Shown here piece after piece: positions 1 to 64,000 of a DNA stretch of 64,000 nt (position 1 is the first letter of the stretch; the number at the start of each line of letters is the position of its first letter). The notes beneath the pieces are model-generated. The model was given only the letters and a program-made list of their open reading frames with translations, searched no databases and was not told the origin of the DNA. The position numbers were made by a program, and so were the translations under genes. The stretch covers positions 64,001 through 128,000 of the forward strand of contig CAZNTG010000009.1 in NCBI GenBank assembly GCA_964575955.1, read 5' to 3'. The stretch comes from an uncultured Thermoproteaceae archaeon. Lineage in GTDB: Archaea; Thermoproteota; Thermoprotei; Thermoproteales; Thermocladiaceae.

Positions 1-439
1 ATTCTATTCTACCAACTCTTCTTCCCTGTTCTATAGATAGTGGATCTTCATACACTACTAAAATATCTAAATCAGGAAGACAATATCCTGTGCATAATTT
101 TAATACTATATTCGTTGCATATAAATCTTCAATATATTTAAGTTTTTCAGATATTGTATTGATAATCTGTCTAACTAGTCTAGATTTATCAATAACACCC
201 TTAACATAGTTGTTAATTATTACATATATAGATTCTACATAGTTTACAGATGCTGTAATTCTCAACCATTTATCTATTATTTTAAATATCTTATCAAAAT
301 CTTCAACTTTTCTAAATGTTATTGGTATTGTTGAAAATAGTATCCAAGGTTTAGAATCTAAATCTTCAATATACCTATCAAACTCTAAGTATGATTTTCT
401 AAATGCTCCATGATCGATATATATCATTCCTAAACTCAT
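1..439 (-). CDS. Hypothetical protein, 3' end beyond window edge
   Basis: Open frame from ATG at 439 (MSLGMIYIDHGAFRKSYLEF...) running off the window start; absent from ORF track. Confidence 0.6.
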   Translation of the reverse strand, partial: MSLGMIYIDHGAFRKSYLEFDRYIEDLDSKPWILFSTIPITFRKVEDFDKIFKIIDKWLRITASVNYVESIYVIINNYVKGVIDKSRLVRQIINTISEKLKYIEDLYATNIVLKLCTGYCLPDLDILVVYEDPLSIEQGRRVGRIE

Positions 440-480
440 AGTAGTAATCTACATTAGATAGTCTTGTCAAGATTCCTGAT

Positions 481-1029
481 ATGGATTATAGATTGATATC
501 TAGTGCTGCTAGACTTATGAGAGAGCCTATTGGAATATTGATTAGAGATGAACCTCCAAGAAGTATTCATAAGTTAAGGAGAGTTTATCTTGATTTTGAA
601 CTTAATTATCTAGCTAGTGTTGGAGATATTGTTACTTTGAATATAATTAGATATTGGAGAGTTCCTAATATAGCTATAATAGATAATAAAACTTTGAGAG
701 ATAGAAAGATAGACACACTCTCAGCAGTATCTATACTTTTTAAAGACATCATAAGACTACATAATAGACCAGCAACAATAACTGATAAGAATATTGATAC
801 TATTGAAACGGCTGTAAAATTAGCTGAAAAAGGTAGAAATGTTCTACTTGTTGTTGATGGTGAAGAAGATCTATTATCAATACTATTAATACTATGTTTG
901 AATAGAGGATTGGTGGTTTACGGAAATTATTTTACAAATTCTCTAATAGCAATACCAACATATACACCATATAAAGTTGCTACATTGAAATTATTAGCAC
1001 AGTTCAGGTATGGAGAGACCATGGGTTAG
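481..1029 (+). CDS. GTP-dependent dephospho-CoA kinase (DUF359 family)
   Basis: VGDIVT, IIDNKTLR, NRPATI and VDGEEDL motifs. Confidence 0.8.
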   Translation: MDYRLISSAARLMREPIGILIRDEPPRSIHKLRRVYLDFELNYLASVGDIVTLNIIRYWRVPNIAIIDNKTLRDRKIDTLSAVSILFKDIIRLHNRPATITDKNIDTIETAVKLAEKGRNVLLVVDGEEDLLSILLILCLNRGLVVYGNYFTNSLIAIPTYTPYKVATLKLLAQFRYGETMG

Positions 1030-1681
1030 GATAGTATCAGCATGTACTATTGATGGTAGGATAGCTAGTAAGGTAGGATATTCAAGACTATCCTGTCAAT
1101 ATGACCTGGTTAGACTTCATAGACATAGAGCAGAGTGTGATGGTGTTATGATAGGTGCAAACACTGCAAATATTGATGATCCAATGCTAACTGTGAGATT
1201 GGTTAAAACAGATAGACAACCATGTAGAGTTGTTGTAGATGGAAAACTTAGATGTAGGCTTGACTTAAGATTATTCAAAACAGCAAGAGAGATACCAACA
1301 ATAGTGTTGACAACAGAGAAGGCAGATCATGAGAAGATTGAAAAATTGAGAGATATGGGAGTCATTGTTGAGATAGTTGGAGAAGAATACGTAGATTTGA
1401 GAAAAGCCTTAGAAATACTATACAGAAATTATGGTATTAAGAAACTTCTTGTTGAAGGTGGTGGAAAGTTAAATTGGAATCTAATAAAGAATAATCTTGT
1501 AGATGAGATTTACATTACAATAACACCATACATATTCGGAAACGGAGTATCAATATTTAATGGAGAAGGATTTGAAACAACAGAACAAAGTCCTAAATTA
1601 ATTTTAAAAGATTTTAAAGTATGTGAATGTGGAAATTGTATAGTACTACACTACATAGTTAAGAAGTGCAGTATAGAGTAA
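1010..1681 (+). CDS. 2,5-diamino-6-ribosylamino-4(3H)-pyrimidinone 5'-phosphate reductase (RibD C-terminal family)
   Basis: TIDGRIA, IGANTANIDDPMLT, LLVEGGG motifs. Confidence 0.85.
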   Translation: MERPWVRIVSACTIDGRIASKVGYSRLSCQYDLVRLHRHRAECDGVMIGANTANIDDPMLTVRLVKTDRQPCRVVVDGKLRCRLDLRLFKTAREIPTIVLTTEKADHEKIEKLRDMGVIVEIVGEEYVDLRKALEILYRNYGIKKLLVEGGGKLNWNLIKNNLVDEIYITITPYIFGNGVSIFNGEGFETTEQSPKLILKDFKVCECGNCIVLHYIVKKCSIE

Positions 1682-1733
1682 TACATAAAATATCTAACAA
1701 TACTGTACGAATGGTGAATATGTACAGCCAATT

Positions 1734-2735
1734 TTGAAAGAGATAAAGGAGAGAGTTGACAATATAAGTAGTGAGGTAGCTAAGTTAGAGAAGATTTTTG
1801 AAGATCTATCTAGAAGTTTAACAATTGTAGATATAGTACAGATAATATCTGAAATATTTAAACATAGAGATGATGTTTGTAGAAGAATTATATATGATAT
1901 ATTAAAAATTTGTTGTAAAGATGTTAAAGTAGCATATCTAGGTCCTGAAGGAACATTTACACATGAAGTAGCACTATCATTATTTGGTAAAAATGTTGAA
2001 TTTGTAAGTTATGAAACTATAACAGATGTTATTAAAGCTGTTAGTAGAGGTGATGTTGATCTAAGTATAGTACCGTTTGAGAATAGTCTTGAAGGAATTG
2101 TTCATGAAACTTTAGATGCTTTAGAAAGTACTACAAATGTATTTGTAAATTTATGTGTTGAAAAGAGGATAAATATGTGCCTTGTTGTAAGTAATGATGT
2201 ATCTAGACTTGACGATATTGAAATACTCTACGTTCAACCTTATGCATATGCTCAATGTAGATTTTTCATATCTAGAAGATTGAAAAATGTTAAAAATATA
2301 ATATTTGTAGAATCAACCTCGAAATCTCTAGATAATGTAGCTAAAAATTCTAGATGTGCATGTCTAGCTTCAAAGCTTGGTGCTAAGATTAGAGGATTGA
2401 AAATACTTATGGAACATGTTGAAGATTTTGAAAGCTATACTAAGTTTATACTAATTTCAAGAAAAATGTTTAGAAGTGGAGATAGGACAAGTATTATATT
2501 CACAGTTAAGCATGTTCCAGGTGCTCTATATAGTGTCTTAGAGCCATTTGCTAAGAGAGGTATAAATTTAACAATGATATATTCAAGACCTTTAAGGAAA
2601 GTTCCATGGAGCTACTACTTCTATCTTGAGTATGATGGTTCTATAGATGATGATCTTATTAGTGAAGTTTCTTCAAGATGTAGCTATATCAGACTACTTG
2701 GTAGCTATCTAGTACTACATAGTACCTCTGCGTAA
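1734..2735 (+). CDS. pheA: Prephenate dehydratase with ACT domain and short N-terminal helical segment
   Basis: VAYLGPEGTFT, VPFENSLEG, PGALYSVLEPFAKRGINLTMIYSRP. Confidence 0.9.
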   Translation: MKEIKERVDNISSEVAKLEKIFEDLSRSLTIVDIVQIISEIFKHRDDVCRRIIYDILKICCKDVKVAYLGPEGTFTHEVALSLFGKNVEFVSYETITDVIKAVSRGDVDLSIVPFENSLEGIVHETLDALESTTNVFVNLCVEKRINMCLVVSNDVSRLDDIEILYVQPYAYAQCRFFISRRLKNVKNIIFVESTSKSLDNVAKNSRCACLASKLGAKIRGLKILMEHVEDFESYTKFILISRKMFRSGDRTSIIFTVKHVPGALYSVLEPFAKRGINLTMIYSRPLRKVPWSYYFYLEYDGSIDDDLISEVSSRCSYIRLLGSYLVLHSTSA

Positions 2736-2855
2736 CTATGTAATCTATATATCTATAGTCCTCAACTATGTAGTATATTTTGAAGACTATTGAGATAGTG
2801 TGATTACTGGAGTGTAATAATACTTTTAAATTTTCTCAATATCTCTAGATATCAT

Positions 2856-4133
2856 GTGGAAGTTGCAAAGTTTCTAGAACTAATATCTAAAGTTCCAAGA
2901 TTTGAAGAGTTAAATCATAGTGGTAAGAAGGTGCTTGTTAGAGTTGATATAAATGTTCCATTAGATAAATCGAAAAATCAGATTCTCGACGACTTTAGAA
3001 TTTTTGCACACTCACAAACAATTAGGAAACTTCTAGATCTTAATTGTGCTGTTGTAGTTATAGCTCATCAAGGTAGACCTGGAGATAAGGAATTTTCATC
3101 TCTTGAACTTCATTCAAAAGTTCTTTCACGATATCTAAATCAGGAAGTCAAGTTTATAGATGATATTATAGGTCCTGCAGCTAGAGAAGAGATTAGAAAA
3201 TTGAATAGGGGTGAGGTTCTAATGCTTGAAAATGTCAGATTTTTGAGTGAAGAAACATTAGAGAGAACTCCAGAAGAGCATAGTAATTCATTTCTAGTTA
3301 GAAAGTTGTCAAGTCTATTTGACGAGTTTATTCTTGATGCATTTGCAGCAATACATAGACCACATGCAAGTATTGTAGGATTTACATGTACTATGCCTAG
3401 CTGTATGGGTATTGTTCTTCAAAGAGAGATTGATGCTTTAAAACATGTTTTAGAGTCAGGTTCAAGATCAACATTAATAATTGCAGGTGGTGCAAAGATA
3501 CCAGACACAATTAAGGTTATAGGTAAGATTCTTGAGAGAAATATTGCTGATAAGATCATTGTTGGTGGTCTTGTAAGTACTGTATTTACAGCAGCTAAGT
3601 ATGGAGCAACAGGATGGTTGAAGAACTTCATTGAAAGTAAAAAGTTACAGGAACAGGTTGATACTGCAAAGAAACTACTTGAAAAATATTCAGGTAAGAT
3701 TGAGACACCTCTAGACCATGTAGTTGTTAAACCTGATGGAACAACACAGATAGTAGATGTACAGAATATACAGGACGAGATTGTAGATATAGGACCTAGA
3801 ACACTAGATCTCTATAAAGAGATTGTTGGAAATTATGAAAATGTCATAATGACAGGACCTGTAGGACATATAGAGAAGGAAGAGTACACTAAAGGAACCG
3901 TAGAACTGTTAACGACAATGATTTCAAAATGTAAATTTACAGCAATTGGAGGTGGTCATACAGTTATGATTGCTAGAAAGCTAAACCTATTGGACAAACT
4001 ATCACACGTATCTACTGGAGGTAGAGCATTCCTATACACACTAGCTGGTGAAGAACTACCAGGACTTGTAGCACTTGCTAAATCACGTGAAAGATTTTCA
4101 AAAATGATCGAGGCAGGTAAAACAGCTAAATAG
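2856..4133 (+). CDS. pgk: Phosphoglycerate kinase
   Basis: RVDINVP, AHQGRPG, LENVRF, GGAK, HVSTGG. Confidence 0.97.
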   Translation: MEVAKFLELISKVPRFEELNHSGKKVLVRVDINVPLDKSKNQILDDFRIFAHSQTIRKLLDLNCAVVVIAHQGRPGDKEFSSLELHSKVLSRYLNQEVKFIDDIIGPAAREEIRKLNRGEVLMLENVRFLSEETLERTPEEHSNSFLVRKLSSLFDEFILDAFAAIHRPHASIVGFTCTMPSCMGIVLQREIDALKHVLESGSRSTLIIAGGAKIPDTIKVIGKILERNIADKIIVGGLVSTVFTAAKYGATGWLKNFIESKKLQEQVDTAKKLLEKYSGKIETPLDHVVVKPDGTTQIVDVQNIQDEIVDIGPRTLDLYKEIVGNYENVIMTGPVGHIEKEEYTKGTVELLTTMISKCKFTAIGGGHTVMIARKLNLLDKLSHVSTGGRAFLYTLAGEELPGLVALAKSRERFSKMIEAGKTAK

Positions 4134-4140
4134 GTTTACA

Positions 4141-4147
4141 GAGGTGA
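4141..4147 (+). promoter_or_regulatory. Shine-Dalgarno site of gap
   Basis: GAGGTGA 4 nt before ATG 4152, internal to the pgk-gap operon. Confidence 0.7.
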
Positions 4148-4151
4148 TAAT

Positions 4152-5198
4152 ATGCCTATCAAGGTTGGAGTTATAGGATATGGAACTATTGGAAAGAGAG
4201 TAGCTGACAGTATATCAAAGTTTCCTGATGAGTTTGAACTTGTCGGAATTCTAAAACCAACACCAGACTATGAAGCTGAGATAGCTATAAGGAAGGGCTA
4301 TAAAGTATATACATATCCTGAGAAAGTTAAAGATTTTGAAAAACTTGGAATACCAATATCAGGAACTATCGATGAACTACTTGAAAAGATAGATGTTGCA
4401 ATAGATACAACACCTGCAAAAGTTGGTAAAGAAATGAAAGAGAAGTACTACTTACCGAAGAATAAACCAGCAATATTCCAAGGTGGTGAGAAGGCAGATG
4501 TTGCAGATGTAAGCTTTAACGCACTTGCAAACTACGATAAAGCTATAGGTGCTAGATATGTCAGAGTTGTGAGTTGTAATACAACAGGAATTTGTAGATT
4601 ACTATCATCATTCATACTTCACGGATATAAGATTAGGAAAGTTAGAGTATACCTAGTTAGGAGAGGTGCAGATCCTAAAGAACATAAGAGAGGACCAATA
4701 AATGATGTTGTTCCAGATCCAGTAACAGTTCCAAGTCACCATGGTCCAGATGTGAAGACTGTGATACCTGAGATAAATATTGTAACTATGGCTGTTGCAG
4801 TACCTGTAACTATAATGCATCTACACATGGTTAATATAGAGTTTGAACATCAAATAACTAGAGAAGATGTAATTAAAGCACTTGAAGAAACTCCAAGAAT
4901 AATGCTAGTACCATCAGGTAGAAGACTTGACAGTATTGCACATCTAATAGAGTGGGCTAGAGATATTGGAAGATATAGGAATGACATTATGGAAAACTGC
5001 ATATTTGAAGGATCTATATCTGTAGTGGATGGACATGATCTATACTTAATGATGGCTATTCATCAAGAGAGTATAGTAATTCCTGAAAATATTGACGCAC
5101 TTAGAGCAATGTTTAAACTAGCAGACAAGTGGACATCAATAGAGAAGACAGACAAAGTATTAGGAATAGTAACAGAAGGTAAGAAGTACAAATTCTAA
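4152..5198 (+). CDS. gap: Archaeal (class II) phosphorylating glyceraldehyde-3-phosphate dehydrogenase
   Basis: [39 protein letters not shown]. Confidence 0.97.
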
Positions 5199-5252
5199 CA
5201 TTCATCAATAAAAATCCTTTAATTTTTTCCAAATTGTAAATTTTCTACAGCA

Positions 5253-6032
5253 ATGAGATTGATGGTCTGTGGTAAAGGTGGTACAGGTAAGACTGTAATA
5301 TCAATACTTCTAGCACGTGCATTTAGAGAGTTGAACTATAAGCCATACATTATCGATATGGATGAATCAAATGAACTATTACCACAACTAGCAGGTGTTG
5401 TAAAGCCTAGACCATTAATAGAGTTATTTGGAGGTAGGAGAGGACTATCACAAAAATTGAAAGATGGTGAAGAGAGTATTGTTAAAATATTAAAAGACTT
5501 AACTAACAGTGAATTAAAAATATCTTCAATACCTAGAGAATATAGATCAACTAGTGAAGATGGTATAAATATAATAACTATAGGAAAGATAAGAGAATAT
5601 TCTGAAGGATGTGCATGTCCTCTAAATGTATTTACAAAAATACTACTCAACAAGTTGAAGATAGATAAAGATGAGATAGTTATAATAGATACAGATGCAG
5701 GAGTTGAACATGTAGGTCGTGGAGTTGAGGGATTTGTAGATTCAGTGATAGCAGTTGCAGATCCAACAAGAGAATCTATGTTAATAGCATCACACTTGAG
5801 AGATATATGTGAGAAAATTAATAAGAAATACTACCTAATACTAAATAAAGTACCTGAAAATCTACAGGAAAAGATATTAAAGATATGTGAAGAATATTCT
5901 CTAAAACCTGATGAGATAGTGCCATATGATGAAAAGATATTTCAATCATGTTTAATTGGAGATAAGTTAGACTCAGATAAGGCATATTTAAAAATTAAGA
6001 ATTTTGTTAAGAAGATTATTGAAAGTATGTAG
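5253..6032 (+). CDS. cooC: CooC-type nickel-insertion ATPase
   Basis: Deviant Walker A GKGGTGKT, GCACP Ni-binding motif, DTDAGVEHVGRG. Confidence 0.85.
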   Translation: MRLMVCGKGGTGKTVISILLARAFRELNYKPYIIDMDESNELLPQLAGVVKPRPLIELFGGRRGLSQKLKDGEESIVKILKDLTNSELKISSIPREYRSTSEDGINIITIGKIREYSEGCACPLNVFTKILLNKLKIDKDEIVIIDTDAGVEHVGRGVEGFVDSVIAVADPTRESMLIASHLRDICEKINKKYYLILNKVPENLQEKILKICEEYSLKPDEIVPYDEKIFQSCLIGDKLDSDKAYLKIKNFVKKIIESM

Positions 6033-6033
6033 T

Positions 6034-6255
6034 ATGTGTTTATTAACGTTTAAAATTATTAAAGATGGAAAAGAGGAAGTTATTAAAGATATATTTCTAA
6101 TAGAGATTAAAGATGGGAAAATTACTATATACAACATGTATATGAACAAGGTGTGTGAGGTAGATCTTGAAGATGTTAGATATGTAAAAATTAATACTCT
6201 AGATGCTGTGGCTGTTCTAGATTTTCGTTTAAAGCCTTCTCAATCTCCTCAATAA
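6034..6255 (+). CDS. cooT: CooT-family nickel-binding protein
   Basis: ATG 1 nt after cooC stop gives an N-terminal MC, 73 aa, beta-rich pattern; ORF track start 6004 is probably too early. Confidence 0.7.
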   Translation: MCLLTFKIIKDGKEEVIKDIFLIEIKDGKITIYNMYMNKVCEVDLEDVRYVKINTLDAVAVLDFRLKPSQSPQ

Positions 6256-6448
6256 ATTTCTTATATTCTTCAAGAGCTTCTTCATCTAGCTTTGATATTA
6301 TTAATCCAGCATGAACAAGAACTATATCTCCAGGTTTAATATCTTCAACACCTATAATTACCTGTCTTCTAACACCGCCAAAATCTACAGTTGCAATATT
6401 ATTTTCTCTATCAATCTCAACAACAATTCCAGGAACAGCCCAACACAT
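6191..6448 (-). CDS. hypC: Hydrogenase maturation chaperone HypC/HupF
   Basis: MCWAVPG start, VDFGGVRR, GDIVLVHAG. Confidence 0.93.
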   Translation of the reverse strand: MCWAVPGIVVEIDRENNIATVDFGGVRRQVIIGVEDIKPGDIVLVHAGLIISKLDEEALEEYKKFIEEIEKALNENLEQPQHLEY

Positions 6449-6501
6449 GAGTAAGATTATAAATGCCTAATTTATATATGTGAACTCTCGAATTAGTAAT
6501 C

Positions 6502-7530
6502 ATGCTACTTAACTTAATTAATCTCAACAAGGATCATATAGATGTAGTTAGTGAACACATTAGGAGGATAATAGACATGGAAGGTTATAAAATACTTAAC
6601 ATATCTACAGAAATGAAAATTTGTAAATTAATGATTGACAAATTTAGAGATAGTGTTAAAAGACTTCTAAAAAGTGGAAATATATATAAAGTATTTGAAG
6701 AATTGTATAAGATATTTACAGTATTTTCATACGTATCAGATATTGATGAGAGTATTGACACAATACTAAAGATATTAGAAAATTACAATATTGAGAAAGA
6801 TTTCTTAGAAGTATGTACACAATCTAATATACAATATCTTAAAAATATTGTAAATAAAGTAAAGAATGTAGATTTTAGAAATAATGCTAAAGTTATAACA
6901 GAACAATTATTAACATCTAGAAGTTGTGATAAAGTATTTTATAAAGCTAGAGATTTAGGTATTAAAGATAGGATAGTACACATGATGATATATGTTATTC
7001 ATAATTTACTAAAAGATACAGAGTATGAACTTTCTAACATTGATAAAGTTCCTCCTCATGTAGATATTCATAATGTTAAAGTTTTACTGAGATTAGGAGT
7101 ATTGAATTTCGATAGAAATATACTTGATAGATATGTTGGTTCAGGTAGGTATTTCATGAGAATAATACCGATATGTGCTAAGCTTGCTCCTGATGAGGTG
7201 TATAAGACTGTTTGGGAAGTTTTAAAGAGAAAATCTCTAGATGCTATATTTGAAATATCTAAGAGAGTTAATATTGAACCTCTAGTACTTTCATTTTATC
7301 TATCTGCAATTGGTAAGAATTACTGCATATTTAATGATGATGAAAAATCTTCAAAACATTACTGCCCTATTAAGGAGTTGAAAACTTGTCCTTTAAGTAC
7401 TGTGTGTAGAACATATGTTGGATTAAATAGTATGTTGATATTTAGTAGAAGACAACTTAGACTACTACTCAAATACTTAAACGCTCCTAAAAATGTTATT
7501 GAAAATTCTTGTGAAGTAATAGTAGTTTGA
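6502..7530 (+). CDS. Divergent HhH-GPD/endonuclease III-related protein with C-terminal Cys cluster
   Basis: PPHVDIHNVKVLLRLG and GKNYC...HYCP...TCPLSTVC. Confidence 0.5.
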   Translation: MLLNLINLNKDHIDVVSEHIRRIIDMEGYKILNISTEMKICKLMIDKFRDSVKRLLKSGNIYKVFEELYKIFTVFSYVSDIDESIDTILKILENYNIEKDFLEVCTQSNIQYLKNIVNKVKNVDFRNNAKVITEQLLTSRSCDKVFYKARDLGIKDRIVHMMIYVIHNLLKDTEYELSNIDKVPPHVDIHNVKVLLRLGVLNFDRNILDRYVGSGRYFMRIIPICAKLAPDEVYKTVWEVLKRKSLDAIFEISKRVNIEPLVLSFYLSAIGKNYCIFNDDEKSSKHYCPIKELKTCPLSTVCRTYVGLNSMLIFSRRQLRLLLKYLNAPKNVIENSCEVIVV

Positions 7531-7539
7531 AAATGTAGC

Positions 7540-7599
7540 TCAGCGTAGTCTAGCTTCTTCACTAATCTGTGGCAGGTCCATCGACCGCACCTTCATCAT
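7540..7599 (-). ncRNA. C/D-box guide sRNA
   Basis: Minus strand: C ATGATGA - 23 nt - D' CAGA - tta - C' GTGAAGA - AGCTAGACTACG - D CTGA; GC-rich guides in an AT-rich spacer. Confidence 0.85.
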
Positions 7600-7627
7600 T
7601 ATTTACCTTTTCATATATGTCTAATTT

Positions 7628-8707
7628 ATGTCCTATCCTATATATGAGGTAAGATTTAGACCATGTAGAGTATGGTTGAGAAGGACTTTTAGAACAGCTC
7701 TAGGTGAGGAGGTTGAAAGTTGTGTCATATATCTAGCATTGATAGATAAGAGAGGTAATGTAGGATATGGAGAGATAGCACCTTCAAGATTTATTGTAGG
7801 ATCTACAACAAGCCTAGTATTGGAAAGTTTAGAATTATTAAAGAAGGTTATTATAGATGAGAAGGTATTAGGAACTGATTACTATAAGATTGATAAGATA
7901 TTTGAAAAATATGTAAGATATCCTCAAGATGTATTAACAGGTATTGATATAGCTATGATAGATTTAACTTGTAGAGAGTTCGGAATACCATTATGGAAAT
8001 TTTTAGGTGCTGAGAAGAAGGAGCTTATAACTGACATTACTGTAAGTCTAGAAGATCCTGAAGATATGAGAGATGAAATTAGTGATTACCTATCTAGAGG
8101 ATTTGAAATATTGAAAATAAAACTTGGAGATCCAGATAGAGATTTAGAACGTATAAAAATTTTAGAAGAATTTAATGATAAGGTTAAGTTTTATAGAATT
8201 GATGCTAATCAAGGATGGAGAGATTTAAAGACAGCTATCAAGTTCTTGAAGATGTTAGAGAAATTGAAGGTTGAACTAGTAGAACAACCATTACCTAAAA
8301 ATTCTCTAAGAGAATTATCAATATTGAGAAATATCTCTGAAATACCTATAATTCTTGATGAATCAGTTATGAATATTAGAGATATTGTAGAAGTATTAAT
8401 ACAAAATTCCTGTGATGGTATTAATATTAAACTTATGAAATTTGGAGGTATTAGAAGAGCATGTACGGCATGTGAAATTGCGAAAGCATTGAATTTAAAA
8501 TTGATGATTGGATGTATGTTAGAGACAAAAGTTTCAATTACAGCTGCTGCATGTATAGCTGCTAGATATGATATTGATTATATAGATCTAGACTCACCAT
8601 TGCTAATTGATAGAGTTGAGATAGATGTTAAGGGTGGTGTAGTTTATGATGGTTGTAAAATAATTCTAAACGATAATCCAGGTCTTGGAGTTAGTATAGA
8701 TTTATAA
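7628..8707 (+). CDS. Dipeptide epimerase (L-Ala-D/L-Glu epimerase / DgcA-like, enolase superfamily)
   Basis: KIKLG, DANQGW, EQP, DES, NIKLMKFGG, GCMLE, DLD motifs. Confidence 0.88.
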   Translation: MSYPIYEVRFRPCRVWLRRTFRTALGEEVESCVIYLALIDKRGNVGYGEIAPSRFIVGSTTSLVLESLELLKKVIIDEKVLGTDYYKIDKIFEKYVRYPQDVLTGIDIAMIDLTCREFGIPLWKFLGAEKKELITDITVSLEDPEDMRDEISDYLSRGFEILKIKLGDPDRDLERIKILEEFNDKVKFYRIDANQGWRDLKTAIKFLKMLEKLKVELVEQPLPKNSLRELSILRNISEIPIILDESVMNIRDIVEVLIQNSCDGINIKLMKFGGIRRACTACEIAKALNLKLMIGCMLETKVSITAAACIAARYDIDYIDLDSPLLIDRVEIDVKGGVVYDGCKIILNDNPGLGVSIDL

Positions 8708-9793
8708 TTTTTCAATTTTCTTAATCTTATCTTCAATAACATCTACAATCTTCTTAACATTATGTCTAGGATCAGCTGAAGGTATTCCTAATCTACTTTC
8801 TAAAATTTCACACATATTTTCAACATCTTCAACCTTTCTATCCTTACCCATTACTGATATTGCTACAATTTCTGTGCTTGGTATGTGTATTTTTATAGCT
8901 TTAATCTCGTCTTCAATATCTGGCATTTTTAAACCTATATGTTCAAAACTTTCTCTATAAACTCTCCAAGGATCATGACATAGAACTACCATGTGAGGCA
9001 TAGTGCCATAGTATATTCCTAACGTTACTTGTGAATATGCTGGATGTAGAAGTGATGCTTGACCTTCAACTATAACTATCTGATAACCTTCCTTATCTAG
9101 ATCTACAACATGTTTCTCAACTTCACCAGGTACGAAATCTGCAGGTATTGCATCAACTACAGTTCCTGCATCTGCACCAACCATAAGCATTGTCTGACCT
9201 GTACCTACGAGACCAACCTTGTAACCTCTCCTTTCAAGTTCTCTAACAATTTCAATACTTGTAACATTTTTACCAACTGAGCAGTCTGTTCCTGATACTA
9301 GAATTCTAATACATCTAGTTTTGAGTATTGAACTGTCCCAAATTCTCAAATTCTTTGGAGGTTTTCTAAAATCTACAATCTCTACACCATACTTTTCAGC
9401 TAACTTCCTAAATTCAGAATCTTCACTTATAAATATGTGAAGTCCACTCCATATATTTAACCTATTTTCGATAGCTTTTCTAATATATTCACGATATTTT
9501 TCAGGTAGTCTACCACCTACAGGAGATATCCCAACTATGAGTGTATCTACATCATCAACATTTAAGGCTTCTTCAATATTTGAAACAACAGGAATTCCTC
9601 TAAATCCAATACCGAGAACATCACCTGCATCTCTACCAGAATATCTGGAATCTATTACCGATCTTACAATTACTCTTCTCCATCCACTATACATGACTAG
9701 TATATTACATGTCTTACCTGTCAATTCTCCAAGCTTACCTTCAGCTAGCACTATTGCTCTAGCTTTCAATTTCCTTAACTCTTCTCTATCCAT
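8702..9793 (-). CDS. DUF1611 family protein (DgcN-like D-glutamate N-acetyltransferase)
   Basis: GTDCSVGK, TGQT, DAIPADF, VEGQASLLHP motifs. Confidence 0.85.
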   Translation of the reverse strand: MDREELRKLKARAIVLAEGKLGELTGKTCNILVMYSGWRRVIVRSVIDSRYSGRDAGDVLGIGFRGIPVVSNIEEALNVDDVDTLIVGISPVGGRLPEKYREYIRKAIENRLNIWSGLHIFISEDSEFRKLAEKYGVEIVDFRKPPKNLRIWDSSILKTRCIRILVSGTDCSVGKNVTSIEIVRELERRGYKVGLVGTGQTMLMVGADAGTVVDAIPADFVPGEVEKHVVDLDKEGYQIVIVEGQASLLHPAYSQVTLGIYYGTMPHMVVLCHDPWRVYRESFEHIGLKMPDIEDEIKAIKIHIPSTEIVAISVMGKDRKVEDVENMCEILESRLGIPSADPRHNVKKIVDVIEDKIKKIEKL

Positions 9794-9830
9794 TAAAATA
9801 TTGTTAATCTAAATGCATATTTAAACATGA

Positions 9831-10817
9831 TTATAATATGTGTAACATAGTTAAGATATATAAGATATAACCTGCCAATCCAAGTATAGCAACTTCAAAA
9901 CCTATATCTTGTCTAAGTATGTAGAATATCATTATTAGAGATATTAATGTTGTATAAAATATGCAGAATATAGAACTTAACTTCAAAATCCACTCAGTAA
10001 CAAATATAGCAATACCCGGATAGAATGTTGAGTATAGAACTTTCTCACCTACAATAGATTCTAACGCTAGAGTATCTTTACCATTGTAAGCCCATACAAG
10101 ACCAACAACTGATTCAGGAAGTGCTGATACTGATGGAATTATAACTATCGATAATAGTTGTGGATCTATGTTAAATATTTTAGATATGTATATAACACCA
10201 TCAACAAGATTTCTAGATCCAAAATATATAAACAGTATTGATAATATAAGCTGTAGTATAGATGCAGCATAGATATTCTTAATAATTTTACTAAAAACTA
10301 CCTCACTACTATGTTCAACACTCATAACCTTTCCAGATCTTGTTGTCAATATTACATAGATGAAGTATGAGGCTAGTAGAGAAATTCCTACAAGATATTT
10401 CATATATATATTAGATATGTAGTGTGGTATTAACACTATTGGAAATAGTATTGTAAATACTATGAATGGAATTACAACTTCCCTATCAGGTCTAAGTCTT
10501 GGACTTCTCCTTCTCTTTTTAAAATATGATATTAATGCTGTAAGTATAAGCATTGGGTATATTATTGTTGAAGCCATGAATGGTTCTCCAATAACAGTTC
10601 CAATACTTATCTCAGAACCTTCAACACCACCATGTATAAGTGCTACAATTATCACTGTAAGTTCAGGTAGTGATGTCAATATTGGAGATATTACAGCACC
10701 TGTTAATGATGTTGTAAATCTAAATTTAGATGCTAAGAATTCTAGAGAGCTTGTAAATAGTAGTCCTCCAATAATCACTAGGATTGATCCAGCAACTAGC
10801 TGAAGTATAGAATACAC
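9831..10817 (-). CDS. Sodium:calcium exchanger family cation antiporter
   Basis: Two alpha-repeats TSLPE and SALPE; about 10 TM helices. Confidence 0.85.
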   Translation of the reverse strand: MYSILQLVAGSILVIIGGLLFTSSLEFLASKFRFTTSLTGAVISPILTSLPELTVIIVALIHGGVEGSEISIGTVIGEPFMASTIIYPMLILTALISYFKKRRRSPRLRPDREVVIPFIVFTILFPIVLIPHYISNIYMKYLVGISLLASYFIYVILTTRSGKVMSVEHSSEVVFSKIIKNIYAASILQLILSILFIYFGSRNLVDGVIYISKIFNIDPQLLSIVIIPSVSALPESVVGLVWAYNGKDTLALESIVGEKVLYSTFYPGIAIFVTEWILKLSSIFCIFYTTLISLIMIFYILRQDIGFEVAILGLAGYILYILTMLHIL

Positions 10818-10829
10818 AGAATTTCAAGT

Positions 10830-11204
10830 TTAAATTATTATTTTCACATTACTACCTTTAGGATTCATTCTAACAAGTTCAGGAATTGATATTGCTTTAC
10901 CTCCAGCTTTGATAACTTTCTCATATGCAGATTTTGAAAATGCATATGCTGCAACAATAACTTTCTTAGTAAGTACACCATCACCGAGAAGTTTTCCAGG
11001 TATTACAACCATGTCACCATCATTACATAATCTCTCAAGTTTTCCAACATTTACAACAATTCTCTTTCTTCTAGGTCTTTCAAGAAGTTCTGCAACATAC
11101 TTCCATATTCTAACCTTATTTTCTCTAGATGCCTTTCTTAGAAATCTAATTAAGAGTCTAAGTCTCTCATTTGTAGGTCCTGTTGGTGGTCTTGAACTTG
11201 GCAT
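10830..11204 (-). CDS. rpl18e: 50S ribosomal protein L18e
   Basis: [27 protein letters not shown]. Confidence 0.95.
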
Positions 11205-11232
11205 TGCAAGTCAAATTAGTTAAGACCCCTTT

Positions 11233-12690
11233 TTAAATCCTCTCTACACCTGCAGTTACTCTATCATACTCTTCGAAGAGTGTATTTGAGATCTCTATAC
11301 CAAGTTTGTACAGTATTCCCCAAGCGGCTATAATTCCTGTAGATGCTGCAATATTTATACCTCTTGAAAGACCAGCACCATCACCGGCTGCGAAAATATT
11401 TTCAACTGTAGTTTCCATAAATCTATTAACTCTAGTCTTCATACTGTAATACTTTATCTCAGGTGCATACAGTAGTGTATGTGTTGATGCTATTCCAGGA
11501 ATAACCTCATCAAGCTTTTCTAATGCTTCTAATAGATCTGTAACTACTCTATGAGGTAGTGCAAGAGCTATATCTCCAGGTGCAACTTCTTTTAATGTTG
11601 GCTCTACGATACTTCTCCTAATTCTATCCCATGTAGATCTTCTACCAACTCTAAGATCTCCAAGTCTCTGAATTATTGGTCTACCATCTCCAAGTTTTGT
11701 AACCATTCTAGCAATAGCTTTACCATACTCAATAGTATCACTTAGAGGATCTGTAAGTCTAAGACTTACGAGTAGTGCAAAGTTTGTATTTTTAGACTTC
11801 CTATCAGTATATGTCTCACCATTAACTCCAACAGTACCATCATCATAATTTTCTCTAATTACAAAACCTCCAGGATTTGTGCAGAATGTTCTAACCTTAT
11901 CGTCATAGGTCTTTGTATATATTATAATTTTAGGATCGAAGAATAGTCTTGTTAATGGTTCCATAACGTAGTAAGGTACTTCAACTCTAACACCAATATC
12001 TAGTGGATTTGGCTCAAGTTCAATTCCAAGTTTCTTAGCAACTTCTTTAAACCATTCAGCACCTGATCTACCTGGAGCAACTAGGAGAGTTTTACATTCT
12101 ACATCACCTCTACTAGTCTTCACAATTATGGTATTACTCTTCTTCTCAATATCGAATACTTCTGTCATTGTTGCAATTTTCACACCTCTACTCTCAATAT
12201 ATCTAGTCATATTTTCAATTACTTTTGGAGTGTTGTCAGTACCGATATGTCTTTGTCTAATTCTTACAAGTTGTGCACCTACTTTAACAAATTTTCTTTG
12301 AAGTTCTCTAAAATCTTCATTACTAGGATCAAATATTCTATCAGGAGCTCCAAATTTTACAAATATTGAATCTACATAGTATACTATCTTCTCAGCCATG
12401 TCCCAACTACCTATAAGTTCATGAAGATCACCACCAATGTCAGGTCTCAGATTTATAGTGCCACTACTTAGAGTTCCTGCACCACCAATACCGCACATTA
12501 TGTTGCATGGTCTACATTTTGCACATCTACCCTTAGTCTTTAATGTACATACTCTCTCAAGTGCTCTCTTACCCTTATCTATAAGTAGTATTGAAAGTTT
12601 TCTACCACTCTGCTCAAGATTCCAACATAGTTCATATGCTGCGAATAGTCCTGCAGGTCCAGCACCAACAATAACTACGTCATACTGCAC
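11233..12690 (-). CDS. NAD(P)/FAD-dependent oxidoreductase (uncharacterized family)
   Basis: [27 protein letters not shown]. Confidence 0.85.
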
Positions 12691-12740
12691 TTGATCAACC
12701 GTTGTTCAATAATTTTCCTAAAGAATTTAAGAATTGTTAA

Positions 12741-12761
12741 TTTGTGTATAGTATACACAAA
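12741..12761. promoter_or_regulatory. Perfect 10-1-10 palindrome (operator or purA terminator candidate)
   Basis: TTTGTGTATA-G-TATACACAAA between the purA stop and the oxidoreductase start. Confidence 0.5.
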
Positions 12762-12764
12762 TCC

Positions 12765-13784
12765 TCATTGAGGGCCAAAGATATCTCTTCTTCTATCAAC
12801 CATATCTTCAGCATCTTCACCAGTACCTATCAGTGTTATTGGAACTTTCAACTTATCTTCAAGATCTTCAATCCATCTTCTAGCTTCAACAGGAAGTTCT
12901 TCCCATCTTCTCTTACCTTTAGCATCTGGAAACACTGCATCAATCTTAGTTATCGCAATTTGAGTTGGAGTATTTATCATTATAGCTCTCTTAGCCCACT
13001 CAACGTTGAATGGTGCAACTCTCCTAGGTCTACCTGTAACAGTACCATACTCAACCCATCCACGTTTAACAGCTTCTTCATGTGGTAACTCTCCTGGTAA
13101 TTCACCAGCACCAACTCTAGTCCAATATGCTTTAAATACTAGAATTATATCGCCAACCTTTCTAGGACCTATACCTGCTTCACTAAGTATTGCAGATGCT
13201 GTAACATCTCTAGAAGTTACGTATGGGTATGTTCCATGGTATAGACTTAGGAATGTTCCTTGAGTACCTTCTATAAGTACATTCTCTCCTCTATCTAAGA
13301 TCTCATTAACTAGAGCTACTGTATCTCTAACATACTTCTTAAGCTCAGGAAAGTCTCTAGCTAACTTCAAAACTCTTAAAACTCTCTCCATCATTGCAGC
13401 ACCAACACCCTGACCTGTAGAGCCTATAACCTTCATCAGATACTCATTCTCACGTTCCATACGTACATGCTTCTCCTCAATAATACCAGTCTTCTCATCA
13501 ACAAATATTCTACCATCACAACCTGTCTCCTCAACTTCCTTCATAAATACGTCAATTCTCATTAATGCTCCTGGAGCAACTATTAGAAGTGTTTCAGGAG
13601 ATAGAAATGCTGATGGTACAATTCTAAGTTTCCAAGTTCTTCCACGATGAACAACTGTATGACCAGCATTTATAGCTCCTGTTCTAATAGCTGCCTTAGG
13701 CTTATCAGAGATTGCTAAATATGCAACAACCTTACCCTTACCTTCATCACCAAATGCACCACCAACAACTACATTAGCAGGCAT
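12765..13784 (-). CDS. purA: Adenylosuccinate synthetase (short archaeal type)
   Basis: GDEGKGK, NAGHT, EGTQG, GTYPYVTS, GTVTGRPRR. Confidence 0.97.
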   Translation of the reverse strand: MPANVVVGGAFGDEGKGKVVAYLAISDKPKAAIRTGAINAGHTVVHRGRTWKLRIVPSAFLSPETLLIVAPGALMRIDVFMKEVEETGCDGRIFVDEKTGIIEEKHVRMERENEYLMKVIGSTGQGVGAAMMERVLRVLKLARDFPELKKYVRDTVALVNEILDRGENVLIEGTQGTFLSLYHGTYPYVTSRDVTASAILSEAGIGPRKVGDIILVFKAYWTRVGAGELPGELPHEEAVKRGWVEYGTVTGRPRRVAPFNVEWAKRAIMINTPTQIAITKIDAVFPDAKGKRRWEELPVEARRWIEDLEDKLKVPITLIGTGEDAEDMVDRRRDIFGPQ

Positions 13785-13883
13785 GATCTACCCTAGATTA
13801 AGTCAATATTTAAAATATTTAAGAAATATTATTTACAACACCGTGTGATAATTATGGAAAGTATGTAGATCTATATAGATGTA

Positions 13884-14714
13884 CTAACCTACCTTAACAT
13901 AGACAACATATGCAACATCACTATCAGCATTATCACAATTATCAATACTACATTCAGATATGTATATTCTATCTCTCTCACATAACTCAACTCTAAGACA
14001 CTTAACTACATCACCACTAACATGCTTTATAGATCTTCTAGAAAATATTTGAATTTGTATTGGAGTTCTCTTAAAGATTACTCTACAAGATTTACCACAC
14101 CTTAAGAGTTCTGATGCATATGTTATAGGTGATGTACATGTTATTATTGATATAGATTTAACATGCTCAGGAATAGTCTTAGCATAATACTCATCAAGAA
14201 TACTATCGATAAGTATTGATACAACTTTACTATTTGAAAATTGTATAAACTTATCAAATTTAGATATGTGGTATATCTCTGTACCTTCAGGAATTAGATC
14301 AAGTACTTGATCTGGTATTGAGTCTGTGTATAGTATTATGTCACTGTTGAATATTACTGAGAGAGCTTTAGGACTCATAAACTTTCTCAATCCAATACCA
14401 ACATCTATAAGGTATAGTCCTGGATTTATTACTCTATCACTACTATTTTCAAAAGCTTTCAATTTCTTAAAGTTTAGCTGATAGAGATGTCTTCTACCAT
14501 GAGAGACATCTCTAACAATTCTAATAAGACCAAGATCACGAAGAAGTGATATTGCCTTTCTGACAGTTCTAGGAGATAGACCTGTACCCTCTACTAATTC
14601 TCTAAAAGTTACAGAATCTACACATTCTACAAGATGTTTATACTTGAGGTATGTTACTATATATCGAGCGGAGTTGGGTAAGTCTGAAGGTCTGAGCTCT
14701 GAGTAGGTGTACAT
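13884..14714 (-). CDS. Winged-HTH protein fused to a degenerate tetrapyrrole-methylase-like domain
   Basis: TFRELVEGTGLSPRTVRKAISLL (HTH); LYLIDVGIG...MSPKALSVIFNSDIILY resembles the N-terminus of CbiF/Dph5. Confidence 0.65.
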   Translation of the reverse strand: MYTYSELRPSDLPNSARYIVTYLKYKHLVECVDSVTFRELVEGTGLSPRTVRKAISLLRDLGLIRIVRDVSHGRRHLYQLNFKKLKAFENSSDRVINPGLYLIDVGIGLRKFMSPKALSVIFNSDIILYTDSIPDQVLDLIPEGTEIYHISKFDKFIQFSNSKVVSILIDSILDEYYAKTIPEHVKSISIITCTSPITYASELLRCGKSCRVIFKRTPIQIQIFSRRSIKHVSGDVVKCLRVELCERDRIYISECSIDNCDNADSDVAYVVYVKVG

Positions 14715-14859
14715 GATTTTTCTGAGTAGGATCTCTACATTTGCAATATTTAATAGTTGATCTATGTCTCTCGCCTCTTAACCATACATACTTTACAAAT
14801 CTCTTTCTCTTTTTAATTTAGAGAATAAGTGAAGAATAATAGCCATGTACTAGATCTAG

Positions 14860-16182
14860 ATGGACTACGTCTGTCCACTAGATTGGAGATACGGTTCTGA
14901 GGAAATGAGAAGAATATTCAAAGTTGAGAATATTGTTAGAAAGTATGTAGAAGTTGAAAAAGCTCTAGTATGTACATTAGAGGAGTTAGGTATAGCTGAG
15001 AAAGGATCCTGTGAGAAGATTAAGAATGTAGAAGTTAGTCCTGAAGAGATGTATGAGATGGAGAAGAAGATTGGTCATGATATTGCTAGTCTAGTATTTA
15101 TAATTGAAGAGAAGACTAGCTGTAGATTTGTACATTATGGAGCAACAAGCTACGATATTGTAGATACTACATGGGCATTAATTATAAGAGAGGCATTAGA
15201 CCTAGTTAAGAAGAAGTTGAAAGATTTGATAAACATCTTAATTGACCTAGCTCAAGAACATAGATATACAATAATGATAGGCAGAACGCATGGACAGCAT
15301 GCATTACCAATAACTCTAGGATTTAAATTTGCAAATTACATATACGAATTTACTAGAAGTTTAGAAAGATTGAAAGATGTTGAAGATAGAGTTGTCAGAG
15401 GTAAGATGTCTGGAGCTGTTGGAACAATGGCTGCATGGGGTAATAAAGGTGTTGAAGTTGAGAGAAGAACATTAGAGAAACTTGGACTTAAACCACACAT
15501 AATCTCAACACAGGTAGCTCCAAGAGATGGATTTGCAGAACTTATATGTACATTAGCAATACTTGCATCACAGTTAGATAGATTAGCATTAGAGATTAGA
15601 GAACTATCAAGACCAGAGATAGGAGAGCTATACGAATCGTTTAAGAGGGTTGGAAGTTCAGCAATGCCACATAAGTTAAATCCTGTAACTTCAGAGAAAG
15701 TTTCAGGATTAGCAAAGATGTTGAGAGGTCTTGTAATACCTGCTCTAGAAAATATACCACTATGGCATGAGAGAGATCTAACAAATAGTAGTTGTGAGAG
15801 AATACTAATTCCACATGCATTCTTAATAATTGACGAGATGTTAGATTCAATGATTAAAGTATTGAAGAATTTAGGTATAAATACTCAAAATATGAAGAAG
15901 AATTTAGAATTATTAAAAGGTTATACATTGACTGAGGCTGTTATGAATATTCTCATAAAGAGAGGATTATCAAGATCTGAAGCACATAGATTGTTAAGAG
16001 AACTAACGATGAGATATTCTGAAGGAAAATCTCTGTGGGAAGCTATTAAAGAGAGTGAAATATCTAAGTATCTTACAGATGAAGATTTGAAAAATATTAA
16101 ATATGAAAATTATCTAGGAGAAGTAGATAAGTTAGTAGATAGAGCTATACAATATGCTAAAGATGTTATAAGTAGAGTGTAG
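14860..16182 (+). CDS. purB: Adenylosuccinate lyase
   Basis: HYGATSYD, GRTHGQHA, GSSAMPHKLNP, LWHERDL. Confidence 0.97.
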   Translation: MDYVCPLDWRYGSEEMRRIFKVENIVRKYVEVEKALVCTLEELGIAEKGSCEKIKNVEVSPEEMYEMEKKIGHDIASLVFIIEEKTSCRFVHYGATSYDIVDTTWALIIREALDLVKKKLKDLINILIDLAQEHRYTIMIGRTHGQHALPITLGFKFANYIYEFTRSLERLKDVEDRVVRGKMSGAVGTMAAWGNKGVEVERRTLEKLGLKPHIISTQVAPRDGFAELICTLAILASQLDRLALEIRELSRPEIGELYESFKRVGSSAMPHKLNPVTSEKVSGLAKMLRGLVIPALENIPLWHERDLTNSSCERILIPHAFLIIDEMLDSMIKVLKNLGINTQNMKKNLELLKGYTLTEAVMNILIKRGLSRSEAHRLLRELTMRYSEGKSLWEAIKESEISKYLTDEDLKNIKYENYLGEVDKLVDRAIQYAKDVISRV

Positions 16183-16185
16183 AGA

Positions 16186-17373
16186 TTATCTATAAAATAC
16201 TAACGTACCTGATGCTGATATGTAGGTACACGTATTTGGATCCCATAATACAGCACTTAATGATGGATATGCAACACCATGAGGTTTTACAAATACGACA
16301 TAGTTTAGATAGGTAGTACTTTGTAGACAGCCAGCAGTTGTGACATAGGTCTTAACTAGGCTTAGTATGGTATTATATGAATATGCTCCAAGCATAAACA
16401 TGTGGAGAAATGCTCCAGATCCATGTATAGTCTCTATTCTGACAGTACCATTTATGAATATTGTAACTCTCACAACTTCATCAATATAGTTGTCTAATGG
16501 TGCTGTTGTTCCAGGCCACCAAAGATCTTCCCAACATACTAGGTAGTCTCCCAATACTTCTTGAGGATTATTAACAAGTTTGGGTAGTGTGACTGTAAAC
16601 TTTCCACCATATATATTTACTATCGTTATCGTATATGGTTGTGAGGCTCTGTATGGATTTATAAATATGACTACAGGACCTAGAGCATATCTTTGTGAAA
16701 ATGATAGTTTGGATAGATCTAATATGTTTGTAGTTAATATTTTAGCTATTCCAGAAGTCTGCTTTACGGTACTTCCGGATATGTAGTAGAATGTGTATGA
16801 TCCTGTAGCTAGATTGACAATTACGAAATGTATGTATGATGGATCTAGACTTATTCCTGATCCTGTTCTACCTGCAAGAAACACAACTGTAGACTTTCCA
16901 GCTAGTGAAGATTCTCCAGCTCTAATGTTAATTGGAACACCATATATTACTGGTGAACCACCTCTAGAAGTACCGACACCAATCTCAATATATGGAGGTA
17001 GTGAACTTATGTCAACCCCAAGTAGTGAGACCTCTATATGGTACACATTTCCAGGTTTTATATATACAGGACCTCCTATAGGTTCTCTAATAAGTACAAG
17101 TCTACCATCAGGATAGGAGAAGAAGTAGATGTATTTCACAACTACAGGACTTATTGTAGCTCTCACATCAATAACTATAGATCCAGGGAGTAGATGTACT
17201 CCAAGTATCACCAACATACTATTAGATACTTGACTTTGAGGTGGCATTGCAGATGGATATCTAGACACGTATAGGTATAGTATGGACAATATTACTACAA
17301 GTATCGATATTAGTAATACAGCACCAACAATGTTAGATAGTCCTCTAATATGCCTAAGCTTTAGACTTTTCAT
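16186..17373 (-). CDS. Archaeal type IV pilin-like protein with class III signal peptide and large C-terminal domain
   Basis: KLRHIRG|LSNIVGAVLLISILVVIL prepilin-type N-terminus. Confidence 0.7.
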   Translation of the reverse strand: MKSLKLRHIRGLSNIVGAVLLISILVVILSILYLYVSRYPSAMPPQSQVSNSMLVILGVHLLPGSIVIDVRATISPVVVKYIYFFSYPDGRLVLIREPIGGPVYIKPGNVYHIEVSLLGVDISSLPPYIEIGVGTSRGGSPVIYGVPINIRAGESSLAGKSTVVFLAGRTGSGISLDPSYIHFVIVNLATGSYTFYYISGSTVKQTSGIAKILTTNILDLSKLSFSQRYALGPVVIFINPYRASQPYTITIVNIYGGKFTVTLPKLVNNPQEVLGDYLVCWEDLWWPGTTAPLDNYIDEVVRVTIFINGTVRIETIHGSGAFLHMFMLGAYSYNTILSLVKTYVTTAGCLQSTTYLNYVVFVKPHGVAYPSLSAVLWDPNTCTYISASGTLVFYR

Positions 17374-17413
17374 CTCTTAACTTAGATATACTATCCTCCT
17401 TAATTATCCTTGT

Positions 17414-18715
17414 TTACTTCTTTATTATTATACTCTCACCTATCGATCTTGGTACTACAACATTTTCAATACCGTACTTCTGTCTTATTCTTGATACAAA
17501 TTTTAATGCATTTAGTAGTGTTGTGTGTACCATTACTATGTGTGTTTCTGTATTAAACATTTTTATAAAATCTTCAAGTTCTTTCTTACCTGCATGTGCA
17601 CTTAAATCAATCCAGTATATCTGTGCCTCGATTTTTAGTTCTCTATTCTCTACAAATGCTTTTCCACGTGTTAATATTTGAAAGCCTGGTGTTCCTGGAG
17701 CTTGAAAGCTTGGTAGTATTATTGCATTTTTCTTACTTCTTGAAAGTTTTTTCAAGTATTGTATAACTGCACCACCTTTCAACATTCCTGCAGGTGATAT
17801 AACTATGCATGGTTCTGAACCAACATTTCTTCTAAAGTACTCGCTTGGAACTTCTATTGCAACTTCCATAGCTCTCCTATATAGCTTATAGTCACGTAGG
17901 TAGTGTGGATATCTTGCAATTATCTCATTTGCAATTCTTGCTAATCCATCAACAATTATTGGGTATGTATCAACACCATACTTCACAAGTATTGATAATA
18001 CTTCTTGAGATCTACCAACTGTGAAGCTTGGTATAAGTACACATCCACCATCTTCAAGAACGTTTAGTGTAATCTCAACAAGCTGTTTTTCAAGTACTTC
18101 TCTAGGTGGATGTGTACCATTTACATATGTTCCTTCCATAATCACAACATCAACATCTTTAGGAATATTGTATAGATCTGCACCATTCAGTAGACATGTT
18201 GGTGATGGATTGAAATCTCCAGTATATAGGACTCTCCAACCATCAATCTCGATAATAACCATGGAGCTTCCAGGTACGTGACCAGCATTTAGAAATGTTA
18301 ATGATAAGTTTGGAGATATCTCAACAACTTCTCCATAAGTTACAGGTACTGTACATTCTAACATCTTTGAAACTTCTCTATGTTCATAAGGTAGGTAGTA
18401 TCCACTAAGTTTTATTAAATCTTTTATTAAAAGATCACTCAACTCTATCGTTAGAGGTGTTGCATATAGTGGAACTTCATAACTTACATATAGTGCAGGT
18501 ATAAAACCACAATGATCGAGATGTGCATGTGAAAGTACTACACATGAGAGATCTCTGGGCCTAACATGTTGTGGAAATAGTGGTCTATCCTGTTCATCAA
18601 AATTCACACCATAGTCAAGCAATACAGCTGTTCCAGATTCTAGAGATTTTACAAGTATTCCAGCTCTACCAACCTCTCCAGCACCACCTAACACCTTTAT
18701 CAATAGCTTACTCAC
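17414..18715 (-). CDS. MBL-fold beta-CASP ribonuclease (aCPSF-like, no KH domains)
   Basis: SHAHLDHCG, AGHVPGS, YTGDF, MEGTY, GRSQE, LSAHAG. Confidence 0.9.
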   Translation of the reverse strand: MSKLLIKVLGGAGEVGRAGILVKSLESGTAVLLDYGVNFDEQDRPLFPQHVRPRDLSCVVLSHAHLDHCGFIPALYVSYEVPLYATPLTIELSDLLIKDLIKLSGYYLPYEHREVSKMLECTVPVTYGEVVEISPNLSLTFLNAGHVPGSSMVIIEIDGWRVLYTGDFNPSPTCLLNGADLYNIPKDVDVVIMEGTYVNGTHPPREVLEKQLVEITLNVLEDGGCVLIPSFTVGRSQEVLSILVKYGVDTYPIIVDGLARIANEIIARYPHYLRDYKLYRRAMEVAIEVPSEYFRRNVGSEPCIVISPAGMLKGGAVIQYLKKLSRSKKNAIILPSFQAPGTPGFQILTRGKAFVENRELKIEAQIYWIDLSAHAGKKELEDFIKMFNTETHIVMVHTTLLNALKFVSRIRQKYGIENVVVPRSIGESIIIKK

Positions 18716-18773
18716 AGGACAAGTATGAGGTTCAGGTTAAAAAACTTAATAATACTAGATCAAGCGGTGATAG

Positions 18774-19643
18774 GTGTTTCTAGATAATGTTAACTGTGTG
18801 CTCTGTCTAGTGGAATCTAGACTTAGAGAACTTAATAAACTTTGCAAAATTAATAGTAACATATTGAGACTATTCTTCAAAGAGATTTCAAATATAGATG
18901 AGTATAAGAGAACTAACATATTTGTAAAGAGTTTTGAATTTATAGTAAAGATTACAGGTATTGAAGATCCACATAGAGAAGAGAAGTGGAGAATATATAG
19001 ACAATTTCTAAACATATGTAGAGATGTTATAGATAAGATATGTAATATTGATGAAGCATTAAAATTTGCAATAAATTCAAACCTCCTAGATGTTGAAATG
19101 CATGATTACAAACCGAGAATTGAAAATGTTCTAGAACTATTAAATAGAGATGTTAAGTATATTGATGTAAATTTTAGAAAAGTTTTAGATAGATGTAGAC
19201 AGGTATGCTACATACTTGACAACTCAGGTGAGCATCTATTTGATCTAGTATTAGCAGACTATATACGTAGATTGAAGAAAGATGTTGTACTTCTAGTTAG
19301 AGAATTACCGTACGAGATTGATGTTACTAGAGAACTTGTGATTAGAGGTATTCAAGATCTAGATTTGAAAGATTTTGAAATTATTGAAGTACCTGATAGA
19401 TGTCCACCAATACTATACGCAGCTAGAGAGTTTAATGATAAGAATACACTAATCATTAGTAAGGGTATTGCAAACTTTGAAGCATACATAGACTGGTGTG
19501 TTGATTATGATCTAAATGCTATATTTCTACTAGTTGCTAAGTGTAGTCCAATTGCCAAGTTTTTAGAAGTTGAAAAGGGTTCTGGTGTATGTGTAAGTTC
19601 GGATTACATAAATTCTAGAGTTAGAAATATAGTTCGTGACTGA
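18774..19643 (+). CDS. DUF89/ARMT1-like damage-control phosphatase
   Basis: CxxC N-terminus, LDNSGE, SKGIANFE, LLVAKC. Confidence 0.85.
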   Translation: MFLDNVNCVLCLVESRLRELNKLCKINSNILRLFFKEISNIDEYKRTNIFVKSFEFIVKITGIEDPHREEKWRIYRQFLNICRDVIDKICNIDEALKFAINSNLLDVEMHDYKPRIENVLELLNRDVKYIDVNFRKVLDRCRQVCYILDNSGEHLFDLVLADYIRRLKKDVVLLVRELPYEIDVTRELVIRGIQDLDLKDFEIIEVPDRCPPILYAAREFNDKNTLIISKGIANFEAYIDWCVDYDLNAIFLLVAKCSPIAKFLEVEKGSGVCVSSDYINSRVRNIVRD

Positions 19644-20634
19644 GAAAACTGGATTTAAAATAGCCATACTTGGAGCAGGACCTGCAGGTCTTCAAGCAGC
19701 ACAATACCTAGTTGAGAGAGGTTATGAAGTACATGTGTACGATAGATTGCCAGAACCTGGAGGTATGATGATGTTTGCAATACCTTCAAGAAGAATTCCA
19801 AAAGATAGAATTAGAGGTAGAGTTAGAGAATTAGAACGTAAAGGTGTGCAATTTATATTAAAGACAAAGATTCAGGATGGGTATAGTAAGATTGAAGGTG
19901 ATGATCTTGTTGAGAATATTGTAAGTATTAGAGAAATAATATCAAAATATGACTCAATACTAATATGTACTGGAGCTTGGAAGAGTAGAATGCTCAATAT
20001 TGAGGGAGAGAATAGTGTTGGAGTTTATCCAGCATTAGAATATATTCTAAACATCAGATTGAAAGAGCTTGGATATGTAGATAGAGAGCCAGATGTTGGT
20101 AATAGAGTTGTCGTTATTGGTGCAGGTAGGACAGCTGTAGATGTTGTTGAAGAACTATGTCTTAGAAATAGAGAAGTCATATTGATATATAGGAGAAAGA
20201 TATCAGAATCTAGAGCTTATAGAGAATTTCTAAAGCTATTGAATAAGTATAATATAAAAGTTCTAGAGGAGAGACAACCACTTAAAATACTTGTAAATAG
20301 AGGTAGAGTATCAGGATTAGAATTTTGCAAAGTTAAGAGAGAAGGTGACAAATTTATACTAGATACATCAAACATAGAGACTATAGAATGTGACACAGTT
20401 ATAGAAGCTATTGGTGAAATACCAACACCACCAATAAATGAAAATATTGCAAAAGAGCTAGGCATTGAGATTAGAGATGGTAGAATTGTTGTAGATTCTG
20501 AATATAGGACTGGTAATGAGAAGATATTTGCAGCTGGTGATGTAGTTTTAGGACCATCAAGTATAGGACAGGCTGTAGGTTCAGGTTTAAAAGCTGCACA
20601 GAGTATAGATAAGTACTTGAGGGCGAAAAGATAG
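19636..20634 (+). CDS. GltD/SudA-like FAD- and NADPH-dependent oxidoreductase lacking the N-terminal Fe-S domain
   Basis: GAGPAG, GGMMMFAIP, GAGRTAVD, FAAGDVVLGP. Confidence 0.85.
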   Translation: MTEKTGFKIAILGAGPAGLQAAQYLVERGYEVHVYDRLPEPGGMMMFAIPSRRIPKDRIRGRVRELERKGVQFILKTKIQDGYSKIEGDDLVENIVSIREIISKYDSILICTGAWKSRMLNIEGENSVGVYPALEYILNIRLKELGYVDREPDVGNRVVVIGAGRTAVDVVEELCLRNREVILIYRRKISESRAYREFLKLLNKYNIKVLEERQPLKILVNRGRVSGLEFCKVKREGDKFILDTSNIETIECDTVIEAIGEIPTPPINENIAKELGIEIRDGRIVVDSEYRTGNEKIFAAGDVVLGPSSIGQAVGSGLKAAQSIDKYLRAKR

Positions 20635-20635
20635 A

Positions 20636-21328
20636 ATGAGAAACATACTTGCACGTATAGTAGGTAGACTTGCACTAGATAAGAAGATTTTAGAAAACTT
20701 TTCTAGACATCTATCACTAACAGAAGAAGCTGTAAAAATACTTAGAGAAAATGTAAGAAATTCAAAAGAAATTATTAGAAGTAAAATTCAGGAAACTGTA
20801 CATTCTGTAAAAATATTAGAAGTAAGAGGTGATGAATTGATAAAGGAATCTTGGATATTTATAATTAAGTCAGGAGTACTACACCCACTATCAACTCCAC
20901 TAATATCATCAGTTATGAATAAGCTTGACGATATGTTGGATAATGTGAATGTTCTAGCATTAGAGATAGAGAGATATCTAGCACTACCTGATGAACATAC
21001 TAAGATGTGGGATAGAGTTTCAACATACCTATACTCAACACTACAACTATGTAGTGAAGCTATCAAGACATTGAGAGAGTCCATAGTTGAGACTATAAGA
21101 TTAGACGACTTGACAAATAATATATTGAAAGTTAATAATATAGAACATGAAGTTGATATTGCTAAAAATAGGATATTACTAGAATTTTCATCTAAAGCAA
21201 ATGAAATATCATGTCACGAGTATATACATGCTAGAATGATAGTTCAACTAGTAGATAATCTTGCTGATGCAGCTCAAGATCTTGCAAATCTCTTATTAAC
21301 ACTCTACACAATGCTTCCAGGAACCTGA
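20636..21328 (+). CDS. DUF47/PhoU-like phosphate transport regulator
   Basis: EVRGD...D and EHEVD...DNLAD repeats; upstream of PiT. Confidence 0.7.
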   Translation: MRNILARIVGRLALDKKILENFSRHLSLTEEAVKILRENVRNSKEIIRSKIQETVHSVKILEVRGDELIKESWIFIIKSGVLHPLSTPLISSVMNKLDDMLDNVNVLALEIERYLALPDEHTKMWDRVSTYLYSTLQLCSEAIKTLRESIVETIRLDDLTNNILKVNNIEHEVDIAKNRILLEFSSKANEISCHEYIHARMIVQLVDNLADAAQDLANLLLTLYTMLPGT

Positions 21329-21367
21329 TACAAAAGGATAATTAAACATCTCAAATATTGACTAAGT

Positions 21368-22033
21368 GTGAGACTACTAGACAGACTAGTGGGACTTTTT
21401 AAAGGTCAGGAAAGTACAATCTTCTCAAAACTTAAAGAACATCTAGAACTATCTATGAAAGCTCTTGAAGTATTAACATCACCAGAGTGTAGATTAGAGG
21501 AAAAGTGCTTAAGAAAGATTGTTGAACTTGAGAAGAGGGGAGATGAAATTTCTAGAGAGATTTCAGAACTACTATCTAGAGGTGCTGTAACAGCTCATGC
21601 ATTAAATATTATAGAAATAATGACAAATAAGATAGATGATATACTAGATGAAATATATGTACTATCTAAAGAACTTGAGAGAATGTTAAAATATTCAAAA
21701 AATAAGGATGTAGTACTGAGAGTATATGGATATGTTGTTGATGCTGGTAGAAAAGCTATAGCTGCAATAAGAGAATTACATACATTATATTCAAACATAA
21801 TTAATGGATCTATTCAAGATACTAGAAGTAGAATGAATGAGATAGAGAGGTTGGAGGAGGAGGTTGATGAATTGAAAGAGAGGATGCTAGATCAGATATA
21901 TAGTGATGCTGATAGGATGAGTATGGTAGAGTTCTACTCCGCAATATCAATAACATACATGCTTGACACAGTTGTTGATAAGCTTAGAGATTTAGCAGAA
22001 TTAACACTTCTACTCTTAATATCAATAACGTAA
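21368..22033 (+). CDS. DUF47/PhoU-like phosphate transport regulator
   Basis: LEKRGDE, IDDILD, LEEEVDE; adjacent to PiT. Confidence 0.8.
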   Translation: MRLLDRLVGLFKGQESTIFSKLKEHLELSMKALEVLTSPECRLEEKCLRKIVELEKRGDEISREISELLSRGAVTAHALNIIEIMTNKIDDILDEIYVLSKELERMLKYSKNKDVVLRVYGYVVDAGRKAIAAIRELHTLYSNIINGSIQDTRSRMNEIERLEEEVDELKERMLDQIYSDADRMSMVEFYSAISITYMLDTVVDKLRDLAELTLLLLISIT

Positions 22034-22914
22034 TGAAAATAGTAACATTAATCTTAACGACATTACTAACATACTTAATAAGTAGTAACAATCTTTCAGT
22101 ATGTGTAGGACCTCTAGTAAGTACTAGAATGTTAAATGAGAAAAATGCTCCAATATTTGCATACTTCAGCTATATTGTTGGACTATTGTTACAGAGTAAG
22201 CATATGGTACATATATCAGTATCAGGAACATTTCTAGACATATCTTTAGCAATAACGTTGATAATAGTCTTAATAGGAGAGGTGTTTAGAGTACCTGTAT
22301 CGCTGATGTACATATTATCTACAAGCATAATGACATATGGTCTAGTAGTGTCTAATAACTACAAGTTAATATATGCAGTATCATACTGGATATTGTCATC
22401 ATTCATAATATTTATACTATGTCCACCAATATTGAAAATATTACACTATGTTGGAAGTAGAAGACCAACAGTTGGAGCATCAGTATATAGATTTGTCTCA
22501 TATATAACATCATTTCTACTATGTATGAGCTTTGGTGCAAATAATATAGGATATCTATGGATGATCACAGGAGGAGACTATACATCACTAATACCTATAC
22601 TAATATCATCGATGTTGGGAACATTCATAACAGGTAGGAGAACACTAAATAAACTTGCAGGTGTATATGCATTAACATTAACAGGATGTCTAGTAGTTAC
22701 AACACTCTCATATGCTGTAGCTCAAATAGCAACATTTATTGGAATACCTGTAAGTTTCTCAGTACTTCTAGTATGCTCGCTGGTTGGTATTAGCTATGGT
22801 TATAGTATCAGGATAATAGACTATAAGTATGTTAAGAAAGCTTTAACAGTACTATACCTATCAATACCACTATCATTCACACTTACATTACTAACACTAT
22901 CTATAATACATTAA
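22033..22914 (+). CDS. Inorganic phosphate transporter, PiT family (divergent)
   Basis: SNNL and GANNIG motifs, PVS repeats, multi-TM. Confidence 0.75.
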   Translation: MKIVTLILTTLLTYLISSNNLSVCVGPLVSTRMLNEKNAPIFAYFSYIVGLLLQSKHMVHISVSGTFLDISLAITLIIVLIGEVFRVPVSLMYILSTSIMTYGLVVSNNYKLIYAVSYWILSSFIIFILCPPILKILHYVGSRRPTVGASVYRFVSYITSFLLCMSFGANNIGYLWMITGGDYTSLIPILISSMLGTFITGRRTLNKLAGVYALTLTGCLVVTTLSYAVAQIATFIGIPVSFSVLLVCSLVGISYGYSIRIIDYKYVKKALTVLYLSIPLSFTLTLLTLSIIH

Positions 22915-23850
22915 GAATTCTTTAACAATTCTACAAATTGCATAAGGACCTTCAAATGCTATAGCTGTAACAATCTGTACAGCAGATACACCATACTTCT
23001 CTAATAATTCATAAACTTGTTTACCATGAAATATTCCACCACAAGCAACAATCTCAATATCACTAAACTCTCTAACATACTTGACAATCCTCTTAACAAG
23101 TCTGTAGATTGGTAATCCACTAAAACCACCAACACCTGAAGACATGCAGGATGTTATAGTTGAAAATGAGTTTGATATTGTTAATCCAACATTACTATAC
23201 TTCTCACATATCTTAACTATCTCACGAACATCTAAACTCCTAGGTCTAACCTTAACTAGTATAGGCTTTCTACAGACACTACGAACATCTTCTAATAATC
23301 TATCTAAAATCTCAGAATTATGAAGATCCACACCTCTATATTGAGGACAACTTATGTTAATTTCAACAATCTTAACATTTTCGATATTATTCAAAATCTT
23401 TGACATAATTATAAATTCACTATTTGAAAAACCAGCAATATTACATATTATTGGTATATTAACTTTCAATCTTTCTAATCTAGCTACTACATATTTAAAA
23501 CCTTTTGAAGGTAATCCCATAGCATTTAACATAGCAAACTTATCAACATACCTATACAATCTAGGATGTCTATTACCAGATCTTGGATGCAGTGTTACTG
23601 ATCCAACTACATGAAAACCTGATATTTTAGAAAATATGTGTATTAATTCACCATTCTTATCAATACCTGCACCAACACCTATAGGTATAGGAATATCAAC
23701 ATTTAGAATTTTAAATCTAGTATTAAAAACTTCATAATTAGTATTACACAACTTCTCTATAGGTATGATACAGTACTTCATTAATATGTGAGATATTCTA
23801 TATGTAACTTCAGGATGTAGATATTTTAATAATCTTCTATATATTTTCAT
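22897..23850 (-). CDS. pyrD: Dihydroorotate dehydrogenase
   Basis: GAGIDKNG, GNRHPRL, NAMGLPS, NISCP, GGFSG. Confidence 0.9.
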   Translation of the reverse strand: MKIYRRLLKYLHPEVTYRISHILMKYCIIPIEKLCNTNYEVFNTRFKILNVDIPIPIGVGAGIDKNGELIHIFSKISGFHVVGSVTLHPRSGNRHPRLYRYVDKFAMLNAMGLPSKGFKYVVARLERLKVNIPIICNIAGFSNSEFIIMSKILNNIENVKIVEINISCPQYRGVDLHNSEILDRLLEDVRSVCRKPILVKVRPRSLDVREIVKICEKYSNVGLTISNSFSTITSCMSSGVGGFSGLPIYRLVKRIVKYVREFSDIEIVACGGIFHGKQVYELLEKYGVSAVQIVTAIAFEGPYAICRIVKEFLMYYR

Positions 23851-24335
23851 TATTCTCTAGATTTTAATAACATATACTCTATATCTTGTGCTGTATATAC
23901 AGTACCGCAGTAGTCACATTTAACTATTAGTGGATTTTTAGATATTGTAATAAATCTAGATTTTATAGGTTCTCTAGGTTTATTTGTAATACATTTACTA
24001 TTTAGACATTTTAATACTCCTTCAATCTTATCAGGTATTTCAACTTTAAACTTTTGAACAACCTCATAATTTTTAATGATGTTTATCGTTGCTGTTGGTG
24101 CAACTAGTGCTATTATTGATAACTCATCTTTAGATAGTTCTCTACTCTCAATCTTTATTATATCTTTCAATCCTAGTTTTCTACTATCAACATTCATCAC
24201 AAGTGCAACTCTAAAACCTTCCTTACCTGTAATTCCGAGAAGTTTCAATACTGTTAATGCTTTTCCAGCAGGTATATGATCTATCACAATTCCATCCTTA
24301 ATCTTCCTAATTATCAATTCTCTCTCCATATTCAC
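23850..24335 (-). CDS. pyrI: Aspartate carbamoyltransferase regulatory chain
   Basis: GIVIDHI, KDIIKIE, CxNxxCITN, CDYC. Confidence 0.95.
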
Positions 24336-25270
24336 ACCTTACTTTCTCTACCAAATATTAATGTTAATAATGCCATTCTCAGAGGAACACCATATGCTGC
24401 CTGTTTGAAATATCTTGCATATTTAGTATTATCAACTCTCGGATCTAACTCATCAACTCTAGGTAATGGATGTAGTATGATTAATGTATCTTTAACATTT
24501 TTCAAAGTTTCTAATGTTACTCTATAACTACCTCTAACTCTCTCATATTCAACAACGTCTGGAAATCTCTCTTTTTGAATTCTAACAACATATAGAACAT
24601 CTAGATATTTTATAACATCTTCAATATTTTCAACATGTTCGTACTTTATACCTGCAATGTCTAGTATTGTTAAGACTTCTCTCCTAGGTTTTAATGATTG
24701 TGGTGATATTAGATATATTTTTGAAGGTTTGAAAAGTGTTAAACCTTCAATAAATGATTTAACAGTTCTAGCATACTTCAAATCTCCCAATATTCCAATC
24801 GTGAGTCCATCAATTTCTCCAAGCTCTCTCCATATTGTGTATAGATCTAGCATTGCCTGTGTTGGATGATTTTGAGTACCATCACCAGCATTTATTACAG
24901 GATTTTCAGCTATCTCAGCTGCATATTTAGCAACACCTTCAAGACTATGTCTAATAACTATAGCATCAGCATATGCATCAAGCATTCTTATAGTATCAGC
25001 TATAGATTCACCCTTAGCTATAGATGTTGCTTCTTCACCAACAAATCCAATAGTACTACCACCAAGTCTATGCATTGCAGTTTCAAAACTTAATCTAGTT
25101 CTAGTACTTGGTTCAAAGAATGCTAATGCAAGTATCTTATCTTCAAGAATGTTTAATCTAGATCTAGAATACTTCTCCATAACCATCGTGAGATTGAAAA
25201 GTTCTTCAAGATCTTCACGTTTGAAGTCTAGTACAGATATAACATCTCTACCCTGCCAACCTCGACTCAT
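24332..25270 (-). CDS. pyrB: Aspartate carbamoyltransferase catalytic chain
   Basis: [23 protein letters not shown]. Confidence 0.97.
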
Positions 25271-25334
25271 CTCTATGATAGATATCGTACTTAGAACCTT
25301 TATAAATAGTGTAAATCTCTACAGGATGTAATAT

Positions 25335-26417
25335 CTATAGACTATCAACAATTTCAACATTTAAAGATTTAAATATCCTATCAATATCTTTACTAGATAT
25401 TGGATATCTACTACACAACCTTTCAAAGAGCTTTCTAGATATTAAATGTTTAATAACTTTACCATCTTTAACAACCTTCTTAGAATATTTTTGAATTTCA
25501 AAATACCACCTATAGATTCTATCACGTCTAGTCTGATTTAGAATTATAGCATCTTCAATATTCACATCTTCAAACCTGACTTTTAGTATTATATCGATAA
25601 TTCTATTAAGTCTATCAGGAACACCAATTATAGAACAGTCAATACATATCTTCATTCTTGGAATATTATATTCCCATAATCTATATTGTGAATATAGTCT
25701 ATATGTTCCAAACTTATCAACACGCTCCTTATCAATAATCCCACCTAGTATATACATGTTGTATGAAAATATATCACATTTAGTAAGTGTAAATTCACCT
25801 TCAGGATCTAGCATAACAATATTAAAATTCTTAATATTTCTTCTTATAAACTCTCTAAGATTTATCTTAAGTATATTAACTCTATGTACCATACCTGAAG
25901 TCTTACTCTTGAAGTATTGTATAAAATCTTCACTACATGATGTAAGTGTTAGATAGCTATCATATAGATATTTTCTCAATGTTTTTATACACATTATAAT
26001 TTGTTCTATAAGCTCTCTCTTCTCATTCTCCGTATGTTCATCCCAAAATGATAGATCAATAACGAAGTGTGGAAGACTTCTATATTTAAACTTGATATTA
26101 AGCATGTTTGAAATTTCTTCACGTATCTTGTCAGTTATGTTGTTAATACATTTTCTACTACTCCACCTAATGTAGTATTTTGATATTTCAGATCCAGAAC
26201 CATGTATTATCTTTATATTATCATACTCATATATTGTAGATCCTGATCTCTCTTCGTCAATACATATATTAATTCTACCGTTTAGTAGTAGTATTGCTAG
26301 TGCTTGAAATATATTTGAATTAAAATCTCTAACTTTGTATAGAGTTAGTCTATCTATATGAATTATGTTAATTCCATACTTCTTCAATATGTCTACTAAA
26401 ATCTCACCAAGCAACAT
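25335..26417 (-). CDS. trm10: tRNA m1A9/m1G9 methyltransferase (archaeal Trm10)
   Basis: LDPEG, ILGGIIDK, GVPDRLNRI SPOUT motifs. Confidence 0.8.
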   Translation of the reverse strand: MLLGEILVDILKKYGINIIHIDRLTLYKVRDFNSNIFQALAILLLNGRINICIDEERSGSTIYEYDNIKIIHGSGSEISKYYIRWSSRKCINNITDKIREEISNMLNIKFKYRSLPHFVIDLSFWDEHTENEKRELIEQIIMCIKTLRKYLYDSYLTLTSCSEDFIQYFKSKTSGMVHRVNILKINLREFIRRNIKNFNIVMLDPEGEFTLTKCDIFSYNMYILGGIIDKERVDKFGTYRLYSQYRLWEYNIPRMKICIDCSIIGVPDRLNRIIDIILKVRFEDVNIEDAIILNQTRRDRIYRWYFEIQKYSKKVVKDGKVIKHLISRKLFERLCSRYPISSKDIDRIFKSLNVEIVDSL

Positions 26418-26448
26418 TATAAAATCCTACATTATTGAGAGATGTGGG

Positions 26449-27948
26449 GTGTTCATAAACATAGCTGAGCTGGTATTAAGAGAGGTTGAAAGTTGTGTAA
26501 ATACTAAATCTATCTCTAGAATATTAAGCTATATTAAAGATGTGACTGAGAAGTACGTAGACGTTTTCATGACGTATACATTATATGAAGAGTGTAATGA
26601 TGAGAAGATAGATATAGAATCTATAATAGATAGAGCTAGATTAAGTACAGCACTTTTTCAAAGATTTGCAATACTATGTGACTCATACACGTTCAGGTTA
26701 GTGTATAACAGCATTAGAAGCATAGTAGTGAGAGGAGCTGTAGTATTGATAGTATTAGACTATCAGGATATTAGAGATATAGTACATGATCTAGACATTA
26801 TATACGATATTGAAAATATTGAAGAATATCCTAAAGCAATAGCAGAAGCTTTAGATATTAGTGAATCTATAGAAAAGGTAGTAATCCTGAGAATACCAAT
26901 ATTCATAAAACATGACTCTAGTGATAGAGAAGAAAAATTAGAAATATATAAGAGAAATATAGGACTATTCTATAGAGATTGGAAATACACATACGCATGG
27001 ATTAGCTCAGATATAAGATACATAGATAATAATGAGAAAATACAGAATAGATGTATAAGAATCTTAGAGATAGGTACTGGACAGGAATTAATAATAGTTG
27101 ATAAGCCATTAAGAAGATTTATACTAAATGGTGCAGATTTAGACAAGTATAGATTTATAATACCAGAAATATATACTATAAATAAGATTGAGAATATTAA
27201 TGCAAAATCAATAATAACAATATGTAGAAGATTTATTAGAAAATATGAAAAATACCACTATATAGATACCTATAAACTATATGAAAAATATGTTGAATAT
27301 TTAAGAAACAATATCACAGGTAAGGTTAGGCTATTATTATCAATACCCCTAACATTACTAAACCTATTTAAAGATTTGAACATTCTGGTTCTATCATCAT
27401 TCAAAATACCTAACATCTCCAAAACAGGTAAGTATGATGTGAGATTTATTACTAAAGTTCCTGAAAATATATTTGACTGTGTTGATATTCAAGTTAAGAA
27501 GATTAGTGAGTTAGAGATTTTTGAAGATAAGATTCCTAAATCAATAAACATAATATACCTATCTACGAAATTAGATTTTAAAGATATTGATAATATTAAT
27601 AAATTGCGTAGAACTTTAATAATAACATACTATGATGATGATATTGTTAAGTTTTTAAAACTTAAAGATGTTAAGTATGTTATTCTAGATATTGATAATG
27701 ATATTATTTATAGAATATATAAAGCTATTGGTAAAGTCTCTATAATACTACTAAAATACTATCCTAGAGGTGTAGTATGTAGATTCGAGTATTGTGATAG
27801 ATGTGGAATGTGTAGTAAATTGATGTGTAGAGCTATAACATTTCAGGATAGTCAAGTGAAGATTATTGATGAACTATGCGATAGATGTCAGGCATGTGTT
27901 GTAGCATGTACTAGAGGTGTATTTTCCCTGAAAGATCAAGAAGTTTAG
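26449..27948 (+). CDS. Degenerate indolepyruvate:ferredoxin oxidoreductase alpha-like protein with C-terminal 2x[4Fe-4S]
   Basis: C-terminal CDRCGMCxxxxC and CDRCQACVVAC; N-terminal layout resembles IorA; GTG 26449 avoids head-to-head overlap with trm10 (ORF track start 26365). Confidence 0.5.
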   Translation: MFINIAELVLREVESCVNTKSISRILSYIKDVTEKYVDVFMTYTLYEECNDEKIDIESIIDRARLSTALFQRFAILCDSYTFRLVYNSIRSIVVRGAVVLIVLDYQDIRDIVHDLDIIYDIENIEEYPKAIAEALDISESIEKVVILRIPIFIKHDSSDREEKLEIYKRNIGLFYRDWKYTYAWISSDIRYIDNNEKIQNRCIRILEIGTGQELIIVDKPLRRFILNGADLDKYRFIIPEIYTINKIENINAKSIITICRRFIRKYEKYHYIDTYKLYEKYVEYLRNNITGKVRLLLSIPLTLLNLFKDLNILVLSSFKIPNISKTGKYDVRFITKVPENIFDCVDIQVKKISELEIFEDKIPKSINIIYLSTKLDFKDIDNINKLRRTLIITYYDDDIVKFLKLKDVKYVILDIDNDIIYRIYKAIGKVSIILLKYYPRGVVCRFEYCDRCGMCSKLMCRAITFQDSQVKIIDELCDRCQACVVACTRGVFSLKDQEV

Positions 27949-28726
27949 GATCTACATTAAATTCAACTTCTAGTAATTCTCTCTCAACAGGACTTAATAC
28001 TGCTGGTATAACTATGCTATGTGGTGGTTCTTCACTATAGTTTTCAAAATTTTTTAGAATATCTACTTTAACTTTCATATTTGGATATCCAAGTCTAGAT
28101 ACAACAATCATTAACCTATCTTCACAAAATATACCTTCTCTCCTCCTATCTTCCATCATCTTTAATATCTTTATAGCATCATCTACAGGCATGAAACCTC
28201 CATCATCTTTAATATCTAGTAGTAGTATTGTGTGTAAATTTCTTGTAAGATTTTCCTTAGTAATTTCATAAGGTCTTTCTGATAAAACTCCAAGTCTTGG
28301 ATATGTTATAGTTGCTATAGGGCCAATCCTGTATGGACTTAATCCAAGTAGACTAATTATTGAATTTAATATTGAAACTCCATGTATAACTTCAACATCA
28401 TGACCTAACTTTCTAACTATTATTCTAACAGCTGTATGTGTTGTAGCTATCATAGGATCTCCAGGAACTAGTAGTGCAGTATCTTCACCTTTATTTAACA
28501 CATCTATAATCTTTCTACAATTATAATCTTCAATATCTTTTCTAGAAAGTTCTACAACTTCAATATCTCCAACATACCTCCTCAATACTTCTATCAATAA
28601 ATTTTTAGGTATTGGTGATGTGTAACATTCATAAAATACTATTCTAAGTTTCTTCAATACTTCTAAAGCTCTAACACTTATATAATCAGGATATATTCCA
28701 ACACCGATAATGTATAGTTTAGCCAT
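27911..28726 (-). CDS. dph5: Diphthine synthase
   Basis: ECYTS, PGDPMIATTH, HGVSI, LHTILLLD, PPHSIVIP. Confidence 0.92.
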   Translation of the reverse strand: MAKLYIIGVGIYPDYISVRALEVLKKLRIVFYECYTSPIPKNLLIEVLRRYVGDIEVVELSRKDIEDYNCRKIIDVLNKGEDTALLVPGDPMIATTHTAVRIIVRKLGHDVEVIHGVSILNSIISLLGLSPYRIGPIATITYPRLGVLSERPYEITKENLTRNLHTILLLDIKDDGGFMPVDDAIKILKMMEDRRREGIFCEDRLMIVVSRLGYPNMKVKVDILKNFENYSEEPPHSIVIPAVLSPVERELLEVEFNVDPKLLDLSGKIHL

Positions 28727-28752
28727 ACAAGACTAGATTATAGTACTGCAAT

Positions 28753-29442
28753 ATGAAGACTCTCCATCTAATAATTGCAGAGAGTGCACTTGAAACAATT
28801 CCAAAAGAGATAATTAATCATCCACAAATTTTGAAAGATGCTAAAAGAAGAGGAAAGGATCCACGCTTCATGATATTAGACAGATCTAGACATCATGAAG
28901 CAATGAAAAATTTGAAAGATTCACATAAGAGAGGTAGACCTGACATAGTATACCTATCTCTACAGGTAACACAGTACACACCTATGAATAGTGTTGGATT
29001 ATTAAGAACTTACATACATACTATAGATAATAAAGTAATATTTATAGATCCAACAACAAGAATACCACGTAATTATAACAACTTTATTGGACTAATAGAA
29101 CAATTATATAAACTTAGTAGAGTTCCACCAACAGGAAAACCACTATTAACATTGAGAAATATGAATCTAAAAGAGTTGATAGATTATATAAATCCTAGTG
29201 TAGTGATACTTCTAGATGATGTTAAAGGTATTGAAATAACATTTAGAGATTTAGTTAACCAAATTATAAATCTAGAATATCCATGTATTATTGTTGGAGG
29301 ATTTCCACATGGTGAATTTAGTGAATTTACATACAGGATTGTTGATAAGGTGTATAAAATTGGTAAGTATGTGTACTCTACATTTCTAATAATATCAAAA
29401 CTAATAACATATATAGAGAATAGAATTGGTCTTGAGGAGTAG
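28753..29442 (+). CDS. nep1: rRNA small subunit pseudouridine N1-methyltransferase Nep1/Emg1
   Basis: LDRSRH, RGRPDI, RIPRNYNNF, GGFPHG. Confidence 0.93.
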   Translation: MKTLHLIIAESALETIPKEIINHPQILKDAKRRGKDPRFMILDRSRHHEAMKNLKDSHKRGRPDIVYLSLQVTQYTPMNSVGLLRTYIHTIDNKVIFIDPTTRIPRNYNNFIGLIEQLYKLSRVPPTGKPLLTLRNMNLKELIDYINPSVVILLDDVKGIEITFRDLVNQIINLEYPCIIVGGFPHGEFSEFTYRIVDKVYKIGKYVYSTFLIISKLITYIENRIGLEE

Positions 29443-29443
29443 A

Positions 29444-30637
29444 CTAGGTTTTTGCAATATTTATATTTGCATCTTTAACATCTTTCCTATTAACTGTATT
29501 ATTTACCTCTTTTCTAGCTCTCTTAAACTCTTTCAATTTCCTCATAGTGTACACTAGCGGATTTTTAACACCACATGAACCTCCTGTTGGGCATAATCCT
29601 AAGCTTTGAAGTTCATCACAGTTTGGTGGTAGGTAGAATTTTCTGCCACCTACGAGACCTGCAATATGCTGTACTTGATATCTAGTCTTTCTTTCATCAA
29701 AATCTGCAACAGTTCTAAATAGATCTACAACTTTTTCAATAGCATCATTTATATCAACCTTTAGAAGTTTAATGTAGTAGTTTAGTAGAAAACTTGCAAC
29801 TGTAAATCTAGCCATGTGGCTTGGATTACCTCCACTTCTAATATCGCTAATTATCGCCTGTATACATGGTGGAAATATTTGATCTTCACTAACTTTACCA
29901 CTAATTTTTGAAATTTCTATTCTAGGTATGAACATCTTCTCTATCTTTCTCAATCTATCTCCAATAATCTCTCTAATACTTGAACATATAATATCATTTT
30001 TTGAAGAATTTTCAATCATATTCAATATCTGCTTTTCTACAGCCTCTTCAACAAGTCTTGCAAGTTCTCTATATGTTAAAAGTACATAGCCCCTAGCTAG
30101 ATATCTGTTAGTTAATTTCCAATTTGGATCATTTTTCGGACGATATTTTAAATATGTCCATACAGGTATTGCAATGTCGAAAAATATGTTAAGTTTTTCA
30201 CATTTTACAACATCTCTAACCTGTCTTGTATATATTCCAAACTCCTCAGCTATATACAATATGCAGTCTCTATCGATTTCTAAACATAGATTATCACTCA
30301 TATACTTACTTAAGACATCTGCAAATCTAGTCCATACCTTCCTATCTAGCTGTGCAACTATCAATATTGAGAGGTATGTACATATTAGAAATGTCTCAAC
30401 ATCAGAAAGATATTCTTGAGGAATGCTACCTCTCTTCAATACATGTTCTACAAAATTTACACTTCTCTCAACAATATCTCTATCTTTTAGAAGATCTTCA
30501 AGTATGTATTTGGATATTCTCTGCTTTCCCTCTCTAGTAAATGGGTATCTAAGTATGAATCTATCATAGTCTTCTAAACATCTTGGCAATATCACGATTA
30601 TAGTAGACTTAAATAATATATAAGGTAGCGTTTTCAC
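29444..30637 (-). CDS. priL: DNA primase large subunit (true start may be slightly downstream)
   Basis: RYPF, WKLTNR, FPPCI, HMARF, TRYQVQHI, PPNC, C...KNP. Confidence 0.92.
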   Translation of the reverse strand: MKTLPYILFKSTIIVILPRCLEDYDRFILRYPFTREGKQRISKYILEDLLKDRDIVERSVNFVEHVLKRGSIPQEYLSDVETFLICTYLSILIVAQLDRKVWTRFADVLSKYMSDNLCLEIDRDCILYIAEEFGIYTRQVRDVVKCEKLNIFFDIAIPVWTYLKYRPKNDPNWKLTNRYLARGYVLLTYRELARLVEEAVEKQILNMIENSSKNDIICSSIREIIGDRLRKIEKMFIPRIEISKISGKVSEDQIFPPCIQAIISDIRSGGNPSHMARFTVASFLLNYYIKLLKVDINDAIEKVVDLFRTVADFDERKTRYQVQHIAGLVGGRKFYLPPNCDELQSLGLCPTGGSCGVKNPLVYTMRKLKEFKRARKEVNNTVNRKDVKDANINIAKT

Positions 30638-31797
30638 TCAAACTCTATAGTTGCTGGTGGTTTTGGTGTAATATCATAACCAACTGCTGAAACTTCTGGA
30701 CATTCATTAAATACTTTATTAGAAATCTCTCTTAAGTATTGTATTGGTATCTTAGCAACTCTAGCAGTCATAAAGTTGCTAGTTATTACAGCTCTAATAG
30801 CTATGAAGTACTTTCCTGAACTTCTTCTATCTAATTCATATACTACATGTGCAATATCTGGTCTTCTAGTAGTTATATACATGTATACTCTATACATCTC
30901 ATCTTCAGAGAGTTCACCTCTAATCAATGCTATTGGACCATAAACTCTAGAATCACCTTTAACACCTGTACCTCTAGCTTTTGTAAATATGTAAACTTCT
31001 AAATCTTTCTTAAGACTAGTCTTCAATATTCTTGTCAGATCTTCGTCAATATCATACTCATCTTCCCATATTGCTGCAAACCATTGACTTAATGAGAATT
31101 TTTCTAACATCTTCTCAACAATATCATGAGCTTTCTTCAAAACTTCAAGCTTTTCAATATAGAACTCTCCAACACATCTAACAAGTAGTCCAGGTCCTGG
31201 AAATGGTTGTCTATAGACTATCTCATCAGGTATTCCTAAATATTTAGCTACTGCACGTACCTGATCTTTATAAAGTTCTCTTAGTGGTTCTACAACTTTA
31301 AAACCAAATTCACGTACAGGATCTATACCGACATGTTCAAGAACATTATGTTGTGTCTTTATACCACCTCTAGTCTCAATCCAGTCAGGTGCTATTGTTC
31401 CCTGTACAAGCCATTCACATTTCTTTAAATTTGCAATTTCTGAAAGTGTTTTATAGAAGATCTTTCTAAAAGTTATACGCTTAATCTCAGCATCTTTTAA
31501 ACCTCTTAACTCTCTATAAAATCTATCTTTAACATCTATCAACTCTATACTTGGCAATACTTTACGAAGAATATTTACAACCTTCTCAGGTTCATTTAAT
31601 CTCATAAATCCTGTATCTAGAAATATTGGACATAGTTTTTCACCAATTGCACGATATGTTAATACTGCAGCAGTTGTAGAATCAACACCACCACTAACAG
31701 CTGCTAATGCTCTTGTAATTCCTAACTTCCTAATCTCCTCTATACATTTCTGTACAAATTCTTCAGGTTTAAATCCTTCTAAAGCTATTGTAGACAT
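30634..31797 (-). CDS. guaAB: GMP synthase, ATP pyrophosphatase subunit B
   Basis: SGGVDS, QGTIAPD, IKTQHN, RQPFPGPGL, KPPATIEFE; ATG 31797 preferred over TTG 31821. Confidence 0.93.
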   Translation of the reverse strand: MSTIALEGFKPEEFVQKCIEEIRKLGITRALAAVSGGVDSTTAAVLTYRAIGEKLCPIFLDTGFMRLNEPEKVVNILRKVLPSIELIDVKDRFYRELRGLKDAEIKRITFRKIFYKTLSEIANLKKCEWLVQGTIAPDWIETRGGIKTQHNVLEHVGIDPVREFGFKVVEPLRELYKDQVRAVAKYLGIPDEIVYRQPFPGPGLLVRCVGEFYIEKLEVLKKAHDIVEKMLEKFSLSQWFAAIWEDEYDIDEDLTRILKTSLKKDLEVYIFTKARGTGVKGDSRVYGPIALIRGELSEDEMYRVYMYITTRRPDIAHVVYELDRRSSGKYFIAIRAVITSNFMTARVAKIPIQYLREISNKVFNECPEVSAVGYDITPKPPATIEFE

Positions 31798-31844
31798 ATG
31801 CTTTATGAAGTATATCTTCAAGATTAATAAAGATAGTCCTAGGT

Positions 31845-31894
31845 TCAGGCTCGCCCATCGTTCATCAATACTCAGCTACCAACGCGTTCATCAT
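31845..31894 (-). ncRNA. C/D-box guide sRNA
   Basis: Minus strand: ATGATGA-ACGCGTTGGTAG-CTGA-gta-TTGATGA-ACGATGGGCGAGC-CTGA; canonical four-box layout. Confidence 0.93.
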
Positions 31895-31952
31895 AACTAC
31901 GGTATATATGTTAAGCACATATTTATAAGTTAGTCCTCTAGAGCACTTATAA

Positions 31953-32273
31953 ATGTCTGAGAGAGATTTAAGAATTGATATAGTTAAAATATTGTTCATA
32001 CCTACAGCATTTGCAATTGTAATATTACCAACAATATTTCTATTAATAATGGTTAAAATACCATTAAGTAAGTATATTTTAAGAATTTTATGGGCATCAT
32101 GTGCAACTTGTATATATCTAACGTTTTTAACATCATGTATTATGTATAGGAGGGTTGTATATTTAAAATATAGAGATAATGAAAAAGCTTTGAAGATTAG
32201 TAAACTTGCTAAGGTAGGAGTACTCATATTTGGAATTGCTATTATTGCACTTTGGATAGTTGTAGTAATATAA
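31953..32273 (+). CDS. Small hypothetical membrane protein (about 3 TM)
   Basis: Hydrophobic ORF filling the gap; TTTATAA upstream. Confidence 0.6.
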   Translation: MSERDLRIDIVKILFIPTAFAIVILPTIFLLIMVKIPLSKYILRILWASCATCIYLTFLTSCIMYRRVVYLKYRDNEKALKISKLAKVGVLIFGIAIIALWIVVVI

Positions 32274-32343
32274 GAACTTTCCGTAATGTACAACAGTTAC
32301 AATATTGCACAAAGTGTAATTACTTCAACATGTAAAGATATAC

Positions 32344-32775
32344 TTGATGATTAAGGTTAGAGATGTAATGTCTAAAAGACTTGTAACAATCTCACCAAAA
32401 GCAACTTTGAAAGAGGCTGCTGAGACAATGATTAAGAATGGTGTAAGTTTTCTAGTTGTAGTTCAGGATGGTAAGCTTTTTGGTGTTATTTCTGAGAAAG
32501 ATATTGTTAGATGTATTGCTGAAGGTAGAGATGTTAATAGTACAAAGATTGAAGATGTATGTACTAGAGAAGTCATAACTGTCAGAGATGAAGATTCTAT
32601 ACAGGATGCTGCAAAACTTATGAGAAGTCATAGAATTAGGCATCTAGTGGTTGTAGATTCCAACAAGAATCTTGTCGGTGTATTATCAATTAGAGATCTA
32701 GTTAGAGAGGAGGCAACATTAAAGAAGATTGAAGAATTAACACCTGAACAGCTTGAAGATTGGTGGTTTGGCTAA
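32344..32775 (+). CDS. CBS-domain protein
   Basis: VRDVMS, GVISEKDI, IRHLVVVD, GVLSIRDL. Confidence 0.9.
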   Translation: MMIKVRDVMSKRLVTISPKATLKEAAETMIKNGVSFLVVVQDGKLFGVISEKDIVRCIAEGRDVNSTKIEDVCTREVITVRDEDSIQDAAKLMRSHRIRHLVVVDSNKNLVGVLSIRDLVREEATLKKIEELTPEQLEDWWFG

Positions 32776-33542
32776 CCTTTCAATCTCTTCTCCTTCTCAA
32801 GACCTCTCTTAATAGCTTCCATAATCTTTCCCTTAACACCTTCAAATTCTAAAAACTCTATAGTTTCTATAGTTATACCTCCAGGTGTTGCAACCATTGT
32901 AATGATATCATCAGGCTTTTTCTCAAGTAGGTGCTTTCCTGTACCTATCAGTATGTTTGCAATAACTTTCAATGATGTCTCTCTATCAATTCCAGCAAGT
33001 ACACCACTCCAAGCTAGTGCATCTGCAATATATGCAATAAGTGCAGGTGTTACACCTGTAAGCATTGTGTATGCAGGCATGAGCTTTTCAGGAACTTCAA
33101 TAATAATACCAGCACCTTCTAACAACTTTTTAACTAGTTCAATATCACTTCTGGAAGTATTTCTACCTGGTGTTAATGCAATGACAGCATGTCTAACACG
33201 AATATTTATGTTAGGCATAAGACGTATAACTCTAGATTCAGGAAATAACTTCTCAATCTCATCTGTTGATAATCCTGCAACAATAGAAATTATCAATCTA
33301 CCTTTAGCAAGATTACCAATCTCATTTGCAAGATCAGAAACATCTTGTGGACGTACAGATATAAACCATATATCACAAATCTCAGCAACTTCACGAGCAG
33401 AATTACCTATATGAAAACCACGTTCACGAGCTAGTCTAAGTCTATCCTCAACAACATCATACACAACAACATCACATTTTTCACGAAAAACTTCTGCAAA
33501 TGCCTCACCCATCTTACCATAGCCAAATAATCCCAATCTCAC
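32772..33542 (-). CDS. proC: Pyrroline-5-carboxylate reductase
   Basis: GYGKMG, ISIVAG, RLMPN, VATPGGIT. Confidence 0.93.
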   Translation of the reverse strand: MRLGLFGYGKMGEAFAEVFREKCDVVVYDVVEDRLRLARERGFHIGNSAREVAEICDIWFISVRPQDVSDLANEIGNLAKGRLIISIVAGLSTDEIEKLFPESRVIRLMPNINIRVRHAVIALTPGRNTSRSDIELVKKLLEGAGIIIEVPEKLMPAYTMLTGVTPALIAYIADALAWSGVLAGIDRETSLKVIANILIGTGKHLLEKKPDDIITMVATPGGITIETIEFLEFEGVKGKIMEAIKRGLEKEKRLKG

Positions 33543-33662
33543 ACATAGTGTTCAAGACGTGAGATATATAACTGTTAAATATTTCAATTATACTAAAATC
33601 ATGAAGAATATGAAATTCTCTCTAAGACAATAACATGAATATAAATATGTAAAATATCGAGA

Positions 33663-33992
33663 ATGCATATGAATACTAACTGCAAATCTAGTAAGATAGA
33701 TATAACACATATAGAAAAGATTATTGAAGACATTATAGATAACATAAGACTTGATAAGGGGTTTAAAAGAAGACTAGTTAAGATATTGCGGAGGTATGAT
33801 AGTTTTGACTACAAGAAATTTATAACATCACTAGAAGATTATATGCATGTTAGAAGTATAGTAACGATGTCGATAGTTAAGATATTGAAAGAAGATTTTG
33901 AAAGAGAGGAATGTAGAGAAATTGTAATAAATAAGATAGATAGCATAATTGAAAGATTGACAAGGTGTGAAAGTATTATTAAAAAATCATAA
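33663..33992 (+). CDS. Hypothetical protein
   Basis: 109-aa charged helical ORF with typical codon usage. Confidence 0.55.
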   Translation: MHMNTNCKSSKIDITHIEKIIEDIIDNIRLDKGFKRRLVKILRRYDSFDYKKFITSLEDYMHVRSIVTMSIVKILKEDFEREECREIVINKIDSIIERLTRCESIIKKS

Positions 33993-34017
33993 AAATACAT
34001 CTTAAGATGTTAGAAGT

Positions 34018-34551
34018 ATGGACTTTGATACAGCAAAAATTCTCGCAGCTATTGGTGCACTCCTGATAGCTATTGGTGTAATTAGTAGAGGTATATTGTC
34101 GATAGTTGGTGGTATCTTATGGCTTATAGGAGTATACTATATGGCTAAGATAAAAGGTTCTCATGAGCTATTTGACACAGCATTAAAAAGTGCACTATTC
34201 ATAATAATAGGCTTTGCACTATTCCTAGCAATAGTATACACATTTGGACTAGGATCAATAGCAATGAACATATTTACAGGAGGTATAGCAATACCATTAC
34301 TACCACTAGCACTAGCAATATCAATACTACTAGCAGTAATATCACTATGCATATGTCTAATAGTATCAGCAATATACTACAAAAAACATAGCGACTTAAT
34401 ATCAAACATGTTTAACGAAAATCTTGCAAAAATAAGCGGAATACTAATGCTAGTAGGAGCACCATTAATAATAATATTTATAGGGCTCATACTAATATTC
34501 ATAGCATGGCTAATAATGGCAATAGTACTATTCAAAATAAAACAACAATAA
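34018..34551 (+). CDS. DUF996-like membrane protein
   Basis: AKILAAIGALL, ILSIVG, GAPLIIIFIGLILIFIAW pattern. Confidence 0.75.
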   Translation: MDFDTAKILAAIGALLIAIGVISRGILSIVGGILWLIGVYYMAKIKGSHELFDTALKSALFIIIGFALFLAIVYTFGLGSIAMNIFTGGIAIPLLPLALAISILLAVISLCICLIVSAIYYKKHSDLISNMFNENLAKISGILMLVGAPLIIIFIGLILIFIAWLIMAIVLFKIKQQ

Positions 34552-34699
34552 TTCAAAATAGATAGTAACTTTATGAGACTAATATCGGAATAGGACATCC
34601 TAGCAATTGTATAGCTAACAACGTGCTCATCGATAATCCTCATTAGATAGTTAAACGTTAGTGTATGCATATGTCATACAATGATAAGATAAATCTAGC

Positions 34700-34840
34700 T
34701 GCACAATTAGAAAGAATAGATCAAAATTAACAATGGGGAGTTAGAAGATGAGTACAGGATAATATAAGACCTATAAGGAATCTCATAGATTTAATATGTT
34801 CAAGAGGGAAGAGGTTTATGAAAGTATTAGGACTTTATAA
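34700..34840 (+). pseudogene. Possible eroded RelE/ParE toxin remnant
   Basis: Fragments DEYRII* (34747-34767) and FKREEVYE (from 34799) in different frames resemble RelE GDYRIIY and R..VY motifs. Confidence 0.3.
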
Positions 34841-34901
34841 TCAAGGTGGTCTTAAAATGCTACCTATGCATAATCTCAAATTAACTTCTTCACATGCTAG
34901 G

Positions 34902-34949
34902 TCAGTGCCGGAAACCTTCTTCATCTTTCTGTTGCAGGACTTTCATCAT
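34902..34949 (-). ncRNA. C/D-box guide sRNA overlapping the radA stop codon
   Basis: Minus strand: ATGATGA-AAGTCCTGCAA-CAGA-aag-ATGAAGA-AGGTTTCCGGCA-CTGA. Confidence 0.88.
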
Positions 34950-35923
34950 GCATCTTCTATTCCTTTGTCTGTTATTCTGAATGTTGCTGTTGATTTATAT
35001 GGTAGTCTTGGGCTGTCTAGTACTTCCATTATTCTTACATCATCTCTTGACTTTTTTAGGAATAGTCTATGTGTTACTGCGTGTGCTAGTACGTTTCCTC
35101 CTGCTGGTCTTTTAACTTCTATATATCCTAGTGGTATGTCTATTACTTGGTTTGTCATTACTATGAATATGTTGTATACTTTTGCTATTCTCATAAGCCA
35201 GTCTAGTATGTAGTTTAGTCTTTGTTGTCTTTCTGCTAGTCTTTCTCTACCTTTAAATTCTGCTCTATATAGTGCAATTATGGAGTCTATCACTATTAGT
35301 TTTACGTTGTTCTGTTCTACAAGTTTTACAAGATCAAACTTTATCCTATCTTCAAGATCTGAAGCATTTACAACCTTTATAACATATATGTTATCTAGAG
35401 CTTGTTGTGGATCTATTCCAAATCTCTTCGCAATTGCCTCTATTCTAGATGGTGAAAATGCCTCTTCAGTATCTATGTATGCACATGCACCCTGTACACC
35501 ACCTTTATCTCTTGGTAATTGTACAGTAACTGCAAGTTGATGACATATCTGTGTCTTACCTGTACCAAACTCACCAGCAAATTCATAAGTTGCTTTAGGT
35601 TCTAAACCACCATTAAGTAGTCTATCTATAGATTTGACACCAGTAGTCAATCTAGGCATATCTTGAATAGTTTTAACAAGTTCACTACCTTTCAAAACTC
35701 TCTTCTGACCAAAAACAAGCTCTCTAGCACTTCTCAAAATCTTCTCAGCTCTATCAGGAGTCATATCAGTAATATCAATCAACTCTTCAGGAGTAAACAA
35801 TGCTAAATGTCTAGCAGATATGATACCCTTAGCCTGTAACATCTGAGCAGTCTTAGGACCAATACCATCAACATCTTCAAGATCGTATCCTGTACCTTTA
35901 CCACCCACATGTAGGATAGACAA
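34946..35923 (-). CDS. radA: DNA repair and recombination protein RadA (possibly a paralog)
   Basis: N-terminal HhH, GEFGTGKTQ, YIDTE, VIDS, LAERQQ, TNQV, DSPRLP. Confidence 0.9.
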   Translation of the reverse strand: MSILHVGGKGTGYDLEDVDGIGPKTAQMLQAKGIISARHLALFTPEELIDITDMTPDRAEKILRSARELVFGQKRVLKGSELVKTIQDMPRLTTGVKSIDRLLNGGLEPKATYEFAGEFGTGKTQICHQLAVTVQLPRDKGGVQGACAYIDTEEAFSPSRIEAIAKRFGIDPQQALDNIYVIKVVNASDLEDRIKFDLVKLVEQNNVKLIVIDSIIALYRAEFKGRERLAERQQRLNYILDWLMRIAKVYNIFIVMTNQVIDIPLGYIEVKRPAGGNVLAHAVTHRLFLKKSRDDVRIMEVLDSPRLPYKSTATFRITDKGIEDA

Positions 35924-35954
35924 AGAGAAAATATATACCCAATCTACAAAATAA

Positions 35955-36004
35955 TCAGACGGGTTACCAACTCTTCATCTCTCTAGAAGCATGCGGCTCA
36001 TCAT
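35955..36004 (-). ncRNA. C/D-box guide sRNA upstream of radA
   Basis: Minus strand: ATGATGA-GCCGCATGCTTC-TAGA-gag-ATGAAGA-GTTGGTAACCCGT-CTGA. Confidence 0.88.
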
Positions 36005-36097
36005 ACAGACATTATAGAACTTGAAAATACTAATAATTTTCTCACATAGAGATTCTAACATTAAATACTTATTAATCAGACAAGTATTACAGACATA

Positions 36098-37471
36098 ATG
36101 AGTAAGAAAGAAAATAACATAATAATAAGTATGGCAATACTACTTACAACAATAATACTAACATTAACAATCTCAACAACATATGCACTTCCAACAAGAT
36201 GCTATTGGAATATTGTAAAAACATTAAATACAGTAAGCGAAAAACTGTATAAGGAGATATCAAAGGAGTTAAATATAAAAAATATACACAATACACTAGT
36301 ATTAACAAATGTTAAGTATATAACAGTAGGAGGATACTCTCTATATCCACTAACATACTACTTCATATTAAATGAATTTGAAATACCGTACAACTTAATA
36401 CCAATACACTCAATATCTATAGAAAATCCATGGATATTCACATATAACAACAGTACGAAATATGCAATATTTGTAGAATTTAATAGAACATGTATATATG
36501 ATATATTGAAAAGCTTATGTAGTGGTGAGATATCTAGTAGAGATGCTTCATATAGAATATATAATGAATGTATTATAAAATTTGACAAATTTAACTTCAA
36601 CATATCGAAAATATTGTATAGAGGTTTAGAAAATCCTAATCTAGAGTGGAAGTACATTACAACACATACTAGTGAAGATTCTGCATTTTCAATAATTACA
36701 ATAACGACAGTATGGTCACATGGAGCACCTCCTGAACTCTTTCTAGCAGCTGAGTTACACAATCATATTTGTCCTGGACTCTTATCAGGATATTTGATGT
36801 ATAGATATTTAATATTGAGAAAGTTGCTAAAGGAGGGTTATAAGGTCTACATAATAGCATCTCCAGTATATTGTAAAGATGATGTATATGTACAACTTCT
36901 AGATGCTACACCTGGCAAGAGGAGAATTGTTGTTAAATTACTAAATTGGACAGAACAAGATGAGATTTCTAAAATTCTTGGAGGTAATGTTGCAGGTATT
37001 GTAATAATGTATAATGAGCATACAGATAGTGGTGTTGCATATATATTAGCATTTAATTGGACTAAAGTACACATATATTTGAAGAAGTTTAAAATATCAT
37101 TTCATGGATCAACATGGTGGATTTCTAGAATTATAGCTGATATATACATGTTGAAATATATTAACAATCCTAGCTATTTTGTAAAAATATTAAAGATAAT
37201 ATACTTTAAAGGTCATGTATGGAGATATCCATCACTATTCTATAAGTTAGGATTAGCAGGTAGAGATCCATATGTAGTTCTTGGAGTATTGAAAATTTCA
37301 AAACCTGCATTAAAATCTCATAAATATACTCCAACTATAGTGAAGACTTCTAGATATGTTAGTAGATATAGTGTAAGTATATTTATACCAATAGTTGAGG
37401 GTATAGTTATAGCTATCCTTATTGCACTATGTTCATACCTATATGTTAAGTATAGAAGTCTAAAGAGGTAG
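36098..37471 (+). CDS. Secreted, C-terminally membrane-anchored FmdE-family protein
   Basis: Signal peptide, LHNHICPGLLSG, YCKDD...DATPGK, C-terminal TM with basic tail. Confidence 0.75.
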   Translation: MSKKENNIIISMAILLTTIILTLTISTTYALPTRCYWNIVKTLNTVSEKLYKEISKELNIKNIHNTLVLTNVKYITVGGYSLYPLTYYFILNEFEIPYNLIPIHSISIENPWIFTYNNSTKYAIFVEFNRTCIYDILKSLCSGEISSRDASYRIYNECIIKFDKFNFNISKILYRGLENPNLEWKYITTHTSEDSAFSIITITTVWSHGAPPELFLAAELHNHICPGLLSGYLMYRYLILRKLLKEGYKVYIIASPVYCKDDVYVQLLDATPGKRRIVVKLLNWTEQDEISKILGGNVAGIVIMYNEHTDSGVAYILAFNWTKVHIYLKKFKISFHGSTWWISRIIADIYMLKYINNPSYFVKILKIIYFKGHVWRYPSLFYKLGLAGRDPYVVLGVLKISKPALKSHKYTPTIVKTSRYVSRYSVSIFIPIVEGIVIAILIALCSYLYVKYRSLKR

Positions 37472-37473
37472 TT

Positions 37474-38628
37474 CTACACCATCTCATGTAGTATCTTCTC
37501 AATCTCTTCATAAGTTATTTTACATGGTGTTAAATCTATTAGATGTTTTGAAGCTTCTTCAGTTATCTTAACAATAGTCTTAATATCGTCTTTACCAAAT
37601 CCTAAGTATGATAAGCTAGTCTTTATTCCATACTGTTCAGATATTGATTTTAAGAAATATTCAACTCTTCTATACTCTTCTGATCTAAGTTTTAAGTCTG
37701 GTATAAATTCTTTAAGTATTGTAAACTTTTCAGGACATTTCATATATAGGTATGATATTAATTTTGGACCTAGAACTGCAAGTCCAAGACCATGTGCAAT
37801 TTCAGGTTTTATACCACTTACTGCATGTTCTACAGCATGTACTATGTGTGTTCTTGAATTATCTATACATATACCTCCTATAAGTGCTGAATACATTAAC
37901 CAATATCTAGCCTCTATATCATCACCATTAAAGTATGCTCTAGGTAGATATTGTAAAATTAATTTCATACCTTGACTAGCTAAAACTCTAGTGAATGGTG
38001 ATGTTGCAATACTTGTAGATGACTCAAGACAATGGTAGAATGCGTCAATACTTGTATAGACTGTCTGATCTCTAGGTAGTGTTTTCGTAAGTTCAGGATC
38101 ATCTATAGATATTGTTGGATAGAAATTTTCATCTGCAATACCTTTCTTAATCATACTTCTCTCATCTGTAAGTACTGCATATCTATCAGCTTCAGAACCT
38201 GAACCATGTGTCAAATTTATCACTACTAGAGGAATCTTACCACTAGAAACTTCACCTCTAAATAACTCACTAACACTCTTACCTGAATAGTATGCAGCTG
38301 CAACAACTTTAGATACATCAATAACTGAGCCACCTCCAATGCATATTATTAAACTTGGCTTAACATTCTTACAGAAATCTAATGCTCTTTCAGCAATACT
38401 AACTGTTGGGTTTGCAGTTACCTCATTAAAAACTTCATATGAAACATTAAGATCTTCTAAAATCTTAACAACCTTATCTAAAGCTCCAGATACTTTTGCA
38501 CTTCTCCTACCAGTTATTATTAGAGCTTTTTCAGGTTTTAAAAATTTTATAATATTACTAAGAGATTCTTCGATTATATTAATACCAAAAAATATATCAT
38601 TTCTATATCTTAGAATAAACTTCTCCAT
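37474..38628 (-). CDS. Iron-containing alcohol dehydrogenase
   Basis: ANPT, GGGSVID, THGSGSE, DAFYH, HAVEH, AHG. Confidence 0.92.
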   Translation of the reverse strand: MEKFILRYRNDIFFGINIIEESLSNIIKFLKPEKALIITGRRSAKVSGALDKVVKILEDLNVSYEVFNEVTANPTVSIAERALDFCKNVKPSLIICIGGGSVIDVSKVVAAAYYSGKSVSELFRGEVSSGKIPLVVINLTHGSGSEADRYAVLTDERSMIKKGIADENFYPTISIDDPELTKTLPRDQTVYTSIDAFYHCLESSTSIATSPFTRVLASQGMKLILQYLPRAYFNGDDIEARYWLMYSALIGGICIDNSRTHIVHAVEHAVSGIKPEIAHGLGLAVLGPKLISYLYMKCPEKFTILKEFIPDLKLRSEEYRRVEYFLKSISEQYGIKTSLSYLGFGKDDIKTIVKITEEASKHLIDLTPCKITYEEIEKILHEMV

Positions 38629-38629
38629 A

Positions 38630-39028
38630 TCATCTATATACTACACATCTACAAATTTTAAGATTACTAACTTCAATTTTAACAATATCACCATCAGATA
38701 TGTAGTTATAAAATTCTTCATCTATTTTAAACATCGGTATATTTCCCAATATAGATCCTACAAGTGTTAAAAGATCAACATCTACACACATAATTGCTTT
38801 TGGTGCCTTTCCATACTTAGATAATCCATAGAGAATGTATGAACCAACTGTAGAACCTATAGCAAATCTATATACTAGAATACTCTTATCTACACTACCT
38901 CTTCCACATATAGTTCCACTATTAATATCAATATCTCTAAGTAGGTTAATTTTATCAAACTTAACTACCCTACCTGAAATTTCTCCAATATTTGGACAAA
39001 ATATTTTGTAGATCTTAAATATCTTCAT
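38630..39028 (-). CDS. DUF126 / aconitase X swiveling subunit (phosphomevalonate dehydratase small subunit-like)
   Basis: GSTVGSYILYGL...GKAPKAI motif. Confidence 0.8.
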   Translation of the reverse strand: MKIFKIYKIFCPNIGEISGRVVKFDKINLLRDIDINSGTICGRGSVDKSILVYRFAIGSTVGSYILYGLSKYGKAPKAIMCVDVDLLTLVGSILGNIPMFKIDEEFYNYISDGDIVKIEVSNLKICRCVVYR

Positions 39029-39858
39029 AATATCTTCATGAGACTATTTTCAACTTCTTCAAATATATCATCTCCAATCTTTACATCTAGCCAAAATTCA
39101 TCTGCAACAAGAGCTTGATAGATAAGTATTGTTAATCCATCAACTATCTTACAACCTCTCTCTCTAGCATATTCAAGCATTTTTGTAATTCTCGGTCTAT
39201 AGACCATATCTATCACAACTTTACCTGGTTTAAACACGTGTTGAGGTAGTGGTGATTCACTACTTAGAGTACCTACAGGTGTGCAGTTAATTATAACGTC
39301 AGCTTTCTCAGCATATTCAACTCTACTATCCCAATCAACAATCTCTACATCAATTCCAAATTTCTTAAAATGATTTTTCAATTCTAAACTTCTCTCTCTA
39401 CTCCTATTAGCAACAATTATCTTAGAAACTTTCAACTTATTGAATATGTATACTGCAGCTCTAGCAGCACCACCAGCACCAAGTATTAATGCTACACTTC
39501 CTGAAATATCAATACCATACCTCTTCAAAGCTCTCTCAATACCATAAATATCTGTATTATGACCAATCTTAACACCATTATCAATCTTTATAGTATTTAT
39601 AGCACCTACCTGTAAAGCTTCTTCTGTAAATTTATCAATATATTTTAAAATTCTCACCTTATATGGTATTGTGACATTTAAACCACTATACTTCTCAAAT
39701 ACTTTCAAAATTTCAATATCAAAAACATCTTCAGAAATATCAATAACATCATACTTAGCATCTACATTTAACAGTCTAAATACAGTATTATGAATATGTG
39801 GTGATAATGTATAGCTAATTCTACATCCAACAAGACCGTAGAGTCTCATATTTAACAA
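39025..39858 (-). CDS. aroE: Shikimate dehydrogenase
   Basis: LSPHIH, NVTIPYK, GAINT, NTD, GAGGAA. Confidence 0.95.
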   Translation of the reverse strand: MLNMRLYGLVGCRISYTLSPHIHNTVFRLLNVDAKYDVIDISEDVFDIEILKVFEKYSGLNVTIPYKVRILKYIDKFTEEALQVGAINTIKIDNGVKIGHNTDIYGIERALKRYGIDISGSVALILGAGGAARAAVYIFNKLKVSKIIVANRSRERSLELKNHFKKFGIDVEIVDWDSRVEYAEKADVIINCTPVGTLSSESPLPQHVFKPGKVVIDMVYRPRITKMLEYARERGCKIVDGLTILIYQALVADEFWLDVKIGDDIFEEVENSLMKIL

Positions 39859-40925
39859 TCTTCAATACACTTTACAGCTTCATCAACATTATCACTCTTT
39901 TCAATACATTCAGAGAGTTTTAACATATTATCAATTACTAATCTTCTAACATCTCTAGAATATATATTGTATACCTGAATCTCTACTACAGCTCTAATAA
40001 CCTCTCTCAACCTATCTAAAACTTTCAAAGTCATTCTAAGACTTTTAGTACATATCTTCCTAATATCAATATTGAATATTTTAGAATATTTTTCTAAACT
40101 TTTCATTAATGATAGTTGATGAAAATGGTGAAGTACCTGAACTATAGACATGTATCTATCATGTTCTTCGGGGCTCTGTAAAGTTATTACATGTAGACCC
40201 ATATCTGAGAATAATTCTCTAATCTTGAGATATGTATCATCTTTACAGGTACTTCCTTTAATAATTATCATATTTTCACCAAGTACAAACATTGTTGGTC
40301 CAAATAGTGGGTGTATACTTATATATTGTAGATTTCTAATTTTACATTCATTATCTATCTTATAGAATGTTGGAACTTTTACAGATAGTACATCCATAAT
40401 TATTGTATCTCTATCGACTTTATCTAATATTTTTGAGAAGTTTTCTGAATTAAAATATTCTGGTCTTGTAGCAAATATTACTATATCTGATCTTGGTATT
40501 TCTATATCTTCTTGAGCTAGTCTCCTAGCTGAGTATATGCTTGATTCTATTCCAAATGTTGAGAATAGTGTATACATTGTTCTTCCCATACCACCTGCAC
40601 CAATTATGACAACTCTAATCCTGTCCTTCCACTTCTCTTCAACTGCTTTAGATACTTGCATCATTATTGCATAGTTTATTAGTGAGTCTACTATTGGTTC
40701 AATAACTTCTTTTGGAAGGTCTAATTGTGAAGATTTTTCAATCCATCTTCTTCTAACAATGTCCTCTCTATCTCTATCAACTATCGGTATTCCTCTTCTT
40801 ATTTTTATTTTTGCAATTTCTCTAGCTAGTTCAGCTCTTCTCTTAATTAAGTTTAGTATTTGTTCATCTATTTTGTCTATTTCTTCTCTAATTTTTGATA
40901 TCTCTTGAACTATCTCTTCTCCCAT
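39852..40925 (-). CDS. tyrA: Chorismate mutase / prephenate dehydrogenase fusion
   Basis: REEIDKID...DRDRE (CM), GAGGMG, DVLSVK, HPLFGP, EEHD. Confidence 0.9.
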   Translation of the reverse strand: MGEEIVQEISKIREEIDKIDEQILNLIKRRAELAREIAKIKIRRGIPIVDRDREDIVRRRWIEKSSQLDLPKEVIEPIVDSLINYAIMMQVSKAVEEKWKDRIRVVIIGAGGMGRTMYTLFSTFGIESSIYSARRLAQEDIEIPRSDIVIFATRPEYFNSENFSKILDKVDRDTIIMDVLSVKVPTFYKIDNECKIRNLQYISIHPLFGPTMFVLGENMIIIKGSTCKDDTYLKIRELFSDMGLHVITLQSPEEHDRYMSIVQVLHHFHQLSLMKSLEKYSKIFNIDIRKICTKSLRMTLKVLDRLREVIRAVVEIQVYNIYSRDVRRLVIDNMLKLSECIEKSDNVDEAVKCIEDC

Positions 40926-42283
40926 TGCCTTATTAGTTCTTCATGAAATCTATACATAACTGTTGCCCCCTTGTCTGATGGTACTGCTACTGTGAATGCA
41001 TTTCTCATAAATAATGTGCTTAGTATTGGTACGTCTTTTAGATGTGACATGTATGGACTTATTAGTGATGGATCTCCAGCACCATGACCTATAACTGATA
41101 CTAGTGCTATATCTTTGTAGAATTTTGCCTCATCTATAAGTCTTTTAGATTGTAATGTTGATAGTAGTTTTACTACATGATCTATAACACTACTCTTAAC
41201 GATCATGTATAGTTGTGATTCATAGTCTGAATATGTCATATATCTAACATCTTCAATTCCAAGTTTTGACAATCCTATAGATAGTTCCATTAAAAAGTCG
41301 TGTAGTGTATCTTCAGGTACTTTAGCTTGTACAAGTACGTCTCCTGTAGTCATTGCTGATAATTTTATTGGTGGTTCTCGAACATCTTTCTGTATTATAG
41401 TCTTTTCTTGAGCTCCTATTGATGTTATCACAGTCTTGATGTTAGTATTCTTAACAGGTTCGAAAGTTCTTGGATGTAGTCTCTTAGCTCCAAGTTGTGC
41501 ACTCATTATAGCTTCACTATAGCTAAGTTCAGGAACTACTCTAGGATTTTTAACGTACTTTGGATCTCCAGTCATTATTCCAGGAACGTCTGTATATAGT
41601 ATAACCTGTTCTGCATCTACTAGATATGCTAGTAGTGTTGCAGTATAGTCACTACCACCTCTTCCAAGTGTTGTTATTTTACCATCTATAGTTCCTGCAA
41701 TAAATCCTGTAACTATTGGAGTTATACCATTCTTCAAGTATCTTAGAAGATTTTCTTGTACAAGTTTTCTAGAAATTTCATATATTGGCTTAGCTTCACC
41801 ATACCTCTCATTAGTTACAATACCAGCCTCTCTACCAGTCATATGTACACACTCAACACCAATTTTCGTTAATGCTGCCCACATTATGATAACGCTCAAC
41901 CTCTCTCCAAATGATAATACTAGATCTCTAATTCTTGCAGATGTTTCCTTTAGAACATTTATAGCTTCAACAGTTCTATAAAGCTCTTCTAGTAGTGAAT
42001 TAATCTTCGCAATAACCTCCTTCTCAAGTGTTGATGATAGTCCAAGTTCTCTAACAATCTTCTCATGAAGTTCACGAATCTGTAATACTCTATCTTGCCA
42101 CCTATCTACAGGTCTTGACAATACTTCTAACATATCTGTAACACCTTTAACAGCAGAAACAACAACAATAACTTCAAGACCTGACTCTATAAGTCTACAA
42201 ATTTCACGAGCAATTCTAACAAAATCACTACCCTCCCTAAGTAATGATCCACCAAACTTAACAACAACACGCATTAGCCACAA
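40910..42283 (-). CDS. lysC: Aspartate kinase
   Basis: VKFGGS, VVVSA, SFGERLS, TLGRGGSDYTA, TDVPGI; C-terminal ACT domains. Confidence 0.93.
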   Translation of the reverse strand: MWLMRVVVKFGGSLLREGSDFVRIAREICRLIESGLEVIVVVSAVKGVTDMLEVLSRPVDRWQDRVLQIRELHEKIVRELGLSSTLEKEVIAKINSLLEELYRTVEAINVLKETSARIRDLVLSFGERLSVIIMWAALTKIGVECVHMTGREAGIVTNERYGEAKPIYEISRKLVQENLLRYLKNGITPIVTGFIAGTIDGKITTLGRGGSDYTATLLAYLVDAEQVILYTDVPGIMTGDPKYVKNPRVVPELSYSEAIMSAQLGAKRLHPRTFEPVKNTNIKTVITSIGAQEKTIIQKDVREPPIKLSAMTTGDVLVQAKVPEDTLHDFLMELSIGLSKLGIEDVRYMTYSDYESQLYMIVKSSVIDHVVKLLSTLQSKRLIDEAKFYKDIALVSVIGHGAGDPSLISPYMSHLKDVPILSTLFMRNAFTVAVPSDKGATVMYRFHEELIRQWEKR

Positions 42284-42325
42284 ATAACAGAAAAACCCAT
42301 TAAAAACATTAAACCTACAAAACAG

Positions 42326-42338
42326 AAACCCTTAAAAA
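42326..42338 (+). promoter_or_regulatory. BRE/TATA promoter of tRNA-His
   Basis: AAACCC-TTAAAAA ending about 28 nt upstream of the tRNA. Confidence 0.6.
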
Positions 42339-42365
42339 CACTACACAAGACAGAGAGAATAGCAA

Positions 42366-42468
42366 GGCCGGGGTAGTGTAGCCTGGGAAGCATGCGGGCC
42401 TGTACCAGGCCCCTTCGGGGCCGGGGGTAAGGAGCCCGTGGACCCGGGTTCAAATCCCGGCCCCGGCC
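42366..42468 (+). tRNA. tRNA-His(GUG) with genomic G-1 and a 27-nt intron at non-canonical position 35/36 (42404-42430)
   Basis: Acceptor GCCGGGG/CCCCGGC, G-1 and C73, T-loop TTCAAAT; splicing gives anticodon loop CT-GTG-GA; relaxed BHB present. Confidence 0.9.
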
Positions 42469-42474
42469 AATCTC

Positions 42475-43416
42475 CTAGTAATACCATGTTAGTCTATATT
42501 CATGCTCTGTGAGGTATGTTCCAACCATATGTGCATTACATACACTCTTTAAATCACATATTTCACATCTAGGATTTTCATATGTACATACTTTTCTACC
42601 ATGATTCCAGAGATAGTCATCTAGAATTGTAACATCTTTACCACATATTTTGGATACTTCTTTCCATGCTTTTCTAATAGTTAATCTAATTTCAACATCT
42701 AGATTGTATGAAACTTCAACTCTATCCTGTATATATTTTATAATTTTTTCATCAAGATTTACAATTCCAAGTCTTATTGCAATTCTTGTTAGATGATTAT
42801 CTACAGGTATTTCAATATTTTCAAAATCTTTAATATTTACTAGCTTTCTTCTATGTAAAAATTTTAGTAGTAGGAATATCTTCTTCTCTACAGGATCTTC
42901 ATATGCTCTATATATTTTTAATAATTCTGCAATCCCTCTACTTCCTCTAATATATCCATTAGATTCTTTAAATATGTTACTAAATTTTCCATTATAGAGT
43001 ATGTATGTTTTCTTACCTAAATCTCTTAGTAGTATTGTTCTAATATTGATATCCCATAATTCTACCATATCGTTTGGACATAGCCATCTTCTAACTATAC
43101 TAACGTCAACATCTTTCAATTTTTCAGGTGTGAAGAATTTTGGATCTTTATCATACATTTCCTTACCTAATCTCCATAGTAGATCTGCACCTTCAAAATA
43201 TTCTTCACTAATTTTCAATCTATATTTTGTAAACATGCTTGTTCTATGGTCTATAGATACCATAGTTGTGAAGTATGATATTACCAATTCATAATCATCC
43301 TTTTCAGATGGGTAGTATCTAGGGTCTAGAAAGTTGTCAGGAGCTATCTCTAATCTCTTAAAGACATCTCCAACTCTGACTATCTGTTCCTGATTTATCC
43401 AGATCATGATGTTCAT
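42475..43416 (-). CDS. HhH-GPD/N-glycosylase-like protein with Fe-S cluster loop (resembles queuosine-salvage-like family)
   Basis: DPVEKK, IPVDNHLTRIAIRLG, DDYLW, CTYENPRCEICDLKSVC. Confidence 0.7.
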   Translation of the reverse strand: MNIMIWINQEQIVRVGDVFKRLEIAPDNFLDPRYYPSEKDDYELVISYFTTMVSIDHRTSMFTKYRLKISEEYFEGADLLWRLGKEMYDKDPKFFTPEKLKDVDVSIVRRWLCPNDMVELWDINIRTILLRDLGKKTYILYNGKFSNIFKESNGYIRGSRGIAELLKIYRAYEDPVEKKIFLLLKFLHRRKLVNIKDFENIEIPVDNHLTRIAIRLGIVNLDEKIIKYIQDRVEVSYNLDVEIRLTIRKAWKEVSKICGKDVTILDDYLWNHGRKVCTYENPRCEICDLKSVCNAHMVGTYLTEHEYRLTWYY

Positions 43417-43476
43417 ATTGCTTTTTAGGTAATCTATTTAAAATTTAGACGACACATGTCTTAGCTAAGTGGAATT

Positions 43477-44058
43477 ATGGCTTCTGAAGTTGTTCGAAAG
43501 CTTGTAGAAGGTGTAGTTAGTAAACTTACTGAAGAATTAAATTCTTGGAGAGAGAATATTAGACTTAGAGCTGAAACTGAGCTTTATGAAGCTGCAAAAT
43601 CTGTAATTGATAAATATGCATCAGCAATTGATGAGCTTGAGAAGGAGATTAGACTAGAGAGAGAGTTTAGACTCTACAACACGATGATGGAGATTGAGAG
43701 AAGAAGGTTAGAATTCATTGAGAATTTTGTAAATAAGGTTATTGATACTGTAATTGAGAGAGTGAAGCAGTTGAAAGGTACTGAGAGATATAGAGAATAC
43801 ATGAAGGCTTGTCTAAACACGGCAAGATACTACATAGGTTCTGACGAGCTTGTAGTTAAGTGTAGTCAAAGTGATAGAGAACTTGTTGAGATATTAGCAT
43901 CAGAATTAAAGCTTAAACTTGTAATTGAGACAGTTCCAGAAGAGTTATATGGTATTAGAGCAGCCTCAATAGATGGTAAAGTTGCACTAGACTTAACATT
44001 AAGTACTAGATTAAACTTATTAAGGGAGAAGATTAAAGGATTAGCAGTAAGGGGATAA
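43477..44058 (+). CDS. atpE: A/V-type ATP synthase subunit E
   Basis: Coiled-coil N-terminus, GI..S.DG..LD.T..RL C-terminus, directly upstream of subunit A. Confidence 0.75.
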   Translation: MASEVVRKLVEGVVSKLTEELNSWRENIRLRAETELYEAAKSVIDKYASAIDELEKEIRLEREFRLYNTMMEIERRRLEFIENFVNKVIDTVIERVKQLKGTERYREYMKACLNTARYYIGSDELVVKCSQSDRELVEILASELKLKLVIETVPEELYGIRAASIDGKVALDLTLSTRLNLLREKIKGLAVRG

Positions 44059-44061
44059 ATT

Positions 44062-45861
44062 ATGGCAGAGCAGAAGGGTAAGATAATCTGGATTAGTGGT
44101 CCTGTAGTAAAAGCTGAACTTCCTGGAGCTAAGATGTATGAGCTAGTCTTCGTTGGTGAACTTGGCCTATTTGGAGAAGTTGTCAGAATTCAGGGTGATA
44201 TAGCATTCATACAGGTATATGAAGACACGACAGGAATTAAGCCAGGAGAGCCTGTAGTAAGATCAGGAGAGCCACTATGTGCATGGCTTGGACCTGGAAT
44301 ACTTGGAACAGTGTATGATGGAGTTCAAAGACCTCTAAAATTGATATATGAGACTACTGGAAGCCCATTCATAGCTAGAGGTATTGGATATGATAAAGCA
44401 CCACCACTAGACTTTAAGAAGAAGTGGCACTTCGTACCAAAGGTAAAGCAGGGTGATGAAGTACAGCCTGGAGATATTCTAGGTGTTGTACAGGAAACAC
44501 CACTGGTAGAGCATAGAATAATGTATCCACCACTACCAGAGAATAAGCCTGGAAAGGTCAAGTATATAGCACCTGAAGGAGACTACACAATAGATGAGGT
44601 AATTGCAGAGATTGAGACCAAGGAAGGAGTTGTCAAGGTTAAGATGTGGCATAAATGGCCTGTTAGAAAGCCAAGACCATTCGTAGAGAAGTTACCACCA
44701 GTAGAGCCATTCTTAACAAACATCAGAATACTAGACACACTATTCCCAATAGCTAAAGGAGGAACAGCATGTGTGCCAGGACCATTCGGAACAGGTAAGA
44801 CAGTGACGATACAGAGCTTAATGAAGTACTCAGCAGCAAGAATATGCTTCCCAGTACTATGTGGTGAACGTGGTAATGAGGCTGCAGATTCACTACACAG
44901 TCTACTAAAATTGACAGATCCAGATACTGGAAGACCATTGATGGAGCGTACAGCAATTATTGTAAATACATCAAACATGCCTGTAGCAGCTAGAGAAGCA
45001 TCAATATACATGGGAATCACAATATCAGAATACTACAGAGATATGGGATATGACGTACTACTACTAGCAGACTCAACAAGCAGATGGGCAGAAGCTATGA
45101 GAGAGGTAGCACTTAGAATTGGTGAGATGCCATCAGAAGAAGGATTTCCAGCATACTTACCAACAAGAATTGCAGAATTCTATGAGAGAGCTGGAAGATG
45201 TGTACTACTAGGCAAGGAAGGTAGAATAGGATCAGTAACAATTGCTGCATCAGTATCACCACCAGGAGGAGACTTCACAGAACCAGTAACAAGCAACACA
45301 ATAAGATTCGTATCATGCTTCTGGCCACTATCAGCAAGAATTGCAGCACAGAGACACTACCCAGCATTCGACTGGTTAGCAGGATTCTCAAAGTATGTAG
45401 ACACAGTACAGGACTGGTGGCATAAGAATATTGGACCTGACTGGAGACAGCTTAGAGATCAGATGATGGAGTTGCTAGTTAAAGAGGCTGAATTGATGGA
45501 GATTGTGAGAATCCTAGGTACAGAAGCATTAAGTGAGTATGAGAGACATATACTAAACACAGCATACATGATTAGAGAAGGATTCCTAAAGCAGGACGCA
45601 TTCCACCCAATAGACTGCAGATCACCACCACCAAAGACATACATGTTGATGAAGATAATAATTGACGTATATTGGAGAAAGGGATTAGAAGCAATTAAGC
45701 GTGGAGTACCTGCACAGGCAATTAGAGAGTTAGAACTATCTAGAAGATTACCAAGACTTAGAATGGAGGTTACAGAGAAAGAGCTAGATAAATTGAAGGA
45801 GTTCTATGAACAGCTAAGTGCAGAGATTGATAAATTGATAGAGCAGTACGCTAAGAAGTAA
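44062..45861 (+). CDS. atpA: A/V-type ATP synthase subunit A
   Basis: GPFGTGKT, CGERGNE, NTSNMPVAARE, DSTSRWAEA, SPPGGDF. Confidence 0.97.
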   Translation: MAEQKGKIIWISGPVVKAELPGAKMYELVFVGELGLFGEVVRIQGDIAFIQVYEDTTGIKPGEPVVRSGEPLCAWLGPGILGTVYDGVQRPLKLIYETTGSPFIARGIGYDKAPPLDFKKKWHFVPKVKQGDEVQPGDILGVVQETPLVEHRIMYPPLPENKPGKVKYIAPEGDYTIDEVIAEIETKEGVVKVKMWHKWPVRKPRPFVEKLPPVEPFLTNIRILDTLFPIAKGGTACVPGPFGTGKTVTIQSLMKYSAARICFPVLCGERGNEAADSLHSLLKLTDPDTGRPLMERTAIIVNTSNMPVAAREASIYMGITISEYYRDMGYDVLLLADSTSRWAEAMREVALRIGEMPSEEGFPAYLPTRIAEFYERAGRCVLLGKEGRIGSVTIAASVSPPGGDFTEPVTSNTIRFVSCFWPLSARIAAQRHYPAFDWLAGFSKYVDTVQDWWHKNIGPDWRQLRDQMMELLVKEAELMEIVRILGTEALSEYERHILNTAYMIREGFLKQDAFHPIDCRSPPPKTYMLMKIIIDVYWRKGLEAIKRGVPAQAIRELELSRRLPRLRMEVTEKELDKLKEFYEQLSAEIDKLIEQYAKK

Positions 45862-47179
45862 GAGTCTTTAAAAACTTTACAAAATCATCAATATTCCTAG
45901 ATATATACTCAACAATAGCTTTACGAATAACATCTCTAGAAATATTTCTCATAAATATCTTACTAACCATAGCCTCTATAATACTTATAGTATCATTTTC
46001 CTCAAACATTCTGTAAGTACTATACTTCTTACAGATCTCAACAAGCTTATCTATAAGTGGTTCTATTTTATCAATATTAAAACCGACATCATCAATAACT
46101 TCAATATTTTGATCTCTTAACCTATCTTTAATATTTTCAGGTACTCTACATCTAGATACTACAAACATAATATCAGGCTTATATACAGATCTATACAACA
46201 TCACTATCTGCTCATCTTTAAGTTTAATACTCTTCTTCTCTTCAATCATAGTATCAACCTTCTTAACTTCAATACCTAGAATATCTGCAAGTCCCTGTCT
46301 AAGACCAACCAACCACTTACTTCTCCATTCTTCAGCTGATAGTGGTTTTGCTAATGGTCCTCTAATATATCTAACACGTGTATACCAATCTGGAAGTTCC
46401 TTACATTCAATTATCACGTGTGGTCTAACTATTGGAGGACTTCTCTCTAAATCAACAATATTAAATATAGCATCACCATACACAAGCATGTCTGGTCTAA
46501 GTGCTGTATATAGACTCCATATTCTCGATAGATCTTGAGTATCTTCCCAAGATATTGGTCTAGGAGCTTCAATGAAGAAGCTAATACTAGTAAAACCACA
46601 TCTCAAGACTGCGTTTGGTGGAATATATCCAAGCTTTTGCTTACTATGTCTCTCAAGTGATAATACACCAAGCTCAGGATATACCAGTCTAAAACCTCTT
46701 TCATGAAGTTTTAACAATATTGCTAAGAATACCCAATCCTGATATATAGTCCTCATATTTGTCCTAAGTGACGTCATTATGGCAGGATAAGCCTTCTCAG
46801 CAAACTCTTCAAAACTTACTTTACCTCTAAGAAGATCATGAACATATAGAAATATCTTCTTCTTAAGATGATGTTTTGGATCTTTCAAAAAACTTGAAAG
46901 TTCTTTAGAAAATACAATATCTAGAAGTCCAAAAGTCTTCTTAAACTTAGAAGCTAGATTTAGTAAAATATTTCTCCACTCTTCTGCAAGCTTAATATCA
47001 TCACCACATACAACATCAACTATAGCATCTCTAAAAGATTCAAATAAAGTATGAAACTTCTCTCTAACTTCAACATTTCTAAATTTAAAAGTTCTATTTG
47101 GATCATAAGTATCTAAAAATTTCATTAACTCATTAAAATAGTTTAATATACTCGACAACTTATCTACAACCTTACCCAC
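45851..47179 (-). CDS. Uncharacterized protein with putative PD-(D/E)XK nuclease motif
   Basis: LRPDML...VIIECKE motif. Confidence 0.55.
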   Translation of the reverse strand: MGKVVDKLSSILNYFNELMKFLDTYDPNRTFKFRNVEVREKFHTLFESFRDAIVDVVCGDDIKLAEEWRNILLNLASKFKKTFGLLDIVFSKELSSFLKDPKHHLKKKIFLYVHDLLRGKVSFEEFAEKAYPAIMTSLRTNMRTIYQDWVFLAILLKLHERGFRLVYPELGVLSLERHSKQKLGYIPPNAVLRCGFTSISFFIEAPRPISWEDTQDLSRIWSLYTALRPDMLVYGDAIFNIVDLERSPPIVRPHVIIECKELPDWYTRVRYIRGPLAKPLSAEEWRSKWLVGLRQGLADILGIEVKKVDTMIEEKKSIKLKDEQIVMLYRSVYKPDIMFVVSRCRVPENIKDRLRDQNIEVIDDVGFNIDKIEPLIDKLVEICKKYSTYRMFEENDTISIIEAMVSKIFMRNISRDVIRKAIVEYISRNIDDFVKFLKTLTS

Positions 47180-47223
47180 AGAAGAGTGAAAGTATTAAAG
47201 AAAATAAATCTTCCTAAATATAG

Positions 47224-47272
47224 ATGATGAATACGGAGCTCAATGATAGATGATTAACTGGGGAACTACTGA
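47224..47272 (+). ncRNA. C/D-box guide sRNA (array unit 1)
   Basis: ATGATGA-ATACGGAGCTCA-ATGA-tag-ATGATTA-ACTGGGGAACTA-CTGA with TAGA/TCTA terminal stem. Confidence 0.88.
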
Positions 47273-47293
47273 TCTAAAAATGTTGTATAGACA

Positions 47294-47342
47294 ATGATGA
47301 AGTTTCACTTCGCTGAATGTTGATGAAGCCTCTACTCGCTGA
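47294..47342 (+). ncRNA. C/D-box guide sRNA (array unit 2)
   Basis: ATGATGA-AGTTTCACTTCG-CTGA-atg-TTGATGA-AGCCTCTACTCG-CTGA. Confidence 0.93.
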
Positions 47343-47359
47343 ATATTCATCATTCTATA

Positions 47360-47409
47360 ATGATGACGCCAATTTGCCTCTGAATATTGATGAAGTCACC
47401 CGAGACTGA
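47360..47409 (+). ncRNA. C/D-box guide sRNA (array unit 3)
   Basis: ATGATGA-CGCCAATTTGCCT-CTGA-ata-TTGATGA-AGTCACCCGAGA-CTGA. Confidence 0.93.
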
Positions 47410-47410
47410 T

Positions 47411-47992
47411 CTAGACAATACCTTTAGTACTTTGAACATGTTCAACAATTCTTGAAGCTTCATTAATAGAGATTCCAAGAGATTTAAATATAGCCTCAGT
47501 AATATGATGTTCATTAAAACCGTCAAGAACCTTTATATGAATAGTAGCTTTTAGATTTGTTGTGAAAGTATTTAAGAAATGTACAATATTTTCTGTAGAT
47601 ATATCACCAATCTTCTCTCTTCTATACCTATAGTTGAATTTGAAGTATACTCTACTACATAAATCTACAGATGTTAGACATAGAGCATCATCCATAGGTA
47701 TTATAGACCATCCAAATCTCTTTATTCTAGATCTATCTCCAAGTGCATTATTTAGAGCATTTCCTAGACATATAGCAACATCTTCAACAATATGATGATC
47801 ATCACCACAACTCTTCAATTCTTCAGCATGAATTTCACCACTAAACTTTGCATAAAATAAGAAGGTCTCTAACATATGGTCTAGAAATCTTATTGAAGTA
47901 TTAACACTTATATGACCATGATCGTCAATGTTTAAATAAACTCTAACATATGTTTCTCTAGTCTTTCTTTCACAAAAACCTTCTCTACCCAC
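47411..47992 (-). CDS. hisB: Imidazoleglycerol-phosphate dehydratase
   Basis: RKTRET, FLDHML, DHHIVED, PMDD, NEHHITE, STKG. Confidence 0.96.
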   Translation of the reverse strand: MGREGFCERKTRETYVRVYLNIDDHGHISVNTSIRFLDHMLETFLFYAKFSGEIHAEELKSCGDDHHIVEDVAICLGNALNNALGDRSRIKRFGWSIIPMDDALCLTSVDLCSRVYFKFNYRYRREKIGDISTENIVHFLNTFTTNLKATIHIKVLDGFNEHHITEAIFKSLGISINEASRIVEHVQSTKGIV

Positions 47993-47994
47993 AT

Positions 47995-48714
47995 TTAGAG
48001 GTAGTTGAGGAAGTGTTCTAATCCTTTATTATACATTGCCATTCCAATAATAACACCATTAAAACCAAACTTTAATAAAAATTTAACATCTTCAACATCT
48101 CTAACACCACCAGCATAAAATAGATTTTTAATACTTAACCTACTCTTTAATTCATTTATCAATTCAATATATGGTTTAGGTCCTGTCATAGTTCCTTCAA
48201 CATCTATAGATGTGTGTATTATATTTTCAACATCTAGATTAGACAAGTACTCAACAACATTTCTAACATCTAAAACTTCTAACCATCCTGATATTGCTAA
48301 TCTACCACCTTTAACATCAATAGATATGAATATTCTATCTTTACCACATTTTGAAAATATTTTTTTAGTTTCATTTAAATCTTTAAATACTATGGAACCT
48401 AGAACTATATCACAATCATTTTCTACATATTTTAATGCATCTTCTAGTTTTCTAATACCGCCACCAACCTCTACCCTTATTCCATATTCTCTACATATAT
48501 TAACTATCTTAATTATAGTTTCAAAGTTTATAGGTTTTCCAAATTTTGCTCCATCTAGATCTACAATATGTATTCTCTTAACTTTATCTGAGAATTTTAA
48601 TATATTTTCAAGAACTTTCATAGGATCCTCCTTCACAATTTCAGAACCTTCAACACCTCTAATTCTCTTAACAGCTAAACCTCTAGATATGTCTATGCTA
48701 GGTATTATAACCAT
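47995..48714 (-). CDS. hisA: ProFAR isomerase
   Basis: IIPSID, HIVDLDGA, GGGIR, DVEGTMTG, AGGV. Confidence 0.93.
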   Translation of the reverse strand: MVIIPSIDISRGLAVKRIRGVEGSEIVKEDPMKVLENILKFSDKVKRIHIVDLDGAKFGKPINFETIIKIVNICREYGIRVEVGGGIRKLEDALKYVENDCDIVLGSIVFKDLNETKKIFSKCGKDRIFISIDVKGGRLAISGWLEVLDVRNVVEYLSNLDVENIIHTSIDVEGTMTGPKPYIELINELKSRLSIKNLFYAGGVRDVEDVKFLLKFGFNGVIIGMAMYNKGLEHFLNYL

Positions 48715-49742
48715 TGAGTAAGTCTTTTACTAAACTTGCTTAAAATTACACCAAGAGCATATGCTATAGCTGTTGTACTTCTCATAGCATGTCCTGTCAT
48801 AGGTCCAAGCCTAATTTCACAATGTGCAAAATCTCTAATCTCTATAGGAACATCCTCAATCTCATTACCAAGAACAAGACATAATCTTCTACCTCTACTA
48901 ATTATGTTGTACGATAACTCCTGTAGAACACTTTCACCATGTATAGCATATTGAGATAAAACTACAATATAGTCAACATCTTTGAAACAATCTTCTAGAT
49001 AACATACATCAACATTCTCAGGTTTATCAATACCAAGTTTATTACATGCCTCATATATCATATTAATGCTCCTACCTGACTTATCTAAAATTTTCAATTT
49101 AACATTAATGGCTCTGGCAAGCTGTATAAGATCCATATATTCGTAAATAGTTAACGGTTCAAGAACTATAACTTCTACATAATTCAAAATATTGTGAGGA
49201 ATAACTTCTCTAATCTTAACATAACTCACATTTGTAGAATATCCAACTAGTATAATGCCTCTCCTAACTTCAATATATATGTAACACTCAGGATTTTCTA
49301 AATTAACTTCACAAATTTTTGATAATTCAATACCAACAATTCTACACAACTCTACACTAGTTATTGGAAATTTCTTATAAATTCTCTTACATACTACTCT
49401 AAAATTTCTACACCTATACCTATCTAAGACTTCTCTCAAAGTATCCATACATAATCTCTTCAACATATCTACAACATTGTCAAAATCTTCATACCTTACT
49501 ACATACTTTAATTTGAGTATATGACATATGTAGTTTATAGTTCTCATTATTTTTGATATGTAGTTTATATCTTCTATATCAGTCTTTAATACTACTTCAC
49601 CTTCTCTTGATAGTTCATAAACTATCTCTACATCTACTCCAATCTCTTTAAGATCTTTAAATATTTTTTCAAAACTTATCTTCTTTGCATATGGTTCTAA
49701 TGTTATTATGTATGTATTTTCAAATTTTTCAATATTTAACAT
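48705..49742 (-). CDS. THUMP-SPOUT fusion RNA methyltransferase (TrmTS-like)
   Basis: THUMP (FRVVCKR...VNLENP) followed by SPOUT knot (VLGNEIEDVP...IRLGP...AMRS). Confidence 0.75.
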   Translation of the reverse strand: MLNIEKFENTYIITLEPYAKKISFEKIFKDLKEIGVDVEIVYELSREGEVVLKTDIEDINYISKIMRTINYICHILKLKYVVRYEDFDNVVDMLKRLCMDTLREVLDRYRCRNFRVVCKRIYKKFPITSVELCRIVGIELSKICEVNLENPECYIYIEVRRGIILVGYSTNVSYVKIREVIPHNILNYVEVIVLEPLTIYEYMDLIQLARAINVKLKILDKSGRSINMIYEACNKLGIDKPENVDVCYLEDCFKDVDYIVVLSQYAIHGESVLQELSYNIISRGRRLCLVLGNEIEDVPIEIRDFAHCEIRLGPMTGHAMRSTTAIAYALGVILSKFSKRLTQWL

Positions 49743-50931
49743 CTCTGAATAGTTTACTTAGATTTTCAATACCTTTAAATATGTCACTTATTGATGGATA
49801 TGTGAAGTTTAGTCTCATTGTATTTTTCTTTGGTTTAGATATGTAGAATGCTTCTCCTGGAACATATGCAACTTTATATTTTTCAACTGCTTTATGTATA
49901 AGCTTTTTAGTATCTATCTTCTCATCGTTTAATTCAACCCATATAAACATTCCACCTATAGGTTTTGTCCATTTTGCAATATTTAACATGTATGTTTCTA
50001 AAGCTTCTAACATTGCATCTCTCTTCTTCTTGTAATATGTTGCTAATTCAGGTAGTCTTCTATCAATTATACCCTTCTTCAACAATCTCACAAGTGCGTG
50101 TTGTAGTAGTGTTGTTGTTTGTAGATTAACTATCTGCTTCATCTTCACAACATGTTGATATAGTTCATCAGGAACTACCATCCACCCAATTCTAAATCCA
50201 GGTGCTAAAATTTTGCTAAATGTTGAACAGTATATAACCCTTCCAGACTTGTCTAACCGTATTAGTGGTATTGAATCAGGAGTTTCCTCATACATGTAGT
50301 AGCTGTATGGATCATCTTCAACTATGTAGAAGTTGTATTTTTCTGCAAGTTCTAGAAGATGTTTTCTCCTATCAAGACTCATAGTTATTCCTGTTGGATT
50401 TTGACACGTAGATACGGTATATAGAAACTTTATTTTCCTATTACTACTTTTCAAAATTTCTTCAAGTTTGTAAGTATCTATTCCATGTTCATCAATATCA
50501 ACATCAATAATATCTACATAGAAGCTCTTTAAGACTTGTATCATTGCTAGATATGTTGGTCTTTCAACAACTACAACATCTTTAGAATCTAAAATTGTTA
50601 GCGATATTAAGTATAGTGCTTCTTGACTACCTGAAGTTACTATAATATTGTTGGGATCTATTTTACATGATTTAGTTCTATACATAAGTTTTGAAATTTC
50701 TTCTCTAAGTTCAGGTATTCCTTCACTATCTGTATATTGTAATGCTCTTCTCCAATCACTTTCTAACGTTTCAACTATGCTCTCTTCAACATCTTTCCAT
50801 GGAAATGTCTCAGGGTCTGGTAATCCACCTGCAAAAGATATTACATCTTTTTTAGATATGACTTTAAGTATGTCACGTATAGCAGATATTTCAACTTCAA
50901 AGCATCTCTTAGAAAGATAGTCATGACTCAG
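49729..50931 (-). CDS. PLP-dependent class I aminotransferase (aromatic/2-aminoadipate type); start CTG 50931, or ATG 50943 read through TAG
   Basis: ISFAGGLPDP and ALQY..SEG lie upstream of the ORF-track ATG 50685; QNPTG, DDPY, TFSKILAPGFRIGW, RLNF. Confidence 0.9.
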   Translation of the reverse strand: MSHDYLSKRCFEVEISAIRDILKVISKKDVISFAGGLPDPETFPWKDVEESIVETLESDWRRALQYTDSEGIPELREEISKLMYRTKSCKIDPNNIIVTSGSQEALYLISLTILDSKDVVVVERPTYLAMIQVLKSFYVDIIDVDIDEHGIDTYKLEEILKSSNRKIKFLYTVSTCQNPTGITMSLDRRKHLLELAEKYNFYIVEDDPYSYYMYEETPDSIPLIRLDKSGRVIYCSTFSKILAPGFRIGWMVVPDELYQHVVKMKQIVNLQTTTLLQHALVRLLKKGIIDRRLPELATYYKKKRDAMLEALETYMLNIAKWTKPIGGMFIWVELNDEKIDTKKLIHKAVEKYKVAYVPGEAFYISKPKKNTMRLNFTYPSISDIFKGIENLSKLFRDVKY

Positions 50932-50990
50932 CTATATCCCCATAATCAAATGTAGAGGAAGCCTTATTAAGTTACTTCAACAGTCTACAT

Positions 50991-51806
50991 ATGGAAACGC
51001 TAGATATACCTATTAAGAAGGATAGAGTATACATTGTCGGTCTTGGTCCAGGAGATGTATCATTAATAACTTTGAAAGCATTATCAATATTGAAGAAGGT
51101 TGAGGTAGCACTATACACAGGTTCATTACTAAGTCCAAAGCTTGTTAAACTCATTAAAGAATATGCCAAAGAGGTCTACAATACAGCGACATTGAGTGAA
51201 GATGAGATTGTGAATATTCTTGAGAGTGGATATAGGAGAGGTAAATTAACAGCATGGTTTCACGATGGTTGTCCAACAATATATGGAGGTCTGTGGAATA
51301 TAATATCAAAATTGAAAGAGAGGAACATACCTTATGAGATAGTTCCAGGAGTACCATCATTTTGTGCTGCAGCAGCTAGATTAGGTATTGAACTTACAGT
51401 ACCTGAAGAATCACAGACATTAATCATAAGTAGAATCAGTAGAAGAGCTCCTATGAGAGATGAAGAACGTGTTAGAAACTTCGTAGGTAAAGGAACGATA
51501 ATACTAATGCTTAGCATACATGCACCAGACCTAGTTGTTGAAGAATTGAAGAGTGGTGGTATGAGTGGTGATGAACAGATAGTCCTAGTACATAGAGTAA
51601 CATGGGGAGAACCTACAGAGAAAATTATTAGATGTAAATTAGAGGAACTTCCTAAAGTTGTTGAAAGAGAAAATATTAAAGGATGCTCTGTCATAATTGT
51701 TGGACCATGTATAGATGAGAGAAGTTTCTCAAAAACTTTCAGAAGTATTGTATACTCACCCGATAAGCATAAATATAGTAGAACAGTAGTAAGTGAGGGT
51801 CATTGA
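50991..51806 (+). CDS. cbiF: Cobalt-precorrin-4 C11-methyltransferase
   Basis: VGLGPGD, YTGSL, GCPTIYG, VPGV, ELTVPEESQTLII, RVTW. Confidence 0.85.
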   Translation: METLDIPIKKDRVYIVGLGPGDVSLITLKALSILKKVEVALYTGSLLSPKLVKLIKEYAKEVYNTATLSEDEIVNILESGYRRGKLTAWFHDGCPTIYGGLWNIISKLKERNIPYEIVPGVPSFCAAAARLGIELTVPEESQTLIISRISRRAPMRDEERVRNFVGKGTIILMLSIHAPDLVVEELKSGGMSGDEQIVLVHRVTWGEPTEKIIRCKLEELPKVVERENIKGCSVIIVGPCIDERSFSKTFRSIVYSPDKHKYSRTVVSEGH

Positions 51807-52966
51807 TAAATTTATCAAGAATAAGAGTTGGAATCTGTAAGACAGGTCTAGAGGCAGTTCTAATACTTGAAGATGGGTCAATATACTATGGATGTGGTTT
51901 TGGTGCTAAGGGTACTGCAGTTGGAGAGGTAGTATTTACAACATCAATGGTTGGATATCCAGAATCATTAACAGATCCAAGCTATGCAGGTCAAATATTG
52001 ATAATTACACACCCACTAGTTGGCAATTATGGTGTTGCATCTAGAGAATTAGCAATATATGGTGTGCCACTACACTTCGAATCTGATAGAATATGGGTAT
52101 CAGGATTTGTAATACACGACTTAACAGAGCCAAGTCACTGGTCATCAATTATGAGTTTAGATGAGTGGCTTCGTAGAGAGGGAATACCTGGAATATATAG
52201 AGTTGATACACGTGCATTAGTGAAGAAGATTAGAGAGAAAGGTGTTATGATGGGCATATTACACGTATATGATCCTAGAGAAGAAGAGCCAGACATAGAT
52301 GAGCTATATGCAAAATTGAAAAGTTCTCCAAGATATGATGATATACCTTTCGTAGATATAGTATCTCCAAAAGAAGTAATAGTTCATGAACCTGAAAATC
52401 CAAAAATTACTGTAGGTATACTTGACTGCGGTGTTAAGTATGGAATTGTTAGAGAATTATTAAAGAGGAGGTGTAGAGTTGTGAGATATCCACCATATAC
52501 AGATCCTTCAAAGATAGTTAATGAATGCGATGGTGTTGTAATTAGTAATGGTCCTGGAAATCCTGCAGTACTTACAGAAATTATAAAGCGTGTACAAGCA
52601 TTAATAGAGTATGGAATACCAATACTAGGTATATGCCTTGGACATCAACTAACATCACTAGCACTTGGAGCAAAGACATTCAAATTAAAGTACGGTCATA
52701 GAGGTCCAAATAAGACTGTTAAAGATTTAGAGACAGGTAGATGCTATATAACAACTCAAAATCATGGTTTTGCAGTAGATAGAGAACTTGCAGAAAAGGT
52801 TGGACTGAAATTATGGTTTATAAATGTTGATGATAAGACTGTTGAAGGTTTAAAACATGTAAATAAACCAATAATAACAGTGCAGTTTCATCCTGAGGCA
52901 GGACCTGGACCTCATGATACATCTTGGATATTTGACCTATTTCTAAAAATGATGAAAGCTCAGTAA
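51803..52966 (+). CDS. carA: Carbamoyl-phosphate synthase small subunit
   Basis: LTDPSY, SNGPGNP, GICLGHQ, QNHGF, QFHPEAGPGPHD. Confidence 0.97.
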   Translation: MINLSRIRVGICKTGLEAVLILEDGSIYYGCGFGAKGTAVGEVVFTTSMVGYPESLTDPSYAGQILIITHPLVGNYGVASRELAIYGVPLHFESDRIWVSGFVIHDLTEPSHWSSIMSLDEWLRREGIPGIYRVDTRALVKKIREKGVMMGILHVYDPREEEPDIDELYAKLKSSPRYDDIPFVDIVSPKEVIVHEPENPKITVGILDCGVKYGIVRELLKRRCRVVRYPPYTDPSKIVNECDGVVISNGPGNPAVLTEIIKRVQALIEYGIPILGICLGHQLTSLALGAKTFKLKYGHRGPNKTVKDLETGRCYITTQNHGFAVDRELAEKVGLKLWFINVDDKTVEGLKHVNKPIITVQFHPEAGPGPHDTSWIFDLFLKMMKAQ

Positions 52967-52997
52967 ACAGAGAGATGAAGATGCGGAGCTGGTCTGA
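52949..52997 (+). ncRNA. C/D-box guide sRNA overlapping the last codons of carA; guides match 16S rRNA consensus
   Basis: ATGATGA-AAGCTCAGTAAA-CAGA-gag-ATGAAGA-TGCGGAGCTGGT-CTGA. Confidence 0.9.
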
Positions 52998-53062
52998 CAT
53001 GATGTATATTATACATTTTAAGGTAATATTCATAACATATCTACGAGATATTTAAAATAGTT

Positions 53063-53989
53063 GTGAAGAATCAAGTATGGGCCGAACGTGTTGAAGGTAT
53101 TGTTGGTATAGTTATATCGATAGTAGTATGGTTTATCAGATATCTAGTCTCAATATTCACACTATCAGTTGCAGTACTTGTAGATGCTATACATGCACTT
53201 ATAGATGCATCAACATCAGGAATAGTCTTAGGTACTAGTTTAATAGCTGAAAAACCTGCAGATGAAGAACATCCATATGGTCATGGTAGGGCAGTTGCAC
53301 TTGGATCAAACATTATTGGAATAATAGTGTCAGGTATTGGAGTATGGATGATATATGAAGCAGTTATGAGATATATATCAAAGACATTTCCGATACTAAA
53401 CTACCTATACATATTTGCACCAATAATGTTAACAACAGCATTTATAAAATTTGGACAATGGCTATTTGCCAGATATCTAGGATTGAAATATAGATCTAGA
53501 CTATGTCTAGCGGATGCAAAACATCATCTAGCTGATGCATTGATGACAATTGCAGTAGTACTATCCATGTACATAATATACTTCACAAAACTCTACATAG
53601 TTGACATATTGATAGCTATTGGAATTGGAACATTCATAATTAAGGAAGGTCTAAAAATTGTTAGAGAATCATCATCAATACTACTAGACAGATGTGTCAC
53701 ACCACTAGCTAGAGAAGTTGAAAATATTGCAAAAAATGTTAAAGGTGTTAAAGATGTCAAGAGAGTACGCGTTAGAGATTTTGGAAGATACTACGTTGCA
53801 GAGCTTGACCTTGTAGTTGATAAAAATATGACTCTAGAAGAAGCACACGATCTAGCACATGCTGTTGAGAGTGAAATTATGAGTAAGATACCTGAAATAA
53901 GACATGTACATACACATTTCGCACCTGAAGGAGGTGAATATGTTAGAGAGGATACCAACAAGCAACAAAATGCTCATCATCAATCTTAA
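53063..53989 (+). CDS. Cation diffusion facilitator (FieF-like)
   Basis: DAIHALID, ADEEHPYGHGR, ADAKHHLAD, EAHDLA. Confidence 0.93.
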   Translation: MKNQVWAERVEGIVGIVISIVVWFIRYLVSIFTLSVAVLVDAIHALIDASTSGIVLGTSLIAEKPADEEHPYGHGRAVALGSNIIGIIVSGIGVWMIYEAVMRYISKTFPILNYLYIFAPIMLTTAFIKFGQWLFARYLGLKYRSRLCLADAKHHLADALMTIAVVLSMYIIYFTKLYIVDILIAIGIGTFIIKEGLKIVRESSSILLDRCVTPLAREVENIAKNVKGVKDVKRVRVRDFGRYYVAELDLVVDKNMTLEEAHDLAHAVESEIMSKIPEIRHVHTHFAPEGGEYVREDTNKQQNAHHQS

Positions 53990-55007
53990 CGATAGGTGGT
54001 CTCTCTCTAGCACACTTCTCTCTAGCATATATACATCTAGGATAGAATGGACATCCCTCTGGTAATTCTATAGGATTTGGAGGTACATCACCCTTAATTG
54101 GTATGTCAGTAATCTTACGATTAGAATCTACTGTTGGAACTGCAGCAATTAATGCTCTAGTATATGGATGTGATGGATTAAACACAACTTTATCAGAATC
54201 TCCAATCTCTACAATAAACCCTAGATAGAGTACACAAATTCTATTTCCAACATATCTAGCAGTTGCAATATCGTGAGTTATGTATAGGTATGTTAAGTTG
54301 AACTGATCTTTAAGATCCATCATCAAATTGAGAATATCTGCACGTAGAGATACATCAAGCATAGATATTGGCTCATCAGCAATTACAAGTCTTGGACGTA
54401 GAATTAATGCTCTAGCAATAGCTACACGCTGTCTCTGTCCACCAGAAAGCTCATGTGGATATCTATCTAGATAATCTTCAGGAGGTGTTAATTGGACTTG
54501 TTCTAACATCTTTATAACATACTTCTCTAACTCTTTCTTATCACGTACAATCTTATGAACTATTAGTGGTTCTGCAATTATATCTCTAACTTTCAATCTC
54601 GGATTTAGAGATTCGTAAGGATCTTGAAAAATTACCTGTATATATCTTCTATATCTATGAAACTCTTTATCACTTAGAGATGCAATATCTACTTCATTAC
54701 CATCAAGATTTAGAATAATCTTACCTCTAGTAATTTTAACGAGTCTTGCAATTGCCTTACCTAGAGTAGTTTTTCCACAACCGCTCTCACCAACTAGTGA
54801 AAGTATTTCTCCCTGCCTAATTGTCAGTGTAACGTCGTTTAGAGCTTTTACATACTTTCTAGAGAATGATAGACCTCTAAACAGTGGATACCATACACGT
54901 AGCTTAACAATCTTCAACAATGCTTCACTATCCTGAGCACAATATCTCTCATATTCCTCACTTATAGGTGCTAGATCTTTCTCAAGTTCAGCTATACGAG
55001 ATGGCAT
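53943..55007 (-). CDS. oppF: Peptide/nickel ABC transporter ATP-binding subunit (OppF/DppF)
   Basis: GESGCGKT, FQDPYESLNPR, LSGGQRQR, HPYT, C-terminal Cys motif. Confidence 0.92.
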   Translation of the reverse strand: MPSRIAELEKDLAPISEEYERYCAQDSEALLKIVKLRVWYPLFRGLSFSRKYVKALNDVTLTIRQGEILSLVGESGCGKTTLGKAIARLVKITRGKIILNLDGNEVDIASLSDKEFHRYRRYIQVIFQDPYESLNPRLKVRDIIAEPLIVHKIVRDKKELEKYVIKMLEQVQLTPPEDYLDRYPHELSGGQRQRVAIARALILRPRLVIADEPISMLDVSLRADILNLMMDLKDQFNLTYLYITHDIATARYVGNRICVLYLGFIVEIGDSDKVVFNPSHPYTRALIAAVPTVDSNRKITDIPIKGDVPPNPIELPEGCPFYPRCIYAREKCARERPPIVKIDDEHFVACWYPL

Positions 55008-55966
55008 GCTACCAGTCTACCCTCTCCAACATTTCTAAGTTCAGGTTCTTCTTTTTTACATATCTCGTCAGCATATGGACATCTAGGATGAAATCTACAT
55101 CCAGGTGGTGGATTTCTAAGGTCAGGTGGTGTTCCAGGTATGCCTCTAAGTCTCTTCTTTTCACCATATAGTCTAGGTATAGCTTCTAGTAGAGCTTTCG
55201 TATATGGATGAAGAGGTTCATTATACACCTTATCTAGAGGACCATACTCAACAATCTTACCAGCATACATAACAGCTACATAATCGGCAACTTGAGCTAT
55301 TAATGATAAATCGTGAGTTATGAATAGTAGTCCGAAGTTAAATTTTTTCTGTAAATCTTTTAAGAGTTTTATAACTTGTGCTTGTGTAATAACGTCTAGT
55401 GCTGTTGTTGGTTCATCAGCAATAATAACTTTTGGATATGTTGCTAATGCCATAGCAATAACCACACGTTGTCTTTGTCCACCAGAAAGTTCATGTGGGT
55501 ATGAGTCAAATCTTGAAGGATCTATATTTACACATTTTAGAAGATTTTTAGCACGTTCCTCAGCTTCTCTTCTACTAATATTCTCATGTAGAAGTATTGC
55601 TTCTACTATCTGATCACCAATCTTTATAAATGGGTTTAGAGCATTCATAGCACCTTGAGGTATTATTGATATGTATTTCCACCTAATTCTACTCCTAAGT
55701 TCAGATTCTGAAAGTTTTGTAATATCTACATATCCTCTATCTGTCAATACTTCAATACTTCCATTAACAATCTTAGCATTTGCAGGTAATATCCTTATTA
55801 ATGTCATTGCAAGACTAGACTTGCCACATCCACTTTCACCAACTATGCCTAACGTTCTACCTTTAAATACTGAGAATGATATTCCATCAACAGCTCTAAC
55901 AAACTGTCCATCCTCCATGTAGTAGTACATTTTCAGGTTTTGAACTTTCAATACTTCAAAACTCAT
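54992..55966 (-). CDS. oppD: Peptide/nickel ABC transporter ATP-binding subunit (OppD/DppD)
   Basis: GESGCGKS, LSGGQRQR, ADEPTTALDV, GCRFHPRC. Confidence 0.92.
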   Translation of the reverse strand: MSFEVLKVQNLKMYYYMEDGQFVRAVDGISFSVFKGRTLGIVGESGCGKSSLAMTLIRILPANAKIVNGSIEVLTDRGYVDITKLSESELRSRIRWKYISIIPQGAMNALNPFIKIGDQIVEAILLHENISRREAEERAKNLLKCVNIDPSRFDSYPHELSGGQRQRVVIAMALATYPKVIIADEPTTALDVITQAQVIKLLKDLQKKFNFGLLFITHDLSLIAQVADYVAVMYAGKIVEYGPLDKVYNEPLHPYTKALLEAIPRLYGEKKRLRGIPGTPPDLRNPPPGCRFHPRCPYADEICKKEEPELRNVGEGRLVACHLV

Positions 55967-55970
55967 AACC

Positions 55971-57278
55971 TCACCTGTAGTGTCTAAGTCTTGGATTTAA
56001 TACTTCTTCTAAACCTCTACCTATGAGTACGAATGCTAGACATATTATAGCTAGCATAAGTCCAGGAGGTACCCACCACCACCAATATCCACACTGTAGA
56101 TATGGCTCAGCTGCTTCAAGCATTCTACCCCATGTTGGGTAGAATGGACTACTTAAACCGAGGAATGACAATACTGCCTCTGTTATTATAGCAGCAGGTA
56201 TGCTAAGTATAGTTCTAATAAGAACGTAAGGCATTGCGTGAGGTAGTACATGTTTAAACATTATTCTAAGATCTGAAACACCTATAGAACGTTCAGCCTC
56301 TACAAATGGTGTTGCAGCTGTCTGTTGTGCAATTACATGAACAACTCTAGCAGTACCACCCCAACCCAATAGTCCAAGTATTAGAGCAACCTCAAATGGA
56401 CTAGGCTTTCCATATGCTATAGATATCAAGATTAGTAATATTAATGCTGGAAAGTTTATTATAACATCATAAGTCCATACTAATGCTTCACTTATGAAAT
56501 ATAGTGAGAATATGTTAAATATTCTACTGAAAAATCCGTAATATCCACTTAAAATTCCTAAAATTACAGCTATAGCTGTTGATACTAGTGCAGCAACAAA
56601 TCCAACCATTAGTGATATTGGTGCACCCCATACAAGACCAGCCCATAGATCTCTACCATATATGTCAGTTCCAAGAAGACCAAATACTTGACTCTTAACT
56701 ATAACTCTCATACCTATAATCTTAACACCTTTTGAAACAACTATGAACTTGTATACACCTCTACCACCAATTTTAAATAGCTTGAATGTTACTAGAGATC
56801 CGGGAAGCATATTAAACATCTCTACTAAATACTTACCACTAGCTATAGATAGCGAAGTTTCAGATGATGTGGTTATCGAATTATCTACAGGTATTTTAGT
56901 TCCATTTGGAAGTACTACATATAGTGTTATATTTCCAAGTCCCGCAGTTTTATATACTATGAAGTCTATATCTTGTGGAGGTTCATCATATGTGTAGTTT
57001 ATTGTAAATATGCAGATATTAGATCTATTACAGCTGATATACTTGTTCATATATGGCATGTACGTCTTACCTGTAAATATGCTAATCCAGGATGGTGCTG
57101 CACCTCTAGGATAGTATGTTTCCCAAAATGTGTAATCACACCATTTGCCTAGTACCCATCCATATTTAACAAATGCTAATATGCATAGTGCAATTATGAA
57201 GCTTAGAAGTACCAGTCCTGCAATAACGTTACTATTCCTGAGTAGCAACTTTATATTTCTTCTCCACTCGTACGTCAT
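55971..57278 (-). CDS. oppC: Peptide ABC transporter permease (OppC/DppC) with large extracellular insert
   Basis: LGTDIYGRD, EAA-type loop FVEAERSIG, EAVLSFLGL. Confidence 0.9.
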   Translation of the reverse strand: MTYEWRRNIKLLLRNSNVIAGLVLLSFIIALCILAFVKYGWVLGKWCDYTFWETYYPRGAAPSWISIFTGKTYMPYMNKYISCNRSNICIFTINYTYDEPPQDIDFIVYKTAGLGNITLYVVLPNGTKIPVDNSITTSSETSLSIASGKYLVEMFNMLPGSLVTFKLFKIGGRGVYKFIVVSKGVKIIGMRVIVKSQVFGLLGTDIYGRDLWAGLVWGAPISLMVGFVAALVSTAIAVILGILSGYYGFFSRIFNIFSLYFISEALVWTYDVIINFPALILLILISIAYGKPSPFEVALILGLLGWGGTARVVHVIAQQTAATPFVEAERSIGVSDLRIMFKHVLPHAMPYVLIRTILSIPAAIITEAVLSFLGLSSPFYPTWGRMLEAAEPYLQCGYWWWWVPPGLMLAIICLAFVLIGRGLEEVLNPRLRHYR

Positions 57279-58369
57279 GTTAATCCCTTTCTAAGTCTTG
57301 GATCTAGTATTAGTACTAGTATATCAGCTATGAAAAGCGTTACTGCATATATCAGCACTGTCACATATGTCACTGCCATTATCATTGCTGCATCCATACT
57401 CTCAATAGCTCTCCAGTAGAGTAATCCCATGCCAGGCCAGTTAAATACCATCTCAGTAACTATAGCACCTCCAAAAGCTTCTGCAAGTGCTATAGCACAC
57501 ATAACAACTATAGATGGTGCAGCTGCTCTAAGAGCATGATTATACAATATCTTCCTCTCAGGAACACCCTTAGCTCTTGCAGTTAGTATATAGTCTTCTC
57601 TTAAAACATCTAGAAGTAGTGAACGTACAACAAGCGCACCACCTCCAAAGTGCATAAATGCTAGTGTAATCATTGGAAGTGCTAGATGCCATAATACATC
57701 AAGTACAACACCTAGAGGTGTTGATGGTGGTGGAACGCTCATCATACGTCCAGGTGGGAATATCTTCATCTCAATTGCAAATACGTATATCATAATCATA
57801 GCTATGTAAAATACAGGAAAACTCCAAGTTATCATACTCACAATAGTTATAACATTATCAGCAACAGAACCTCTCTTATTAGCTATGTAAGGTCCAATAT
57901 ATATTGCAAGTAGAAGACCAACAATAACAGAAGTGACTAATAGAAGTACTGTTCTAGGTATTGCCTGTGCAATAATTGCAGCAGTATTACTACCAGTAAA
58001 GCCTAGAGATGAATAATCTGCTGAACATGGTGGAAAATGAAACGTTAAGAATGATATTAAGAAGTATCCAAGTAGGTTAAATTCATTAACAATTTCAGGA
58101 GTATGACATCCACATAGTGGAGAACATAGATGATATCTATAGGTTAAAATATTGCAAAATATGTTATGTATAAGCTCCTTCATCTGTGTAGCTGTTAGAG
58201 CTTTATGTTGAGATGCTACATATGCAGCAACAGCAGCAGCATGATATGCTGTTGATACAACAATAGTCTTATATGATGGATACATTAGAAAATAGGTTAT
58301 GAGTAGTATTATCAAGACAATACTAATCCTCTTGAAAAACTGACTAACAATATACCTTATACTAAACAT
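57275..58369 (-). CDS. oppB: Peptide ABC transporter permease (OppB/DppB)
   Basis: EDYILTARAKG, EMVFNWPGMG, LDPR. Confidence 0.92.
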   Translation of the reverse strand: MFSIRYIVSQFFKRISIVLIILLITYFLMYPSYKTIVVSTAYHAAAVAAYVASQHKALTATQMKELIHNIFCNILTYRYHLCSPLCGCHTPEIVNEFNLLGYFLISFLTFHFPPCSADYSSLGFTGSNTAAIIAQAIPRTVLLLVTSVIVGLLLAIYIGPYIANKRGSVADNVITIVSMITWSFPVFYIAMIMIYVFAIEMKIFPPGRMMSVPPPSTPLGVVLDVLWHLALPMITLAFMHFGGGALVVRSLLLDVLREDYILTARAKGVPERKILYNHALRAAAPSIVVMCAIALAEAFGGAIVTEMVFNWPGMGLLYWRAIESMDAAMIMAVTYVTVLIYAVTLFIADILVLILDPRLRKGLT

Positions 58370-58493
58370 TTCAATTCACTTAACATGGAAATCCATGAGG
58401 ATATATAACTATTTCCTACTTACTAGAAAGATTAGAAAGATACAATTATGAGATTTGAAAAAGAGAGTAGAAGATTGATTACTTTAATTTAAC

Positions 58494-60731
58494 CTATGTT
58501 GGAGATACGTATATATGCATTAGATTTAGTGTATGCCAGAATCCGAAGTAGTTTGGTACTAGTCCACTAACCTTCGGATTTACAACATATATACCATTGA
58601 CAGCTGCTAACCATACTCTAACTGCCTGTAGTGTACAGTAGTAGACAGACCAGTAGTATAGTTCTGCACGCTGTTTCAAACTCTTAAACTTTCCATTAGC
58701 TAGATCATACGTTGCCTTGTATAGTGACATGTGTAGTTGTGGTATGTATATCTTAGATGCATTATACTGCCAATATCCTGGAACACCCCAGCCAGGCATT
58801 AAGCTATCTAGTGCACAGAAGTCGTATGGATTAGCATCATGATACTTCTCTATCTCTGTATCAATCCAACCTTCAGTATATATCATCCATTTCATATCTG
58901 CAGGATTTGAACTATATACAATACGGTAGGCATCTCTACCAGTTATAAGTTTATCAATTACTTCAAATCCAAGTTTCTGTAATATTGATTCTACATATGC
59001 TCCAATAACCTTTCTCTGATCTTCCATTCTTCTAGCAACAATAATCTTCACAGGTACAAGCTTACCTCCAGTTGCGTTAAGTGGACAGTACCACTTACCA
59101 TTCTTGTAGATGTATCCATGCTCTTTCAATGTTTTGAATATCAATTCCTTACCATATGTGAAGTTATATGTTAATCCTAGCTTATATATTATAGGTTCTA
59201 CAATCTTGTAATCAGCAGAGTACTGTGGTGGTAATGCTACGAAGTATATTGGCTCTGCATATCCTAGATAGATTTCCTTCACAATATACTTCCTATTAAT
59301 TAGGAAGTTGAATGCGTATCTCACAGCCGCATACTCAAATGGGTTACAGTATATTCCATGTGCTTTAGCTTCTGAATCTGGTGGTGCTGGATTGAATAGT
59401 AGATCAACATATCCATTACCTAGAACGTATGCTTTCAGGTAGTTTCCATAACCCTCAGTCTGTAACTTAGAAGCTATTGATGGTGGAATATTCCATAAGT
59501 ATCCTGTTAATATACCCTTAATAACCTCTTCAGGAGCTTTCTCACTTGGAACCTGCTCTATAGTTATGACCTTGTACTTCCATACTTCATCAGGCACTGT
59601 CTTAACATTTAGATGCATTATCGTGTTCAATATGTAATCGAAAGTCTTTCCATGAATTGGATATTTAGGCCATGTTTTAAGTATTAGAGCTCTCTCAGAT
59701 ACATATACTCTATCAATCATGTAATATCCATCTCCAATCCATCCATGTCCATGAGTCTTTATGAAGTCAATTACAAGTCTATAATCTCTAGATGCTTCAC
59801 TTGGAGTTACTGCTCCAAGAATCTTCTTCCAACTCTCAGGTGCATTCTTTATTGCTGGTGGTATAGCACCACTACTTGCCAACTTCTCAAGCATTGGTAT
59901 TAGATACTTTGAAAGTTCTTTACTATCCTTCAAATCTATACATGGAATATTCTTAGCAGATGCTACCTGCTCTGTAAGTGCAACTTTTCCTTCACCAGCA
60001 AGCATTTCTAAAGCATACATCTCAGACCATGGAAGTGATGGCCATAATATTGCATTCATAACAATCTTGCCATAGTATGGATGTGTGTAGTTTACATAAA
60101 CTATGAATGCCGTCTTATTGATCACGTTAATAGCTTTAACAATAGGTAGAAAGCTTGGTCCAATCATTGACGCATATGCTGGATCGTAAAATGTCTGATT
60201 TGGAGTCCACTTCTTAGTCCACTCCCAATTTATATAGTACATGTATATTATATCCCATAGAGTTTCAGTCTGATTATCTTGCCATGTACCAAGCTTACAG
60301 TTAAATACAACAGCATTTAATGCTGTACCATTAACCTTAACCCAACGCATATACTTTCCATTCCATGCATAGCCATTAATCTTCAAAGGTCCACGAATAA
60401 CCTTAAACGTACATTGAAATGGTACGACATCACCAGTTTTTGGATTTCTAACAACAGGAATACCATTGACAGGACTTAGAATAATGTAGTCATAAATCCA
60501 TGCATTAACAGCAACATTCCAAGGATTCCACTCTACAGTCCAAGGCATCAATGTTCCAAAAGTCATCTTCTCAAGCTTTGGAGAAATTACAGGCTTTGTA
60601 GGTTTCACAGGTTTTGTAGGCTTTACAGGTGTTACAGGTGGTCTATGTGACATAGCATACCAAGCTGCAACACCTATAACTATTATAGCAATAACTACAC
60701 CAACTATAATTCCAACTACCTTCTTAGACAT
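58494..60731 (-). CDS. oppA: ABC transporter substrate-binding protein, family 5 (archaeal type), N-terminally anchored
   Basis: N-terminal TM, Pro-rich linker, NPF...VRYAFNFLINR; heads oppBCDF. Confidence 0.85.
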   Translation of the reverse strand: MSKKVVGIIVGVVIAIIVIGVAAWYAMSHRPPVTPVKPTKPVKPTKPVISPKLEKMTFGTLMPWTVEWNPWNVAVNAWIYDYIILSPVNGIPVVRNPKTGDVVPFQCTFKVIRGPLKINGYAWNGKYMRWVKVNGTALNAVVFNCKLGTWQDNQTETLWDIIYMYYINWEWTKKWTPNQTFYDPAYASMIGPSFLPIVKAINVINKTAFIVYVNYTHPYYGKIVMNAILWPSLPWSEMYALEMLAGEGKVALTEQVASAKNIPCIDLKDSKELSKYLIPMLEKLASSGAIPPAIKNAPESWKKILGAVTPSEASRDYRLVIDFIKTHGHGWIGDGYYMIDRVYVSERALILKTWPKYPIHGKTFDYILNTIMHLNVKTVPDEVWKYKVITIEQVPSEKAPEEVIKGILTGYLWNIPPSIASKLQTEGYGNYLKAYVLGNGYVDLLFNPAPPDSEAKAHGIYCNPFEYAAVRYAFNFLINRKYIVKEIYLGYAEPIYFVALPPQYSADYKIVEPIIYKLGLTYNFTYGKELIFKTLKEHGYIYKNGKWYCPLNATGGKLVPVKIIVARRMEDQRKVIGAYVESILQKLGFEVIDKLITGRDAYRIVYSSNPADMKWMIYTEGWIDTEIEKYHDANPYDFCALDSLMPGWGVPGYWQYNASKIYIPQLHMSLYKATYDLANGKFKSLKQRAELYYWSVYYCTLQAVRVWLAAVNGIYVVNPKVSGLVPNYFGFWHTLNLMHIYVSPT
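60589..60641 (-). repeat. 9-bp periodic repeat encoding the PVT/PVK/PTK linker
   Basis: PPVTPVKPTKPVKPTKPV after the membrane anchor. Confidence 0.75.
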
Positions 60732-60791
60732 ATGTTAATTTTATAACTATTGCGTAATTATTAAGTATTATTATCGAGTTAATATTCCAAA

Positions 60792-60989
60792 ATGAAGAGT
60801 AGCATAAATCTAAAACAAACTGCAATTGCCATAATTATAGCTATAATCGGCACAATAATAAGTTATGTAGGAGGTTATATTTACGAAAATCTTACCATAA
60901 GCATTATAGGAGCTATAATTGCTCTAGTAGGAGTTTTCTTAATAATTAAGGAAATGATTAAAATATTAATGCCACCAATAGAGGAGTAG
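60792..60989 (+). CDS. Small 2-TM hypothetical membrane protein
   Basis: 65-aa hydrophobic ORF, TTATTAA about 25 nt upstream. Confidence 0.65.
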   Translation: MKSSINLKQTAIAIIIAIIGTIISYVGGYIYENLTISIIGAIIALVGVFLIIKEMIKILMPPIEE

Positions 60990-61011
60990 TTAAGATAAAA
61001 ATTAAGAAAAT

Positions 61012-61740
61012 ATGGATAGGTGTACAATATCAACTCTAGTTGGAATTCCTATAGGAACTCTATATAGAAAGTATAAGAGTAGAGAGATTGTTAAGTCAAT
61101 ACTAGAACTTCCAATAATATTAAGGTTAGATGGTGTTAAATTTGGAAAATTGTTAAGAAATTTTGAAAGACCTAGAGATAGGAGAGTTCATGATGTGCTT
61201 ATAGAAGCTGCAATTGAAATATTGAAATTTATGGGTGCAGATATTGCATATGTAGTTTCAGATGAGATAAATATTATATTTGTAAGAAATCTACCATATG
61301 GAGGTAGGTATTTCAAATTAACATCAATATCGGCATCAATAGCATCATCAACAGCATCTATAAGACTTGGATTAAAACTATACTTTGACTCTAGAGTAGT
61401 CAAAGTATATGATATAAATGAGATTGTAGAATATCTACTATATAGAGCTAGAGTTGGAATGAATAACTATCTATCAAGTCTATGCTATATTGATGGTATA
61501 GTTGGTGAATATACACCAAACATAGAGGAACTTCTAATATACGTACTATGGAGACATAGAGATAAGTTAGATAATTGGAAAATCTTTGGATCAATAATAT
61601 ATAAAGAGAAGATTGTTAAGAAGTGTATTGACAAGTTATCAGGTAGAGAAGTTCAAGTTTATAGAAAGGTTTTGAAGATATGTGAATTCTCCATACAGGA
61701 ACTTATGAAAGCTATTGAGAATATTCGCGATATATCATAA
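61012..61740 (+). CDS. thg1: tRNA(His) guanylyltransferase Thg1 / Thg1-like 3'-5' polymerase
   Basis: LRLDGVKF, YVVSDEIN, GGRYFKL.S, FDSRV. Confidence 0.85.
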   Translation: MDRCTISTLVGIPIGTLYRKYKSREIVKSILELPIILRLDGVKFGKLLRNFERPRDRRVHDVLIEAAIEILKFMGADIAYVVSDEINIIFVRNLPYGGRYFKLTSISASIASSTASIRLGLKLYFDSRVVKVYDINEIVEYLLYRARVGMNNYLSSLCYIDGIVGEYTPNIEELLIYVLWRHRDKLDNWKIFGSIIYKEKIVKKCIDKLSGREVQVYRKVLKICEFSIQELMKAIENIRDIS

Positions 61741-62386
61741 CAACATCATTTAAATATCCTCTACGTATGTAGGGAAAATATATTATAATTCTCAACTTGT
61801 TAGATTTAACATGTTCAATCTCTTCAATAATCTCTAACTTACTATACATGTGGTAAAATCTTTCAACCTTCCTATCTAGACTCCACGACCAATATACTAT
61901 ATAGTCATTATCTCTTAATTTTAAACATCTCAATTTTTCAACATTTTCCACTCTCCACACAGTGATTAGTACAGCATTTCTAGATATTCTAACAAGCTCT
62001 CTAATACTTTCAATCCTCCATTCTCTAGTAGGTATGTGGTGTAGTGTTGCTATACATGTAGCTATATCACATATAGAATTTCTTAATGGTAGATATCTAA
62101 TATCTGAATTAACTATATCTAATCTGGAGTCATTATTTAGAAGATTTTTTAATTGTTTCAACATTTCTAGAGAAATGTCAATACCTACATATTGTCTTCT
62201 ACACTTTCTAGATATTGCTAATGCATTTGCTCCACAACCACATCCAACATCAACTATCTTATCTACATTATCAGGTATTAATCTTAAAATTTCATACCAT
62301 TCATCTCTTCTAGATTTATTAAATATTTTAGATATCTTATCAAAACTTTCTTTAACTTTCCTTATAATCTCCTGATTGTTTATCAT
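61712..62386 (-). CDS. Class I SAM-dependent methyltransferase (Trm9/ALKBH8-like)
   Basis: DVGCGCG, IATLHHIP, ITVW, RFYHMY. Confidence 0.75.
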   Translation of the reverse strand: MINNQEIIRKVKESFDKISKIFNKSRRDEWYEILRLIPDNVDKIVDVGCGCGANALAISRKCRRQYVGIDISLEMLKQLKNLLNNDSRLDIVNSDIRYLPLRNSICDIATCIATLHHIPTREWRIESIRELVRISRNAVLITVWRVENVEKLRCLKLRDNDYIVYWSWSLDRKVERFYHMYSKLEIIEEIEHVKSNKLRIIIYFPYIRRGYLNDVVMIYREYSQ

Positions 62387-62783
62387 ATTCTTTAACTTCT
62401 CTTAACCAGGATATCTTATCTATATCTAGAGATTTTCCAAACTTAAACACGTTGATTACATTCCACATCATTAATGCTGCAATAACGTGTTTACACATCT
62501 TCTTTCTATACATAGATGCTTCACATGTACATTTATATCCATATATTCCAACTGTGACATAGTAGTACTGGTTTGGTCTAGTCTCTGATGGTATTCTAAT
62601 TCTAATTCCCTGTATTTCTCCATCTTCAATCTTTATATCAATAATCTCTGCTAACCTTGCAAGATTTAGAGAATCTAAAACTCTTTCAATCCTAACACCT
62701 AGAATTGATGCTAACCTAACAGCAAACTCTCTAATACCTTTCCCAATCTCCCTAGTAATTTCTAGAAGATCTTTCTCACTCAC
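62352..62783 (-). CDS. SWIM zinc-finger protein
   Basis: CTC...CKHV motif. Confidence 0.85.
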   Translation of the reverse strand: MSEKDLLEITREIGKGIREFAVRLASILGVRIERVLDSLNLARLAEIIDIKIEDGEIQGIRIRIPSETRPNQYYYVTVGIYGYKCTCEASMYRKKMCKHVIAALMMWNVINVFKFGKSLDIDKISWLREVKEYDKQSGDYKES

Positions 62784-62892
62784 TCAACTAAACTTTCAGT
62801 CTACACTATTTAAAAAGAGTTCACCTACATGTACTGACACTATATGTGAAAACTATGTAACACAGATATTTTAGATATATACAACAAATACC

Positions 62893-64000
62893 ATGGTTAA
62901 GATAGAGCTAACGACAGACATAGTACACTACTTTCAATGCAATATGTGTGGAGCATGTTGTAAAGGTAGTGTAGAACTAACACCTGAAGAATTTGAAAAA
63001 ATTAGAAGTATAAGTAAGAAGCTAGGCATTAGAGTACCAATAGAAGTTAGAGATTACATATTCACTATAAAGATAATAATGAAACCTGTAGAAGATGAAC
63101 AGGGTGAGAGATGGTGTATATTTTTGAAAAGAGAGAAAGATAAGGCAATATGTACAATATATGAAGATAGACCAACATTTTGTAGACTATATCCACTATA
63201 TATAGGATATTCAAAAGAAAATGATACAATATATGTAGATATTGTACATTGTCCAAACATGAAGCATGTAGAAGTTGAAAATTTTATAAAACTAGATAGA
63301 GAAAATGTTCAAAAGATAGTACATGAAATTGTAGAAAAAAATCCTCAAATTCTGGATGTAGTTCCTGATCTAGATAGAACATCTGTAATATTTGATCTAG
63401 GTGATAAAGCTATAATAACTAAACTATACAAGAAGTATAACATAATTAGAGAGATAAATAGAAAATTGTTAAATAAGTTAAGTTTTAAATGTTCAATATT
63501 AGAGTTTTTAGAAAATATGTTTAATATAGAGTCAAGTATTAGAGAACTATCTATGAAGTATATGAGAGAAGGTTTGAAAGATTTCAATATTGAAAATATT
63601 ATTTCTCAACTTTTTGATAAATTAAGTGAGTATAGATATGGTAAGTCTGATGTTATTAATAATATGAAGGTTATGACTAGAGATATGGGTTTAGCTGTTG
63701 ATGAAGATATGTATATTATTCATGATATGATATCTCTTAAAAGTAAGCTTGTTAGAATTGATGTTGAAGATATTTTAAATTGTAGAATTTGTGAGCTCTA
63801 CCCATACATACAGGAACTTGTAGATAGATTTCCAATATTCAACCAGGTATACTACCTACCTCTCGAAATATTCTACACTCACGGTATGATACCTATTGTA
63901 GTGCTTGTAAGTATATACTACATAGCATTGAGAAGCTATAGGTCAAGTGATGAAATTTATGCATGTATAGACATGGGTGGATTACCCTACATTTTCAAGT
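62893..64000 (+). CDS. YkgJ-family Cys-cluster (Zn/Fe-chelating) protein, 3' end beyond window edge
   Basis: FQCNMCGACC, WCIFL, CTIYEDRPTFCRLYP; frame open to window end, absent from ORF track. Confidence 0.85.
   Translation, partial: MVKIELTTDIVHYFQCNMCGACCKGSVELTPEEFEKIRSISKKLGIRVPIEVRDYIFTIKIIMKPVEDEQGERWCIFLKREKDKAICTIYEDRPTFCRLYPLYIGYSKENDTIYVDIVHCPNMKHVEVENFIKLDRENVQKIVHEIVEKNPQILDVVPDLDRTSVIFDLGDKAIITKLYKKYNIIREINRKLLNKLSFKCSILEFLENMFNIESSIRELSMKYMREGLKDFNIENIISQLFDKLSEYRYGKSDVINNMKVMTRDMGLAVDEDMYIIHDMISLKSKLVRIDVEDILNCRICELYPYIQELVDRFPIFNQVYYLPLEIFYTHGMIPIVVLVSIYYIALRSYRSSDEIYACIDMGGLPYIFK

Follow-up and report, generated by a model that had tools for sequence, protein, structure and literature searches.

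A tandem array of three box C/D sRNA genes in the hisB-ORF442 spacer of an uncultured Thermoproteaceae archaeon

We report three box C/D sRNA genes placed one after the other on the same strand, between hisB and a gene of unassigned family (ORF442), in a 64,000-nt stretch of DNA (hereafter the window) from an uncultured Thermoproteaceae archaeon. The three units are real genes of this class, far beyond what chance would produce. We consider it likely, from their anatomy and upstream sequence, that they are functional archaeal guides for the fibrillarin-catalysed 2′-O-methylation of 23S rRNA, most probably released from one precursor that would be transcribed from one TATA-type promoter upstream of unit 1. 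Comparison with congeners, in which the same sRNA genes are dispersed, indicates that the array was assembled in this lineage.

Organization of the locus

When a strict box pattern was applied to both strands of the window, the layout C-guide-D′-3 nt-C′-guide-D was found three times over on the plus strand at 47224-47409 (Table 1). According to the list of open reading frames, the array lies antisense within the 231-nt spacer that separates hisB from ORF442, being convergent with hisB and divergent from ORF442, and a single nucleotide stands between the last D box, which ends at 47409, and the hisB stop codon. Searches of Pfam and NCBIfam returned no match for ORF442. An earlier note, made from the letters of this sequence, had described three same-strand units of 49-50 nt with six distinct guides of 12-13 nt, separated by spacers of 21 and 17 nt, with one nucleotide left before the convergent hisB stop; every one of these structural details was checked on the sequence and is exact.

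Table 1. Features of the sRNA array and its surroundings (positions are those of the window)
Feature	Position	Strand	Length	Details
ORF442	45851-47179	-	442 aa	family unassigned; divergent from array
TATA-like A/T-only heptamer	47193-47199	+		TATTAAA; starts at -31 from unit 1 C box; candidate single promoter
Unit 1 sRNA	47224-47272	+	49 nt	
Unit 1 C box	47224-47230	+		AUGAUGA
Unit 1 D′ guide	47231-47242	+	12 nt	
Unit 1 D′ box	47243-47246	+		AUGA
Unit 1 linker	47247-47249	+		
Unit 1 C′ box	47250-47256	+		AUGAUUA
Unit 1 D guide	47257-47268	+	12 nt	
Unit 1 D box	47269-47272	+		CUGA
Spacer 1	47273-47293	+	21 nt	
Unit 2 sRNA	47294-47342	+	49 nt	
Unit 2 C box	47294-47300	+		AUGAUGA
Unit 2 D′ guide	47301-47312	+	12 nt	
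Unit 2 D′ box	47313-47316	+		CUGA
Unit 2 linker	47317-47319	+		
Unit 2 C′ box	47320-47326	+		UUGAUGA
Unit 2 D guide	47327-47338	+	12 nt	
Unit 2 D box	47339-47342	+		CUGA
Spacer 2	47343-47359	+	17 nt	contains UCAUCAU
Unit 3 sRNA	47360-47409	+	50 nt	
Unit 3 C box	47360-47366	+		AUGAUGA
Unit 3 D′ guide	47367-47379	+	13 nt	
Unit 3 D′ box	47380-47383	+		CUGA
Unit 3 linker	47384-47386	+		
Unit 3 C′ box	47387-47393	+		UUGAUGA
Unit 3 D guide	47394-47405	+	12 nt	
Unit 3 D box	47406-47409	+		CUGA
hisB	47411-47992	-	193 aa	imidazoleglycerol-phosphate dehydratase; stop codon 47411-47413; Pfam IGPD E 7.1e-51

The TCATCAT of the second spacer is the complement of a C box, and the spacer is complementary at 10 of 10 positions to the start of unit 1 (47224-47233) and, at 80% across a 20-nt stretch, to the beginning of unit 2; read on the minus strand, it presents an isolated C-box motif. 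Folding of the whole array as RNA gave a z score of 0.05 against shuffles, and neither terminal stems nor a bulge-helix-bulge motif were evident. Elsewhere in the window further C/D candidates are found at 31845-31894 (-), 34902-34949 (-) and 52949-52997 (+), which correspond to positions 95845, 98902 and 116949 of the contig (C9).

Identity of the three units

Archaeal C/D sRNAs have the consensus C box RUGAUGA and D box CUGA, in agreement with the motifs seen in Rfam alignments, and all three units carry the former near their 5′ end and the latter near their 3′ end. The assembly to which the window belongs (G000) has 1.52 Mb at 33% G+C (67% A+T). We scanned it with a relaxed pattern, in which the C-box core and the D box had to be exact and at most one mismatch was allowed in each of D′ and C′, and after the candidates had been made non-redundant there were 120 C/D sRNA candidates in the genome, while three shuffled genomes gave 0, 0 and 0. 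About 120 candidates is a very high density for a genome of 1.5 Mb.

At gathering thresholds, Rfam gave no match in the window. In a permissive search, unit 2 was matched by snoPyro_CD (RF00095) with 37.0 bits and E 2.7e-6, unit 1 by sR20 (RF01140) with 32.1 bits and E 4e-5, and unit 3 by sR9 (RF01312) with 25.8 bits, all of them below the respective gathering cut-offs of 45, 44 and 36. Of the 45 entries in the permissive list for 47100-47500, 44 belong to C/D-box families and 43 map to the plus strand. Because the Rfam models are built on particular guides, such sub-threshold scores are expected and weigh little.

The inner boxes of the candidates fall into a few classes genome-wide, namely CAGA/UGAAGA (37 cases), CUGA/UGAUGA (23), CUGA/UGAAGA (13) and AUGA/UGAUUA (12), and D′ and C′ covary: of 38 CAGA cases 37 have UGAAGA as their C′ box, and all 12 AUGA cases have UGAUUA, a covariation that the requirements of the kink-loop would explain. 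Unit 1 belongs to the AUGA/UGAUUA class, so that what could be taken for “degenerate” boxes represents a regular class in this genome. Indeed, the double change in its AUGA/AUGAUUA combination keeps the pair between the first D′ and the sixth C′ nucleotide. The commonest kink-loop of the genome is itself the non-canonical CAGA/UGAAGA.

The protein partners are encoded as well. Fibrillarin (PF01269, 348 bits), Nop (PF01798, 236 bits) and two L7Ae-family genes (PF01248, 106 and 78 bits) all score above their Pfam cut-offs; a single Nop gene was found, and it lies on another contig. Tandem constant motifs with variable guides would also be expected of a guide array of another kind, CRISPR-like or TIGR-Tas-like, and TIGR-Tas proteins do contain a Nop-type domain (PMC12045711). 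We give this identity practically no credence, since it is effectively refuted by the box anatomy and the neighbours: the constant motifs match C, D′, C′ and D boxes exactly and keep the canonical 12-nt spacing, 117 further candidates with the same architecture occur in the genome, mostly dispersed, and the array is flanked by hisB and by a conserved ORF with no Pfam match, Nop included, the Nop gene being on a different contig.

Candidate promoter and proposed maturation

Upstream of the 120 candidates, A/T-only heptamers pile up between -34 and -29 from the C box with a peak at -31 (22 of 120), over a background that is mostly 1-7 per position beyond the range of about -37 to -27 and amounts to 5-10 between -19 and -7. 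A TATA element about 25-30 nt before a transcription start lying just upstream of the C box would account for the peak at -31. Unit 1 has its heptamer at exactly this position (Table 1), which in a genome of 67% A+T is weak evidence. Units 2 and 3 have no A/T heptamer at -34 to -28, and their -31 position falls inside the D guide/D box of the preceding unit. The only A/T heptamer of spacer 1 is TAAAAAT, at -19 from the unit 2 C box, and spacer 2 contains none. The view of the earlier note that the spacers are too short for separate promoters is thus in keeping with the upstream sequences, in which unit 1 only has the promoter-like element.

Genome-wide, same-strand neighbours with spacers of at most 35 nt form 6 pairs where random placement would give 0.38, and the array in the window is the only triple among them. 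Two other tandem pairs, with spacers of 33 and 29 nt, have an A/T run of their own near -30 in each case, and no such run is found near -30 in the same-strand pairs with a spacer of -1 or 24 nt. The heptamer at -31 of unit 1 only, together with the excess of close pairs, makes one shared promoter the best reading of the locus, and the array is probably tricistronic. These six pairs also qualify the remark of the earlier note that archaeal C/D sRNAs are mostly dispersed, which is not wrong but is overstated. At G000:C3:125692-125789 (+), two sRNA genes overlap by 1 nt and share an A that closes the D box of one and opens the C box of the other (CTGATGATGA), an arrangement that resembles the sR34/sR40 box overlap of Pyrobaculum neutrophilum (PMC6009581).

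Genuine sRNA genes could also each have a compact promoter of their own, overlapping the end of the preceding unit or lying in the spacer. Spacer 1 would offer its TAAAAAT heptamer for this, A/T-rich sequence is found everywhere in the genome, and in Pyrobaculum sR100 is reported to have its own predicted promoter and possibly to be read from an upstream one as well (PMC6009581). We regard separate promoters as unlikely, since at the modal TATA distance units 2 and 3 meet G/C-containing D guide and D box sequence that is constrained by target pairing, and since unit 3 would have to do with a spacer devoid of any A/T heptamer.

We hold it to be still less likely that the array has no dedicated promoter, and that its sRNAs are rescued by sRNP assembly from the by-product of divergent or pervasive transcription from the ORF442 promoter region. 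The unit 1 C box (47224) lies just 44 nt from where ORF442 starts (47179), and the two would have to share an A/T-rich control region; insertion in any transcribed context has been described as enough for maturation (PMC7994747). Against this, the heptamer stands at the exact distance seen in stand-alone sRNA genes; such a scenario would moreover be hard to tell from transcription by one dedicated promoter, and it would still be polycistronic.

No oligo-T terminator is seen on the sequence after unit 3. A scan for sigma-70 promoters and intrinsic terminators gave nothing, and its models are not applicable to archaea. As unit 3 ends 1 nt from the convergent hisB stop, its transcript would run antisense into hisB, and since there is neither an oligo-T terminator nor a significant fold, the 3′ end would be formed by processing of this antisense transcript.

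If the shared-promoter reading holds, transcription from the TATA-type promoter just 5′ of unit 1 would yield one precursor RNA at least about 190 nt long, in which each unit would fold into a C/D kink-turn and a C′/D′ kink-loop. L7Ae, Nop5 and fibrillarin would then bind each unit and protect it, while cellular nucleases, or high-temperature hydrolysis, would clear away both spacers (21 and 17 nt) and the 3′ tail antisense into hisB. To our knowledge, no processing enzyme is known for archaeal C/D sRNA clusters; the uncharacterised cutting activity to which the earlier note appealed is therefore not a mistaken idea, but it was overstated as a puzzle, being the accepted state of the field. The route proposed here is the published model for archaeal C/D sRNAs, whose maturation is set by the box motifs and not by the flanks, and in which sRNP assembly is thought to shield the body of the RNA during terminal trimming (PMC7994747).

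Predicted targets of the guides

No match to LSU or SSU rRNA was found in the G000 assembly or in those of six congeners. Because the organism's own rRNA is not in the assembly, all target fits given here rest on the rRNA of relatives. We searched six 23S and four 16S sequences of relatives from other genera of the same family or order, with E. coli numbering obtained by alignment with E. coli rrlH and significance assessed with 300 guide shuffles.

The D′ guide of unit 3 gives an uninterrupted run of 11 Watson-Crick pairs with GGCAAATTGGC in the 23S of four of the six relatives, as the earlier note had predicted for this guide. Its D guide gives a run of 10 pairs at a site 27 nt upstream of the D′-guide site, again in four of six. 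The sites lie at 1824 and 1797 of the 23S of one relative (G009), and the fifth-position nucleotides, which are the predicted methylation sites, correspond approximately to E. coli A1676 and G1649. The unit 1 D′ guide makes 10 Watson-Crick pairs and one G-U pair at position 1047 of the same 23S, and the D guide fits less well (score 7.5/11) at 1071, in a variable helix 24 nt downstream; the predicted methylation sites would be near E. coli 927 and 951, respectively. None of 300 guide shuffles attained the two-site pair score of unit 3, and none that of unit 1. Single guides often fell short of significance, and those of unit 3 are no better than shuffles, of which 95 and 26 of 300 reached their scores. 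The best single match of the unit 1 D guide, at G009 23S 2172, was set aside as probably due to chance, as it falls in an intron that the other five 23S lack.

For unit 2, the earlier note had proposed two neighbouring sites in domain I of 23S rRNA, and the relatives do not confirm them. Their 23S rRNAs read TGAGTAGGGGC, invariant in all six 23S and near E. coli U243, where the D guide pairs imperfectly (9 Watson-Crick pairs, 2 G-U pairs and a terminal mismatch) and would direct a predicted methylation, and about 50 nt upstream they read CGAACGGAAAC, where the D′ guide has two central mismatches, one of them at the N+5 methylation position. The score of this D′ guide alone was reached by 90 of 300 shuffles. 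The exact pair of strings that had been proposed, placed 20-50 nt apart, gave no match in metagenome and genome contig collections. The best-scoring pair of sites for unit 2 was in the 16S of one relative (G013); 8 of 300 shuffles attained its score, and we rejected it because it is rich in G-U pairs and the other three 16S do not conserve it. The unit 2 targets are thus offered as a hypothesis. It had also been suggested that the guides be compared with the tRNAs of this genome, and no near-perfect guide site was present in the 36 tRNAs found.

An anchor pattern made from the two unit 3 targets returned 28 metagenome and 14 genome loci. Near-perfect “targets” in L035 and L071, and partial ones in L044 and L068 (all at 39% G+C), were found to be unit 3 homologs read on the antisense strand, not rRNA; none of the true rRNA matches of the pattern was closer than G009. 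Contigs of two DNA runs that aligned to a relative's 16S-23S at 80% likeness were a mix of many organisms, from which the archaeon's own rRNA was not recovered. The rRNA loci of the relatives (L002, L009, L010 and others) contain introns, their 23S measuring 3.2-4.3 kb and their 16S up to 2.2 kb, and their 16S-23S spacers are about 50 nt long and carry no tRNA.

Conservation and probable function

When the array region was compared by BLAST with 30 relatives, homologs of single units were found in three genomes of the same genus only: G003 and G006 each have one of every unit, and G005 has one of unit 2. The D′ guide of unit 2 is identical in all three homologs and its D guide in two of the three. 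In the unit 1 homologs the first nucleotide of each guide differs, with one further D-guide position in G003, and the guides of unit 3 differ from those of the congeners at a terminal nucleotide. The D′-C′ linkers, by contrast, differ in every congener copy, and the flanks cannot be aligned past the boxes. Such conservation of the guides against diverged linkers and flanks is the signature of selection on the guides. In the order as a whole, the unit 3 pattern was found in 3 of 62 genomes, this one counted, and the guide sets in this genus only.

We also searched five genomes (G001, G002, G004, G005 and G008) for guide-plus-box patterns with up to three mismatches, and matches were no commoner than those of reversed-pattern controls, with two exceptions, both in G005, namely the unit 2 homolog (0 mismatches) and a match to the unit 3 D guide with 1 mismatch; as the metagenome-assembled genomes in this search are 69-95% complete, not found does not mean absent. 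A box scan of five loci from that search gave no homolog of the three units and one unrelated C/D candidate (L099).

That the units are decaying or non-functional sRNA-like relics would be compatible with the unconfirmed targets of unit 2 and with the frequency of orphan guides in archaea (PMC7994747). We find this very improbable, given that all twelve boxes are intact or correctly covarying, that in congeners the guides show little or no change although the adjoining nucleotides have wholly diverged, and that no guide has a second copy in the genome. Indeed, each of the six guides occurs once only, which suggests that the array holds the working copies, and the three units are, on these comparisons, very probably functional.

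Origin of the array

In each of the five congeners with an identified hisB (G001, G003, G004, G005 and G006), an ORF442 homolog comes after it. In tblastn searches the homologs of G003, G005 and G006 are 55-59% identical over the full length and start about 15-30 nt after hisB, and in G001 and G004 matches to the N-terminal part of ORF442 lie about 1.2 kb after hisB with another ORF in between. No C/D candidate was present at the hisB-ORF442 loci of these five congeners. In both G003 and G006 every unit has its homolog on a contig of its own, and the genes beside these homologs have their G000 orthologs at other places (C6 at about 607 kb, C6 at about 547 kb, C2, and C9 about 12 kb from the array), while unit 2 of G005 is found in yet another gene context. 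The separate contigs of the homologs and the empty hisB-ORF442 spacer of the congeners thus point to a triple that was put together in this lineage. Synteny in relatives, a check that the earlier note had recommended, thus shows a lineage-specific array, with a junction free of sRNAs and dispersed units in the congeners.

Two exact direct repeats are found at the edges of the units. ACTGATCTA occurs after unit 1 (47268-47276) and after unit 3 (47405-47413), where it is followed in both flanks by GACAAT save for a 13-nt insert, and TAGACAAT occurs before unit 2 (47288-47295) and after unit 3 (47412-47419), where it includes the hisB stop. They may be traces of joining, or they may be due to chance in A/T-rich DNA. 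GACAAU is also borne by unit 2 in a congener.

It is conceivable, and we raise it tentatively as something more doubtful than otherwise, that the array records the movement of sRNA genes. Solitary genes of about 50 nt would have been brought singly into a hisB-ORF442 spacer of 15-30 nt, beside a promoter region, and the ACUGAUCUA/GACAAU flanks, together with the GACAAU of the congener unit 2, would be junction scars of a microhomology- or RNA-mediated reinsertion, for example of circular sRNAs.

Another cluster of this genome, at G000:C12:20402-20578, consists of three sRNA genes of which the middle one is inverted and convergent with the first, their D boxes abutting as CTGATCAG. In G001, G002 and G004 the homolog of this middle gene is on the same strand after the first gene, at a distance of 10-13 nt, with conservation of the upstream flank. 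The cluster is, as judged from this comparison, the product of an inversion of one gene of about 50 nt, and if the array did arise by movement of sRNA genes, this single-gene inversion would be a second event of the same process.

Significance

The locus adds three well-formed guide RNA genes, and the genome about 120, to what is described for an uncultured hydrothermal-vent archaeon. The array is one more co-oriented sRNA cluster, in hyperthermophilic Thermoproteales, for which such clustering is routine; its type is already known, and the finding is sound and unsurprising. Its modest value is comparative, in that sister species have these three guide RNAs at scattered loci and an empty hisB-ORF442 junction, which makes the array a clean comparative case of the relocation of sRNA genes into a shared transcription unit.

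Comparison with known guide RNA clusters

In their general features the units are those of archaeal box C/D sRNAs, with C, D′, C′ and D boxes, 12-13-nt guides, a 3-nt linker and a total of about 50 nt, and the genome encodes the partner proteins; dual guidance to nearby 23S sites, another trait of the class, is predicted for units 1 and 3. The array differs from the archaeal C/D families of Rfam, below each of whose gathering cut-offs it scores, and in having guide sets found in this genus only.

Co-transcribed clusters of two or three archaeal C/D sRNA genes, as well as sRNA gene mobility, are already described (PMC7994747, PMC6009581). The published archaeal clusters, among them those that PMC7994747 summarises from Tripp et al. 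2017, have same-strand units a few to tens of nucleotides apart, as in the array, and they likewise include downstream units with no promoter of their own and arrangements that shift between congeneric species; a TATA-like motif of its own is reported for only about 20% of archaeal C/D sRNA genes (PMC7994747). In Pyrobaculum, of the same order, the sR101-sR21 dicistron, possibly with sR100 in addition, was confirmed by RNA-seq (PMC6009581), whereas the co-transcription of our three units is predicted from the sequence. The sR34 and sR40 genes of the same genus are co-transcribed with either a 10-nt spacing or a 4-nt box overlap, and the orientation and linkage of its sRNA genes vary between species, with duplication, circular permutation and “gene mobility” being described (PMC6009581). 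A tRNA-Met (CAT) gene followed 37 nt downstream by a C/D sRNA gene on the same strand, at G000:C6:379678-379844 (+), recalls the tRNA-Met/sR44 linkage of Pyrobaculum (PMC6009581).

Plant polycistronic snoRNA clusters resemble the precursor proposed here in that several C/D guides come from one transcript (PMC7994747). Eukaryotic clusters are matured by endo- and exonucleases (PMC7994747), unlike the archaeal case, which has no known enzyme. The position of unit 3, 1 nt from the hisB stop, is like that of category 3 of Lui et al. 2018, in which an sRNA is antisense at the 3′ end of a protein gene, with the difference that the body of unit 3 lies outside the hisB coding sequence and that none of the guides of the array is constrained by coding. 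Throughout, the array fits the published picture of archaeal C/D sRNA clusters.

Follow-up and report, generated by a model that had tools for sequence, protein, structure and literature searches.

The 3' end of carA, the gene for the small subunit of carbamoyl-phosphate synthase, also forms the first part of a box C/D sRNA in the archaeal genome studied here (G000), and a comparison of the seven genomes of the genus (G000-G006) indicates that this overlap is derived, having arisen most simply through one deletion at a TG microhomology. With its core at positions 52949-52997 of the window (the whole 64,000-nucleotide stretch of DNA that was analysed), the sRNA has the canonical archaeal box C/D form, and its guides very probably direct sugar methylation at two sites of 16S rRNA. 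The explanation as a whole, an overlap made by deletion on a working dual-guide sRNA, is one that we hold with good confidence.

The box C/D sRNA and the end of carA

Within the window, carA starts with TTG at an overlap with the stop codon of the cbiF/cobM-like gene, and the translated ORF ends in FDLFLKMMKAQ*. Its nearest titled relatives, at 78-82% identity, are from Thermoproteota, Thermoproteaceae and Thermoproteales MAGs. The last six codons, ATG ATG AAA GCT CAG TAA, make up 18 nt of dual-coding DNA, the C box followed by 11 of the D' guide's 12 bases. The original prediction that the codons for M-M-K-A-Q-stop double as the C box and nearly all of the D' guide was thus confirmed by the sequence and by the box controls given below. 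The C and D boxes are perfect, the D' and C' boxes have one mismatch apiece, and the mature sRNA is probably a few nucleotides longer than the core at both ends. The coordinates are collected in Table 1.

Table 1. Features at the 3' end of carA, with positions in the window
Feature	Position	Strand	Basis or remark
cbiF/cobM-like precorrin-4 methyltransferase gene	50991..51806	+	TIGR01465 217 bits, under the 260 cut-off
carA, carbamoyl-phosphate synthase small subunit, 387 aa	51803..52966	+	TIGR01368 433 bits, cut-off 307, E 7e-130
Box C/D sRNA core	52949..52997	+	Boxes; homologues in 7/7 genus genomes
C box ATGATGA (Met-Met codons and first Lys base)	52949..52955	+	Sequence
Inferred deletion junction, TG present both in a carA Met codon and in the older C box, GTGATGA	52950..52951	+	Alignment, distances, tree
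D' guide AAGCTCAGTAAA (Lys-Ala-Gln-stop and 1 nt)	52956..52967	+	Predicted target 16S 560-571
carA stop TAA, within the D' guide	52964..52966	+	Sequence
D' box CAGA	52968..52971	+	Sequence; used by 43/151 genome candidates
Spacer GAG, between D' box CAGA and C' box ATGAAGA		+	Sequence
C' box ATGAAGA	52975..52981	+	Sequence
D guide TGCGGAGCTGGT, non-coding	52982..52993	+	Predicted target 16S 535-546
D box CTGA	52994..52997	+	Sequence
Cation-diffusion-facilitator gene, outside the feature	53063..53989	+	TIGR01297 above cut-off

A box scan of the 1.52-Mb genome returned 151 C/D candidates. Applied to the genome in reverse, the scan gave 2, and three triplet shuffles gave 4, 4 and 1, so the box motif is not a product of chance. 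CAGA/xTGAAGA is the most frequent D'/C' pair, found in 41 of the 151 candidates. Genes for L7Ae, Nop5 and fibrillarin are encoded in the genome, each above its cut-off in the profile search. At gathering thresholds, Rfam gave no match in the window; the top sub-threshold match was sR2 (RF01139; 27.9 bits, E 1.4e-4), and the sRNA did not reach the gathering scores of sR2, sR5, sR23 and snoPyro_CD (42, 40, 45 and 45, respectively). Its box architecture is like that of these archaeal C/D families, but its guides are not, and it belongs to no named Rfam family. RNA folding showed structure no better than that of shuffles (z 0.32), which is expected because a k-turn RNA is held by protein.

The cbiF gene lies directly upstream of carA in all four genomes that have the overlap and was not seen in this place at the four other loci compared, and it is probably the first gene of the transcript that bears carA and the sRNA. 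The gene downstream of the sRNA is not the same from congener to congener. In G000, where carA stands behind cbiF, carB is found on a separate contig (C7:95279-98191), unlike most other genera of the order, in which carB starts directly after carA.

Further C/D candidates were seen in the window. Three lie in tandem at 47224-47409 (+) between two minus-strand ORFs, the third with two predicted 23S targets 27 nt apart, and three more are on the minus strand, with C boxes starting at 36004, 34949 and 31894. The candidate at 34949 provides the stop of a 326-aa ORF ending FRITDKGIEDA, which we take to be RadA-like, and a 143-aa ORF reads through the candidate at 31894 as far as its C' box. Elsewhere in G000, at C6:24000-24500, a structured non-coding stretch of 58% GC is presumably SRP-RNA-like.

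Predicted 16S targets of the two guides

Helix 18 of 16S rRNA is a methylation hotspot; the D guide would pair with the 3' strand of this helix, and the D' guide 25 nt further on. Given that the 16S of the host is unassembled (none was found in its assembly or in the six assemblies of its congeners), guide targets were tested on 16 16S loci of relatives. Positions follow E. coli numbering, obtained via the 16S alignment in the supplement of Lui 2018 (PMC6009581) and G507 = G530 (offset 23). The D guide, proposed to fit just after the 530 loop, does so at 535-546 with 11 Watson-Crick pairs and one G-U in 9 of the 16 loci; a single A-C mismatch (C541) occurs in six loci and two mismatches in one. 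The D' guide pairs with 560-571 by 11 Watson-Crick pairs and one G-U in seven loci, all of the sister family and none of the host's family. The seven host-family loci all have C570, with a contiguous D' duplex of 9-10 bp including one G-U, and five of them have a site score of 9.5 of 12. The D' match with one G-U that had been claimed therefore holds over 12 bp for the sister family's 16S and falls short for that of the host's family.

The +5 pair is Watson-Crick in 16/16 loci for the D guide and in 15/16 for the D' guide, the exception being L004 with U564. The +5 positions named in the original prediction correspond to G539 and C564, which are taken as methylation sites because of the N+5 rule; the D guide is predicted to direct 2'-O-methylation at 16S G539 (G516 in the numbering of Dennis 2015), and the D' guide at C564. 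On the relatives' 16S the two target sites are 25 nt apart.

In four sense rRNA operons (6.3-7.3 kb), the site of each guide was the best or tied-best. Shuffled D guides were equally good in 0.3-0.6% of 4000 trials, and in 17% on the operon with C541, and shuffled D' guides in 0.03-47%, reaching 46-47% where the site scores 9.5. Both shuffled guides were equally good within 100 nt in 0, 0, 8 and 0 of 4000 trials (at most 0.2%) on the four operons. With a site score of 9.5, the D' match is weak when taken by itself, and the signal lies in the guide pair. Genome-wide, two targets within 100 nt were found for 17 of the 151 candidates, against a mean of 0.3 in 200 shuffles. Together, the relatives' 16S and the joint shuffle test support the earlier proposal of a real dual-guide sRNA with two adjacent 16S targets.

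Three DNA runs were mapped to a relative's 16S. The deepest 16S contig over the site in run X1, which may be the source of this DNA, has C541 and A560/C570; if it were the host's 16S, there would be an A-C mismatch inside the D duplex and 9 bp would be left for D'. The D guide carries A opposite 541 in 7/7 congeners, and a second G000 guide over 541 carries G there, so that U541 suits both. As circumstantial evidence, a third G000 guide (C6 269286 D') fits the deepest contig poorly near L001:2065. When the remaining guides of the genome were used as an indirect read-out of the host 16S, they contradicted each other at 1937-1950 and in one place, 2065, disagreed with the deepest contig. None of the 16S contigs of these runs could be linked to the host, and the deepest X1 contig is provisionally taken to be the 16S of another organism. 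In G001, G002 and G004 (L053, L052 and L051), the D' box region is CTAGA and exceeds that of the other four genomes by one base; if the box is TAGA, the target could shift from C564 to A563.

Four sRNAs of G000, C3 11730 (+), C3 71855 (-), C6 498854 (-) and C9 116949 (+), tile 16S 532-572, with about seven predicted sites (A532, A535, G539, G550, C553, C564 and A572). The D' guide core GCTCAGTAA (52958-52966) is also identical in the same sense to a stretch near the 5' end of relatives' 16S, probably by coincidence. A perfect complement of the 12-nt D' guide was found in an ORF on C8 and set aside as a probable chance target; it lies in C8:36000-58727, about 22 kb of 42-53% GC in a genome of 33% GC, which may be an integrated element or a binning contaminant.

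Distribution in the genus and origin of the overlap

The full sRNA is present in all seven genomes of the genus. The pattern of D guide plus D box was found in 7/7 of them and in 0/24 other family genomes searched; the D guide core GCGGAGCTGG is invariant in the seven, and the congener alignment shows variation in the boxes and spacers and none in the guide cores. In the sister family, the D-guide pattern was found in 18/29 genomes, and sRNA boxes were found at none of the 23 D-guide-pattern loci outside the genus. The D'-guide pattern occurs in 24/31 family genomes, and among the 25 of 46 matches inspected, both flanking boxes were seen only in three known sRNA copies. A pattern scan of metagenomes returned two loci, which are the same as the G006 and G003 sequences over the compared stretch, and no new orthologues. 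In G008 and all other family members examined, carA ends without the sRNA.

Within the genus, the sRNA overlaps carA in four genomes (G000, G001, G002 and G004), giving CarA tails MMKAQ* or MMRAQ*. In G003 and G006, carA has a tail of its own (LVRERSR* and MVSERR*, respectively); behind it come a second C/D sRNA, which is on the opposite strand, then a spacer and the sRNA, and in G005 the same back-to-back sRNA pair is located away from carA. The D guide and D box of the second sRNA were found, allowing up to one mismatch, in 3/3 non-overlap genomes and 0/4 overlap genomes; since the latter are 69-95% complete, its lack there is to be read as 'not found'. Its D guide fits a 23S segment with 9-10.5 of 12, and its D' guide has no clear target.

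Some further observations were made at these loci. At L054, L055 and L056 (G005, G003 and G006), the second C/D sRNA lies upstream, on the opposite strand and back to back with the sRNA. G003 has two carA 3' ends, L026 (G003:C196) and L055 (G003:C10), which are identical up to FLKLV; the L026 copy, at a contig end, has KKI* there and could stem from misassembly or from strain variation. At L056 / L087, the first ATG of a downstream 303-aa membrane-protein ORF falls within the C' box of the sRNA, making a possible 5' overlap; the real ORF may start later.

When the overlap genomes were aligned with those having the spaced arrangement, a single clean gap fell right at the junction; compared with G003 it measures 119 nt, and compared with G006 111 nt. 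In G006, carA has ...AAAATG and the sRNA has a GTGATGA C box, and fusing the two at their common TG yields the AAAATGATGA of the window. The copies in G003 and G006, which are outside the carA frame, already contain AAGCTCAGTAA, the future stop included. A tree of RpoB and EF-2 (13 genomes and 1835 columns, with G022 excluded, neither marker available for G001 and only RpoB for G003) gave G005,((G003,G006),(G000,(G002,G004))) with support of 100/99-100. A clade of the pair-keeping genomes G003, G005 and G006 was rejected (p-AU 0.001), as was a grouping of G000 with G003 and G006 (p-AU 0.0008). The tree of CarA without its tail is compatible and weaker, with the four overlap genomes grouped at 70/61, and the position of G001 comes from this tree alone. 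The tree order and the preserved spaced state indicate that the guide, TAA included, existed before it took on a coding role.

From this comparison we infer the following deletion mechanism. The sRNA gene would at first have been an independent unit, arranged back to back with the second sRNA, and the two together would have come to lie just behind carA. The ancestor of the four genomes would then have lost about 110-120 nt in a deletion that joined the ...K-M of carA to the sRNA C box at TG and removed the last codons and stop of carA, the second sRNA and the spacer, which in one congener includes a TATA-like box. The reading frame would have continued via the C box and D' guide to the existing TAA, giving the CarA tail MKAQ.

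The protein sequences bear on which side constrains the other. What comes after F-D-x-F differs in sequence and length across 22 CarA homologues, the overlap clade excepted. The overlap columns are invariant at 16/18 positions in the four overlap genomes, versus 65% in the carA body. The two substitutions are C/T at guide position -8 (GCT/GCC) and A/G at -12 (AAA/AGA); in both cases pairing is kept via G-U, and the alternative letters at both positions are also seen in copies outside the carA frame. A synonymous-site test had no more than 3-4 informative sites; as background, 32% of the two-fold codons and 22% of the four-fold codons were invariant, with 98 codons in each set. As an independent instance of such capture, in G003 the sRNA is read antisense as the C-terminus of CbiH, ...PAPRRHSSAY* (TIGR01466 above cut-off). 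At L055 (G003:C10, about 4149-4200), the CbiH/CobJ stop lies opposite the D' guide of the sRNA. Given the same guide in copies that carA does not read, the free tails elsewhere and the derived overlap, the tail appears to have been copied from the guide. The claim that the protein tail is constrained by rRNA complementarity understated the direction, since the tail seems to be copied from an older guide. These alignments make the carA tail a by-product of the guide and give no hint of a protein need for it; the picture is one of an RNA under selection and a tolerant protein end.

Production of the sRNA, alternative explanations and known overlaps

TATA-like words upstream of the sRNAs of this genome are most frequent at -30 to -32, counted from the C box, and occur at -34 to -26 in 36 of 147 candidates (the 151 minus 4 low-scoring ones), versus 6.7% at random. 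G006 has a TATA-like box at -30, the modal position; none was found within 50 nt upstream of the sRNA in 4/4 overlap genomes, nor upstream of it in G003 or G005. With such a box in one of three non-overlap genomes, any promoter loss is read from G006. A sigma-70 and terminator scan, unsuited to archaea, gave 17 promoter-like sites against 11.9 expected and no terminator. The sRNA is most likely made from the 3' end of a cbiF-carA transcript, which the overlap of the carA start with the cbiF stop makes the likely source, and its excision from the carA mRNA is plausible. This co-transcription, like the pairing with the host's own 16S and its methylation, is deduced from sequence.

L7Ae, Nop5 and fibrillarin would assemble on the C/D and C'/D' motifs. 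A ribosome terminating at the TAA would cover the C box and the D' guide, so the RNP could form only on untranslated or decaying mRNA, and the sRNA would be a protein-protected remnant of mRNAs no longer translated. Trimming to a protein-protected core is a published model (Breuer 2021, PMC7994747). It seems quite improbable to us that the deletion removed the promoter of the sRNA, brought its C box and D' guide beneath the terminating ribosome and so made guide production depend on the expression and decay of cbiF-carA mRNA. If true, carbamoyl-phosphate (pyrimidine/arginine) status would be linked to ribosome modification beside the decoding centre, and the seven genomes would offer both states, from before and after the deletion, in which to follow a link between methylation and carA.

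Other explanations were weighed against the one preferred here. The lack of any Rfam family at its gathering score would agree with box-like words arranged by chance in an AT-rich genome; however, the 151 real candidates against 1-4 in controls, the retention of the sRNA in 7/7 congeners across two genomic contexts and the joint match of both guides to 16S all speak against this, the conservation of the non-coding copies refutes it, and its probability is negligible. An sRNA that is real, but of which one guide works in the host or neither pairs well, with D' drifting to an orphan under coding pressure, is unlikely. It would agree with Pyrobaculum, where 11 of 18 sense 3'-overlapping guides are without targets (PMC6009581), with the D' score of 9.5 reached by 46-47% of shuffles in 5/7 family loci, and with C541 and A560/C570 in the deepest run X1 contig. 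Yet the D' core does not differ between copies that are coding and copies that are not, and its change in three overlap genomes improves the pairing (C opposite G567); neither the TAA stop nor the CAG codon varies despite available synonyms, and U541 would satisfy both the D guide and the second G000 guide covering the site.

As for the history of the overlap, it might instead be ancestral, with a C box formed from carA codons and a later split in G003 and G006 by insertion of the second sRNA. It has been suggested that k-turn motifs were seeded by start and stop codons (PMC7994747), and two independent insertions are compatible with the tree alone; but G005, the earliest branch, has the pair away from carA and its union with G003 and G006 is rejected (p-AU 0.001), and carA ends without the sRNA in G008 and all other family members examined, which leaves this reading highly improbable. 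Regulation could also have kept the overlap, either because k-turns at the mRNA 3' end bind L7Ae to stabilise or throttle carA, or because losing the sRNA promoter tied 16S methylation close to the decoding centre to cbiF-carA expression. This idea was raised for such overlaps by Lui 2018 (PMC6009581) and is in line with retention of the overlap in 4/4 clade genomes, the absence of an upstream TATA-like box and the occupation of the C box and D' guide by a terminating ribosome. We nevertheless judge it very unlikely: 31 of 147 candidates overlap the 3' ends of unrelated genes and cbiH captured the same sRNA antisense in G003, both of which look like compaction, and in reporter tests 3' overlaps were neutral or slightly negative (Tripp 2017, reviewed in PMC7994747).

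The deletion-made overlap belongs to a class that is published and common, and is another member of it with an unusually clear origin. Category 2 of Lui 2018 comprises sense overlaps of ORF 3' ends of 8 nt or more, with 18 guides, 7 of them with targets, the overlap often being found in only a subset of a family (PMC6009581). Here carA runs 18 nt into the sRNA's 5' end on the same strand, and as in that category the sense 3' overlap extends into the D' guide with the stop inside the sRNA; unlike the majority there, both guides keep predicted targets, and the congeners preserve the pre-overlap state and a definable deletion junction. An upstream stop codon accompanies 25% of archaeal C/D sRNAs (Breuer 2021, PMC7994747), and in the survey of Tripp 2017, as summarised in PMC7994747, almost half of the stops are in the C box. 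Among the 147 scored candidates of G000, the 31 with a sense 3'-end overlap (ORFs of at least 100 aa, called mechanically) include 22 with the stop in the C box and 9 that run past it, and the carA sRNA is the only one of the 31 with its stop in the D' guide, which is the rarer kind.

The D target site has been listed before, in Dennis 2015 (PMC4644070), where sR166 of Ignicoccus hospitalis and sR105 of Methanopyrus kandleri have 16S G516, that is G539, as a predicted target. The D guide of sR166 has nearly the same sequence and register as that of this sRNA, and sR105 couples G516 with C547, six nt from the D' target here. The second targets differ, being U446 in sR166, C547 in sR105 and C541 here (Dennis numbering), and C541 was not found in the covered part of the Dennis 2015 supplement. 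The predicted D site is shared with sR166 and sR105, and we claim no homology. Pyrobaculum sR53 targets A493 and C514 (E. coli 537), not G539/C564, and E. coli 564 bears no label in the covered part of the 16S alignment of the Lui 2018 supplement (PMC6009581). The covered part of PMC11698992 has nothing on the G539/C564 positions. Within the literature covered, subscription papers lying outside it, neither a carA-overlapping sRNA nor a deletion origin of such an overlap was found.

The finding adds a predicted 16S site, C564, which was not found in the two target sets searched. One genus has the guide RNA in three arrangements, away from carA, at a distance behind it, and, as it appears, fused to it by a single deletion, and its value is that of a worked example of how overlaps between sRNAs and genes arise. 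It supports the absorption of a ready-made guide by a tolerant protein end in the course of genome compaction, rather than the making of boxes from codons.
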